64,000 bases of DNA from Escherichia coli (GTDB lineage Bacteria > Pseudomonadota > Gammaproteobacteria > Enterobacterales > Enterobacteriaceae). Positions 1 to 64,000 of the stretch are shown here, piece by piece. The translations under genes were made by a program, and so were the position numbers. Every line of letters starts with the position of its first letter. Positions within the stretch are counted from its first letter, which is position 1. The stretch lies in the NCBI RefSeq assembly GCF_013315695.1, contig NZ_CP054353.1; one strand, given 5' to 3'. The notes under the pieces are model-generated. The model saw nothing but the letters and a program-made list of their open reading frames with translations, did not search any database and was not told the DNA's origin.

Positions 1-11
1 GAATCCCCCCG

Positions 12-1067
12 TTAACCAATTTTGACGGTAACAAATTTGCGAATATCTGCCGGAACCGGCTGCGGTGCGCTGTGCGTCTGCACGTACTCAATCGCCGGAT
101 CGCCGTCCTCAATCCAGTTTTTCGGGTAAAACATGTTTTGCGTTGCGCCCGTTCTTACCGCTTCCTGTTCCAGGATCGCACCATAGGCCACCAGCCCTTT
201 ATTGTTGGTGTTGCCCAGGACCAGCAAATCAGGCTCAAGGAAATATTTTTCTGTGCCGTCGCTGTCAGTGTATTTGCCGGAATAGACGATAAGGGCCAGA
301 TCACCAAGATAGCCTTTAAAGCTCACCACTTCGCCCAGGTTTTTACATGCCAGCTCTGCGGCGGATTCTGAACCACGGGAGAGATCGTACAGTTCACGGA
401 ATTTTTTAAAGCTGCGTAACATGCGCCATACATCAACGCCCATAATCATGACGTTTGCGGGGCAACCTGCCTGATCTGCGTATAGCTCAATGTCATAGAT
501 TGGGTCGTGTATGTCTTTGTCCTGCTCTGACCATTTTTTACCGTCGGCCTGCTCTATGATGTTTTTTTCCGGTATCTTCCAGTCGATTTCATAGCGCTCT
601 ATGCCTTCGCCCTCAATGATGTTTTTTCCGGTCGTTACCGCATTTACCGCCAGCCATTCCACGCGCGCTTTAATGGCGTTTATCTGGCGGCGCATGTTGC
701 CAGTAATCAGGCGCATACGGCGGTAGGTAGGGTCGTTAAGCTGTGCTGGATCTTCTCCAGCCATGCGCATTATTGTTTTTAATGGATCGATTTCGTGTTT
801 TGGCTTCATGTAGCCAGGGCGAATAATGCTTGTTTCGTACCCTTTATCGCGCTGAACCTGGCTACCCACCATAGGCGAACAAAACGCCGACATAGTGACT
901 TCTTCAATATCCAGGTTATCTAACATGATGTCCTGTGTGTTGAATGTCGCCACGTTCGGGAAAAACAGCGCGGTAAACAGCGGACTGAATTTAAATTCCG
1001 CAATATCCTCGCGATTCAGGTACGCAAAAAGCTGGTTAGTGTTAAGTGCTATTGCTTTTACTGTCAT
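12..1067 (-). CDS. Major capsid protein, lambda gpE-like family
   Basis: A 351-aa ORF whose length and sequence character fit the phage major capsid protein E family. Its start overlaps the stop of the upstream small ORF, and it lies in a separately promoted operon. Confidence 0.75.
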   Translation of the reverse strand: MTVKAIALNTNQLFAYLNREDIAEFKFSPLFTALFFPNVATFNTQDIMLDNLDIEEVTMSAFCSPMVGSQVQRDKGYETSIIRPGYMKPKHEIDPLKTIMRMAGEDPAQLNDPTYRRMRLITGNMRRQINAIKARVEWLAVNAVTTGKNIIEGEGIERYEIDWKIPEKNIIEQADGKKWSEQDKDIHDPIYDIELYADQAGCPANVMIMGVDVWRMLRSFKKFRELYDLSRGSESAAELACKNLGEVVSFKGYLGDLALIVYSGKYTDSDGTEKYFLEPDLLVLGNTNNKGLVAYGAILEQEAVRTGATQNMFYPKNWIEDGDPAIEYVQTHSAPQPVPADIRKFVTVKIG

Positions 1068-1273
1068 TATTCACCCCCGTGAACCTGATTCATACCCAGC
1101 GCCGCGCGTAAATAGGCGCGTACCTGCCAGCCTGTTGACGGCTCAACCATCGCCAGCGGATCAAGTCCTGCCGCAATGCCTGCTTTTACGTTCTGCTGGT
1201 GGCGTTCCTTGAGCGCCTTCACGATGTCGGGGCTTATGTACACCGAAACACCGCCTTTTTTCTCTTCAGCCAT
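1067..1273 (-). CDS. Hypothetical 68-aa protein, first gene of the capsid operon
   Basis: An ORF with an AGAGGA Shine-Dalgarno upstream, translationally coupled to the capsid gene. I recognise no family. Confidence 0.5.
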   Translation of the reverse strand: MAEEKKGGVSVYISPDIVKALKERHQQNVKAGIAAGLDPLAMVEPSTGWQVRAYLRAALGMNQVHGGE

Positions 1274-1302
1274 AGTAAGAAATTCCTCTTTGACTTAAAA
1301 AA

Positions 1303-1357
1303 TCATAACTGGATGTTCATCCAGTTATGATTATAATCATGATTGCATTTTGTGCAA
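1303..1357 (-). promoter_or_regulatory. Candidate late-operon promoter (-35 TTGCAC 1352-1357, 16-nt spacer, perfect -10 TATAAT 1330-1335) with a 28-bp palindromic operator (1303-1330)
   Basis: TCATAACTGGATG-tt-CATCCAGTTATGA has perfect 13-bp arms and lies immediately downstream of the -10, over the predicted start site. It overlaps the 14-bp palindrome ATGATTATAATCAT (1327-1340). Confidence 0.45.
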
Positions 1358-1437
1358 TGATATTGAGTTGCGTTGCAAATTATGAAATTATTATCCCGAT
1401 CATGTGTGTCAGTGCACCAAAAAACCTCATATGCAAA

Positions 1438-1476
1438 AGCCCGATAAGCCACCTCTGACCTTATCGGGCTTTTTTT
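1438..1476. terminator. Rho-independent terminator hairpin (bidirectional appearance)
   Basis: An 11-bp stem AGCCCGATAAG/CTTATCGGGCT with a T-run on the plus side and an A-run on the other side. Confidence 0.55.
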
Positions 1477-1482
1477 GGGCGC

Positions 1483-1506
1483 AAAAAAGCCGGATTGCTC
1501 CGGCTG
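1483..1506 (-). terminator. Rho-independent terminator after the PerC-like gene
   Basis: On the minus strand the stem AGCCGGA/TCCGGCT is followed by TTTTTT, about 20 nt after the stop at 1528. Confidence 0.6.
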
Positions 1507-1527
1507 TGTGGTGTGGTTCTGGTATTC

Positions 1528-1776
1528 CTACTCTGCTAATTTGCTCAGCCCCATGTCTGCGTAAGTGCGATTTACTGCATTTCTCAGGTCTGCATAGTTC
1601 TCCGTTGGCGGCTCCGGTGGCCTCTGTGCCTTCCTGGAACATTCCAGCCGTCGCATCGTGATGTGATGCCGTTCCTTGTCTGTCTCCACCAGCATCATGA
1701 CTTCACCCCATCGCGCCGCCGCCCTCCGGTAAAATCCTTTCGCTTCGAGTTCTTCCGCTATGCGGTCATGTACCAT
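1528..1776 (-). CDS. PerC-family transcriptional activator-like protein (82 aa from internal Met)
   Basis: The N-terminus MVHDRIAEELEAKGFYRRAAARWGEVM matches the LE-KG-YRRAA-RW signature I associate with PerC/Pch proteins. The longer track ORF overlaps ssb and is unlikely to be real. Confidence 0.5.
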   Translation of the reverse strand: MVHDRIAEELEAKGFYRRAAARWGEVMMLVETDKERHHITMRRLECSRKAQRPPEPPTENYADLRNAVNRTYADMGLSKLAE

Positions 1777-1786
1777 CGTCACCCCC

Positions 1787-2197
1787 TCAGAACGGAATAT
1801 CATCACCGTAAGGGTCATCGCCTCCCGCTGGTGGCTGATTACCCTGTGCGCCTGTGGTTTTGCGTCTGTTCCCGCCAGGACGTGCCGCACGGGCACTGAT
1901 TACGCTGTCTGCAATAACCTGATAACCCTGACGCGTCTCCCCGTTCTGTCCGGTCCACTGGCTTACCTGCATCGTGCCGGATACGCTGGCAACGTCGCCT
2001 TTTTGATGTTTAGCCAGGAAGTCGGCCTGCTTACCAAATGCGATGACCGATAGCCATAACGTCGCCTGTCCGTCCTGTGCCTGACTGCATGGCAGTGATA
2101 CCGCCATACGCGCCAGCGTCATCGGTGTGCCCTTGCTGGTCTGTTTTACCTGCGGGTCGTCCACCAGCCGACCGTAAGCCGCTATCTGTGCTGTCAT
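1787..2197 (-). CDS. ssb: Single-stranded DNA-binding protein
   Basis: A 136-aa protein with an OB-fold-like N-terminus, a Gly/Pro-rich linker and the canonical acidic C-terminal tip DDIPF. Confidence 0.85.
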   Translation of the reverse strand: MTAQIAAYGRLVDDPQVKQTSKGTPMTLARMAVSLPCSQAQDGQATLWLSVIAFGKQADFLAKHQKGDVASVSGTMQVSQWTGQNGETRQGYQVIADSVISARAARPGGNRRKTTGAQGNQPPAGGDDPYGDDIPF

Positions 2198-2457
2198 GAT
2201 TCCACCTCTCCGGTTTTAACGTTGATGGTTGTTACCTGTTCCGCTTCGGCAATCTCCCGTTCTGTCAGCGTGGCAAAGTTTGCCGCCGCCGTGGTCATGA
2301 ATGCGCTTATCAGGTCGGGATGTTCCTTCGCGTATCCTTCCCGCGTGTGGCGGTCTATCGTTCTGATTGCCACCTTTAAGGTGTGCTCAGTCATGTCTAA
2401 CGCTTTATATTTTGGCTCTGTTCTGTCTCTGCGTGTTCTGGTCATTTGCCACCTCAA
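2194..2457 (-). CDS. Hypothetical 87-aa protein
   Basis: An ORF whose stop overlaps the ssb start (ATGA coupling), immediately downstream of the origin region. Confidence 0.45.
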   Translation of the reverse strand: MRWQMTRTRRDRTEPKYKALDMTEHTLKVAIRTIDRHTREGYAKEHPDLISAFMTTAAANFATLTEREIAEAEQVTTINVKTGEVES

Positions 2458-2477
2458 TTTATATATATAGAAACATG

Positions 2478-2793
2478 TGCGGGTTATGCGGGTTATTGGG
2501 TTATCTTAGCGTGCTAACCATTTTTTATCCTTTTATATCAGTATTTTGCAAAACACCCTGTTTATTATTTGCCCACCACGTAACCCGCAAAACGCTCAAA
2601 ATAACCCGCAAACGGGGTTTTTTCTGCGGGTTACGCATGACTGTCCGGTGTTACTTCAGTTATTCGCCTGCGGGTTATAATCGTGCTTTTGCGGGTTATA
2701 AATGCCCTTTTGCGGGTTACGTGCGGGTTATTGGTTTCCTTTATATTCATGCACTTAATACACTTATACACAGGATAACCCGCATAACCCGCA
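2478..2793. repeat. Replication-origin iteron array: 11 copies of TGCGGGTTA(T/C) in both orientations, with flanking AT-rich tracts
   Basis: Plus-orientation copies start at 2478, 2488, 2625, 2669, 2690, 2711 and 2722. Complement-orientation copies are at 2581, 2601, 2775 and 2785. AT-rich stretches lie at 2455-2475 and 2521-2570, directly downstream of the primase/helicase gene. Confidence 0.7.
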
Positions 2794-2815
2794 ATTTTTT
2801 TCCTCACACAGGGGA

Positions 2816-4954
2816 TTAATCTTCATCATCAGGCTGGAACATCAGCACGTAAAAAACATGCTGCTTACCCCCAATCTTGCCCAGCGCCTTTTTTTTGTAT
2901 CGGCGATCGCTTCCCTTCTCCAGCATTCCGGCAGCATCCAGGGCACGCGCAAAATGCGCCGGATTAAATCCCTTCGCTATCTCACTCTCAAACACGTGCG
3001 GGAACGTGTAATAGCGCATCTCGTCATCTTCGTTGCGAATGCTCCCTTTTCTGTATCCGGCAAGCTCTTTAATCGGTAAATCACGCTCATCTGTATTGGG
3101 GTACGGAAGGTAGCGGCTAAACCCAAACGACGACAAAAACGCCTCAGCCTGTTCAACCATCTGTTTAAATTCCCTGTTACCCGTGCCGAACTCCTTCACC
3201 CAGGCATTAAAGTTATGCTGTATCGCGTCGCGGCATTCCTGCACGACCCAGCCAGTTACATGACCGGAAAGCACAAGCGCGGCCTCCAGTATGGCGAAAC
3301 GTTCACCCACGCGGTGGACCTGCTCGCCGTAGCTCTCCGGTATCAGGTTGCGCCACCGTTCGCGGCATTCCCTTACCGTATCCTTTGCCTCCTGCTGGTG
3401 GCCTGCCAGCCATTTAACCCACTCACGACCCGCCGCCCCGTGATTTGCTGTCCAGGCATCCTTTAACGCGTCAGCATGTTCCTTACCGTTGCTGTATTCG
3501 TGAAATTTCGTGGCTTTTTCCATCGGAACGTTAAGCAGTCGGACAAGCTGCCCCGCCTTAACTTTTATCCCCTCACTTTTGAGGAATGTCTCAACGTCCA
3601 TTTCTCCGGTGCTGATTGCCACCGTTCGCCAGTGTTTGATCTCCCTGTTGCCGCCATCCTTCGCCCCCTGCAATTTCCCTGAACCGTTAAACAGCGTATA
3701 AGCAGACGTTGACACTTCCCGCGCATTTCCGGCCTGGCCTATCTCATCCAGTGGTAAAAGCCCGTCATTATGGGCCTCGGCCTCATTGGCAATACCTAAC
3801 GCCGTGCCGTACCAGGTCAGCCGCTGCGCGTCCGGCTCTCCCCATAAACTTGATGCGATGTTCTGCGTGGTGGTCTTACCTGCCGATGACTGTTCGAAAA
3901 GATGCACCCCGAAGCCGTCAGCACCCACAAGGCCAATTAAAGGCGCTGCCAGTGACGTTGCCACACCCAGCATCATTGAGGCATTACCGCCAGCCAGCCG
4001 CGCCACACTCTCGCGCCAGCCCTCCGCCGTACCCGCCACGGAATAACCGTTAATCGCGGCGCTTTTTCCGGTAAACAGGATCGGTTTTTCAGAATCACCA
4101 ATGATCGAACCGTCCGGCATGATGTACGCGCCAAAATGCCAGCCCGTTGTTGTGCTTAACTGCCATTCCTCATGGCTTCCGCTTAACTGCATCCAGTCCG
4201 CCAGGATTGCCCTGTATTTGCCGTTGGTTGTCACGTTCAGCCCGTGATCTTTAAGTAACCGCCAGCCGTCACGGTCGCCGATACCACCACACGGGATCGC
4301 CATTGTGATGACTTCATGATTTGCTAATTTTTTCCAGCGCATGACGCGGTAATGCTCTTTACCGATCGTCCCCGTTCCCAGTAGTTCAAGCGGAGAACAT
4401 AACCACGTCTCAGGCCGGATAATTTCGCCTGACTGCTTATCCACTTTGGGCGTTACCCAGAAAACACCATCGGCGCGACTTTCAACGCGTGGCTTTAATT
4501 CGTCATCGCTATGGCTTCCGGTATCTTTTTTCTTTACCGGAAACTCAATAACCAGACCATCAGAAAGATTCTGCCGCTCACGGGCCAGATATTCGCGCCA
4601 GTTCTCCACCTCCTGACCGTGCATTCCATCAGGGTAAAAATTTGCATCCTGTACGCCTGCCGCCGCCAGCTTCTGACCAATCGCCTTGATCATTACTGGC
4701 TCAAGATGTCCGGCCCTGAATATGCGTACTGATTTTCGGCCTTCCGGCACAATTTGCAGCTTATCCAGTTCGGCAAGTTGTTGCTCTCCAAGCCAGACAG
4801 GAGGCACGTTATCGCCAGCCAGTCGCCCGTCCTGTTCCTGCCACTGTTTCGCATGTGCCCAGGCATCACTACCCGCAAAAATGATGACTTCCGTCATTTT
4901 GTCACGTGGCTGGTGTTTTAAATTTGGCGCTTTTTTCATTTCTGCTCTCTCCAC
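2816..4954 (-). CDS. Satellite replication protein: primase/helicase (TOPRIM-like N-terminus plus DUF927-type P-loop domain)
   Basis: A 712-aa ORF with Walker A SSAGKTTT and a Walker B-like LLPLDEIG. It has the size and position typical of P4-alpha/PICI Pri-Rep proteins. Confidence 0.75.
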   Translation of the reverse strand: MERAEMKKAPNLKHQPRDKMTEVIIFAGSDAWAHAKQWQEQDGRLAGDNVPPVWLGEQQLAELDKLQIVPEGRKSVRIFRAGHLEPVMIKAIGQKLAAAGVQDANFYPDGMHGQEVENWREYLARERQNLSDGLVIEFPVKKKDTGSHSDDELKPRVESRADGVFWVTPKVDKQSGEIIRPETWLCSPLELLGTGTIGKEHYRVMRWKKLANHEVITMAIPCGGIGDRDGWRLLKDHGLNVTTNGKYRAILADWMQLSGSHEEWQLSTTTGWHFGAYIMPDGSIIGDSEKPILFTGKSAAINGYSVAGTAEGWRESVARLAGGNASMMLGVATSLAAPLIGLVGADGFGVHLFEQSSAGKTTTQNIASSLWGEPDAQRLTWYGTALGIANEAEAHNDGLLPLDEIGQAGNAREVSTSAYTLFNGSGKLQGAKDGGNREIKHWRTVAISTGEMDVETFLKSEGIKVKAGQLVRLLNVPMEKATKFHEYSNGKEHADALKDAWTANHGAAGREWVKWLAGHQQEAKDTVRECRERWRNLIPESYGEQVHRVGERFAILEAALVLSGHVTGWVVQECRDAIQHNFNAWVKEFGTGNREFKQMVEQAEAFLSSFGFSRYLPYPNTDERDLPIKELAGYRKGSIRNEDDEMRYYTFPHVFESEIAKGFNPAHFARALDAAGMLEKGSDRRYKKKALGKIGGKQHVFYVLMFQPDDED

Positions 4955-5235
4955 GCGGCAATCATGTTTTTCAGTTCCTGTAGTTTTTTATCCACATCCA
5001 CACGTGACACATGGTTATTTCTGGAAGTCGGGATTTCCCGCCTGAATCTGCTAATAAAGATCTCCACGTTCAGCGAACTATGAAATGAATAGCCATCACG
5101 AATAAAATACACACGGTCAAACATCAGTTCTTTTACCGTTACTCTGTTGCCGTTCTTATCCAGATAAATAGCGCCGGGGATAATTTTGGGGTGTGCATAA
5201 CCGCTGGCAGTCAAGCCAGATAAATATGTTCTCAT
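4936..5235 (-). CDS. Hypothetical 99-aa protein
   Basis: An ORF in the same operon whose end overlaps the primase start. No family recognised. Confidence 0.5.
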   Translation of the reverse strand: MRTYLSGLTASGYAHPKIIPGAIYLDKNGNRVTVKELMFDRVYFIRDGYSFHSSLNVEIFISRFRREIPTSRNNHVSRVDVDKKLQELKNMIAAWREQK

Positions 5236-5241
5236 GATTAT

Positions 5242-5562
5242 TTATCCCCGATTTGAATCAGTATTCGCTTTCTTTATAGCATTTAATGCATTTGTGGCAT
5301 TTTCAATGGTGCACCGTAACGAAATATCAAACTGCCCAAGCATTGCCAGTAACAAACCGATATTACCCATATCAATGCGCATGGCCTTTTCGTCATATTC
5401 CTCATTTTCTGACGCATACCACATCAGGCTACCAATTGACGCAATACCCATTGATATATTGTCAGTAGCCCCATCCGCAGCGGAATAAACTTTTTTAGCA
5501 ATATCATGCTCACAGTTAAAATGCGGATTAATCAGGTACTGGTAATTGGTCATGTCAGGCAT
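5242..5562 (-). CDS. Hypothetical 106-aa protein
   Basis: An ORF tightly packed between its neighbours. No family recognised. Confidence 0.5.
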   Translation of the reverse strand: MPDMTNYQYLINPHFNCEHDIAKKVYSAADGATDNISMGIASIGSLMWYASENEEYDEKAMRIDMGNIGLLLAMLGQFDISLRCTIENATNALNAIKKANTDSNRG

Positions 5563-5758
5563 GGCACACCCCCTGACGAATACGGGCGGCGAATACCATC
5601 ACGCAGCCAGCCGGGGATTGCTGGCGTGCTTCCTGTTCGCTGCTGGCCTCAATGGTAATCACGCGCGGTTGTGCCGTGCTCAGGGCGATAAAACGCCAGA
5701 TGTATTTATTCAGGTTGTGCGAGTCCCGCCCTTGCGGGTGTGTGGTATGATTTAACAT
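5555..5758 (-). CDS. Small 67-aa protein, possibly Icd-like (cell-division inhibitor family often annotated in P4-like islands)
   Basis: Only the C-terminal 67 codons (from the ATG at 5758) of the 335-aa track ORF are plausible. The pattern IWRF..A..(n)EQEAR..(n)VFAARI resembles Icd-like proteins, but I assign this from memory only. Confidence 0.35.
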   Translation of the reverse strand: MLNHTTHPQGRDSHNLNKYIWRFIALSTAQPRVITIEASSEQEARQQSPAGCVMVFAARIRQGVCHA

Positions 5759-5839
5759 AGCTACCTCGATACTGTTGCTATCGTTGGTTGTTAGACGCCC
5801 TGCATGTGTTGCGAGCACTGCGGGGCGTTGCTCTTTCAG

Positions 5840-5885
5840 GTGTATTTCACCTTTGCTTTTTAATTTACTCACTGGTGAAATACAC
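5840..5885. promoter_or_regulatory. 12-bp perfect inverted repeat GTGTATTTCACC / GGTGAAATACAC separated by 22 bp, in the divergent control region
   Basis: Seen directly in the sequence. It lies between the leftward early operon (start 5758) and the rightward RHH gene (start 5952). Confidence 0.4.
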
Positions 5886-5951
5886 TTCAAGCCTTTTTTT
5901 ATCATTTTTTTTGCGTATACTGACATACACCAATTTTTAGGAGATCCAGAA

Positions 5952-6131
5952 ATGGCAACTGGTGCAAAGAACGCAAAATCACAAATGACAACTGTCAGAA
6001 TCCCACATGAAGTAATGGATGATATTGAGCAACTTAAAGAACCTGGCGAAAGTACCGCTGGTTTTTTAGTTACTGCCGCAAAAGGCGAGATCAAACGCCG
6101 CCAGCGCCGCAAGGCCAAAGAATCAGAATAA
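5952..6131 (+). CDS. Ribbon-helix-helix (CopG/Arc-like) small DNA-binding protein, 59 aa
   Basis: An AGGAG Shine-Dalgarno lies upstream. TTVRIPHEVMDDIEQL fits the RHH beta-strand plus helix pattern, and the tail is basic. Confidence 0.45.
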   Translation: MATGAKNAKSQMTTVRIPHEVMDDIEQLKEPGESTAGFLVTAAKGEIKRRQRRKAKESE

Positions 6132-6188
6132 TCACTATCAGCGCCGTGGCGTGAGGTACTCCGGCGCATTGCTTTACAGGTCAGTACT

Positions 6189-6398
6189 ATGAGCAAAAAA
6201 CACCGATCAGCAGATGAGATTTTTGCAGAACAACGAAGATTGCTTTTGCAAAGTATCATTTCACGCCAGCAAGAGAAGGCGCGAGCTAAACAAATGCCAC
6301 CAAATACAGAACCAGCGCCTACAAGATTTGCGCTTGATGATTTTCTCGATAAACACCCCAGGGTAATGAAAGCAAACAAAAACCGCCCACCAGCCTGA
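6189..6398 (+). CDS. Hypothetical 69-aa basic protein
   Basis: An ORF following the RHH gene on the same strand, ended by the terminator at 6442-6469. Confidence 0.4.
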   Translation: MSKKHRSADEIFAEQRRLLLQSIISRQQEKARAKQMPPNTEPAPTRFALDDFLDKHPRVMKANKNRPPA

Positions 6399-6441
6399 TA
6401 GCGGCTATCATCCCCGTGCTTATGTTTAGTGTTTCCAAACT

Positions 6442-6469
6442 GGCGACCTCCCAAGGTCGCCTTTTTTTT
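6442..6469 (+). terminator. Rho-independent terminator
   Basis: The stem GGCGACC/GGTCGCC is followed by T8. Confidence 0.65.
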
Positions 6470-6488
6470 ATGTGCCATTGTCACCACC

Positions 6489-6698
6489 TCAAGCGGCCTT
6501 GCCTGAATTAATGCGTTCGCGGTTTTTGACCCACGCCACAACCTCAGACTTAACCCAGCCAACAGAACGACCGCCGAGACTGATACGGGAGGGGAAGCGG
6601 CCCTGCTTTTCCATCTCGTAACGAGTTGTGCGGCAAACGCCTGTTAGCTCTCTGCATTCTTTTTCGCGGATTACGCGATCTTCATTTATTTCACGCAT
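6489..6698 (-). CDS. alpA: AlpA-family (MerR-like HTH) prophage/satellite regulator, 69 aa
   Basis: MREINEDRVIREKECRELTGVCRTTRYEMEKQGRFP has the typical AlpA HTH. It lies next to the integrase on the same strand. Confidence 0.75.
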   Translation of the reverse strand: MREINEDRVIREKECRELTGVCRTTRYEMEKQGRFPSRISLGGRSVGWVKSEVVAWVKNRERINSGKAA

Positions 6699-7107
6699 AC
6701 AAAAACCTACATAAAAATTACGTATATAAACTTTTCTCTTAGCTGTAGATATATGAGATCGGATATTACTTAGATTCTTTTTCACCTCTTAAATTAAAAA
6801 CACAACCATGCTAAAGGCTTTGTTCGCTAAGGTTCGTAGAAGCTCGTTAGTGTTTAAAATCGTGTCACGAGTTTTTAAGCGACGCAACAAAAAATGTCGT
6901 TATTTGGCATGACACCTGAATTACCTCATTAAAAACAAATAGATAAACCATCAGGTGTTGGAACAATCAAGAAACAGAGAATAAGAACTAAGAAGAAGAC
7001 ATTTCAAATTTTTTCAATACTTGACACATATAAATCGTCGATATTTGCCGATATTCGACGATTTATTTTAGAGGGCCATTTTTCGCAAGAAAAACAGCCG
7101 TAATTTG

Positions 7108-29558: not shown

Positions 29559-30787
29559 CGAAAGATCTTTCGATTACTTTTTGCGGCGTGAAGTTTCCCA
29601 ACCCGTTCTGCCTCTCTTCTTCGCCTGTAGGCAACTGCTATGAGATGTGTGCCAAAGCCTACGACACAGGCTGGGGCGGCGTGGTGTTTAAAACGATCGG
29701 CTTTTTTATCGCCAACGAAGTCTCGCCGCGTTTTGATCATCTGGTGAAAGAAGATACCGGTTTTATCGGCTTCAAAAATATGGAGCAGATTGCTGAACAT
29801 CCGTTGGAAGATAATCTGGCCGCCCTGCGTCGGCTGAAAGAAGATTATCCGGACAAAGTATTGATCGCTTCAATCATGGGCGAAAATGAGCAGCAATGGG
29901 AAGAGCTGGCGCGTCTGGTGCAAGAAGCTGGCGCGGATATGATCGAGTGTAACTTCTCCTGTCCGCAAATGACTTCTCATGCGATGGGTAGCGATGTCGG
30001 GCAAAGCCCGGAGCTGGTAGAAAAATATTGTCGGGCAGTAAAACGTGGTTCCACGCTGCCAATGCTGGCGAAGATGACGCCGAATATCGGTGATATGTGC
30101 GAAGTGGCGCTGGCGGCGAAGCGCGGCGGCGCAGATGGCATTGCGGCGATTAACACCGTTAAATCCATCACCAATATCGATCTTAATCAGAAAATCGGTA
30201 TGCCGATCGTTAACGGTAAATCGAGTATTTCCGGATATTCCGGTAAAGCGGTAAAACCGATCGCCCTGCGCTTCATTCAGCAAATGCGTACCCATCCAGA
30301 GCTGCGCGATTTCCCGATCAGCGGTATCGGCGGTATTGAAACCTGGGAAGATGCGGCAGAGTTTTTATTGCTCGGTGCAGCGACGTTGCAGGTGACCACC
30401 GGCATTATGCAGTACGGGTATCGGATAGTGGAAGATATGGCGAGCGGGTTGTCGCATTATCTCGCCGATCAAGGGTTTGATTCGTTGCAGGAGATGGTAG
30501 GTCTGGCGAATAACAATATTGTCCCGGCGGAAGATTTAGACCGCAGTTATATTGTCTATCCCCATATCAATCTTGATAAATGTGTTGGCTGTGGACGCTG
30601 TTATATTTCCTGTTACGACGGCGGTCACCAGGCGATGGAATGGAGCGAGAAAACCCGTACACCGCATTGTAATACCGAGAAATGTGTGGGTTGCCTGCTT
30701 TGTGGTCACGTCTGCCCGGTGGGTTGTATTGATCTCGGAGAAGTGAAGTTTAAGAAGGGAGAGAAAGAACACCCGGTAACGTTGTAA
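29552..30787 (+). CDS. preA: Dihydropyrimidine dehydrogenase subunit PreA
   Basis: [19 protein letters not shown] starts a DHOD-like barrel, followed by the C-terminal ferredoxin motifs [11 protein letters not shown] and [12 protein letters not shown]. Confidence 0.9.
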
Positions 30788-30795
30788 AATCAGAG

Positions 30796-30845
30796 ACGCA
30801 TCCGGCATTTGGCACCGATTGCCGGATGCAGCGCATCCGGCAATA
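30796..30845. repeat. Pair of inverted REP elements (BIME-like)
   Basis: GACGCATCCGGCA ... TGCCGGATGCAGCGCATCCGGCA. Confidence 0.6.
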
Positions 30846-30857
30846 CCCACATTCACA

Positions 30858-31868
30858 TCATTTCTTACGCGCGTATTTCAGTGAATCCAGCGCTACGGCG
30901 AAGATAATAATCGCCCCTTTGATGATGTACTGCCAGTATGGGTTTACGCCGATATACGTCAGGCCATAGTTGATGACGGTAAAAATAATTACCCCGGTCA
31001 CCACGCCAATCACCGTCCCCACACCGCCGCTGAACGATACGCCGCCCACCACGCACGCCGCGATAGCATCCAGTTCATACATAAAGCCGAGGTTGTTGGT
31101 GGCAGAGCCGATACGTCCGGCTTCTAACATCCCGCCGAAGGCATAGAACACACCAGACAACGCGTAGATCATCAGCAGGTTCAGGCCGACGTTGACACCA
31201 GATACTTTCGCCGCTTCCGGGTTACCGCCAATGGCAAAAATGTTCTTACCGAAGCGGGTTTTGTTCCACAACACCCAGACGAACGCCACCGCAATCAACG
31301 CGTAGAAGGTGATGTAAGAGAGACGGAAACTCCCCAGCGCGACAAAGCCCTGAGCAAAGGTAGAGAAGCCACTGTCAAAACCAGAAATTGGCGACGCCCC
31401 GACAAAGTCGTAATAGAGCGAGTTGATGCCATAGACGATGATCATCGTGCCGAGCGTGGTAATGAACGGCGTCACGTTGAGATAGGCGATAATCAGACCG
31501 TTGATCAAACCGATCACCGCACCAATGGCACAGACAATCAGAATAACCAGCGCAATCGGCATCGTCGCCATTTCCGGGAACACTTTGTTAGCGTTATCCA
31601 TGGACTGCAATAACGTCGCTGCCACCACTGCCGCCAGCCCCACCTGGCGACCTGCAGAAAGGTCGGTCCCCTGGGTGACAATTAACCCTGCCACACCGAG
31701 CGCGATAATAATACGCACCGATGACTGGGTGAGAATATTACTTAAGTTCAACAGACTTAAAAATGTTGGGTCCTGGAAAATAATAATCGCCAGCAAAACT
31801 AAAAGAACGACGTAAATACCGCCCTCTTTCAGGTAAGTAAGAAAACTTTTCTTATTTAACGCACTCAT
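30858..31868 (-). CDS. mglC: Galactose/methyl-galactoside ABC permease MglC
   Basis: A 336-aa polytopic membrane protein. Confidence 0.95.
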   Translation of the reverse strand: MSALNKKSFLTYLKEGGIYVVLLVLLAIIIFQDPTFLSLLNLSNILTQSSVRIIIALGVAGLIVTQGTDLSAGRQVGLAAVVAATLLQSMDNANKVFPEMATMPIALVILIVCAIGAVIGLINGLIIAYLNVTPFITTLGTMIIVYGINSLYYDFVGASPISGFDSGFSTFAQGFVALGSFRLSYITFYALIAVAFVWVLWNKTRFGKNIFAIGGNPEAAKVSGVNVGLNLLMIYALSGVFYAFGGMLEAGRIGSATNNLGFMYELDAIAACVVGGVSFSGGVGTVIGVVTGVIIFTVINYGLTYIGVNPYWQYIIKGAIIIFAVALDSLKYARKK

Positions 31869-31883
31869 GGGAAGCCCCTAATC

Positions 31884-33404
31884 TTAAAGGTGCAAAGACG
31901 CAAGACGCAGAATTTCGTTTTGCGTTGTTGTTTTTGTATCGACAATTCCGGAAACGAGACCATTGCTCATGACCAGAATACGGTCTGTTATCCCTAACAA
32001 CTCAGGCATTTCAGAGGAGATAATAATAATCCCTTTGCCTTTCTTCGCCAGTTCGGCAATTAACTGATAGATCTCAAACTTCGCTCCGACATCAATACCG
32101 CGCGTCGGTTCATCGAGCATTAATATTTCTGGTTGCGTTAGTAGCCAGCGACCAATAATCACCTTTTGCTGATTACCGCCGGAGAGCGAACCAATTTGCG
32201 TCCGATGACCTGGCGTTTTTACCCGCATCGAATCAATGACCCACTGGGTATCGCTTTTCATCCGCGAATTATCCAGCAAGCCAACTTTGTTTTTGTAATT
32301 GCGAATATTGGAAATTAACGAGTTAAAGCCAATATCCAGATAGGCATAAATTCCCGTTGAGCGGCGCTCTTCAGTTACCAGTGCAAATCCGTGGTTTATG
32401 GCTTCGTTGGCATTATGGTTATTGATCTTTTTGCCGTGCAACGTAATGGTGCCAGCCGATTTCTCGCGAATACCAAATAACGTCTCAACAATATCGGTAC
32501 GTTTCGCTCCCACCAGACCGGCTATACCGAGAATCTCCCCTTTATGCAGATCAAACGAGACATCACGGATCGACGGCTGGCGCAGCGACGTCAGGTTACG
32601 CACTTCCAGAATCACTTCGCCCGGCTTGTTTTCTTTGTCAGGGAAACGCTGGTTAAGAGAACGCCCAACCATCATGGCGATGATCTTGTCCATCGTCAGC
32701 CCTGCCAGCGGTTCGGTAGCGATCCACTGACCGTCGCGCAATACGGTAACTTCATCACATAACTGGAAGATTTCTTCCATTTTATGCGAGATATAAACAA
32801 TACCGCAGCCGCGCTCTTTTAATTTACGAATAATAGTGAACAGATGATTGACCTCTTTTTCGGTTAACGAAGAAGTCGGTTCATCCATAATCACAATTTT
32901 CGCGTTATAGGAAAACGCTTTGGCGATTTCAATCATCTGCATTTGCGAAACGGATAATGTGCCGACGCGTGCACGCGGATCGATATCAATATCCAGTTCA
33001 TCAAAAATCGCTTTGGTTTCGCGGTACATTTTGTCTTGATCGACAAACATGCCTTTGGTGGGATATCGCCCCAGCCACATGTTATCCATCACCGAACGTT
33101 GTAATACCAGGTTTAACTCCTGGTGTACCATCGAAATACCATTTTCCAGCGCTTCTTTGGCAGAATGGAAATCGATCTCTTTACCCTGGAATAAAATGGT
33201 GCCGGAGTCTTTTTGATAAATACCAAACAGGCATTTTAATAATGTTGATTTTCCTGCGCCGTTTTCCCCCATTAATGCATGGATAGAATGTGGCCGGACT
33301 TTTAAATTAACGTTATCAAGTGCCTTAACACCAGGAAAAGACTTGTTGATACCGCTCATTTCCAACAAGTATTCCCCGGAAGACGGAGTCGTTGAGCTGA
33401 CCAT
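31884..33404 (-). CDS. mglA: Galactose ABC transporter ATPase MglA
   Basis: A 506-aa ORF with duplicated ABC domains (GENGAGKST; LSGGNQQK). Confidence 0.95.
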
Positions 33405-33464
33405 ATAATTTTACCTTGTTGGCCATACAATAAGGGCGCAGTAAACGACTGCGCCCAATCAGTC

Positions 33465-34463
33465 TTATTTCTTGCTGAATTCAGCCAGGTTGTCTTTATC
33501 TACGCCAACATAAGGTACGCGGACCACTTTGTTGTCGATTTTCCAGTTGGTGCCATCAGCCGCACCTTTGCCATCGGCCAGGTTTTTCGCCAAATCAAAG
33601 GTCGCTTTCGCCTGGTTGTTAGCATCGTTCAGTACGGTGCCCGCCAGTGCACCGGATTTCACCAGCGCAAGCGCTTCTGGCAGCGCATCGACGCCAAACA
33701 CCGGAATGCTGGATTTGTTGTGTGCTTTCAGTGCTTCTACCGCGCCCATTGCCATCGCATCGTTGTTGGCGATAACCACTTCGATTTTGTTGGCGTTCGG
33801 GCCAGACAGCCAGGCGTCCATCTTATCTTTCGCCTGAGCGGTATCCCACATAGCGGTATCTAACTGTAACTGTTCAGTTTTGATGCCTTTGTCGTTCAAT
33901 TCTTTAATCACGTAAGTGGTACGTGCTTCTGCATCCGGATGGCCCGGCTCACCTTTCAGCAGTACGAATTGAATCTGACCGTCTTTGTTCAGATCCCAAC
34001 CCTGATTCGCCGCCCAGTGTTTAGCAATCAAATCGCCCTGAATAATGCCGGACTCTTTGGAGTCAGTGCCAACGTAGTAGGCTTTGTCGTAGCTATCCAG
34101 CGCCTTACGAGACGGTTCTTTGTTGAAGAAAACCACCGGCACGTTTTGCCCACGCGCTTTCTCAATCACCGTACCCGCAGCTGCCGGGTCAACCAGGTTG
34201 ATTGCCAGTGCCTTCACCCCTTTCGCCAGCAATACGTCGATCTGATCGTTCTGCTTGGACTGGTCATTCTGAGAATCATTCATCAGCAGCTGAACATCTG
34301 GCGCGGCTTTCGCATCTTGCTCAATAGCCTTGCGCACCACAGACATAAAGTTATCGTCGTACTTGTAGATTGTTACACCAATGCGAGTATCAGCGGCGTG
34401 TGCAGCGGCACCGAATAACATGCTGGCCATCACAGCAGACAGGGTTAACACCTTCTTATTCAT
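33465..34463 (-). CDS. mglB: Periplasmic galactose/glucose-binding protein MglB
   Basis: A 332-aa ORF with the signal peptide [23 protein letters not shown]. Confidence 0.95.
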
Positions 34464-34714
34464 GGTATCTCCGGTTTTTCTTATGCAGGGTAGTGCTTGA
34501 GATAAATGCTCGGCGGGGCAGTAGAGTTAATGAAGTGTTACTGAACGCCGAAGCTCACTTTTTAAAATTCGTTCTTCCATGCCCGGTAACGCTCCAGAAA
34601 ACGGCTTTAATTGTTGTTATGACGCTATTACCTCGGTGAAAGTGATTATTCACTGTTACATACGGGTTACAACGTTAAAACGGTGCAATCATAGCTATCA
34701 CATTGTTAAGATAC

Positions 34715-34730
34715 TGTGAAATCACTCACA
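34715..34730. promoter_or_regulatory. CRP-binding site upstream of mglB
   Basis: TGTGAAATCACTCACA is a perfect TGTGA-N6-TCACA. The adjacent TGTAACCGCTTTCAA (complement of 34731-34747) resembles a GalR/GalS operator. Confidence 0.6.
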
Positions 34731-34742
34731 GATTGAAAGCGG

Positions 34743-35783
34743 TTACATCGCCTGATTTGTTGAGTTAGTGATCGCCGCCGCATTCTGGCGCGTTGCGACA
34801 GAATGACGACGCACTAACGTTGGCATAAAACAGTGGCTGGCACGAGGATCAATATTGCCTGCTGCCCCCTGCAAGGCCAGTTCGGTGGCTAATTTAGCCA
34901 TTGAAGCAATGGGATAACGCACGGTCGTTAATTGCGGGTCGGTGTAACGGGCGATGGGAATATCATCGAAACCGATGATTGAGAGATGTAACGGAATCGC
35001 AATGCCATTATCTTTTAATGCTGTCAGTGCGCCAGCAGCCATATTGTCGTTATAAGCAAATACAGCGGTAAGTTGTAGATTGCGCCCCAGCAGTTCAACC
35101 ATCGCCGCCTCACCGCCCGGCATGTCCGGCGTGCCAGTGCCAATCCAGCTTTCCGGCGGAATAATATCCTGCTCTTTCAACGCACTCATCCAGCCTGCTT
35201 TACGCATGGCGTCATCTTCAATGCCGTGACTGGAAGAAAGATAACCAATACGTTGATGACCGTTATTCAGCAACATGCGCGTCGCCATTCGGGCACCGCT
35301 GAGATTATCCAGGCAAACGCAACGATGGGCGTACCCCGGCACAACGCGGTTGATTAACACCATACCGGGAATGTTATCCATAAATTGTGCCAGTTCATCA
35401 TCACTCAATGCTTTTGAGTGAACAATCAACGCATTACAACGCTGGCGAATTAACACCTCAATGGCGTGACGCTCTTTTTCCGCTTCATGATAGCTATTGC
35501 CTATTAGCACGTATTTCTGATGCTGCTGAGCGACCAAATCCACCGCTTTTACCAGCGCACCAAAAAACGCATCAGAAACGTCCATCACCACCACGCCAAT
35601 GGTATCGCTAACCTGAGTTGCCAGCGCCTGGGCATTGGCGTTTGGCCGATAATCCAGCTCACTCACGGCTTTCATTACTGCTTCACGCGTGTCGGCACTG
35701 ACCAGCGTGCTGTTATTGAGCACCCGGGAAACCGTTGCCACAGAGACGCCAGCCTGACGCGCTACATCACGAATGGTGATCAT
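34743..35783 (-). CDS. galS: LacI-family repressor GalS
   Basis: It has the [26 protein letters not shown] and is 346 aa from the K-12 start. Confidence 0.95.
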
Positions 35784-35924
35784 ATTCACTACCTGTTATG
35801 AGATTGCAGTAAATGACTGCTTGCTGGCGGCTATTTTGTCAGCACTGAATACAGGACTTCGTGAATCGAGTCACAGCAATGGAAACGGTTACAGCCGTTT
35901 TGTTAACGAATGTGATCCAGATCG

Positions 35925-37082
35925 TTATCTTGATGTTTTAGATATTGCCGGTCCGGCAGCACGCAAAGTTAACTGACGCCAGAGCCATTCCACCGGCCCC
36001 TGGCGGAAGTAACGCAGCCAGATAACAGAGAAGAAGATATTCGCCAGCCATACCGGAATAACAAACGCCAGCAGCTCCAGACGGTCAAACTGCATAAACA
36101 AACCGAGGTGGTAAAAAAGCGTAGTACAAATCAGCGTTTGCAATAGATAGTTGGTCAGTGCCATCCGTCCGACACAGGCGATTGCCAGCACCAGCTTAAA
36201 GCGGCTTAATTGCGGCCAGAAGCCATAAAACAGCGACGCATAGCCAATCGCTTGAAACGGCGCACTCAGTTCCCGCGGCATTTGAAGTAAGAAGGCACAC
36301 CAGCGATACGCCCAGTCTAGCTGCCATTGCAGGGCGATGGCAGGAAGGTTAATGGTCACCCCAATCGCCACCAGCACAAAACCAGTACGACGATAGTGAC
36401 GTAAGCTGAACTGCCCTTTCAGCCAGCCGCTGCGCATCAGCGCCGCACCAATGAGCATCATCCCTGCCAGTTGCCAGCCATACTGTGCGCCCAGTGCCAG
36501 TAAACTGTTGCCAACACCATCGGCACGATTACTGATCGCTTCAACGCCGCCGTGAAGCTTCCAGTATTTTTCATACAAAATAGCCGATGCATCCGGCGTC
36601 CAGGCGCGGCTGGTCTGGCTGTCGGAAATCAGCCCCAATAACAGCAAAACGCCAAGCCCCACCAGATAAAGCATGACGCCTGTATTAAACAGGCTTTTTA
36701 CCGATGGCGCATCGCGCACCAGCCGCCAGCAGATTAAGCCCACCAGCCCGTAAGCCAGCAGAATATCGCCGTCCCAGAACAATAAACCGTGAATAAAGCC
36801 CAGCAAGACTAACAGCGTTAACCGCGACTGGATCCAGCGTCTGCCACGGGGCAGCAACATTTGCAGGCCCGCCCCAAACAGCAGAGCAAAAAGCGTGAGG
36901 AATTTCACCTGGCCGATGAGATCGAGAAATGCCCAGGTCCATGCATCCTGCGACGTAATAGCGCCGTACCAGGCGGGATTGAGATAAGCCGCCTTTGGTA
37001 GCCCAAAGGCGCTGATGTTTAATAGCAGGATCCCCAGAATGGCGACGCCGCGAACAAAATCGAGCGTGACGTTGCGCTCCAT
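35925..37082 (-). CDS. yeiB: DUF418 inner-membrane protein YeiB
   Basis: A 385-aa polytopic protein. Confidence 0.85.
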   Translation of the reverse strand: MERNVTLDFVRGVAILGILLLNISAFGLPKAAYLNPAWYGAITSQDAWTWAFLDLIGQVKFLTLFALLFGAGLQMLLPRGRRWIQSRLTLLVLLGFIHGLLFWDGDILLAYGLVGLICWRLVRDAPSVKSLFNTGVMLYLVGLGVLLLLGLISDSQTSRAWTPDASAILYEKYWKLHGGVEAISNRADGVGNSLLALGAQYGWQLAGMMLIGAALMRSGWLKGQFSLRHYRRTGFVLVAIGVTINLPAIALQWQLDWAYRWCAFLLQMPRELSAPFQAIGYASLFYGFWPQLSRFKLVLAIACVGRMALTNYLLQTLICTTLFYHLGLFMQFDRLELLAFVIPVWLANIFFSVIWLRYFRQGPVEWLWRQLTLRAAGPAISKTSR

Positions 37083-37098
37083 GGTTCCTGTCTTTTAA

Positions 37099-37767
37099 TC
37101 AGTTGTGATGACGCACAGCGCGCAGAAACTCGTGGCGCGTATTCTGACTGGATTTGAACAATCCACCAAGAGAAGTCGTTGTTGTGGCACTGGTTGCGTC
37201 GCGGATGCCACGCGCTTTCACGCAGTAATGCACCGCGTCGATAGAGACAGCCACGTTATTGGTGCCCAGCAGCGTTTGTAGCGCAATGAGAATTTGCTGG
37301 GTCAGACGTTCCTGCACCTGCGGACGTTGGGCAAAGAACTGCACGATGCGGTTAATTTTTGACAGACCGATCACCGAATCTTTCGGGATATAAGCCACCG
37401 TCGCTTTGCCATCGATGGTAACAAAATGGTGTTCACAGGTGCTGGTCAGGGTGATATCGCGCACGGTGACCATTTCATCGACCTTCATTTTGTTTTCAAT
37501 GAGGGTGATTTTCGGGAAATTGGCGTAATCCAGACCGGAGAAAATTTCATCGACATACATTTTAGCGATGCGATGCGGCGTTTCCATCAAACTGTCATCA
37601 GCCAGGTCGAGATTCAGCAGCTGCATGATTTCGGTCATATGACCAGCAATAAGGCTTTTGCGCGTTTCGTTATCCATTTCATGCACGGGCGGGCGCAGCG
37701 GTGTTTCCAGTCCTCGCGCAACTAACGCTTCATGAACCAGGGCCGCTTCTTTACTGAGTGATGGCAT
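37099..37767 (-). CDS. folE: GTP cyclohydrolase I
   Basis: A 222-aa ORF containing [13 protein letters not shown]. Confidence 0.95.
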
Positions 37768-37991
37768 TTATGATTTCTCCTGCAGGTGTGACGCCTCCGC
37801 CCTGCGTGGGGGCAAAGTTATTAAGCTGATTTACAGCCTGATTATTGTGCGTGAGGCGGCGCACATAATCCAGTATTCACAGCGATAATTATTGTAATTG
37901 CCGCTGCCTTTCATCAGCAGATGTTAAAACATCGTTATGCAAATACGGAAGTGAAAGTTACTCACAGCACATTGAATAAACGGTATGATGA

Positions 37992-38861
<870 letters not shown>

Positions 38862-38892
38862 AAGTCCGCCCGGTTCGCCGGGCATCTTCTCA

Positions 38893-40884
38893 TCAGAAGC
38901 GATAATCCACTGCCATAAAGTAACGACGTCCGTCTTCGTTATAGCTGTAGTCGTCACGACTGAGATCCTTGTCGCCAAGGTTCAGCACGCCTGCGCGCAG
39001 TTTGACGTCTTTAGTTACCTGCCAGGCCGCACCGGTATTCCAGATGGTATAACCGCCCGGTGTTTTAGCCGTCGCGCTGTCGGCGCGTTTCTGCCCGGTA
39101 TAGTGACCAGAAACATAGAATGACCAGTCTTCCAGCGCCAGCGGTTTCCAGTCCAGCGTACCGTTAGCAGTATGGAACGGCAGATCGGATAGCGGTTTGT
39201 TTTCGCCGTTGCTGACATCACGACCATCGTTGTAGGTGTAGTTGAGTGACAGTTTCCATTCATCGTTGAACGGAATTTTCAGCTCGGTTTCCACGCCCTG
39301 AATACGTGCTTTGTTAACGTTGTAGTAGCTGAATACCGGTATGCGCCGTCCGTTAGCGCCCGTCTCAAAACCGACAAAGTTTTGGTAGCCCGGTGCAGCA
39401 TTGACGTCAGACGTACGGCTGATGCTGATGCGATCTTTCACATCGTTACGGAAAACGGTAACGCTGGACTCCACCCCTTCCAGCCAGCCTTCTTCACCCA
39501 TGTAGTAAAGCCCCAGCTCCCAACTTTCGCTGGTTTCTGGTTTCAGATCCGGGCTACCCACAATCTTACATGCGCCACGGCAGGAATTGCTCGTCCAGTC
39601 AGGGCTAAGTTGCAACAGAGAAGGCGCTTTAAATGCCGTCGCCCAGCCCCCTTTCACCGTTACGGTGTCGGTGGCGTTATAAACCAGGTAGGCACGCGGA
39701 CTCCAGTGTTCACCGTAGGTTTCATGATCGTCCATACGTACGCCGGTCGTCAGCGCCAGCGGCTCGAAGATCCGCCATTCATCTTCCACAAACAGCGCGT
39801 ACTGGCTGGCAGATGTTTTGGAGCTGGTTCCCCCTGTCAGGTTCACCTCATCGCTAAGTTTGTCGTGACGCCATTCACCGCCAACCGTGAGAAACTGATT
39901 AATCGCCGTTAACGGCAACGTGTATTTGCCGTCGACCGTATTGCTTTCGGAAGTTATCGGGCTGCTGTTGCCGGGGTTTTTGTTCTCGACTTTCTCACCG
40001 TAGTATTTCAGTTCGCTGGTGCCGTAATCCCAACGCCCATTATGGCTAACGGAGTAGTTCTGGCGTTCCAGGCGGTTTTTGTCCAGCGAGTCGGAATCAC
40101 GATCCTGACGGTCGAAACCGTATCCGGCAGTAAAATCGTGATTTTGATTCGGTGTCCAGGCAAATTCGACATTGCCGTCGCGGCTGGAGAATCCTTCAAT
40201 ACGCGGCGTTTCTCCGGTATCGGTGGTCGTTGAGTTTTGCGGGTCATCCTTTTCACGTTTTGCCAGGCTGCCGTAAGCTTTCATTCCCAGCACGCCGTCA
40301 ATTAATGGTCCGCTGGTAAAGAACTGACCGTTATAGGTATCACCGCGATCGCGATGTTCCTGAACGGTGGTATCGACGGTAACGGTGCCCGACCATTTCT
40401 GACCGATTTTTTTGGTGATGATATTCACTACACCGCCGAGCGCATCGGAACCGTACAGCGACGACATCGGACCACGGACCACTTCAATACGTTCGATGGA
40501 ATCGACCGGGATCCAGTTCAGATCGAAATCATTGTGGCGGAAGACGGCATTGCGGGAGTTAACGCGTTTACCGTCGACAAGAATCAGGGTGTAGCTGCTG
40601 TCCAGACCACGAATACTTACGCCCTTACGGTTATCCCCTTCGTTCGTCAGTTGTACGCCAGGCACTTCTTTGAGGACATCCTTCAGATTCTGTACCGGTT
40701 TTCGCTGCAGGTCTTCCTAGGTAATGACGCTGATACTGGCGGGTGCATCTTTAAGGTTTTGCTCAACGGAAGATGCAGTGACAACCATCGTTTCGCCATC
40801 ATCATCGACCGCTAACACAGGCCATGCACAAGAAATAGCGGACAAACACAGCCCGACCCGTACGAAAGGGTTCAACCTAAACAT
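38893..40884 (-). pseudogene. cirA: cirA (catecholate-siderophore / colicin I receptor) interrupted by an in-frame amber codon at codon 56
   Basis: Translating from the ATG at 40884 gives [55 protein letters not shown], then TAG (40717-40719) where K-12 has Gln, then [12 protein letters not shown]. The track ORF (590 aa) lacks the signal peptide and TonB box. Confidence 0.85.
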
Positions 40885-41053
40885 TCCATATCTCCATGAG
40901 GTAACTACGAAAATAAAATGGGTTATCGCTCACATCTTCTTCATGTCCCCTTGCGTACGGCAGCATCGCGGTGGACTTATTTGTATGCAGGTGATCATCC
41001 CAGAAAGCCGGAACAGCCTCTGATTTGTCAGCCTTTTTTGATTGCGGCGTAAC

Positions 41054-41078
41054 GATAATGCAAACGATAACAATTATC
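41054..41078. promoter_or_regulatory. Fur box in the cirA promoter region
   Basis: GATAATGcaaacGATAACAATTATC closely resembles the GATAATGATAATCATTATC consensus. Confidence 0.6.
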
Positions 41079-41129
41079 AATCCAAATGTTAAATTTTATA
41101 TCCGCATGATTTGTCAGGGAAATGGAATT

Positions 41130-41156
41130 GAAAAAGCCCTCTCGGTTGAGAGGGCT
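41130..41156 (-). terminator. lysP rho-independent terminator
   Basis: On the minus strand the 9-bp stem AGCCCTCTC/GAGAGGGCT is followed by TTTTT. Confidence 0.7.
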
Positions 41157-41176
41157 TAGCAAGGAAGGGAGGAAAC

Positions 41177-42646
41177 TTATTTCTTATCGTTCTGCGGGAA
41201 CTTCATTTCGCTGTAACGTACGAAGTGTGTTCCTTTAATCAGCTTGTAGCCGAACCAAATAATCAGGAACAGCGGGATACCAATATACGTTGCCGCTACG
41301 CCGCCCCAGTCAATGGTATCTTTCAGGAACGCTTCGTAGTTCTGGCCCAAAGTGATAATCAGACACAGAATGAATGCGAAGATCGGCCCCAGTGGGAAGA
41401 AACCTGAACGGTACGGCAGATCGTTAATGTCGTGTCCCTGCAATACGTAACCGCGACGGAAGCGGTAGTGGCTAATGGCAATCCCCAGCCAGGCGATAAA
41501 ACCCGTCATCCCGGAGGTGTTCAGCAGCCACAGGTATACCGTCTGGTTGCCAAACATGGAGGTCAGGAAGCACAGACCGGCAATCACCGTCGTCGCATAC
41601 AGCGCATTACGCGGCACGCCACCACGCGACAGTTTAGCGAAAATGCGCGGCGCTTTACCGTCACACGCCAGGGTGTACAGCATACGAGTAGACGCATACA
41701 TACCGGAGTTACCCGCTGACAGCACCGCCGTCAGAATAACTGCGTTCATCACCGCCGCCGCAGAGAGCAGACCCGCGTGCTGGAACACCAGGGTGAACGG
41801 ACTAACGCTGATGTCTTTAACATCGTTACGCAGCAGGCTCGGATCGGTGTACGGAATAATCAGGCTGATAATCAGGATCGCGAACACATAGAACAACAGG
41901 ATTCGCCAGAATACCTGACGTACCGCGCGTGGAATGTTTTTCGCCGGATCTTCGGACTCGCCTGCAGCAATACCGATCAGCTCGGTTCCCTGGAAAGAGA
42001 AGCCGACAATCATAGCTACGCCGATCATCGCCGCAAAACCACCAGCAAACGGCGCTTCGCCGATTGTCCAGTTGCTCCAGCCCGCAGGCTGCGCGCCTTT
42101 GAAGATACCGATAATCATCAGCACGCCAACGATGATAAAGACAATAACTGTCGTGACTTTGATCAGTGAGAACCAGTATTCCGCTTCACCAAAGCCACGA
42201 ACTGAGATGTAGTTCAGCAGGAAGATAACGCCGAGGAACAGCGCACTCCAGATCCAGCCCGGTGTATCCGGGAACCACCAGCTCATGACCAGCTGTGCTG
42301 CAACCAGGTCAACGGCGATAGTCACCGCCCAGTTGTACCAGTAGTTCCAGCCCAGCGCGAAGCCAAAGCCTTCTTCAACATAGTTCTGACCATAAGTGGC
42401 AAACGAACCGGAAACCGGCATATATGCAGCCAGTTCACCGAGACTGGTCATCAGGAAGTAAACCATCAGGCCAATCAGCATATACGAGAGCAATGCCCCG
42501 CCCGGACCTGCCTGAGAAATCGTTGCGCCAGAGGCAACAAAAAGACCTGTACCGATGGAACCGCCAATGGCAATCATCGTCAGGTGACGCGCCTTTAATT
42601 CACGGCGTAAGCCCGGCGCTTCTGTAGTTTTAGTTTCGGAACCCAT
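41177..42646 (-). CDS. lysP: Lysine-specific permease LysP (APC family)
   Basis: A 489-aa, 12-TM amino-acid permease. Confidence 0.95.
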   Translation of the reverse strand: MGSETKTTEAPGLRRELKARHLTMIAIGGSIGTGLFVASGATISQAGPGGALLSYMLIGLMVYFLMTSLGELAAYMPVSGSFATYGQNYVEEGFGFALGWNYWYNWAVTIAVDLVAAQLVMSWWFPDTPGWIWSALFLGVIFLLNYISVRGFGEAEYWFSLIKVTTVIVFIIVGVLMIIGIFKGAQPAGWSNWTIGEAPFAGGFAAMIGVAMIVGFSFQGTELIGIAAGESEDPAKNIPRAVRQVFWRILLFYVFAILIISLIIPYTDPSLLRNDVKDISVSPFTLVFQHAGLLSAAAVMNAVILTAVLSAGNSGMYASTRMLYTLACDGKAPRIFAKLSRGGVPRNALYATTVIAGLCFLTSMFGNQTVYLWLLNTSGMTGFIAWLGIAISHYRFRRGYVLQGHDINDLPYRSGFFPLGPIFAFILCLIITLGQNYEAFLKDTIDWGGVAATYIGIPLFLIIWFGYKLIKGTHFVRYSEMKFPQNDKK

Positions 42647-42850
42647 ACAAAAATGCTATCCATCTTAAAAATGAGGCGCGATTGTAGCAGACGATTGGCA
42701 ATCCTTCCGGCAGAAATACACGGTTATAAGACACCTTCATGATCGCCCAGGGATTATAAGTAAAGCAGCCAATCTCTTTTCTGGCGAATGCATGCTGAGG
42801 GCGCTGCGTCACGAAATCGACACAGCACCAGCATGTTCTTGTACAGCAAC

Positions 42851-43732
42851 TTAACGCGGTACATTCGCGGGATCGCAATAGTCCAGGAAGCGCCGTAGCG
42901 CGTTGGAAAGGTGTTTTTGCCGATGATGTATACGCCACAACGTACGCATCAGGCGCGGAAGAGGGACCGCAACTTCACTTAATGTGCCTGCCTGCAATTG
43001 ATCTTCAATCACCCGTCGCGACAGGCAACTAATACCCAACCCATGACGCACCGCATGTTTGATTGCCTCGGAGTTACCTAATTCCATCGCCATCTCAAAC
43101 TTCGGTAAATGTGACAGCAACAGATAATCGACAATCTCCCGCGTGCCGGAACCGCGTTCACGCAGGATCCACGGCGCAGCGGCCAGCTGTTCTAAGGTGA
43201 CCGGACCACGAGCCAATGGCGAAGTCGGCGCGGCGAAAACCACCAGCTCGTCTTCCAGCCACGGTTCAGAGATGATTTCAGTGCTGTGGCACGGTCCTTC
43301 AATAAAGCCAATATCAACGCGGAAGTCCAGCACCGCTTGCATCACGTCCTGGCTGTTCCCAACGCTAAGTTCAATCGGCAACTGCGGATAATCATGGCGA
43401 TAACGGGCGATAACTGCAGGCAGAATATAGTTACCGATGGTACTACTGGCATAGATACGAATCGCGCCGTTGTCTTCGCGAAACAGTTGTTCGATTTCAA
43501 CTGCCTGTTCAAGCAGTGCCAACGCTCGCGGATAGAGCAGCCGCCCGTGTTCATTAACAACCAGTCTTTTCCCCACGCGATCAAACAGTTGAACGCCAAG
43601 CTGCCCTTCCAGGTCGGTCAAGGCTGCGCTCACTGCTGATTGCGACAACGCCAGCATCACCGACGCCTGGGTGGTTGATCCACTTTTCAATACTTCTGCA
43701 AAAACTTCCAACTGCCGGAGGGTGATGTGCAT
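42851..43732 (-). CDS. yeiE: LysR-family regulator YeiE
   Basis: A 293-aa ORF with an N-terminal LysR HTH. Confidence 0.9.
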
Positions 43733-43830
43733 AGTCGCTTACCACTTATAAAGATTAATTATAAATATATAATCAATTTTATTTTTAAACCAGTTAGTCG
43801 TAACCTTATGCCCGGTTAAAGGAGAGGGTT

Positions 43831-44880
43831 ATGACGAATATCACCTTACAGAAACAACATCGTACACTGTGGCATTTTATTCCGGGGTTAGCCCTGAGTG
43901 CAGTTATCACCGGGGTCGCCCTGTGGGGTGGTTCCATTCCCGCGGTTGCGGGTGCCGGGTTTAGTGCCCTCACCCTCGCAATTTTGTTGGGGATGGTTTT
44001 AGGCAACACCATCTATCCGCACATCTGGAAAAGCTGTGACGGTGGTGTGCTGTTTGCCAAGCAATATTTATTACGTCTGGGTATCATTCTTTATGGCTTC
44101 CGTCTGACGTTCTCGCAAATTGCCGATGTCGGTATCAGTGGGATCATCATTGACGTGCTGACGCTGTCCAGTACCTTCCTGCTGGCTTGCTTCCTGGGGC
44201 AGAAAGTGTTTGGTCTGGATAAGCACACCAGCTGGTTGATCGGTGCCGGTAGCAGTATCTGTGGTGCTGCCGCGGTACTGGCGACTGAGCCGGTAGTGAA
44301 AGCAGAAGCCAGTAAAGTAACCGTGGCTGTTGCAACCGTTGTTATCTTCGGGACCGTCGCGATTTTCCTCTACCCGGCGATATATCCGCTGATGTCTCAA
44401 TGGTTTAGTCCGGAAACTTTCGGTATCTACATTGGTTCTACTGTGCACGAAGTGGCGCAGGTGGTGGCGGCAGGTCATGCCATCAGCCCGGATGCAGAAA
44501 ACGCAGCAGTTATTTCCAAAATGCTGCGCGTGATGATGCTGGCTCCGTTCCTCATCCTGCTGGCGGCGCGTGTTAAACAGCTGTCTGGGGCGAACAGCGG
44601 CGAGAAAAGCAAAATCACTATTCCGTGGTTTGCCATCTTGTTCATCGTAGTTGCCATCTTTAACTCGTTCCACCTGTTACCGCAGAGCGTAGTGAATATG
44701 CTGGTAACGCTGGATACCTTCCTGCTGGCAATGGCGATGGCGGCGCTGGGTCTGACCACTCACGTCAGCGCGCTGAAAAAAGCCGGGGCGAAACCTCTGC
44801 TGATGGCTCTGGTACTGTTTGCCTGGCTGATTGTTGGTGGTGGTGCGATTAACTATGTGATTCAAAGCGTCATCGCATAA
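43831..44880 (+). CDS. yeiH: UPF0324 inner-membrane protein YeiH
   Basis: A 349-aa polytopic protein, divergent from yeiE. Confidence 0.9.
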
Positions 44881-44953
44881 ACCACTACATCTTGCTCCTG
44901 TTAACCCGCTATCATTACCGTTTTCCTCCAGCGGGTTTAACAGGAGTCCTCGC

Positions 44954-45811
44954 ATGAAATACATTGGAGCGCACGTTAGTGCTGCTGGCGGTCTGGCAAA
45001 TGCCGCAATTCGCGCCGCCGAAATCGACGCAACCGCGTTTGCCTTGTTCACCAAAAACCAACGTCAGTGGCGTGCCGCACCGCTCACGACGCAAACCATC
45101 GATGAATTCAAAGCCGCCTGTGAAAAATATCACTACACATCGGCGCAAATTCTTCCCCACGACAGTTATCTGATTAACCTCGGACATCCGGTCGCTGAAG
45201 CTCTGGAAAAATCGCGCGATGCGTTTATCGATGAAATGCAGCGTTGCGAACAGCTGGGGCTTTCTTTGCTCAACTTCCACCCTGGCAGCCATCTGATGCA
45301 GATTTCAGAAGAGGATTGCCTTGCGCGTATTGCCGAATCCATCAACATTGCGCTGGATAAAACTCATGGTGTGACAGCGGTGATTGAAAACACCGCCGGT
45401 CAGGGCAGTAACTTAGGGTTTAAATTCGAACATCTCGCGGCGATTATCGACGGCGTGGAAGATAAATCCCGCGTCGGCGTCTGCATTGATACCTGCCATG
45501 CTTTCGCTGCCGGGTATGATTTGCGTACTTCTGCCGAATGCGAGAAAACGTTCGCGGATTTTGCCCGTATTGTCGGCTTTAAGTATCTGCGCGGGATGCA
45601 CCTTAACGATGCGAAAAGCACCTTTGGCAGCCGCGTTGACCGCCATCATAGCCTCGGTGAAGGCAATATCGGTCATGATGCGTTCCGCTGGATCATGCAG
45701 GACGACCGTTTCGACGGCATTCCGCTGATCCTTGAAACCATCAACCCGGATATCTGGGCAGAAGAGATCGCCTGGCTGAAAGCGCAACAAACTGAAAAAG
45801 CGGTAGCCTGA
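44954..45811 (+). CDS. nfo: Endonuclease IV
   Basis: A 285-aa protein starting [17 protein letters not shown]. Confidence 0.95.
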
Positions 45812-45813
45812 AG

Positions 45814-46902
45814 ATGAATAACCGGGAGAAGGAGATCCTTGCAATATTAAGGCGTAACCCGCTGATTCAGCAGAACGAAATTGCGGATATGCTGCAAATC
45901 AGCCGTTCGCGTGTTGCAGCGCATATTATGGATTTAATGCGCAAAGGACGGATTAAAGGCAAAGGTTACATTCTCACCGAGCAGGAATACTGCGTAGTGG
46001 TGGGGACAATCAATATGGATATTCGCGGGATGGCGGATATCCGTTACCCGCAAGCGGCTTCTCATCCCGGTACCATTCATTGCTCGGCAGGCGGCGTTGG
46101 ACGCAATATCGCCCACAATCTGGCGCTGTTAGGCCGCGACGTTCATTTGCTTTCAGTGATTGGCGATGACTTTTATGGCGAAATGCTCCTGGAAGAAACG
46201 CGCCGCGCCGGCGTGAATGTCTCCGGCTGCGTTCGTTTACATGGTCAAAGCACATCGACGTATCTGGCAATTGCCAATCGAGACGATCAAACCGTGCTGG
46301 CGATTAACGATACCCATCTGCTGGATCAGTTGACACCGCAACTACTGAACGGGTCGCGCGATTTACTTCGTCATGCGGGCGTGGTACTGGCTGATTGCAA
46401 CCTGACAGCCGAGGCGCTGGAGTGGGTCTTTACCCTCGCTGATGAAATCCCGGTGTTTGTCGATACCGTTTCAGAATTCAAAGCGGGCAAAATCAAACAC
46501 TGGCTGGCGCATATTCACACCCTGAAACCCACTTTACCGGAGCTGGAAATTTTATGGGGACAGGCGATCACCAGCGATGCTGACCGTAATGCCGCAGTGA
46601 ATGCATTACATCAGCAAGGTGTTCAGCAACTGTTTGTTTATTTGCCCGATGAGTCAGTTTATTGCAGCGAAAAGGATGGAGCACAATTTTTGCTGACCGC
46701 ACCAGCGCATACGACAGTAGACAGTTTTGGTGCTGACGATGGTTTTATGGCGGGTCTGGTATATAGCTTTCTGGAGGGAAACAATTTCCGTGACAGCGCC
46801 CGTTTTGCGATGGCCTGCGCGGCAATTTCACGCGCCAGCGGCAGCTTAAACAACCCTACCCTGTCTGCCGATAACGCGCTTTCATTAGTGCCAATGGTGT
46901 AA
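45814..46902 (+). CDS. yeiI: HTH plus PfkB-family sugar kinase YeiI
   Basis: A 362-aa ORF with an N-terminal winged HTH and a C-terminal ribokinase-like domain. Confidence 0.85.
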   Translation: MNNREKEILAILRRNPLIQQNEIADMLQISRSRVAAHIMDLMRKGRIKGKGYILTEQEYCVVVGTINMDIRGMADIRYPQAASHPGTIHCSAGGVGRNIAHNLALLGRDVHLLSVIGDDFYGEMLLEETRRAGVNVSGCVRLHGQSTSTYLAIANRDDQTVLAINDTHLLDQLTPQLLNGSRDLLRHAGVVLADCNLTAEALEWVFTLADEIPVFVDTVSEFKAGKIKHWLAHIHTLKPTLPELEILWGQAITSDADRNAAVNALHQQGVQQLFVYLPDESVYCSEKDGAQFLLTAPAHTTVDSFGADDGFMAGLVYSFLEGNNFRDSARFAMACAAISRASGSLNNPTLSADNALSLVPMV

Positions 46903-46908
46903 CAATGT

Positions 46909-46945
46909 TGCCGGATTCGACGCTTGACCGCGTCTTATCCGGCTC
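46909..46945. repeat. REP element
   Basis: TGCCGGATTCGACGCTTGACCGCGTCTTATCCGGC. Confidence 0.6.
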
Positions 46946-46957
46946 ATAACTCGCGCA

Positions 46958-48208
46958 CTACGCTAAGCCAATAAAGAACCCGGCAATGGTAGCGCTCATC
47001 AGGTTAGAAAGTGTCGCCGCCGCCAGCGCGCGTAAACCAAGCTGGGCGATTTCCGGCGCGCGGTGTGGCGCAACCGCAGAAAATGCCCCAACCACTACCC
47101 CGATAGAACCAAAGTTAGCGAAACCGCACAACGCGAAGGAAATAATCGCCACGGTTTTAGCATCCAGAGTGCCAGCTGTTTGCAGATAAGGTGAGAAATT
47201 GAGGTAAGCGACAAATTCATTAATCGCCAGTTTCTGTCCAATCAAACTCCCGGCAAGATTCGCATCACTCCAGTCAACCCCCATCACCCACGCCAGTGGA
47301 GCCAACAGGTAACCTAAAATGGACTCCAGCGAGGCATGTTCAAAACCAAACCAGCCGCCAACGCCGCCGATAATACCGTTAATCAACGCAATTATTGCAA
47401 CAAATGCCATCACCACTGTCGCTACACCGGCGGCGATTTTCAGCCCGGTCATTGCCCCTGTCGCAGCGGCTTCAATAATGCTTTTTGGCGGTGTTTCGGT
47501 GAAAGAGAGGTTATTAAAAGAAACCTGCGAAGATTCCGTAGCCGGGCTTAACAGGCGGGCAAACAAGATCCCGCCTGGGATCGCCATTAACGATGCCGCC
47601 AGCAAATATTCCACAGGTACGCCCAGTGCGGCGTAACCAATCATTGTCGAACCAGCAATCGAGGCCATGCCACTACAAATCGCTGTAAATAATTCATTGC
47701 GATTCAGCCGATCGATAAAGGGTTTGACGATTGCCGGAATTTCGTTTTGCCCGAGGAAAATGGTAGTGACCGCGACGAATGACTCGATCTTGCTGATATT
47801 TAATGCTTTCTGGAAGATACCGCCGAGAATGCGAATTAAGATCCCCATCACACCGATGTAGTAGAGAATACTCACCAGCGCGGTGACGAAGATAATTGCC
47901 GGTAATACTCTGAAACCAAAGATAAATCCTGCACCATCAAACAGCGTGTCCATTTTCGGCCCGACCAGCGAACCGAAGATAAATGCGCTACCCGCGTCGC
48001 TGTACGCCATCACTTTATGCACGCCAAAAGCGACTTTTTCTGCGACCCAACGCCCTGGCGGTAACCAAAGCATAATCCCGCCAATCACGACCTGTAACAC
48101 TAACGCCGCGCCAACGGTACGCAGGCTTATCTTCTTCTTGTTTACTGACAGTAAAAACGCAATTGCCAGCAGTACCACCATTCCCAGAACACTTCTCATG
48201 ACATCCAT
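46958..48208 (-). CDS. nupX: NupC-family (CNT) nucleoside transporter NupX
   Basis: A 416-aa ORF, highly similar along its whole length to the ORF at 50922-52172. Confidence 0.9.
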   Translation of the reverse strand: MDVMRSVLGMVVLLAIAFLLSVNKKKISLRTVGAALVLQVVIGGIMLWLPPGRWVAEKVAFGVHKVMAYSDAGSAFIFGSLVGPKMDTLFDGAGFIFGFRVLPAIIFVTALVSILYYIGVMGILIRILGGIFQKALNISKIESFVAVTTIFLGQNEIPAIVKPFIDRLNRNELFTAICSGMASIAGSTMIGYAALGVPVEYLLAASLMAIPGGILFARLLSPATESSQVSFNNLSFTETPPKSIIEAAATGAMTGLKIAAGVATVVMAFVAIIALINGIIGGVGGWFGFEHASLESILGYLLAPLAWVMGVDWSDANLAGSLIGQKLAINEFVAYLNFSPYLQTAGTLDAKTVAIISFALCGFANFGSIGVVVGAFSAVAPHRAPEIAQLGLRALAAATLSNLMSATIAGFFIGLA

Positions 48209-48307
48209 AGTGATTATCTCTTCATGTCATTTTGGGCGACGGCTTTCTGCCCATCAGAAATAGCCGGGCCTGCATCTTGCGATACTGTCCCGGCTTGTTA
48301 TCAACAC

Positions 48308-49249
48308 TTAATGGGTTTTGATGTAGCCGCGCACGCACTCTTCGACTAAGCCCCAGAACCAGTCGGTATCAATAGTGATGCCGACTTTGGTATTAGCGGG
48401 CTTGCCAAGAACGCCCAGTTCGTCGCAGACGGTACGCCCGTAGCAAGGGCCGCTGTTGACGTCCACTTCGACGTACATCTCCTGGGTTTTAATGCCATCA
48501 GGGTTGATCAGATAACCAATGCAGGTGGCGTCGTGCACCGGGCCGCCAGCCAGGCCGTAGTTTTCGAACTGGGTTTTGAGAGTGAAGTTCATGATGTCGC
48601 TGAACAGCTCTCCGGCAGGGCCGCCTGCCCTTTCCATCCGAGCAATTACGTCCGGGGTGCAAACGGTCTGGTTGGTAAGATCGAGGCCCATCATCACTAA
48701 TGGAACGCCGGAGGTGAACACCACGCGTGCGGCTTCCGGGTCAGCAAAGATGTTGAACTCGGCAGATGGGGTGAAGTTGCCTGTACCGTAAGCGCCGCCC
48801 ATTAGCACAATTTCACGGATTTTGGGCAGGATCGCGGGTTGCATACGCATTGCCACCGCGATATTTGAAAGCGGACCAACCGGCACCAGAGTGATATCGC
48901 CATCGCTTGCCATCAGGGTATCAATGATATATTTCACCGCATGAGTGCTTTCTGCCTGGCGGGTCAGCGGCTCGAATACCGGGCCATCCAGTCCGGTTTC
49001 ACCGTGAATATTATCGGCAACGATTTGTTGCCGCATAATGGGTTGTGGCATCCCCGCATAAACCGGAACATTAATCTCCAGTTTCTGGCAAACATTCAGG
49101 CCATTAATTAATGTTTTATCGAGGGTTTGATTACCCGCTACAATGGTGATACCTAATAAATCAATCGCCGGATGTTTCGCTGCCATCATCATTGCAATAG
49201 CATCATCATGACCCGGATCACAATCCAGAATAATTTTTCTCTTTTCCAT
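48308..49249 (-). CDS. rihB: Pyrimidine-specific ribonucleoside hydrolase RihB
   Basis: A 313-aa ORF with the N-terminal DCDPGHDDA nucleoside-hydrolase motif. Confidence 0.95.
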
Positions 49250-49262
49250 TGTTTATTTCCTC

Positions 49263-49271
49263 TGTTTCCAG
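49263..49271. repeat. IS1 target-site duplication, left copy (TGTTTCCAG)
   Basis: An identical 9-mer lies at 50040-50048, directly abutting both IS1 ends. Confidence 0.9.
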
Positions 49272-49326
49272 GGTGATGCTGCCAACTTACTGATTTAGTG
49301 TATGATGGTGTTTTTGAGGTGCTCCA

Positions 49327-49602
49327 GTGGCTTCTGTTTCTATCAGCTGTCCCTCCTGTTCAGCTACTGACGGGGTGGTGCGTAACGGCAAAAGCACCGC
49401 CGGACATCAGCGCTATCTCTGCTCTCACTGCCGTAAAACATGGCAACTGCAGTTCACTTACACCGCTTCTCAACCCGGTACGCACCAGAAAATCATTGAT
49501 ATGGCCATGAATGGCGTTGGATGCCGGGCAACAGCCCGCATTATGGGCGTTGGCCTCAACACGATTTTACGTCACTTAAAAAACTCAGGCCGCAGTCGGT
49601 AA
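49327..49602 (+). CDS. insA: IS1 InsA
   Basis: A 91-aa protein starting [32 protein letters not shown]. Confidence 0.95.
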
Positions 49603-50024
49603 CCTCGCGCATACAGCCGGGCAGTGACGTCATCGTCTGCGCGGAAATGGACGAACAGTGGGGCTATGTCGGGGCTAAATCGCGCCAGCGCTGGCTGTTT
49701 TACGCGTATGACAGGCTCCGGAAGACGGTTGTTGCGCACGTATTCGGTGAACGCACTATGGCGACGCTGGGGCGTCTTATGAGCCTGCTGTCACCCTTTG
49801 ACGTGGTGATATGGATGACGGATGGCTGGCCGCTGTATGAATCCCGCCTGAAGGGAAAGCTGCACGTAATCAGCAAGCGATATACGCAGCGAATTGAGCG
49901 GCATAACCTGAATCTGAGGCAGCACCTGGCACGGCTGGGACGGAAGTCGCTGTCGTTCTCAAAATCGGTGGAGCTGCATGACAAAGTCATCGGGCATTAT
50001 CTGAACATAAAACACTATCAATAA
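49521..50024 (+). CDS. insB: IS1 InsB reading frame (expressed as InsAB' by -1 frameshift)
   Basis: A 167-codon frame overlapping the insA 3' end, with the slippery run TTAAAAAAC. Confidence 0.9.
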
Positions 50025-50039
50025 GTTGGAGTCATTACC

Positions 50040-50048
50040 TGTTTCCAG
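50040..50048. repeat. IS1 target-site duplication, right copy (TGTTTCCAG)
   Basis: See the left copy at 49263-49271. Confidence 0.9.
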
Positions 50049-50194
50049 TTGCGTTATTTTTTCTACAGCAAAGAAAATTCGACCGGGCCGATGATTGAAT
50101 CTTAACAACAGCGTACGTATGCTAAATATGAGAAATCTCATAGCGGATAAACATCGTGAAAGAAATCCACAATAATGATCTTAAGCAGCAATTG

Positions 50195-50854
50195 ATGAGT
50201 GAATCCGCGTTTAAGGATTGCTTTTCAACGGATGTTTCAGCCGATACGCGGCTGTTTCATTTTTTAGCACGTGACTACATTGTGCAGGAAGGGCAACAGC
50301 CGTCATGGCTGTTTTACCTGACGCGAGGCCGCGCCAGGCTTTACGCCACGCTAGCTAATGGTCGCGTGTCGCTGATCGATTTCTTTGCCGCCCCCTGTTT
50401 TATTGGTGAGATTGAGTTAATCGATAAAGACCATGAACCGCGTGCGGTGCAGGCTATTGAAGAGTGTTGGTGCCTTGCGCTCCCTATGAAACATTACCGC
50501 CCGCTGTTATTAAACGACACGCTATTTTTACGAAAACTCTGCGTTACTTTAAGCCATAAAAATTATCGCAATATTGTTTCTTTAACTCAGAATCAATCAT
50601 TTCCGTTAGTGAATCGCCTGGCAGCATTTATATTACTCTCACAAGAAGGTGATCTTTATCACGAAAAGCATACGCAAGCGGCAGAGTATTTAGGCGTTTC
50701 TTATCGACATCTTTTATATGTTCTCGCGCAATTCATTCACGACGGTTTATTAATTAAAAGCAAGAAAGGATATCTAATTAAAAACAGAAAGCAGTTGTCA
50801 GGACTGGCGCTGGAGATGGACCCGGAGAATAAATTCTCCGGGATGATGCAGTAA
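50195..50854 (+). CDS. yeiL: Crp/Fnr-family regulator YeiL
   Basis: 219 aa from [10 protein letters not shown], with a cNMP-binding-like fold and a C-terminal HTH. Confidence 0.85.
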
Positions 50855-50876
50855 AAAATAATCTGCAATAGCGCGA

Positions 50877-50914
50877 TTGCCGGATGCAACGCTTAATAAG
50901 GCGTACATCCGGCA
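50877..50914. repeat. REP element
   Basis: TTGCCGGATGCAACGCTTAATAAGGCGTACATCCGGCAA. Confidence 0.6.
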
Positions 50915-50921
50915 ATGAAAC

Positions 50922-52172
50922 TCAAGCTAAACCAATAAAGAACCCGGCAATGGTCGCGCTCATCAGGTTGGAAAGCGTTGCTGCTGCCAGCGCCCGTAAA
51001 CCAAGCTGAGCGATTTCCGGTGCGCGTTTTGGCGAAATAGCCGAAAATGCCCCAACGACAACACCGATAGAACCAAAGTTAGCAAAACCACAAAGCGCAA
51101 AGGAGATAATCGCCACGGTTTTCACTTCCAGCGTGCCGCTCGTTTGCAGGTATGGGGAGAAACTCAGGTAAGCGACGAATTCGTTAATCGCCAGTTTCTG
51201 CCCAATCAGGCTACCCGCAAGGTTGGCATCACTCCAGTCCACACCCATGATCCACGCCAGTGGTGCCAACACATAGCCAAAAATACTTTCCAGAGAGGCA
51301 TTGGCGAAACCAAACCAGCCGCCAATTCCGCCGATAATGCCGTTGATCAGCGCAATAATTGCGACAAACGCCATTACTACCGTCGCTACACCAGCGGCGA
51401 TTTTCAGCCCGGTCATCGCACCGCTCGCCGCTGCTTCGATAAAGCTTTTTGGCGGCGTTTCGCTGAACGACAGATTTTCAAATGTGACCTGCGAAGGCTC
51501 GGTTGCCGGGCTAAGAATACGTGCAAACAAAATACCACCAGGGATCGCCATCAGCGATGCCGCTAACAGGTAGTCAATTGGTACGCCCATTCCGGCATAA
51601 CCAATCATCATCGAACCAGCAATGGACGCCATCCCGCTACAAATAGCCGTAAACAACTCGTTGCGATTCATGCGATCGATAAACGGTTTAACGATCGCCG
51701 GGATCTCATTTTGCCCGAGGAAAATAGTGGTAACCGCAACAAAAGATTCGATTTTGCTGATGTTGAGGGCTTTCTGGAAAATGCTGCCAAGGATGCGAAT
51801 CAGCAGCCCCATCACGCCAATGTAGTACAGCAGACTAATGAGCGCAGTGACGAAGATAATCGCCGGGAGTACGCGAAAGGCGAAGATAAAACCCGCACCG
51901 TCAAAGAGGACATCCATTTTCGGCCCAACCAGCGAACCAAAAATGAAGGCGCTACCGGCATCACTGTAAGACATCACTTTATGAACGCCTAATGCCGCCT
52001 GTTCTACCGCCCATTTTCCTGGTGGAAAATAGAGCATGATTCCGCCAATGGCGATTTGTAGCAGCAACGCGGCTCCAACCGTGCGCAAACTGATGCTCTT
52101 TTTATTCACTGACAACAAAAATGCTATTGCCAGTAACACCACCATCCCCACAACACTTCTCATTATATCCAT
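50922..52172 (-). CDS. psuT: NupC-family transporter PsuT (YeiM), putative pseudouridine transporter
   Basis: A 416-aa paralogue of nupX. Confidence 0.9.
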   Translation of the reverse strand: MDIMRSVVGMVVLLAIAFLLSVNKKSISLRTVGAALLLQIAIGGIMLYFPPGKWAVEQAALGVHKVMSYSDAGSAFIFGSLVGPKMDVLFDGAGFIFAFRVLPAIIFVTALISLLYYIGVMGLLIRILGSIFQKALNISKIESFVAVTTIFLGQNEIPAIVKPFIDRMNRNELFTAICSGMASIAGSMMIGYAGMGVPIDYLLAASLMAIPGGILFARILSPATEPSQVTFENLSFSETPPKSFIEAAASGAMTGLKIAAGVATVVMAFVAIIALINGIIGGIGGWFGFANASLESIFGYVLAPLAWIMGVDWSDANLAGSLIGQKLAINEFVAYLSFSPYLQTSGTLEVKTVAIISFALCGFANFGSIGVVVGAFSAISPKRAPEIAQLGLRALAAATLSNLMSATIAGFFIGLA

Positions 52173-52265
52173 AATGATTTTCCCTTCATGCCAGTAAACC
52201 CGGCGTCAGCGCCAGGTTTTGGTATGTATGATCAGTACGGGCGACGGCTTTCTGCCCGTCAGAAA

Positions 52266-53204
52266 TTAACCCGCGAGACGCTGGTATTCTTTGGCAATTT
52301 CGCTCGCCAGAATGGCGTTGTTGAACACCAGTTGGATGTTGGATTTCAGGCTGTCACCGCCAGTCAGTTCAGCAACACGCGCCAGCAGGAACGGTGTACT
52401 TTCTTTACCAATAACGCCCTGCTCTTCGGCTTCGGCGACGGCTTGATCTATGGCTGCATTGATAGATTCCTCCGGCATCGCAAACTGCTCCGGGATCGGA
52501 TTCGCCACTACCAGGCCGCCGTTCAAACCGGTTTGCCATTTCACTGCCATTGCACGAGCGATTTCCGTGGCACTATCAAGGCGAATGCTGACGTCAAACG
52601 GGCTGGTACGGCAGAAAAACGCAGGCAGCGCTTTTGTCTGATAGCCAATTAACGGCACACCGAAGGTTTCTAAATATTCTGTTGTTAATCCTAAATCGAG
52701 AATAGATTTTGCACCGGCACAAACAACGGTGACATTAGTATTTGCCAGTTCTTGCAAATCGGCAGAAATATCGAAGGTATGTTCCGCCCCGCGATGCACA
52801 CCACCAATTCCCCCGGTGGCAAATACTTTAATTCCGGCAAGCGCCGCAATAATCATCGTTGAAGCCACAGTGGTTGCGCCATTTTTTCCGGCGGCAACGA
52901 CAAAAGGTAAATCGCGACGACTAACTTTGGTCACGTTATGCCCTTCGCGACCCAGCAATTCAATTTCTTCTTTGCTTAAACCCACTTTCATCACGCCGCC
53001 AATAATGGCGATAGTGGCAGGTACAGCGCCCTGTTCACGAATAGTTTCTTCAACTTCAATTGCGGTCTGGGCATTTTGTGGGAACGGCATCCCGTGAGAA
53101 ATAATGGTCGATTCCAGCGCCACAACCGGTTTTTTGTTTTTTAAAGCGTCCTGCACTTCCGGGGAAATTTGTAATAATTCAGGGGAAATTTTTAATTCAG
53201 ACAT
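52266..53204 (-). CDS. psuG: Pseudouridine-5'-phosphate glycosidase
   Basis: A 312-aa IndA-family protein starting MSELKISPELLQISPEV. Confidence 0.9.
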   Translation of the reverse strand: MSELKISPELLQISPEVQDALKNKKPVVALESTIISHGMPFPQNAQTAIEVEETIREQGAVPATIAIIGGVMKVGLSKEEIELLGREGHNVTKVSRRDLPFVVAAGKNGATTVASTMIIAALAGIKVFATGGIGGVHRGAEHTFDISADLQELANTNVTVVCAGAKSILDLGLTTEYLETFGVPLIGYQTKALPAFFCRTSPFDVSIRLDSATEIARAMAVKWQTGLNGGLVVANPIPEQFAMPEESINAAIDQAVAEAEEQGVIGKESTPFLLARVAELTGGDSLKSNIQLVFNNAILASEIAKEYQRLAG

Positions 53205-54133
53205 TCTGCGTTCTCCACTAACGATATAACGTTGGCAATCGATAAATCGGGGTTATTGGTGTATTCACAGGAGAGCGCCATTGACGAACATCCCTGTGCG
53301 AAACGAACAGATTCGGCAAACGGCATTCCGTCTACCCAACACGAAGCAAGTCCCGCCATCATGGCATCGCCCGCTCCGGTAACATTAATAACATTGGTTT
53401 TGATCGGCGCAGACCAGCCACTTTCACCGCTGATATCGCTGTAATAAACGCCATCGCCGCCCATGCTCAATACCAGTCGGTTCAGCCCATGTTGATGGAA
53501 CCAGGCAGCAACTTTTGCCACATCTTCACGCCCTGACAGCGCAATCCCACTCAGGGTTTCCGCTTCAAGGCGGTTTGGCTTGAGAGTGTGGATTTGATTT
53601 AGACGGTCGCGCACTTTGACACATTTCCACGCTGAAACAGGATCGACAAATACGGGTACGTTGGCGGCATTATCCAGAATCCATGCCAGTGCCTCTTCAC
53701 TGATATTACAGTCCGCGACAATGACCTTTGCCCTCTGAATAAATTCACGGTGCTGTGCGAGATATTCAGCTGTAATAGCGTTGCTAATATTCATGTCATT
53801 TATAGCAACCAGCATTTCACCGGTATTATCGAGTAATGATAAATAGCTCGACGTATTTTCTCCCGGCACAATCAGGCATTTATCGACATAAACGCCAGAT
53901 TGATTGGTTTGCGTTAGCAGCGATTGGCCATAAAAATCACTGCCTACGGCGCTCAGTAGCCAGGCTCTATTACCCAGCAACGCCAGGTTTTGTGCAATAT
54001 TGCGCCCTACCCCACCAGGCGTAAATTTTATTTTACCTGGATTTGAATCCGCATAATTTAATGATTCATGTGAATATCCGGCGACATCAATATTCGCCGA
54101 GCCTATAATTACGACATAATCCTTTTCGCGCAT
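53192..54133 (-). CDS. psuK: Pseudouridine kinase (PfkB family)
   Basis: A 313-aa ORF with the motif TGAGDAM that overlaps psuG. Confidence 0.9.
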   Translation of the reverse strand: MREKDYVVIIGSANIDVAGYSHESLNYADSNPGKIKFTPGGVGRNIAQNLALLGNRAWLLSAVGSDFYGQSLLTQTNQSGVYVDKCLIVPGENTSSYLSLLDNTGEMLVAINDMNISNAITAEYLAQHREFIQRAKVIVADCNISEEALAWILDNAANVPVFVDPVSAWKCVKVRDRLNQIHTLKPNRLEAETLSGIALSGREDVAKVAAWFHQHGLNRLVLSMGGDGVYYSDISGESGWSAPIKTNVINVTGAGDAMMAGLASCWVDGMPFAESVRFAQGCSSMALSCEYTNNPDLSIANVISLVENAECLN

Positions 54134-54200
54134 AGCACGTCCTCTGGTAAAAAATTACCAACCCTGTCAATCCACAAGAATATAGATACTGCAAAGACGG

Positions 54201-64000: not shown

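Follow-up and report, generated by a model that had tools for sequence, protein, structure and literature searches.

A LexA-box-like palindrome over the predicted start of the capsid operon promoter in EcCICFT073-type islands of Escherichia coli

The island, the capsid operon, and its putative promoter

The window, which is the whole 64-kb stretch of Escherichia coli DNA analyzed here, contains from position 1 to about 8,350 a part of a roughly 10-kb island lying between clpS and cspD. An integrase, AlpA, an Icd-like protein, a DUF4222 protein (RgdR), a DUF927 primase, SSB, and PerC are encoded in the island, and two perfect cosN sites, identified in locus L001, are located downstream of a scaffold-like gene. 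Judging from this content, the island is a Gram-negative phage-inducible chromosomal island (PICI) of the EcCICFT073 type; the gene modules and cos sites of the type are found by Pfam, PHROG, and annotation, and the size falls in with the type range of about 10–15 kb. In EcCICFT073 itself, c1499 and c1500 are the capsid gene and the decoration gene, respectively, and AlpA is an activator that is induced by the helper independently of SOS (PMC6092414). The genes and terminators around the region of interest are as follows.

1528..1776, minus strand: PerC-family gene, the last gene of the upstream operon (PF06069, E = 1e-35)
1431..1505, minus strand: tandem pair of intrinsic-terminator-like hairpins closing the replication/PerC operon upstream; the proximal hairpin is bidirectional
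1067..1273, minus strand: first gene of the capsid operon, encoding a 68-aa homologue of CFT073 c1498 (PHROG 3255)
12..1067, minus strand: gene for the major capsid protein of the lambda gpE family, a homologue of c1499 (PF03864, E = 3e-49)

Past the start of the window, the same operon continues with a gpD-like decoration gene and the scaffold-like gene. The distal terminator-like hairpin (1505..1482, minus strand) has a folding energy of −12.1 kcal/mol and a T6 run, and the proximal one (1431–1476) has a folding energy of −23.4 kcal/mol. Both structures are preserved by different sequences in diverged relatives. Two terminators upstream of the promoter had been noted in a sequence-only reading of this DNA, and both are found.

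Between the terminators and the gene for the 68-aa protein lie the elements below. The numbers relative to the promoter refer to a transcription start inferred at about 1323, i.e., about 7 nt past the −10 hexamer.

1372..1388, unstranded: degenerate second copy of ATTGCA-N5-TGCAAT (ATTTCATAATTTGCAAC on the minus strand) with 2 mismatches, centered at about −57
1342..1358, unstranded: ATTGCA-N5-TGCAAT palindrome with 0 mismatches, overlapping the −35 hexamer and the spacer, centered at about −27
1352..1357, minus strand: −35-like hexamer TTGCAC, matching TTGACA at 3/6 positions, with a 16-nt spacer to the −10 hexamer
1330..1335, minus strand: −10 hexamer TATAAT (6/6), invariant in the main lineage except for one TGTAAT, and TAAAAT in a minor lineage
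1327–1340, unstranded: second perfect 14-bp palindrome ATGATTATAATCAT, centered on the −10 hexamer and sharing ATGA/TCAT with the main palindrome
1301..1332: main palindrome, a perfect inverted repeat with 15-nt arms (1301–1315 and 1318–1332) and a 2-nt center, AATCATAACTGGATG aa CATCCAGTTATGATT on the coding (minus) strand
1297..1302, minus strand: six consecutive T (U6 in RNA) immediately following the 3′ arm, with which the full hairpin resembles a terminator when transcribed by read-through
1284..1289, minus strand: conserved Shine-Dalgarno sequence AGAGGA, 10 nt ahead of the ATG at 1273

On the minus strand, TTGCAC, the 16-nt spacer, TATAAT, the main palindrome, the six T, AGAGGA, and the ATG at 1273 thus follow one another. 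The perfect TATAAT at 1330–1335 and TTGCAC 16 nt upstream of it lie where the sequence-only reading had put them, and their spacing is that of a sigma-70-type promoter (−35 and −10 hexamers 16–18 nt apart). The description of the promoter as consensus-like is overstated, since the −35 hexamer agrees with TTGACA at only half of its positions, and for the same reason a consensus promoter scan does not report the site. The two hexamers alone are within chance, as 43 of 100 shuffles contain one or more matches to TTGC-N18-20-TATAAT. The case for the putative promoter rests on its position and conservation, not on the hexamer match. TTGC, the 16-nt spacer, and TA(T/A)AAT are retained in every lineage examined, and the proposal that the capsid operon has a promoter of its own behind two terminators is supported by the islands of E. 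coli, Salmonella, and Pluralibacter, in which this arrangement is kept.

The promoter region is present in 618 of the 5,426 complete E. coli genomes (about 11%). The prototype island in CFT073 has an identical palindrome and −10 hexamer, with TTGCTC as its −35 hexamer. In this strain, the mRNAs of c1498–c1501 rise together on a shift from 23 to 37 °C, without DNA damage (PMC12890032). The joint rise suggests that these genes form a separate transcription unit, supporting the promoter, and the increase on a mere temperature shift further suggests that the promoter is not tightly shut. Taken as a whole, a promoter with an operator-like element at the capsid operon is likely.

The ATTGCA-N5-TGCAAT sites should be noted, since they are related to the interpretation of the main palindrome, as described later. 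Both sites are kept in every lineage, that at 1342–1358 also in those lacking the LexA-like box described below, and few parts of the intergenic region are conserved as well as the copy at 1372–1388. Both sites probably bind a second regulator.

Several other uses of the region were considered and rejected. A divergent plus-strand promoter or sRNA, made up of the palindromic ATTATAAT and the bidirectional terminator, is at odds with the minor lineage, in which the plus-strand −10 hexamer is lost while the minus-strand one is kept. A putative small hydrophobic toxin ORF of 43 aa on the plus strand (1327–1458), next to the LexA-like box, has lost its start codon in most variants, and its frame is broken in many. 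Nothing resembling cosN is found near the palindrome that would make it a cos site, and a search of Rfam found no family at the palindrome site.

The main palindrome and its conserved core

The inverted repeat at 1301–1332, which extends from about −9 to +23, is the longest perfect one in the 64-kb window. The runner-up has arms of 12 nt, and the longest arms in 20 block-shuffles are 8–10 nt, versus 15 nt here. The sequence-only reading had given 13-bp arms; TCATAACTGGATG-tt-CATCCAGTTATGA does sit at 1303–1330, but the perfect arms extend to 15 nt. The perfect arms of 13–15 nt are in turn the property of one variant, and what is conserved is a 16-bp core. An operator over +1 had also been proposed. 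The palindrome indeed has a sequence-constrained core over the inferred start and looks operator-like, but the constraint falls on the 16-bp core and not on the 13–15-bp arms.

Among 23 distinct variants of the palindrome, 92.8% of cells pair and seven pairs show no variation at all, while 11 of the variants have a mismatch at the outer pair 17:38. The center switches between GAAC and GTTC or GTAC. Some arm pairs are changed on both sides (T:A to C:G, C:G to T:A, and TAA:TTA to GGA:TCC). Such two-sided changes may have been selected to preserve a hairpin in RNA or DNA, or may equally have arisen by template-switch mutation, which homogenizes quasipalindromes and gives rise to compensatory-looking changes without selection. 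The second palindrome, which had been recognized as embedding the −10 hexamer, is perfect in the window (1327–1340), and its outer pair is CG in 9, AU in 5, UG in 1, and unpaired in 8 of the 23 variants.

The core of the main palindrome lies within a 20-mer that resembles the sites bound by LexA, the SOS repressor of the host.

1307..1326, unstranded: LexA-box-like 20-mer AACTGGATGAACATCCAGTT (CTG-N10-CAG) at about −3 to +17, with the core CTGGAT-N4-ATCCAG at 1309–1324

The 20-mer begins 3 nt past the conserved TATAAT, and would span about −3 to +17 with the start taken at about 1323. It has the CTG-N10-CAG of an E. coli SOS box, a dyad with an AT-rich center and the 20-bp consensus TACTGTATATATATACAGTA. 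The match was quantified by the heterology index (HI) of Berg–von Hippel and Lewis, with a matrix built from the 18 E. coli LexA boxes in Table 4 of PMC3009722. On this scale, whose matrix differs from the original Lewis matrix and whose absolute values are somewhat off the published ones, AACTGGATGAACATCCAGTT has an HI of 6.98, compared with 0.6–12.8 for the 18 published boxes in leave-one-out scoring. It outscores nine of the 18 (those of recA, uvrD, cho, ruvA, uvrB, ftsK, dinB, polB, and dinG). Proven LexA boxes have HI values below about 12–15 (PMC11002266), a range in which the value for AACTGGATGAACATCCAGTT lies, and the low-HI class in PSOSP, including sites with an HI near 7, is validated as LexA-binding in K-12. 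The twelve core bases are the same as those of the ruvA box CGCTGGATATCTATCCAGCA (12/12), the left half CTGGAT is common to the cho box, and the T6-to-G half-site variant occurs also in the ruvA, cho, and dinG boxes. The sequence-only reading had denied a LexA box here, which is contradicted by the CTG-N10-CAG pattern, an HI within the proven range, and the closeness to ruvA and cho.

The match is rare. Among the 63,981 positions of the window, AACTGGATGAACATCCAGTT is the best, with the next at an HI of 11.6 and a window mean of 35.8 (sd 5.6). When two million random perfect 9+2+9 palindromes were drawn, a fraction of 1e-4 to 2.7e-4 had an HI of 6.98 or lower. Since random palindromes reach this value in only about 1 in 10,000 cases, palindromy alone does not account for the likeness to a LexA box.

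Conservation was analyzed in 82 loci, i.e., the window and 81 loci collected by homology (1 from an E. coli genome and 80 from IMG/VR), which give 50 distinct 190-nt sequences. A LexA-like box is present at the homologous position in 81 of these loci, with HI values of 5.2–9.2 (49 of the 50 distinct sequences), and the sole exception has a 1-nt insertion in the center. In a second set, collected via the 68-aa protein and overlapping the first, 76 of the 80 loci have the box. The columns without variation are CTGGAT and AT.CAG and no others, giving the core CTGGAT-N4-AT(C/A)CAG. The only core variant, CCAG to ACAG, is closer to the LexA consensus (HI 5.95). Positions 1–2 and 19–20 of the 20-mer, its four central bases, and the arms beyond it are variable. 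Per-position conservation correlates with the information content of the LexA box (rho 0.61, p 0.02, by a permutation preserving the dyad symmetry); the correlation was calculated on loci aligned by homology, as sites selected by the core pattern would make it circular.

The box is kept where its surroundings diverge. In the Salmonella island, the box GACTGGATAAATATCCAGAT has an HI of 8.3 and its flanks are non-palindromic. In the Pluralibacter island, the box AACTGGATGTTTGTCCAGTT has an HI of 7.6 and is located 12 nt further downstream. CTG-N10-CAG is retained in both. Contrarily, the box is missing (HI > 18) from a minor E. coli lineage (L082, L083, and L147–L149), in which promoter, terminators, and U-run are all preserved. 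Scans of species-representative genomes with the capsid protein and with an alignment of the 68-aa protein gave no confirmed relatives; the variants described here are from IMG/VR, E. coli genomes, and look-ups of exact proteins.

LexA, the RNA hairpin, and other candidate binders

We tentatively interpret the core CTGGAT-N4-ATCCAG in AACTGGATGAACATCCAGTT, judging from its sequence, as a host LexA operator over +1 that is one input among several, an interpretation whose probability falls a little short of even. The capsid/decoration operon would be transcribed from its own sigma-70-type promoter behind the two terminators, and a LexA dimer sitting at about −3 to +17 would impede formation of the open complex or escape from the promoter. 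Cleavage of LexA, stimulated by RecA in the SOS response, is the signal that also induces lambdoid helper prophages, and transcription of the satellite morphogenesis operon would therefore rise with it. Further regulators probably act via the ATTGCA-N5-TGCAAT sites at about −27 and −57, so that LexA would tune the promoter and not act as its switch.

Some observations stand against the LexA operator. LexA contacts about 20 bp, whereas the palindrome has 32 bp, and the compensatory outer-arm changes are likewise left over. The minor E. coli lineage lacking the box keeps the promoter nonetheless. In non-lysogens, infecting lambda is subject to interference by EcCICFT073 (PMC6092414), and late functions must therefore be reachable without SOS as well. 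The island of the O157:H7 strain TW14359, which stands in here for that of EDL933, has an intact box with an HI of 6.26. In EDL933 treated with 0.06 µg/mL ciprofloxacin for 2 h (one strain, dose, and time point), the mRNA of the CP-933C capsid gene changes by −1.8-fold, while canonical SOS genes go up 2- to 6-fold and the CP-933C primase gene goes up 5.3-fold (PMC11125564). The CP-933C capsid protein is detected, also in uninduced cells, and is unchanged at 3 h and 12 h (PMC11125564). The capsid gene is thus not SOS-induced in this data set (PMC11125564), which argues against LexA as the dominant control. One may speculate that an SOS effect is masked by the buffering of a second regulator, by late sampling, or by lysis of the induced cells. 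The capsid protein in uninduced EDL933 and the CFT073 mRNAs that go up with temperature also contradict the earlier proposal that the operon is silent until helper infection.

The constitutive, SOS-independent expression in EDL933 would suit an element that does not repress at all, and the palindrome may act mainly as RNA. The full palindrome folds into a 14-bp hairpin of −17.3 kcal/mol (z −6.4), in which 4 of the 14 pairs are G-C, followed by UUUUUU, and the site is reported by a terminator scan. In read-through transcripts this hairpin would be a third terminator. Folding is retained in the O157 and other variants (−10.7 to −13.4 kcal/mol), in Pluralibacter a clean hairpin with U6 lies entirely within the transcript, and the two-sided changes in the outer arms (U:A to C:G, C:G to U:A, and UAA:UUA to GGA:UCC in RNA) are of the kind that preserves a stem. 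The picture differs for transcripts from the operon's own promoter. The −10 hexamer overlaps the 5′ arm of the hairpin, and own-promoter RNA therefore lacks most of that arm; starting about 7 nt past the −10 hexamer, it would carry an 8–9-bp stem at its 5′ end, separated from the U-run by about 4 nt. Such a truncated stem is not a canonical terminator, and the hairpin is not a canonical attenuator of its own promoter, but the 5′ stem-loop could protect the mRNA from 5′-end-dependent decay. The conservation pattern fits a role mainly as RNA poorly. The six core pairs never covary among E. coli, Salmonella, and Pluralibacter, though nothing should keep those of a stem with a structural role only from doing so; almost half of the variants have a broken outer pair 17:38, as described above; and the U-run is independent of the hairpin, being retained in lineages that lack it. 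A stem so similar to a LexA box would moreover arise by chance only about once in 10,000, and the compensatory-looking changes can come from template switching without selection. The hairpin as the main function is unlikely, while it is plausible as a third terminator that stops transcripts coming in from the early operon and as a 5′ stabilizer.

The palindrome might also be the operator of another dimeric repressor, such as the 68-aa protein, AlpA, PerC, a helper-phage protein, or a host factor, with the likeness to a LexA box being coincidental or a partial mimicry. In many variants the dyad symmetry extends past 20 bp, and the missing SOS induction of the EDL933 capsid gene would agree with such a repressor. 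The 68-aa protein, as the product of the first operon gene, may be an autoregulator, as its AlphaFold model (pLDDT 73.7) has a strand-helix-helix layout with two helices. A satellite RHH protein, most likely this one, had been suggested as one possible repressor. However, its N-terminal strand GVSVYISP does not vary between lineages that have the palindrome and lineages that lack it, and a Foldseek search of the model against the PDB gave no significant match; we therefore disfavor the 68-aa protein as a cognate RHH repressor. PerC is missing from some related islands that have the same promoter. No second copy of the palindrome motif was found within the island, though one is often expected for an island-encoded regulator. 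Among host factors, an FNR site (TTGAT-N4-ATCAA, compared with TGGAT-N4-ATCCA here) is disfavored by eye, as the invariant block includes the C/G of CTG/CAG and ATACAG is tolerated. The ATACAG variant removes a base important for FNR binding. Taken together, a repressor other than LexA is quite unlikely. The remainder of our confidence, beyond the readings given here and in the next section, goes to the absence of any function.

Comparison with known systems

AlpA, whose inducer is the helper phage rather than SOS, starts the cycle of Gram-negative PICIs (PMC6092414). In the literature searched, no description of the regulation of their late genes (capsid, decoration, and packaging redirection) was found, and no report of LexA control of these genes was found either, within an incomplete coverage. 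We consider it conceivable, though on balance doubtful, that PICIs of E. coli and other enterobacteria, including EcCICFT073, wire the capsid/decoration operon to the SOS response via a LexA operator at +1. AlpA would then be the input for excision and replication and LexA cleavage that for morphogenesis, the 32-bp palindrome would at the same time form a hairpin that blocks read-through, and the arrangement would be an independently arisen counterpart of operon I of the staphylococcal SaPIs. If this holds, the LexA operator gives these satellites a cue that is independent of the helper, in parallel to SaPI biology, and it bears on the spread of islands with PerC/RgdR virulence regulators under SOS-inducing antibiotics in patients or livestock. 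The same element occurs in the experimentally tractable EcCICFT073 and is thus directly testable; without LexA binding, it would be no more than an ordinary leader hairpin.

The closest sequence relatives of AACTGGATGAACATCCAGTT are the ruvAB box CGCTGGATATCTATCCAGCA and the cho box CACTGGATAGATAACCAGCA (PMC3009722, Table 4). The CTGG...CCAG half-sites and the CTG-N10-CAG spacing are the same, and the HI of AACTGGATGAACATCCAGTT is similar or better. Unlike these chromosomal boxes, however, AACTGGATGAACATCCAGTT has GAAC rather than AT only at its center, lies inside a 32-bp perfect palindrome, and is carried by a mobile element.

The layout of the region also resembles that of antitermination systems. 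At the alpB promoter of P. aeruginosa, an AlpA-binding element lies between the −35 and −10 hexamers and an intrinsic terminator lies just ahead of the first gene, AlpA being an antiterminator (PMC7969949). Both alpB/AlpA and lambda PR′-tR′/Q resemble the capsid promoter in that the −35 and −10 hexamers flank a conserved element and that a hairpin with a U-run precedes the first gene (PMC7969949, PMC9371919). By analogy, the capsid promoter would be constitutive, the conserved ATTGCA-N5-TGCAAT palindrome at about −27 would be the loading site, and a factor induced by the helper would bypass the terminator formed by the main palindrome and U6. The capsid promoter nevertheless differs from alpB and lambda PR′ at several points. 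Its hairpin overlaps the −10 hexamer, and the inferred start in E. coli lies inside the hairpin, so the terminator would be incomplete. The operon is expressed without the factor or helper induction, and in EDL933 the early genes, but not the capsid gene, go up with ciprofloxacin. The satellite AlpA is not detectably homologous to that of P. aeruginosa. In a phmmer search against PDB chains it has no match at E ≤ 1 except 8c3t_A, and no P. aeruginosa AlpA chain is listed, assuming that its structures are in that copy of the PDB; the shared name AlpA is therefore not evidence. A cassette of this type is very unlikely.

Under the LexA reading, temperate phages offer a further comparison. The p95/tum promoter of coliphage 186 and the antirepressor promoters of Gifsy prophages are switch promoters repressed by LexA, at which a mobile element borrows host LexA as a damage sensor instead of using a cleavable repressor of its own. 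These promoters drive antirepressors that trigger induction. The capsid promoter, in contrast, would drive structural genes of the satellite, with induction being separately under AlpA.

The nearest counterpart in biology is operon I of the SaPIs. The LexA boxes of the two differ, that in SaPI hosts being of the Gram-positive type (consensus CGAAC-N4-GTTCG) and that of the capsid operon being CTG-N10-CAG. The contents of the operons also differ, with terS and cpm genes in the SaPIs and lambda-E/lambda-D-like capsid and decoration genes here. Operon I, which encodes packaging and morphogenesis functions, is controlled by LexA according to the passage in PMC6092414 that cites Ubeda et al. (2007, Mol Microbiol 65:41). 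LexA binding and SOS induction are demonstrated in SaPIs, whereas the capsid operon has a sequence match and one data set against induction. The two are alike in belonging to PICI-class satellites and in placing a morphogenesis/packaging operon under its own promoter with a LexA-type site. In both, the late genes would be tied to the SOS signal that induces the helper prophage.

Variation of the palindrome and the LexA-like box

The centre of the palindrome that carries the LexA-like box (homologues of window 1316-1317, with flanks) alternates among GAAC, GTTC, and GTAC in homologous islands (L049, L136, L137, L143, and L144). In some of these islands, the palindrome is 32 nt long without any spacer and has compensated changes in its outer arms (AATTATAAC...GTTATAATT). 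The centre flips, the spacerless palindromes, and the compensated arms together suggest template switching or inversion via the hairpin. The box of L077 and L112, which are one IMG/VR contig and one island, should be noted. A 1-base insertion at the box centre (CTGGATGAACAATCCAG) disrupts the CTG-N10-CAG spacing and gives a heterology index (HI; matrix from 18 published E. coli LexA boxes, lower being better) of 20; either the box has decayed in this island or the extra base is a sequencing error. The capsid promoter and the box are unchanged in the O157 islands despite an insertion of approximately 370 bp between perC and the promoter (L084 2796-3190, O157:H7 TW14359), which brings in two additional small ORFs and one more terminator copy, the third.

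Two further LexA-like 20-mers and an ORF adjoining the box are found in the window.

8140-8159: weaker LexA-like 20-mer ATCTGGATAATTTCCCAGCC inside the integrase gene, HI 11.6
3159-3178: weaker LexA-like 20-mer inside the primase gene, HI 12.6
1327-1458 (+): very hydrophobic 43-aa ORF, MIIIMIAFCAMILSCVANYE..., adjoining the LexA-like box

Both 20-mers have HI values like those of the proven boxes that score worst. Neither is located at a promoter, so they are probably chance matches. Although the 43-aa ORF resembles a type I toxin, the majority of homologous islands have lost its start codon and many carry disruptions of its reading frame, indicating that it is not a gene.

Paired ATTGCA-N5-TGCAAT sites at the capsid promoter

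Another type of palindrome occurs twice at the inferred capsid promoter, with a spacing of 30 bp.

1342-1358: ATTGCA-N5-TGCAAT-type palindrome, centre at about -27
1372-1388: ATTGCA-N5-TGCAAT-type palindrome, centre at about -57

The pair is kept in all lineages, including those without the CTGGAT palindrome, and is likely where a second regulator acts on the capsid operon. One minor lineage of E. coli with the same island type (L082, L083, and L147-L149) has only CATGAC-N9-10-GTTATG at the expected place of the LexA-like core, while retaining the double terminator, the ATTGCA-N5-TGCAAT sites, a TAAAAT -10 element, the U-run, and the RBS. A RepA-type helicase replaces the DUF927 primase in the L082 and L083 islands, and a small-terminase gene is present in L083.

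Other structures and the cos sites

Directly downstream of alpA, which is on the opposite strand, a hairpin (GGCGACCTCCCAAGGTCGCC) followed by T8 at 6442-6469 (+) is terminator-like for + strand transcription heading to alpA. Just outside the integrase end of the island, upstream of cspD, the Rfam family of the cspA thermoregulator matches 8646-8907 (+) below threshold, at 29 bits where the gathering score is 78 (E = 1.6e-4).

Just past the window start, L001, the locus covering that sequence, contains two perfect lambda-type cosN sequences.

L001 11641-11652 (+): cosN, GGGCGGCGACCT
L001 12165-12176 (-): cosN, GGGCGGCGACCT

They are oppositely oriented and lie between a scaffold-like gene and a 93-aa ORF. 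No Rpp-sized gene is annotated between them in this island variant. EcCICFT073 has been described as having two cos sites, and these sequences are their counterparts.

Follow-up and report, generated by a model that had tools for sequence, protein, structure and literature searches.

A two-module repeat field 3' of a DUF927 rep gene as the probable replication origin of an Escherichia coli PICI

In the stretch of Escherichia coli DNA analyzed here (contig NZ_CP054353.1; 64,000 nucleotides, hereafter the window), copies of a short repeat, TGCGGGTTAY, are crowded in both orientations next to a helicase-like gene, and the question that this locus raises is whether they are the replication origin of a satellite and, if so, which protein reads them. 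An exact-match scan gave 11 copies within the 316 bp of positions 2478–2793, the number reported in a preliminary description of this DNA, and 12 across the whole window, the twelfth being a solitary copy at 62455. In 100 dinucleotide-preserving shuffles of the window the motif was matched 0.20 times on average and at most twice. The cluster is therefore not due to chance, and the eleven repeats are confirmed as real. Of the three direct pairs in the preliminary description, 2711/2722 stands as given, while the other two, placed at 2478/2488 and 2775/2785, were one base off and read 2478/2487 and 2775/2784, because adjacent copies share a T and the step is 9 bp. An additional site of the field, ATTGGGTTAT, is degenerate in the window and is an exact copy of the repeat in relatives. 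The field had also been said to lie immediately 3' of the gene and to be interspersed with AT-rich tracts, and both statements hold: it starts 22 nt past the stop codon (2816–2818) of the minus-strand open reading frame 2816–4954, and the 30-mers 2520–2549 and 2740–2769, between the repeats, fall in the least stable 0.3–0.4% of the window.

The repeat field is composed of two six-site modules, not one. Each of them, rep-proximal and rep-distal, has convergent sets of repeats on either side of an AT-rich spacer (Table 1). The inverted sites of the proximal module are spaced 11, 21, and 21 bp apart, and the last three sites of the distal module, one of them degenerate, follow at steps of 8–9 bp. 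Spacings of 9, 11, and 21 bp place most sites on the same face of the helix. Within the region, stability is lowest in the 30-mers of the two spacers and of the TT(TA)5 tract that borders the distal module on its outer side, all in the least stable 0.3–0.4% of the window, and this tract is kept along with the distal module in four related loci (L002, L036, L007, and L037 in our numbering). A single DnaA-box-like match, TTATACACA, is found at 2764, inside the proximal spacer. Since this lone consensus box is kept only within the group of loci that have the same repeat as the window, GCGGGTTA, the involvement of DnaA as a general feature was rejected. A scan of the window for Rfam families and tRNAs gave no matches.

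Table 1. Features of the repeat field and its surroundings (positions in the window)
Feature	Position	Strand	Description
Gene order of the region	1–8346	- (all genes)	int, tyrosine integrase (8346..7108); small regulatory genes; DUF4222 gene (5235..4936); rep; repeat field; 83-aa gene; ssb (2197..1787); lambda-E-type major capsid gene (1067..12)
rep, DUF927 initiator-helicase	2816..4939	-	707 aa from ATG at 4939; frame open to GTG at 4954 (712 aa)
Coding region of the Rep C-terminal domain	2819..3154	-	Rep residues 601–712; putative repeat-reading domain; sole segment tracking repeat class
TGCGGGTTAY copies (n=7)	2478, 2487, 2625, 2669, 2690, 2711, 2722	+	
TGCGGGTTAY copies (n=4)	2580, 2601, 2775, 2784	-	
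Rep-proximal module	2669..2793		In rep orientation: 2784 and 2775 (9 bp apart); 43-bp AT-rich spacer; four inverted sites at 2722, 2711, 2690, 2669
Proximal AT-rich spacer, candidate melting site	2732..2774		30-mer 2740–2769: stability in the lowest 0.4% of the window
Rep-distal module	2478..2634		In rep orientation: 2625; opposed 2601 and 2580 (21 bp apart); 75-bp AT-rich spacer (2505–2579); degenerate site (2495–2504); exact sites 2487 and 2478 (9 bp apart)
TT(TA)5 tract	2458..2469		Outer edge of the distal module; 30-mer 2450–2479: stability in the lowest 0.4% of the window
83-aa gene	2194..2445	-	Downstream of the field; phrog_1231 (PHROG, E=5e-53)
Exchangeable replicon cassette	2394..4569	-	Rep residues ~129–712, the complete repeat field, and codons 1–17 of the 83-aa gene

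The protein encoded next to the field, Rep, is numbered here in the 712-aa frame; its RefSeq relatives are annotated at 707 aa. In Pfam, it matched DUF927 (E=5.5e-48), and sequence searches against the PDB retrieved 8tch, the Rep of SaPIbov1 (E=1e-13), as well as 5dgk (Cch). An AlphaFold model of Rep (mean pLDDT 62) had these same two entries as its sole significant Foldseek matches (E about 4e-10), the identity to SaPIbov1 Rep in the fold alignment being 13–15%. The first entry is annotated as an initiation-of-replication protein with helicase activity, and the second is the active helicase Cch of SCCmec. A self-loading initiator-helicase of the SaPI-Rep/Cch type is supported by both sequence and fold. 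The preliminary description had referred to a primase/helicase gene, of which the helicase part agrees with the matches to DUF927, 8tch, and 5dgk. The primase label is unsupported, because the N-terminal 160 residues of Rep match no Pfam family, and no recognizable primase domain was found in them; homologs of 900 residues (for example, that of L013) carry Zn_Ribbon_Prim and Toprim_3 at the N terminus. As for the C-terminal domain of Rep, its only Pfam match, below threshold, was HTH_56, the HTH domain of Cch, which aligned to the last ~70 residues (best E=4.8e-5, 23.8 bits, the cut-off being 26.2 bits; 8 of 17 C-terminal domains). A PDB profile search with this domain returned chance-level matches only, and its predicted structure (pLDDT below 50 for residues 591–712 in the full-length model and 42 for the domain alone) was too poor for fold searches or residue mapping.

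The element that hosts the field is a PICI whose integration site in E. coli lies between clpS and yljB/cspD. Its nearest full relative is an island of ~11 kb in strain N10, which lies between the same genes and has the order int, alpA-like, icd-like, DUF4222, rep, field, 83-aa gene, ssb, perC, capsid, decoration protein, and terS. The EcCIEDL933 type of capsid-forming PICI was considered for this island and rejected, since the N10 island has the capsid, decoration, and terS genes and neither a portal nor a terL gene. The absence of the latter two identifies the island as a classical Gram-negative PICI. The replication module is all that it shares with its capsid-forming relatives, an example of which is found in E110019 and O157:H7 strains.

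Conservation of the field was evaluated in 20 loci from other Enterobacterales genera, in which Rep is 55–75% identical, and in nine others found by exact protein look-up; 28 of these loci could be read 3' of rep. In all, DUF927 homologs of Rep number ~3,500. A dense repeat field was found within ~450 nt of the rep stop codon in 27 of the 28, which represent about a dozen Enterobacterales genera. The remaining DUF927 locus, L034, had no repeat field in the 520 nt next to rep. The layout is constant to the base pair: starting ~25 nt past the stop codon, it comprises two sites 9 bp apart, an AT-rich spacer, four sites at steps of 11, 21, and 21 bp, then one site plus two sites 21 bp apart, a second AT-rich spacer, and two or three sites at steps of 9 bp. 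The proximal module adjoins rep in every relative that possesses a repeat field, and in about one third of the loci it is alone there. In L002, an E. coli island with a field 85% identical to that of the window, 11 exact GCGGGTTA cores are kept, and in three further loci, including an island of Salmonella salamae (L003, L004, and L028), the proximal module is the sole one beside rep and its six cores are found at the same steps. Among the E. coli and Salmonella relatives, down to ~71% identity over positions 2669–2850, 85–91% of the repeat columns are invariant, against 46–65% of the other columns, and by this contrast the repeat sites are under selection.

The sequence of the repeats is not the same in all loci. 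At least 10 repeat classes were found (GCGGGTTA, GTGGGTTA, ACGGGTTA, TGGGACAA, TGGGATAA, TGAGGCAA, TGAGACAA, CGTGGTTC, GTTGGTTC, and C(C/G)GGTTCA), with sequences unrelated between classes and with the same layout. For example, the Rep of an Escherichia albertii island (L008) is 93–95% identical to that of the window over residues 141–600 and 41% identical over residues 601–712, and its repeat is TGGGACAA. In L009 and L024, the core of Rep is 72% identical and the C-terminal domain 68% identical, and the repeat, GTGGGTTA, is one base away from that of the window. When same-repeat and different-repeat pairs were compared among 28 Reps, identity over residues 640–705 discriminated between them with an AUC of 0.994 and identity over the core with an AUC of 0.731, the pairs not being phylogenetically independent. 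This confound is broken by the existence of recombinants, in which the core is 95% and the C-terminal domain 32% identical. The recombinants L008 and L029, together with a cassette swap in L043 (see below), agree with co-variation of repeat and Rep, and the different-repeat pairs most alike in their C-terminal domains are those with repeats one or two bases apart. For a blind test, the C-terminal domains of database homologs were classified, and the repeats of five new loci were predicted from them before the DNA was read; the prediction was right for all five. Other possible specificity factors, namely, the 83-aa protein, the DUF4222 protein, SSB, and the N-terminal domain of Rep, were rejected, since none of them tracks the repeat class. 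The 83-aa protein is 75–83% identical across islands with three different repeat types, and L003 and L004 keep GCGGGTTA in the absence of its gene. The repeat sequence thus follows only the last ~110 residues of Rep. That the iterons would define specificity groups had been proposed in the preliminary description, and the comparison among related islands favors it, as the classes co-vary with the Rep C-terminal domain at the sequence level.

Exchange between islands involves the field and rep together. In strain 23CRST038 (L043), the same island is present at the same site and is 89–97% identical to window positions 1–2393 and 4570–9000. What lies between has been replaced by a gene for a helicase 51% identical to residues 320–771 of the P4 alpha protein, followed by nine GGTGAACA repeats, which correspond to the type-1 repeat of P4 (TGTTCACC in the annotated P4 record). 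The same position is occupied in other islands by a RepA-family helicase with AAAGTGGG repeats or by another alpha-like protein with GGTAGACA repeats. These swaps indicate that rep and the field move and change as one replicon cassette. In L043, int, the alpA-like gene, and perC are unchanged by the exchange.

The closest precedent for such an arrangement is found in the SaPIs, where a winged helix at the C terminus of Rep reads 6–12 repeats located 3' of rep, and where the origin has an AT-rich centre with at least two sites per side in opposite orientation (PMC9371898). One hexamer of SaPI Rep is thought to load per side, and binding and melting take place without ATP or a loader (PMC9371898). 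For Gram-negative PICIs, PMC6092414 describes an AT-rich region that is located 3' of rep and has a set of repeats on either side, and it reports the replication of a rep-ori fragment of EcCICFT073. The preliminary description had regarded the arrangement in the window as that expected of a PICI or SaPI origin, and the comparison with both papers sustains it: repeats of 9–10 bp are opposed around AT-rich spacers directly 3' of rep. The field is thus very probably the replication origin of this E. coli PICI, and its repeats are the predicted iterons for the C-terminal domain of the adjacent DUF927 Rep.

Every sequence-level feature of the SaPI Rep model is present in the field, and it is from this agreement that we infer docking of Rep hexamers, opening of the spacer, and self-loading. 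By analogy with SaPI Reps, when the island is induced, hexamers of Rep would dock via their C-terminal domains on the repeats flanking a spacer, melt this AT-rich DNA, and load themselves as the helicase, and the host primase and polymerase would then copy the island. The proximal module would be the core origin, and the distal module would serve as a second loading site or, like P4 crr, as a cis-acting enhancer. As a separate observation, the six sites per module equal the number of C-terminal domains in a hexamer, an agreement in number and not a demonstrated rule.

A reading that differs from this one in the role of the distal module deserves attention, even if on balance we find it somewhat improbable. 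According to it, the proximal module alone is the origin, and the distal module is an auxiliary element, either an enhancer acting by looping, as P4 crr, or one that controls copy number or incompatibility by titrating or handcuffing Rep. It would explain why the distal module is dispensable beside rep in about a third of the loci, and it agrees with the situation in L037, L040, and L041, where only the proximal module is beside rep and a module of 3+3 GCGGGTTA sites, cognate to that Rep, is located 6.3–8.5 kb away at the end of the island, after terL or by the chromosomal flank. The P4 crr, located directly 3' of alpha, is also in its favor, as each of its 120-bp units has sites in the pattern < > > ... 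< <, which is that of the distal module in rep orientation. However, the distal module has a full origin layout of its own, in which opposed sites surround an AT-rich spacer of very low stability.

Copies of the distal module, ~80% identical, were also found in about 180 other E. coli genomes, where they are at the far end of the island and not beside rep. The Rep of one island (L007) is alpha-like and has GGTAGACA repeats, and the GCGGGTTA module at the end of this island has no cognate Rep within it. The GCGGGTTA module is therefore not always beside its cognate Rep. Islands at different integration sites have this terminal segment, of ~750 bp, in conserved form, and it includes repeats resembling those that are beside int in the window (8367–8426). 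From these comparisons, the distal module appears to be a discrete, relocatable unit. We would go further only tentatively, and with more doubt than conviction: the origin of DUF927 Reps may be bipartite, made up of two six-site modules, with a second module that is movable and can be beside the first, 6–8 kb away at the island end beside attP, or at the end of islands with a different Rep. Held together with this proposal, and just as unlikely to be right, is the idea that the split of 6–8 kb is a layout similar to P4 ori/crr that evolved with an unrelated helicase. If true, a module in an island with a different Rep might permit replication or interference in trans by a co-resident DUF927 island, and origin piracy or incompatibility between satellites could result.

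A promoter scan of positions 2100–3100 found no sigma-70-like promoter on either strand, which argues against a further reading, namely, that the repeats are transcription-factor operators for the downstream operon (the 83-aa gene, ssb, perC, and the capsid genes). We consider this very improbable, even though the field is directly upstream of the 83-aa gene and the (TA)5 tract is ~15 nt ahead of the ribosome-binding site of this gene. The repeat class tracks the Rep C terminus and none of the other neighbors tested, the exchange with rep takes the field as a whole and leaves int, the alpA-like gene, and perC in place, and the layout persists where the downstream genes differ. In the same interval, 2100–3100, no terminator was found on the rep strand, and terminator-like hairpins were present only on the wrong strand. 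The least probable reading of all is a packaging signal (pac/cos or small-terminase binding sites): such binding sites may be repeat arrays, and in some capsid-forming islands the distal-type module at the island end is next to terL, but the field is ~4 kb from terS, the island end of the closest relative bears different repeats, and the repeats co-vary with Rep in a layout kept with unrelated packaging modules of the HK97, lambda-E, and ClpP-capsid-fusion types.

With the field read as a Rep-specific origin, its likeness to known systems can be specified. The origins of SaPIbov1, SaPI1, and SaPI5 are also 3' of rep, with 6–12 short repeats in opposed sets around an AT-rich centre and with specificity groups. 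Their Rep is a homologous helicase whose C-terminal domain sets the specificity for the repeat, a role that co-variation suggests for the window Rep as well. In contrast to the SaPIs, the host is here Gram-negative, the repeats are of 9–10 bp instead of 5–6 bp, the origin has two six-site modules in which the steps are fixed at 9, 11, and 21 bp, and neither a separate pri gene beside rep nor a primase domain in Rep was seen. The Gram-negative PICIs, such as EcCICFT073, are the same type of island, with the order int, alpA, rep, ori, and packaging or interference genes (PMC6092414). SCCmec Cch (5dgk) shares the DUF927 helicase fold (Foldseek E=3e-10), but SCCmec is not a phage satellite.

The P4 satellite replicon has as its initiator a helicase with a C-terminal origin-binding domain. 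It resembles the present locus in having short repeats in both orientations, which in P4 are in two separate cis elements, and in the position of one of these, crr, directly 3' of the initiator gene, and the sister island in L043 carries its P4-alpha-like cassette at exactly the position of the cassette in the window. An earlier comparison of the field with P4 ori/crr is therefore apt, given the similar site pattern of crr, its position directly 3' of alpha, and the modules 6–8 kb apart in some relatives. However, there is no BLASTP similarity between the window Rep and alpha, no primase domain was recognized in the former, the repeat is GCGGGTTA here and TGTTCACC in P4, and the modules are adjacent in the window and 4.5 kb apart in P4. 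The field does not match the origins of iteron plasmids. Those of pSC101, F, P1, and RK2 have tandem direct repeats of 17–22 bp, an initiator of the RepA, pi, or TrfA type, conserved DnaA boxes, and a one-sided DNA-unwinding element, whereas the window has repeats of 9–10 bp that occur in both orientations, a helicase as the initiator, and a single DnaA-box match that the other repeat classes lack.

In kind, the field is something already known, an ordinary but well-supported member of the SaPI/PICI origins located 3' of a self-loading Rep. A literature search for the motif gave unrelated primers only, and the origin is not discussed in the preprint on capsid-forming PICIs (10.1101/2022.09.08.507074). 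No repeat sequences are given in the accessible text and supplements of PMC6092414 (Fillol-Salom et al. 2018), and neither the two-module layout nor the C-terminal co-variation nor the split arrangement is described in its accessible text. Within the literature as far as it was accessible, the repeat and the two-module layout were not found for DUF927 Reps, and what the comparison adds are the matched specificity classes of repeat and C-terminal domain and the P4-like split variant.

For annotation, these results provide a defined origin and a Rep specificity determinant, the last ~110 residues, for satellites that are widespread in E. coli and other Enterobacterales. From the matched classes, at least 10, cross-replication and incompatibility between islands could be predicted. 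Matched pairs, including those of the classes one base apart (GCGGGTTA, GTGGGTTA, and ACGGGTTA), are material for understanding how helicases of the SaPI-Rep/Cch type read DNA, and pairs of repeat and Rep might be used in engineering as orthogonal satellite replicons. The current picture of PICI replication is unchanged by the finding, which fits it.

The N-terminal domain of Rep (residues 1–128; window 4570–4954) is shuffled as a module of its own. It shares 76% identity with the N-terminus of the alpha-like Rep of another island (L007) and 45% with that of the RepA-family helicase of L006, but only 38% with other DUF927 Reps whose loci share the repeat core of the window, the GCGGGTTA class (L003 and L004). 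These 128 residues matched no Pfam family; they gave a confident structural model (pLDDT 80–91), in which strands and helices alternate. Immediately upstream, the stop codon of DUF4222 overlaps the rep ATG in an ATGA sequence (window 4936–4939), and this arrangement suggests that the two genes would be translationally coupled. Among the E. coli and Salmonella islands seen, most carry DUF4222 ahead of rep, regardless of the family to which Rep belongs.

The distal module of the repeat field can also be located away from rep. Copies of it, about 80% identical, are present at the far island end in about 180 E. coli genomes, and loci with such copies are listed in the table. In L037, L040, and L041, the terminal module is cognate with a DUF927 rep located 6–8 kb away, while in L007 it is an orphan, because the Rep of that island belongs to another family.

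Copies of the distal module in related island loci
Feature	Locus	Position	Homologous window segment
Distal-module copy	L007	870–1030	2460–2613
Distal-module copy	L037	2280–2432	2460–2613
Distal-module copies	L038–L041	9520–9690	2460–2613

In L041 (9245–9754), the terL gene of a prophage is interrupted by a capsid-forming PICI that carries a DUF927 rep, and the repeat module at its end is located directly at the junction. This insertion corresponds to the helper-embedded PICI configuration described previously (PMC10111431).

Among the DUF927-rep loci read, L034 (3697–4260) alone lacked a repeat field downstream of rep; a gene of 98 aa directly follows rep, and no enriched 7–9-mers were found across the 5.2-kb locus. 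At the island end of strain N10 (L042 8500–9200), just past the left edge of the window, at least three copies of a unit of ~120 bp (…CAGCGCAATTTTGCGC…GTTACCGCGCC…) lie between the last island gene and clpS. These units are not related to the GCGGGTTA repeats and may function in packaging or as arm sites for the integrase. Elsewhere in the window, one isolated exact TGCGGGTTAT (62455–62464, minus strand), chromosomal and far outside the island, and six further GCGGGTTA 8-mers, scattered without clustering, were read as chance occurrences.

A sister island, that of strain 23CRST038 (L043), has the same backbone as the window island and encodes a helicase that resembles P4 alpha, with 51% identity to it, and whose gene is followed by nine P4 type-1 repeats (GGTGAACA/TGTTCACC; 3311–3597). 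Therefore, P4-type replicons circulate as cassettes among PICIs that are otherwise unlike P4.

Follow-up and report, generated by a model that had tools for sequence, protein, structure and literature searches.

The window analysed here, a stretch of 64 kb, carries an element that we propose to be a PICI-type phage satellite integrated beside cspD, with a P4-type two-promoter control region. At its core, a short rightward unit lies between alpA and the leftward early operon, and a long open frame runs through it on the opposite strand:

5555-5758, minus strand: kil/icd-like gene of 67 aa, first gene of the early operon, with a match to NF033153
5555-6478, minus strand: frame at the position of P4 eta, 307 codons, from an ATG at 6478 in frame into kil
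5952-6131, plus strand: ylcI, a 59-aa ribbon-helix-helix (RHH) protein of the YlcI/YnfO family, candidate repressor
6189-6398, plus strand: orf69, a 69-aa basic helical protein, variable accessory gene
6442-6469, plus strand: intrinsic terminator closing the rightward unit; 8-bp stem, six of its pairs GC, with T8 after it
6489-6698, minus strand: alpA, homologue of P4 vis (Phage_AlpA, E 6e-16), convergent with ylcI

The four elements on which the initial annotation was built (the 59-aa gene, the 69-aa ORF, the terminator and a 12-bp inverted repeat) are all present in the sequence. ylcI starts with an ATG at 5952, preceded by GGAG 8-11 nt 5' of the start, and ends with a stop codon at 6129-6131. 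The GC-rich 8-bp terminator hairpin (6442-6461, with T8 behind it) would be used poorly in the leftward direction, as the minus strand gives just AGTTTGG after the stem. The rightward unit does face the early/replication operon, which opens leftward with kil. The intervening spacer, put at 190 bp, measures 193 bp (5759-5951), but it is not simply non-coding, as a minus-strand frame open from 6562 to 5555 spans it. Synteny of primase and kil in one direction, ylcI in the other, and then alpA and int, again leftward, is held in 78 loci, which range from Escherichia to Xenorhabdus, Gilliamella and one Pasteurellaceae genome. The module is not peculiar to this island but widespread across many genera.

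YlcI and its candidate operator sites

The structure model of YlcI shows an N-terminal strand followed by two helices, which is the order of the RHH fold. The protein matches the NCBIfam family NF041551 (YlcI/YnfO family) over profile positions 1-42 of 42 with 64 bits (E 9e-18, cut-off 30), and its homologues carry the same family name in the PGAP annotation. A hallmark of the RHH superfamily is a G-x-S/T/N turn that opens helix 2. In YlcI, G32-E33-S34 stands before this helix, and E33 and S34 are invariant in an alignment of 23 sequences. Further invariant parts are the N-terminal arm MATGxKNxKS and the tail GEIKRRQR. Pfam returned sub-threshold noise alone for YlcI and did not detect DUF3950, Foldseek found nothing significant in the PDB for the model, tblastn found nothing in 50,697 phage records, and PADLOC was negative for YlcI, orf69, Kil and orf106. 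Based on the model and the family match, which bear out the RHH identity claimed initially, YlcI is a predicted member of the RHH (Arc/MetJ/CopG) superfamily from the uncharacterised YlcI/YnfO family.

Upstream of ylcI, three 11-bp sites of the form GTG-N5-CAC are interleaved with two putative promoters:

5840-5850: O1, GTGTATTTCAC, at about +5 to +16 of the inferred P_L; exact reverse complement of O2
5862-5890, minus strand: P_L, inferred leftward sigma-70 promoter with TTGAAG (5890-5885), 17 nt and TAAATT (5867-5862); equivalent of P4 P_LE
5875-5885: O2, GTGAAATACAC, filling the spacer between -35 and -10 of P_L; its core tracks the YlcI beta-strand
5916-5921, plus strand: TATACT, -10 of P_R, the putative ylcI promoter, without a good -35
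5920-5930: O3, CTGACATACAC, overlapping this -10 and the start site of the ylcI promoter (candidate autoregulation)

Two of these sites make up the inverted repeat, whose arms GTGTATTTCACC (5840-5851) and GGTGAAATACAC (5874-5885) are exact and lie 22 nt apart. Shuffling the spacer produced a 12-bp arm in 0 of 1000 cases (mean longest arm 5.9), and the whole window has only seven 12-bp repeats of this kind. The third copy, O3, had been missed. The exact operator 11-mer has no further occurrence in the window; within 4 kb on either side, there were no other copies save two one-mismatch chance matches. Extra copies were also sought near alpA and elsewhere, but none were found, and the att, ori and alpA regions are without sites. 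A 9-of-11 match at the start of alpA (6684-6694) was discarded as chance-level (18 matches against 15.6 expected).

In more than 60 loci there are three copies with a shared lineage-specific core; relative to the ylcI ATG, they sit near -100/-112, -77 and -32. The O1 copy varies between -99 and -113 across these loci, O2 is fixed at -77 in nearly all loci, and O3, fixed at -32, repeats the core of the other two in most loci. How O1 and O2 are oriented to each other also varies by lineage. While the 12-bp arms are exact in the window, inversion is not an essential feature because the upstream copies are direct repeats in most related lineages. Such variable orientation is unusual for a fixed cooperative complex, though the sites are pseudo-palindromic.

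All promoters named here are consensus matches that the stricter rule of the promoter scan did not call; among non-redundant loci, TTGA(C/A)G abutting O2, a gap of 17-18 nt and TAnnnT are kept in about 36/38, and TATACT is found at -36 to -31 of ylcI in 27/38, with near-variants in the rest. O1 and O2 bracket the -10 of P_L, O2 lying between -35 and -10 and O1 just past the -10, a predicted geometry that fits repression of the early operon.

The relationship between protein and sites was compared in 85 loci that represent many genera. All three sites change their 5-nt core jointly with the YlcI beta-strand, and each of the roughly 17 core classes pairs with one beta-strand. Four of these pairs, each found in different genera, are:

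SQMTTVRIP with core site GTGAAATACAC
SQQLNARFP with core site GTGAATCGCAC
SKKLEARVP with core site GTGTCAGCCAC
SLQVSVRLP with core site GTGAACACCAC

Operator identity was predicted by beta-strand identity with an AUC of 0.98, compared to 0.55-0.59 for the adjacent DNA scaffold. Two loci illustrate this coupling. Locus L002 has flanks near-identical to those of the window (Kil 93%, Int 99%) and agrees with it in the scaffold and in the 3' end of ylcI; the two differ at the three cores, which read AATCG in L002, and at ylcI codons ~5-38. Conversely, the flanks of locus L003 differ from the window (AlpA 35%, Int 26%), whereas ylcI and the operators are the same. This joint change across 85 loci strongly supports a repressor-operator pair formed by YlcI and the three sites, and the repressor/operator layout suggested at the outset thereby gains comparative evidence.

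A predicted antisense RNA and an open leftward frame

Two layers of the region had escaped the earlier reading, namely a conserved putative antisense RNA in the spacer and a P4-type read-through frame from alpA to kil. The RNA consists of the following parts:

about 5757-5838 (5' end inferred), plus strand: two-hairpin RNA, antisense to leader, SD and start codon of kil
5767-5771 with 5779-5783, plus strand: hairpin H1
5794-5829, plus strand: hairpin H2, followed by GCTCTTTC

In the RNA alignment, 98% of cells pair, and double changes occur in 14 of 18 pairs, counts that are raised by loci related by descent; 0 of 500 shuffles equalled this result. G.U pairs are readable 84 times on the plus strand versus 2 times on the minus strand. 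Because of this asymmetry, the hairpin was assigned to the plus strand and not to the operon strand, and a CI/seqA-like element on the operon strand at 5794-5829 was rejected. A covariance model has a single match in the window (72.8 bits) and also matched held-out loci, and the predicted fold has an energy of -34.4 kcal/mol (z = -3.2). Rfam gave no credible family for 4500-8600 at E up to 1 or for 5540-5960 at E up to 10, where C4 and isrK were likewise absent. The candidate promoter of the RNA, TGGTATGAT (5743-5751) in the window and TAnnnT elsewhere, is weak or uncertain and lies entirely inside kil codons. Overall, the comparison indicates a conserved structure with compensatory changes on the plus strand, of which the 3' hairpin and the strand are the well-supported parts.

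The leftward frame begins 10 nt past the alpA stop, behind an SD of GAGGTGG, and crosses orf69, ylcI and the promoter region on the antisense strand before it enters kil. Over the 200 nt upstream of ylcI it is stop-free in 40/47 non-redundant loci, whereas the two other minus-strand frames are stop-free in 0/47 each, and it extends to the alpA stop in every locus with an adjacent alpA. Judged from this comparison, openness of the frame appears clearly selected. As the frame is broken in 7/47 non-redundant loci, protection of read-through would not be universal. The encoded protein sequence is poorly conserved. Pfam gave no match, including none to Phage_ASH, for the 335-aa frame of the window, while P4 Eta and the frames of two loci (L082, L084) do match. 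A real Ash/Bro-type protein was rejected for the window sequence, which has no domain and shows non-conservative substitutions. Gene callers and PGAP sometimes annotate the frame, and because of the nesting, annotation of the 'Icd-like' gene is inconsistent in these islands. The Kil protein itself matches NF033153 (phage_ICD_like) with E 2e-19 in the window and E 2e-21 in P4, where it forms the last 65 aa of Eta.

Alternative explanations

One alternative makes the RHH protein and the 69-aa product a single functional unit of two genes, either toxin-antitoxin-like or a repressor with an obligate co-factor, which we regard as very improbable. The product of orf69 has a net charge of about +7 and is modelled as one long and one short helix; a fold search with this model was dropped, since a single long helix is too uninformative. 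Its homologues fall into five protein clusters, all from E. coli and with an in-frame 9-aa indel, and none was found in the 80 loci searched; the loci that do have a homologue were retrieved solely by orf69's own sequence. The gap between ylcI and alpA is just ~80 nt in L007, L031, L064 and L065, so there is no space for a second gene, and in L081 and L085 the orf69 homologues stand behind an unrelated 59-aa protein. Searches of Pfam, NCBIfam and defence systems gave no family match for orf69, toxins included, and YlcI is without a C-terminal toxin-binding region. The conserved, co-inherited adjacent toxin gene of a type II system was thus not found. The dN/dS of orf69 is 0.17-0.41 in the sense frame versus 0.28-0.69 in the antisense frame. 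By its distribution, orf69 is a variable accessory restricted to E. coli and most probably neither a conserved partner nor the toxin of a pair. A different objection would make ylcI itself a shadow of the long leftward frame, whose protein would then be the functional one. This agrees with the maintained openness of that frame and its occasional annotation, but it is hardly credible given that dN/dS is lower in the ylcI sense frame (0.22 vs 0.36), substitutions are far more conservative there (BLOSUM +0.03 vs -1.02), SD, ATG and length of ylcI are conserved among loci, the RHH model is confident, and the antisense protein is without a Pfam domain.

Other explanations concern the repeats. Another protein could bind them, be it AlpA, a host factor or the protein that the long frame encodes, and co-variation would then reflect mere adjacency to ylcI. 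O3 is only 20 nt from the ylcI ATG, which implies tight linkage, but operator class follows the beta-strand and not the adjacent scaffold; between the window and L002, AlpA (both 81% to each other's group), Kil and Int are held in common, whereas the cores and YlcI N-terminal halves differ; L003 has the same cores with an AlpA that is just 35% identical; and the antisense-frame protein shows little conservation. We therefore consider another binder quite unlikely. A role of the inverted repeat at the nucleic-acid level, as an attenuator or terminator hairpin instead of as protein sites, is scarcely plausible: although the 12-bp repeat is perfect here and the scan called a small terminator-like hairpin at 5838-5852, the direct repeats of most lineages are unable to pair, which already contradicts this reading, a third copy follows 35-45 bp further on, and the core changes show no compensatory logic between the arms. 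YlcI might also bind the sites but mainly activate or autoregulate the rightward unit alone, or serve as an accessory in excision or replication. P_R has no -35, O2 lies ~45-50 bp upstream of the likely P_R start in an activator-like position, and some RHH proteins, e.g. AmrZ, do activate. Against this, O2 in the -35/-10 spacer and O1 after the -10 of a conserved near-consensus promoter form a classic repressor geometry, and the att, ori and alpA regions lack the sites; we judge such a role unlikely.

Proposed control and relation to known systems

The reading that we prefer, and hold to be rather probable, is a P4-type control region in which immunity is provided by a small protein, YlcI, together with an antisense RNA. 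RHH proteins act as dimers that place the beta-ribbon in the major groove of repeated sites. An RHH dimer of YlcI would bind the three GTG-N5-CAC sites, the variable beta-strand reading the variable 5-nt core and the invariant N-terminal arm or the invariant tail reading the GTG/CAC flanks. Occupancy of O1 and O2 would shut P_L, a putatively strong internal promoter, and thereby switch off the kil-orf106-DUF4222-primase operon, while O3 over the ylcI -10 could restrain YlcI's own expression. The rightward RNA, ~80 nt long and the complement of leader, SD and AUG of kil, may block leaky translation of this gene. Upon induction by a helper phage, AlpA would switch on its own promoter and the transcript would run on leftward; the ribosome-loaded frame from 10 nt past the alpA stop would cross orf69, ylcI and P_L antisense into kil. 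Translation of this frame, as in P4 eta, could protect the transcript against both termination and the antisense RNA, allowing the replication genes to be expressed despite the repressor, and convergent transcription might additionally lower expression of ylcI.

More tentatively, and leaning slightly to doubt, we put forward that Gram-negative PICIs, including cf-PICIs and helper-embedded PICIs, have an unrecognised immunity system that combines a 59-aa RHH repressor with ~17 interchangeable specificity classes and a cis-antisense RNA. Its repressor gene would lie antisense in a 'translated spacer' selected for openness only and not for its amino acids, letting AlpA-driven read-through override repression. 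AlpA is an activator that switches on its own gene and is able to induce PICIs. For the Gram-negative elements, control has been described in terms of AlpA, no repressor is known, and whether one exists has been an open point since 2018 (PMC6092414). YlcI and the three sites on the early promoter are a testable candidate for this missing 'off switch', and the specificity classes would explain how related islands coexist in one genome without cross-talk. The overlap is unusually dense, with a repressor gene, operators, two putative promoters and an antisense RNA inside a frame open on the other strand; if the model is true, a gene and its own bypass route occupy opposite strands of the same DNA. 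The proposed role also gives the YlcI/YnfO family, uncharacterised so far, a first hypothesis of function, and the module could serve in engineering PICIs as delivery vehicles.

Several known systems share parts of this arrangement. RHH antitoxins (CopA_SO, HicB, TacA, ParD) have the same fold and autoregulation via repeated sites, which is predicted here, but a conserved adjacent toxin and a toxin-binding extension are absent from our module. E. coli K-12 YlcI (DLP12) and YnfO (Qin), which are DUF3950 proteins, belong to the same NCBIfam family, and the divergent subgroup has the IRFP...NFSAWVI motifs in common. K-12 ylcI, however, sits in a lambdoid remnant, close to cos and divergent to nohD, without kil, alpA or the GTG-N5-CAC triplet, and Pfam DUF3950 has no match to the window protein; the literature on K-12 YlcI and YnfO reports no function. 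The immI region of P22 combines the RHH repressors Arc and Mnt with the sar antisense RNA and controls an antirepressor, not the replication operon. We know of no read-through frame antisense to a repressor gene in P22.

Repressors of the Stl/Rpr type are larger, have a helix-turn-helix and give way when they bind a helper-phage protein, whereas the module described here has a 59-aa RHH protein and AlpA-driven read-through as its proposed bypass; to our knowledge, there is no antirepressor for a ylcI-type module. In Gram-positive PICIs (SaPIs), the divergent Stl/Rpr repressor lies by int and silences the replication operon (PMC6092414), and the position and proposed role of ylcI are the same.

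The P4 left operon (P_LL-vis-eta/kil-P_LE-CI RNA) is a close parallel for the leftward strand. As in P4, a long frame comes directly after the AlpA/Vis gene, contains a promoter of constitutive type in its interior and runs out as a Kil/Icd-like protein of 65-67 aa before the primase operon. P4 Eta consists of a Phage_ASH and an Icd-like domain with Kil nested in it, and the ATG of eta shares nucleotides with the stop of vis; translation of Eta makes transcripts from the upstream promoter immune-insensitive (PMC10111431). Kil as the in-frame C-terminal end and a frame start at the end of alpA were both found in the window, whereas a Phage_ASH domain and a CI/C4 RNA with its operon-strand seqA targets were both absent. 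Neither a C4/CI nor an isrK RNA was found here, and the new RNA model has no match in P4, which is in turn without a ylcI-like gene on the opposite strand. In place of the CI/seqA RNA immunity of P4, the region described here has a putative protein repressor gene and an RNA on the opposite strand.

Gene setting and the ylcI gene

The window opens with 8.4 kb that belong to a PICI-type phage satellite and make up its right end; the satellite is integrated in an Escherichia chromosome beside yljB/cspD/macB. PGAP annotates close relatives of this island at the same site in E. coli alike.

Genes of the island portion, from left to right
12-1067, minus strand: lambda-E-like capsid gene
between capsid gene and primase: SSB gene
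2816-4954, leftward: DUF927 primase
right of the primase, leftward: DUF4222 gene
between DUF4222 gene and Icd-like gene, leftward: 106-aa ORF (orf106)
5555-5758, leftward: 67-aa Icd-like gene (kil)
5952-6131, plus strand: ylcI, 59 aa
6189-6398, plus strand: orf69, 69 aa
6489-6698, minus strand: alpA
7108-8346, minus strand: tyrosine integrase gene (int)

Start and stop codons overlap at kil/orf106 (5555-5562) and likewise at DUF4222/primase (4936-4954), and the gap from orf106 to DUF4222 (5235-5242) is 6 nt, which suggests that the early operon is translationally coupled; such coupling fits a control acting via translation of its leading gene. The capsid-proximal genes have two perfect inverted repeats of 14 bp between them (1301-1332, 1435-1473), and a PerC-family-like ORF (1528-1896) overlaps the SSB region in the late/accessory part of the island. 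A further inverted repeat (perfect, 12 bp, ATAAATCGTCGA / TCGACGATTTAT, arms 13 nt apart, 7030-7066) is found in the interval from the int stop to alpA. It precedes a promoter-like site on the minus strand (TTGAAA 7007, 18 nt, TATTCT 6978) by about 25 nt and may be a site for AlpA or Int, or else the int terminator.

The 59-aa ribbon-helix-helix (RHH) ORF of the initial annotation was recovered at 5952-6131, with GGAG 8-11 nt ahead of its ATG. By NCBIfam, the protein is a YlcI/YnfO member (64 bits against a cut-off of 30); PHROGs lists this family as of unknown function, and neither Pfam nor a PDB sequence search gave a match. The structure model of the protein shows the RHH fold. With 91 representatives at E <= 0.001 among 1.84 billion cluster representatives, the family is small, and it is found in Enterobacterales, Gilliamella and Pasteurellaceae only. 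That ylcI is a real gene is shown by a comparison of 20 diverse alleles: substitutions in its sense frame are conservative (mean BLOSUM62 +0.03) and the median dN/dS is 0.22, whereas the frame antisense to it gave -1.02 and 0.36. A terminator-like hairpin followed by T6 within its coding sequence (6043-6061, GESTAGFL codons) is probably coincidental.

The nearest ylcI locus was found in E. ruysiae, and the allele group of the window is present in 348/5426 complete E. coli genomes; the module is thus common. A helper-embedded PICI of O157:H7 carries the module as well: in strain F3113 (L089, 8551-11347), ylcI and the Icd-like gene belong to a satellite inside a prophage terminase gene, with a BRO-N gene between the AlpA-type gene and ylcI. 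K-12 YlcI (L088, DLP12, 6252-6446) represents a divergent subgroup (IRFP...NFSAWVIEAC), whose gene is divergent from nohD near cos and is accompanied by neither kil, alpA nor the operator triplet; hence, the family has a second context in lambdoid prophages.

Candidate operator copies paired with the YlcI beta-strand

The inverted repeat initially noted between kil and ylcI is indeed perfect (GTGTATTTCACC 5840-5851, GGTGAAATACAC 5874-5885), in a spacer of 193 bp. A 12-bp arm appeared in 0/1000 spacer shuffles, and only seven such repeats exist across the 64 kb. We compared 78 loci with a YlcI relative (one genome per species) together with E. coli loci. The order primase...kil <- -> ylcI ... 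<- alpA <- int is kept throughout these loci, and the regions upstream of ylcI, aligned on the ATG, share a rigid scaffold, in which the repeat of the window represents two of three 11-bp GTG-N5-CAC copies. Within 4 kb on either side, the only further hits were two one-mismatch chance matches.

Candidate operator copies and their distance from the ylcI ATG
O1: 5840-5850, about -100 to -112
O2: 5875-5885, -77
O3: 5920-5930, -32

The 5-nt core is identical among the three copies of one locus and differs between lineages, giving about 17 classes, each paired with one YlcI beta-strand sequence. The same pairings were found again across different genera.

YlcI beta-strand sequences and their operator cores
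SQMTTVRIP: AAATA
SQQLNARFP: AATCG
SKKLEARVP: TCAGC
SLQVSVRLP: AACAC
SQ(A/S)LK(A/S)RVP: TGGCC

Simple linkage does not account for this pairing, since the beta-strand predicted operator identity with an AUC of 0.98, whereas the DNA between or beside the sites reached only 0.55-0.59; helix A and the C-terminal half of YlcI gave 0.87 and 0.90, respectively. The clearest case is the island L002, which occupies the same att site as the island of the window and shares 93% (Kil), 97% (DUF4222) and 99% (Int) identity with it; over the control region and the 3' end of ylcI the two match nearly base for base, and the differences comprise the three cores and ylcI codons about 5-38. Conversely, locus L003 carries the same ylcI and cores, while its AlpA and Int are just 35% and 26% identical to those of the window. 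A hairpin role of the inverted repeat was excluded: O1 and O2 are inverted in the lineage of the window and direct repeats in most others, so the inversion is incidental.

Read leftward, TTGA(C/A)G flanks O2, its last G being the first base of O2, and TAnnnT follows after 17-18 nt. This arrangement is kept in about 36/38 non-redundant loci and constitutes the putative early promoter P_L (in the window, TTGAAG 5890-5885, 17 nt, TAAATT 5867-5862). O2 takes up the stretch between its -35 and -10, O1 adjoins the -10 or comes after it, and O3 starts inside a conserved TATACT (5916-5921; 27/38 loci) about 30 nt ahead of the ylcI ATG. Both P_L and TATACT are consensus matches below the stricter rule of the promoter scan. 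Judged from sequence, the sites have the geometry expected for a protein that represses the leftward promoter and also regulates its own gene: YlcI on O1 and O2 would block P_L, and O3 would hold down ylcI expression.

A conserved plus-strand RNA and the variable orf69 slot

The interval between kil and O1 contains two hairpins in every lineage, with stems that vary through compensatory substitutions: of 18 pairs, 14 show double changes, 98% of cells are paired, and 0/500 shuffles equalled this. The RNA is on the plus strand, since G.U pairs number 84 there versus 2 in the minus-strand RNA. For the 84-nt sequence from the window, the fold energy is -34.4 kcal/mol (z = -3.2). Scanned with a covariance model, the window gave a single site (5748-5843, plus strand, 72.8 bits); the model also matched held-out loci, including those with another 59-aa protein, and gave no site in P4 or DLP12; no Rfam family matched the spacer RNA. 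As a T-rich tract follows the second hairpin (5794-5829), it looks like an intrinsic terminator of a rightward RNA. Such an RNA would be antisense to the leader, SD and start codon of kil, the anti-SD being in the loop of the first hairpin in most loci, and could block leftover kil translation in the repressed state. Its candidate promoter (TGGTATGAT 5743-5751 in the window, TAnnnT elsewhere, all within kil codons) is uncertain.

Both orf69 (6189-6398) and the terminator behind it (8-bp stem 6442-6461, then T8) were confirmed. The initial annotation regarded orf69 as a partner of the RHH protein, possibly in a toxin-antitoxin-like module; neither view held. No homologue was found in the 80 loci searched, no family, toxin or defence model matched, and orf69 also comes after a different 59-aa protein (L081, L085), which marks it as a variable passenger. 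The ylcI-alpA slot spans about 80 nt to >1.5 kb across loci and may hold Bro-type genes. Nevertheless, orf69 probably is a genuine gene. Its protein falls into five clusters, found exclusively in E. coli, which share 55-97% identity, one with an in-frame 9-aa insertion; sense dN/dS (0.17-0.41) was below antisense in 4/6 pairs and about equal in 2/6. Its structure model shows one long helix and a short one.

The different 59-aa protein (VSTHKSERRGNPPFQFRLDPDL...) occupies the ylcI position in some E. coli islands (L081, L082 and L085, about 2764-2943 and upstream). Because these loci carry their own palindromes (GTGTAATTACAC) and retain the same plus-strand RNA and an orf69 homologue, this points to replacement of the repressor as a module.

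Antisense open frame and comparison with phage P4

On the minus strand, the frame 6562-5555 is open over 335 codons. Among 47 regions upstream of ylcI (pairwise at most 80% identical), the kil-phase frame was stop-free over 200 nt in 40, and the other two frames in none (28 stops versus 259 and 271), so this openness is not due to chance. The open stretch continues through and past ylcI and, in loci with adjacent alpA, reaches the alpA stop. In the window, the long frame has an ATG at 6478, 10 nt past the alpA TGA and preceded by GAGGTGG. The conserved open frame also explains why the Icd-like gene is annotated unevenly across genomes, as 63-67 aa, 105 aa, a 429-aa call or a "pseudogene" opposite the ylcI-alpA gap (L001 7575-7854, L086 2221-2538, L084 2025-3314). 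Inside this frame (6387-6404, minus strand) there is a weak hairpin that resembles a terminator, after which comes GCGGTTTTTG; if functional, it is expected to be suppressed by translation of the frame.

We propose that upon induction a helper phage triggers alpA, whose product activates its own promoter (PMC6092414). The alpA transcript would pass the rightward-only terminator, and translation from ATG 6478 would cross orf69, ylcI and the operators in antisense and continue into kil. The replication operon could thereby be expressed despite repressor and antisense RNA, and leftward read-through would collide with ylcI transcription.

The PICI literature describes control by AlpA only and calls the existence of a repressor unclear (PMC6092414); work on cf-PICIs likewise tests alpA only. 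In the papers searched, YlcI/YnfO was mentioned just once, by name in a gene table, and none linked PICIs with RHH proteins.

The layout from alpA to kil equals the arrangement known in phage P4, where eta, a 199-codon frame starting on the vis stop, comprises Phage_ASH and Icd-like domains and ends as the 65-aa Kil. There, eta contains a constitutive promoter, its truncated product is Kil, and translation of eta prevents termination, which lets transcription from the upstream promoter read through (Mageeney et al. 2023, PMC10111431). That paper mentions neither a gene on the opposite strand nor DUF3950. Both Kil proteins match the same NCBIfam model. Unlike P4 Eta, the long frame of the window has no Ash domain and is poorly conserved in sequence; its selected property appears to be openness. 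Each of the three components (RHH repressors, nested read-through frames, cis-antisense RNAs) is already known; new is their combination, with the putative repressor gene placed antisense inside its own bypass frame.

Follow-up and report, generated by a model that had tools for sequence, protein, structure and literature searches.

Amber hotspots at the 5-methylcytosines of Dcm (CCWGG) sites were reportedly first described in lacI by Coulondre and Miller in 1978. For natural genomes of E. coli and Salmonella, the summary of Cherry 2018 given in PMC9520237 states that the inner cytosines of Dcm sites change from C to T approximately 8-fold faster. The allele described here, an amber mutation in cirA, resembles these hotspots in that the inner C of CCAGG, read in the frame C CAG G, has changed to give the amber-containing CTAGG, in that the change is recurrent, and in that its excess falls in the published range. 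Unlike the lacI hotspots, which belong to a laboratory reporter, the cirA case is a standing natural polymorphism in the gene of an outer-membrane receptor, at a cytosine that is putatively methylated.

A cell without Cir is closed to colicins Ia/Ib and to the microcins that depend on Cir; it also lacks one of the routes by which catecholate siderophores and cefiderocol are taken up, and a receptor used by phage. The allele is also reminiscent of transient natural nulls, such as the rpoS ambers or the loss of receptors when phages or bacteriocins attack, in having many shallow independent origins in a non-essential gene that is intact in close relatives; this likeness is by pattern only and is drawn from general knowledge. 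With the cirA loss alleles that have been tied to cefiderocol, colicin or microcin resistance in Enterobacterales it shares a premature stop, a truncated CirA and an intact promoter. Among such alleles, CirA 'truncated at 109 aa' (ST167) and 'truncated at 621 aa' (ST405) were described in E. coli (PMC9241927), and incomplete CirA was reported in 1.27% of 55,517 K. pneumoniae genomes, in the form of 189 variants (PMC12054181). Unlike the resistance-linked alleles, the present one is interrupted at codon 56, has no link to NDM or PBP3 backgrounds, and occurs in clinical strains as well as in commensals and strains from food animals. A literature search for cirA with Q56 returned nothing relevant and no paper naming cirA Q56*. 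The knockout itself is fairly ordinary: RefSeq had already flagged the pseudogene in the lineage, and bacteria are known to become tolerant to colicins and cefiderocol by losing CirA.

The window, by which we mean the whole stretch of E. coli DNA that was analysed (64,000 nucleotides), contains cirA in the gene order lysP-cirA-yeiG, as in E. coli. The features of the gene and of its surroundings are the following.

38893-40884, minus strand: cirA pseudogene of 663 codons plus its natural stop codon, interrupted once by an internal stop (from translation, RefSeq coordinates, NF007478 and synteny).
40717-40719, minus strand: amber TAG replacing the CAG of Gln56, at mature residue 31 in the plug domain; CAG in the intact strain MS 21-1.
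40720-40884, minus strand: residual N-terminal ORF of 55 codons, comprising the signal peptide (codons 1-25) and 30 residues of the mature protein, among them the TonB box (from the ORF listing).
40774-40794, minus strand: intact TonB-box region ETMVVTA, residues 31-37 (from translation; identical to 2HDF residues 7-13).
38893-40665, minus strand: downstream ORF of 590 codons with a GTG start, a gene-caller product that has no signal peptide.
41052-41092, minus strand: AT-rich promoter region in which two sigma-70-like matches overlap; presumably the Fur-regulated promoter of cirA.

The segment ETMVVTA is what we take, from established knowledge of Cir, to be the TonB box. Translation from 40884 to 38893 gave 663 codons with an internal stop at codon 56 alone (...ASISVIT*EDLQRK...), the minus strand around 40719-40717 reading ...GTC ATT ACC TAG GAA GAC CTG CAG CGA AAA... 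The stop is the sole defect, and the rest of the 663-codon cirA is intact. In MSB1_4I, a near-identical genome, the RefSeq cirA CDS has the same start (40884) and the same stop (38893), and is labelled there a pseudogene that contains an internal stop. The initial annotation had claimed that a single in-frame amber at Gln56 inactivated cirA, and the translation, with its one stop and intact remainder, confirmed this. Its further claim that the start, the signal peptide and the TonB-box region were intact was borne out by the translation and by the match to PDB 2HDF, the crystallised colicin I receptor, to which residues 26-260 are near-identical; in this alignment the mature protein begins at V26. 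The same annotation had described the Fur box and the promoter as intact in appearance. The 296 bp located 5' of the ATG are identical in the window and in MS 21-1, whose cirA is intact, whereas the strict Fur consensus GATAATGATAATCATTATC had no match at three or fewer mismatches anywhere in the 64-kb window. The case for an intact promoter therefore rests on sequence identity with strains whose cirA is intact and not on a motif, and only that part of the description could be upheld.

The ORF downstream of the stop scored 1301 bits against the NCBIfam CirA equivalog NF007478 (cut-off 745; profile positions 74-663), and in six independent contigs it was called as a separate gene beside the 55-aa ORF. 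Because it has no signal peptide, it cannot yield an outer-membrane receptor. A single full-length exported polypeptide that joins signal peptide, TonB box, plug and 22-strand barrel is not encoded. Read in this way, the window's cirA is a pseudogene of the CirA family and not a functional member of it, and the position of the stop suggests that CirA function is lost.

TAG56 is common to the window, to MSB1_4I from Australia, and to AF3 and AF14 from the UK. A rectal-swab isolate from Australia, blood isolates from the UK and several gut metagenomes belong to this clade. The initial annotation had called for a comparison with close relatives; the closest intact relative, MS 21-1, reads CAG at codon 56 and differs from the carrier AF3 in that base only over 4.2 kb. 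The clade shows a nested order, from CAG (MS 21-1) to TAG (AF3), then to TAG with C1050A (MSB1_4I), and finally to the window's allele, in which one more substitution has been added.

39848, minus strand: A346E, codon 346 changed from GCG (Ala) to GAG (Glu) after the inactivation; specific to the sub-lineage.

A346E is the sole difference in cirA between the window and MSB1_4I, and it is common to the six metagenome/SRA contigs that match the window. In AF14, W243* and C965T have been added to TAG56. The stop in the window's lineage is ancestral to a small clade found on two continents, and the dead gene is gaining further substitutions. As separate observations on MSB1_4I, this genome has a large rearrangement at dusC-IS110-aqpZ, and its plasmid 2 carries one annotated immunity-type gene with no NCBIfam match.

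Functional full-length CirA could still be made if the amber were suppressed or read through. A suppressor tRNA might be encoded elsewhere in the genome, and when UAG is read through by a near-cognate tRNA, Gln is the residue usually inserted, so that a small amount of wild-type protein would be recovered. However, no tRNA gene was found in the 64-kb window, natural isolates rarely carry amber suppressors, and the substitutions that followed the stop (A346E in the window, W243* and C965T in AF14) point to relaxed constraint. Taking these observations together, we consider read-through to a functional receptor highly improbable.

Variants at Dcm sites are a known nanopore artefact, therefore cross-platform confirmation of the TAG was needed. 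Nanopore basecallers miscall Dcm-methylated CCWGG and can place the same false variant in unrelated assemblies: approximately 95% of the E. coli variants that were discrepant between Illumina and ONT data fell within CC(A/T)GG, and in one case the discrepancies affected 94 of 13,504 methylated positions (PMC6703438). One mutated site among the ~164 Dcm sites of the window would be numerically compatible with such an error rate, and AF14 has two further Dcm-site transitions in 12 kb. Systematic miscalling of Dcm sites in the window was considered and rejected, as there is one CTAGG and the 163 other CCWGG sites are intact; because these 163 sites alone are compatible with an error rate of about 1%, independent contigs were needed. 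The exact allele of the window (TAG56 with GAG346) was found at 100% identity in six of them (ENA ERZ28586315 and ERZ24115487; Logan ERR4229482, SRR8428005, SRR8428032 and SRR25445764), at least one of which is a SPAdes-style short-read assembly, so the base call is reproducible and the private A346E is reproduced together with the stop. TAG56 is also present in EC974 and EC1515, which were assembled from PacBio RS II data only, and the exact 55-aa truncated product occurs on at least 1000 contigs (NCBI, ENA, JGI and Logan). Moreover, TAG56 tracks descent within the clade, with the later substitutions nested upon it. These results make a sequencing or assembly artefact extremely unlikely, and the proviso of the initial annotation that the base might be a sequencing error is refuted by the independent assemblies and the PacBio-only genomes.

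In intact relatives the ancestral ACC CAG GAA contains CCAGG, and the window has C-to-T at the inner C, the base at which Dcm hotspots arise; the initial annotation had overlooked this context. The gene has three Dcm sites that can give an amber codon.

40716-40720, minus strand: mutated Dcm site CTAGG (CCAGG in intact alleles), in which T at 40719 replaces the inner cytosine, the putative target of Dcm methylation.
40156-40160, minus strand: second amber-capable Dcm site, GCC TGG at W243, intact in the window; TAG in AF14, OZ546911 and 17 other complete genomes.
39022-39026, minus strand: third amber-capable Dcm site, GCC TGG at W621, intact in the window; compare the ST405 isolate with CirA 'truncated at 621 aa' (PMC9241927).

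The CTAGG at codon 56 is the only one in the 64-kb window, and all 58 of the other amber-capable Dcm sites are intact (58/58, counted over 50 kb of the window). There are 213 single-base routes to a stop in cirA, and three of these are Dcm deamination routes. The dcm-vsr locus, which falls outside the window, was present at a coverage of at least 80% in 5,358 of 5,426 complete E. coli genomes.

The allele would have formed as follows. Dcm would methylate the inner cytosine of CCAGG on the coding strand of cirA, and deamination of the 5-methylcytosine to thymine would leave a T:G mismatch. A mismatch that escaped Vsr very-short-patch repair would be fixed as TAG in place of the CAG of Gln56. 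Translation would then end after 55 residues, that is, after the signal peptide, the TonB box and the first plug residues, with almost no plug and no barrel, so that no Cir receptor would be made. We consider it very probable that the allele is a genuine, inherited C-to-T change at a putatively methylated Dcm cytosine, that it is a recurrent hotspot allele, and that its persistence requires CirA loss to be tolerated or episodically favoured.

The recurrence of the allele was assessed in complete E. coli genomes. A 61-mer with TAG56 was found in 20 of 5,417, and W243*, the amber at the second Dcm site, was found in 19, scattered in the same way as Q56*. Together the two alleles account for 37 of ~5,420 genomes (~0.7%), and AF14 and OZ546911 carry both. 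For W621*, no mutated copy was seen among only 381 genomes matched, the flanks of its 61-mer being polymorphic. The non-Dcm transitions in cirA gave lower numbers (9 genomes with Q60*, one with R61* and three with Q65*), which corresponds to a 4.5-fold rate ratio per site between Dcm and non-Dcm positions when complete genomes are counted. Truncated products were likewise found on at least 1000 contigs for each of the two Dcm sites (Q56* and W243*) versus 191-318 contigs for each non-Dcm transition site (7-8 controls). The Dcm change is therefore seen oftener than comparable non-Dcm transitions on counts of genomes and contigs, which are not independent events; at the conservative level of lineages, the excess of Q56* over the non-Dcm controls is approximately 2-fold.

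Could the mutation be an ordinary C-to-T change that fell in a Dcm site by coincidence, its recurrence reflecting strong selection for any cirA null? The modest excess at the lineage level would be compatible with this, and so would the non-Dcm nonsense alleles, since their recurrence means that this particular event could also have had a non-methylation origin. However, both of the evaluable Dcm amber sites head the five that were tested in complete genomes, none of the non-Dcm controls exceeded 318 contigs, and the second stop of AF14 and OZ546911 lies exactly at the second Dcm site. The size of the excess also matches the published Dcm effect of ~8-fold. A coincidental location in the Dcm site thus appears unlikely, and deamination at a methylated hotspot is the preferred explanation.

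The scattered distribution of the carriers could alternatively result from a single TAG allele that arose once and was moved between lineages by homologous recombination. Five carriers with the common A/B1-type haplotype have identical tracts of 1.2-5.4 kb around the TAG, so some of these may share one event. But the TAG56 carriers fall into at least six deep haplotype groups, separated by 134-405 differences per 12 kb, and between these groups the identical tract around the TAG extends over 134-452 bp only, in a conserved part of cirA. Intact genomes that are one mismatch away from carriers were found for AF3 (MS 21-1), for the CLSC36 group (at least 35) and for OHT76-1 (at least 29), and for each carrier tested there are intact genomes in which codon 56 is the sole site of difference over 2.3-4.2 kb. 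Taking into account also that the second Dcm site is equally scattered, spread of one allele by recombination is very unlikely, and repeated mutation at the Dcm cytosine is retained as the explanation for the deep groups.

Mutability of the site is only one part of that explanation. The same C-CAG-G Dcm ambers were absent from the neighbour genes (yeiE Q22*, 0 of 5,425 genomes; lysP Q219*, 0 of 5,416; Fisher p ~1e-6), and from this absence it follows that loss of CirA must be tolerated or episodically favoured. Which allele arises is set by mutation bias; that it stays in the population is owed to CirA loss being tolerated or selected. From the cleanness of the knockout, a single changed codon, the initial annotation had inferred recent selection, a reading that is only partly supported. 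The zeros in yeiE and lysP among ~5,420 genomes speak for a role of selection or tolerance. The cleanness itself does not support that reading, since it has a simpler cause: the mutated C is a Dcm-site cytosine, and at least six unrelated haplotypes have acquired the identical change; nor does recent selection fit a stop that is clade-wide on two continents and has been followed by later substitutions.

For the same reasons, selection by cefiderocol or another catechol-conjugated antibiotic in recent times is difficult to accept. Truncation of cirA raises the cefiderocol MIC of E. coli and contributes to resistance, and complementation reduces the MIC 8- to 16-fold (PMC9241927). However, cirA-truncated E. 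coli predate the approval of the drug in China (PMC9241927), and the stop is ancestral to a clade whose members come from an Australian rectal swab, UK blood and gut metagenomes, with substitutions layered on top. Carriers of the allele span clinical, commensal and food-animal strains, and their sources include chicken, bovine faeces, pet food and a waste bin. A recent selection of this knockout by such a drug is thus hardly probable, and tolerated or episodically favoured loss at a Dcm hotspot accounts for its persistence.

A more elaborate scheme would make the Dcm sites at Q56, W243 and W621 a built-in mutational switch of cirA. Deamination would supply Cir-less cells at an elevated rate under attack by colicins, microcins or phages, and Vsr-biased repair of the heteroduplexes formed after recombination with intact alleles would preferentially restore CAG, so that the population would hedge its bets in a semi-reversible manner. 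In the cirA genes of enterobacterial species, the amber-capable Dcm context was present at codon 56 in 20 of 80, at W243 in 68 of 80 and at W621 in 19 of 79. The mutable context is not conserved beyond coding need, and the idea of a contingency locus is weakened by the lack of cross-species conservation at Q56. We know of no hotspot mechanism for the T-to-C reversion. Such a switch is improbable, and a recurrent hotspot allele, maintained where loss of the receptor is tolerated or favoured from time to time, remains the reading that we prefer.

Because they lie on the putatively methylated cytosines of Dcm sites, Q56* and W243* should rank with the most frequent cirA nulls that arise spontaneously in E. 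coli, and W621* is probably a third common one. The first two already stand in ~0.7% of complete genomes, evidently without exposure to cefiderocol. Knowledge of these alleles helps the reading of cirA variants in genotype-based prediction of resistance, and it bears on the speed at which resistance by receptor loss may arise under therapy with siderophore drugs, colicins or phages.

In the window, cirA has 663 codons, and its sole internal stop is codon 56 (...ASISVIT*EDLQRK...), the TAG at 40719..40717 on the minus strand within ...GTC ATT ACC TAG GAA GAC CTG CAG.... The gene and its neighbours are as follows.

40884..38893, minus strand: cirA
upstream of cirA: lysP
downstream of cirA, on the opposite strand: yeiG

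With the NCBIfam CirA equivalog NF007478 (cut-off 745 bits), the 590-codon reading frame after the stop scored 1301 bits; over residues 26-260 the protein is nearly identical to 2HDF, the crystallised colicin I receptor; and at the matching coordinates of MSB1_4I, the closest complete relative, whose 2.3 kb cirA region differs from that of the window by 1 base, the RefSeq annotation of cirA is that of a pseudogene interrupted by an internal stop. These three observations identify the gene as cirA. In the alignment to 2HDF the mature protein begins at V26, which makes Gln56 its residue 31, in the plug. The initial annotation had described a knockout of cirA by one in-frame amber codon at Gln56; its location and the knockout reading were confirmed as written, and Q56* is a real, correctly located knockout of an ordinary kind. 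The Fur box and promoter had also been described as intact. The 296 bp upstream of cirA, which carry sigma-70-like hexamers in an AT-rich stretch, are indeed identical to those of the closest intact relative, MS 21-1, but the strict Fur consensus was not matched there within 3 mismatches.

Nanopore basecallers miscall Dcm-methylated CCWGG sites (PMC6703438), and one changed site among the approximately 164 Dcm sites of the window is by itself compatible with the nanopore error rate. Six independent contigs (metagenome assemblies, SRA runs) contain the exact window allele (TAG56, C1050A and the private change GCG->GAG in codon 346, A346E) at 100% identity, and in each of them the gene callers give the 55-aa and 590-aa ORFs as separate genes. 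TAG56 is also present in two complete genomes from UK blood cultures, AF3 and AF14, and in EC974 and EC1515, which were assembled from PacBio RS II data only. This reproduction across platforms and samples removes, for practical purposes, a sequencing or assembly artefact, the objection raised with the first description of the stop.

Intact alleles read ACC CAG GAA, so that a Dcm site, CCAGG, spans codons 55-57, and the base mutated in TAG56 is its inner cytosine, the target of Dcm methylation. In this frame CCAGG->CTAGG turns Gln into amber by a classic pathway, in which 5-methylcytosine deaminates and the resulting mismatch escapes very-short-patch repair by Vsr. The window contains 163 intact CCWGG sites and one CTAGG, that of cirA codon 56. 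CTAG as such is very rare (6 in 64 kb), which fits the known depletion of this tetranucleotide in E. coli, attributed to very-short-patch repair. The dcm-vsr genes are present in 98.7% of complete E. coli genomes; PMC9520237 gives a summary of the repair pathway.

Among the 213 single-base routes from cirA to a stop codon, 54 are transitions and three are Dcm events (Q56, W243 and W621). Early nonsense alleles of the same gene should share their fitness effect, and differences in their frequency should therefore mainly reflect mutation rate.

Table. Nonsense alleles of cirA: class, complete genomes carrying the allele, contigs with the exact truncated product
Q56*: Dcm; 20 genomes; at least 1000 contigs
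W243*: Dcm; 19 genomes; at least 1000 contigs, plus 239 for the I174 variant
Q60*: non-Dcm transition; 9 genomes (five from one chicken series); 228 contigs
R61*: non-Dcm transition; 1 genome; 238 contigs
Q65*: non-Dcm transition; 3 genomes; 210 contigs
Q78*: non-Dcm transition; 318 contigs
W124*: non-Dcm transition; 191 contigs
Q162*: non-Dcm transition; 226 contigs
W164*: non-Dcm transition; 195 contigs
Q42*: non-Dcm transition; 2 contigs

Counted as genomes, the per-site excess at Dcm sites was approximately 4.5-fold, in line with the approximately 8-fold elevation that PMC9520237, in its account, attributes to Cherry 2018; at the conservative lineage level it was only about 2-fold, so the hotspot effect at cirA is supported by these sequence counts rather than tightly measured. 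The product of Q42* (41 aa, CAA->TAA) was on 2 contigs, as against 191-318 for the seven other transition products, possibly owing to under-calling of very short ORFs or to a lower rate at CAA. N-terminal fragments similar in length to the Q56* product (49-57 residues), often labelled partial, were on 1-77 contigs each. As to the third predicted site, an ST405 isolate is on record with CirA 'truncated at 621 aa' (PMC9241927), which is its position; the W621* query matched only 381 genomes in any form.

Of 5,417 complete E. coli genomes, 20 contain an exact match to a 61-mer centred on TAG56, and in every carrier examined cirA is flagged as a pseudogene with an internal stop and is otherwise open, except in AF14, which has a second stop. 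The carriers form nine haplotype clusters over the 4.2-kb locus or, grouped conservatively, six deep groups that are 134-405 differences per 12 kb apart; between these groups the identical tract around TAG56 extends over only 134-452 bp. Every carrier tested has close relatives with an intact allele: C/T is the sole difference between MS 21-1 and AF3 over 4.2 kb, at least 35 intact genomes (strain ST648 among them) are one mismatch away from the five-member CLSC36 group, and at least 29 (including DH5alpha and O104:H4 strains) from OHT76-1. The simplest reading of these comparisons is that TAG56 arose independently no fewer than six times and probably nine times or more. At least 1000 contigs carry the exact 55-aa product.

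In the lineage of the window the changes are nested: MS 21-1 has CAG, AF3 has TAG, MSB1_4I has TAG and C1050A, and the window shares TAG, C1050A and C1037A (A346E) with the six contigs; AF14 is a side branch (TAG, W243* and C965T). This pattern indicates that TAG56 predates the spread of the clade to Australia, the UK and several gut metagenomes. Four substitutions have accumulated in the dead gene since, at least two of them protein-changing (A346E, W243*). Four of the nine differences between the window and AF14 in 12 kb lie inside cirA (binomial p = 0.047), which hints weakly at relaxed constraint. In AF14 (NZ_OZ546925) and NZ_OZ546911, UK blood isolates of one clade that both carry TAG56, the second stop is exactly at the second Dcm site (W243*), and in AF14 the 12-kb locus shows a third transition at a Dcm site (CCTGG->CTTGG, alignment column 4001); these changes could reflect ongoing decay driven by Dcm or else leftover nanopore errors in the two assemblies.

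The window and MSB1_4I differ at 6 positions across 50 kb, one of which (49533) is inside a copy of IS1A (49327-50024) between yeiL and rihB. At 1-8513, adjoining cspD/yljB, the window has a phage-like integrated island, possibly a small prophage or else a satellite that encodes a capsid; MSB1_4I has clpS-clpA-serW (tRNA-Ser) instead.

7108-8346, minus strand: tyrosine integrase
2816-4954: DUF927 protein
1787-2197: SSB
12-1067: major capsid protein E

At 15293-17529, dusC is followed by an IS110-family element (16504-17529) and then by aqpZ (15293-15989)-ybjD-macAB, an arrangement shared with MSB1_4I. In K-12 these two regions are about 1.3 Mb apart, at roughly symmetric positions on either side of the terminus, so that the arrangement suggests a large inversion bounded by IS elements. 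Between yohJ and dusC (18770-24780) lies a 3-hydroxybenzoate/gentisate catabolic cluster, not known from K-12, with a LysR regulator, mhbT, gtdA, a fumarylacetoacetate hydrolase family gene, maiA and 3-hydroxybenzoate 6-monooxygenase. Plasmid 2 of MSB1_4I (NZ_LR898875) is of the IncF type and carries a cjrABC/senB-like cluster for iron uptake; at 15815-16150 it has a lone 111-aa gene, annotated by RefSeq as 'colicin E1 family microcin immunity protein', without an adjacent colicin gene. Its product resembles the colicin Ia immunity protein but had no NCBIfam match.

The C->T change at the inner C of the Dcm site gives an amber codon after 55 residues of CirA, and would have arisen when the Dcm-methylated cytosine deaminated and the mismatch escaped Vsr repair. 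The truncated product would be a 30-residue mature peptide with the TonB box and the start of the plug but without the barrel, and as the downstream ORF lacks a signal peptide, Cir should be absent from the outer membrane. No suppressor tRNA was found inside the window. A polar effect is not expected, because cirA is monocistronic and yeiG convergent. Cir is the entry point for colicins Ia/Ib and Cir-dependent microcins and a catecholate uptake route; the cell is thus predicted to be resistant to these agents and to lose one route of catecholate and cefiderocol uptake (for cefiderocol data on Cir loss, see PMC9241927).

If the hotspot alone sufficed, C-CAG-G->C-TAG-G would be expected in other genes as well. 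In two neighbouring genes whose flanks around the site are fully conserved, yeiE Q22* was found in 0 of 5,425 genomes and lysP Q219* in 0 of 5,416 (Fisher p ~1e-6 against cirA Q56*, on genome counts), and the other amber-capable Dcm sites of the window were all intact (58/58; 44 genes, 50 kb). The five cirA nonsense sites tested in complete genomes together account for 50 distinct genomes, approximately 0.9% of the set; in K. pneumoniae, incomplete CirA was reported in 1.27% of genomes (PMC12054181). An evolved mutational switch at the cirA Dcm sites appears less plausible, because a cross-species survey of 80 enterobacterial cirA genes found the Dcm context of Q56 in only 20. One record, NZ_JBQPOM010000031, titled Vagococcus sp. 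WN89Y (a Firmicute), has an enterobacterial cirA ortholog (80% identity) on a 181-kb contig and is probably contamination or a mislabelled assembly.

A literature search found no paper naming cirA Q56*, and its recurrence may be unreported. The allele is of like kind to the Dcm amber hotspots of lacI and to Dcm hypermutation in natural populations, and it belongs with the cirA null alleles catalogued in cefiderocol studies; it is thus a new example and not a new principle. The presence of ambers in cirA and the absence of Dcm ambers from yeiE and lysP suggest, at the level of genome counts, that loss-of-function alleles of cirA are either tolerated unusually well or favoured in episodes, with colicins Ia/Ib, Cir-dependent microcins, phages and drugs as candidate agents. 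The recent selection that had been read from the clean knockout is replaced by a better-supported account, in which a recurrent methylation-hotspot allele, clade-wide here, persists because loss of CirA would be tolerated or episodically favoured.
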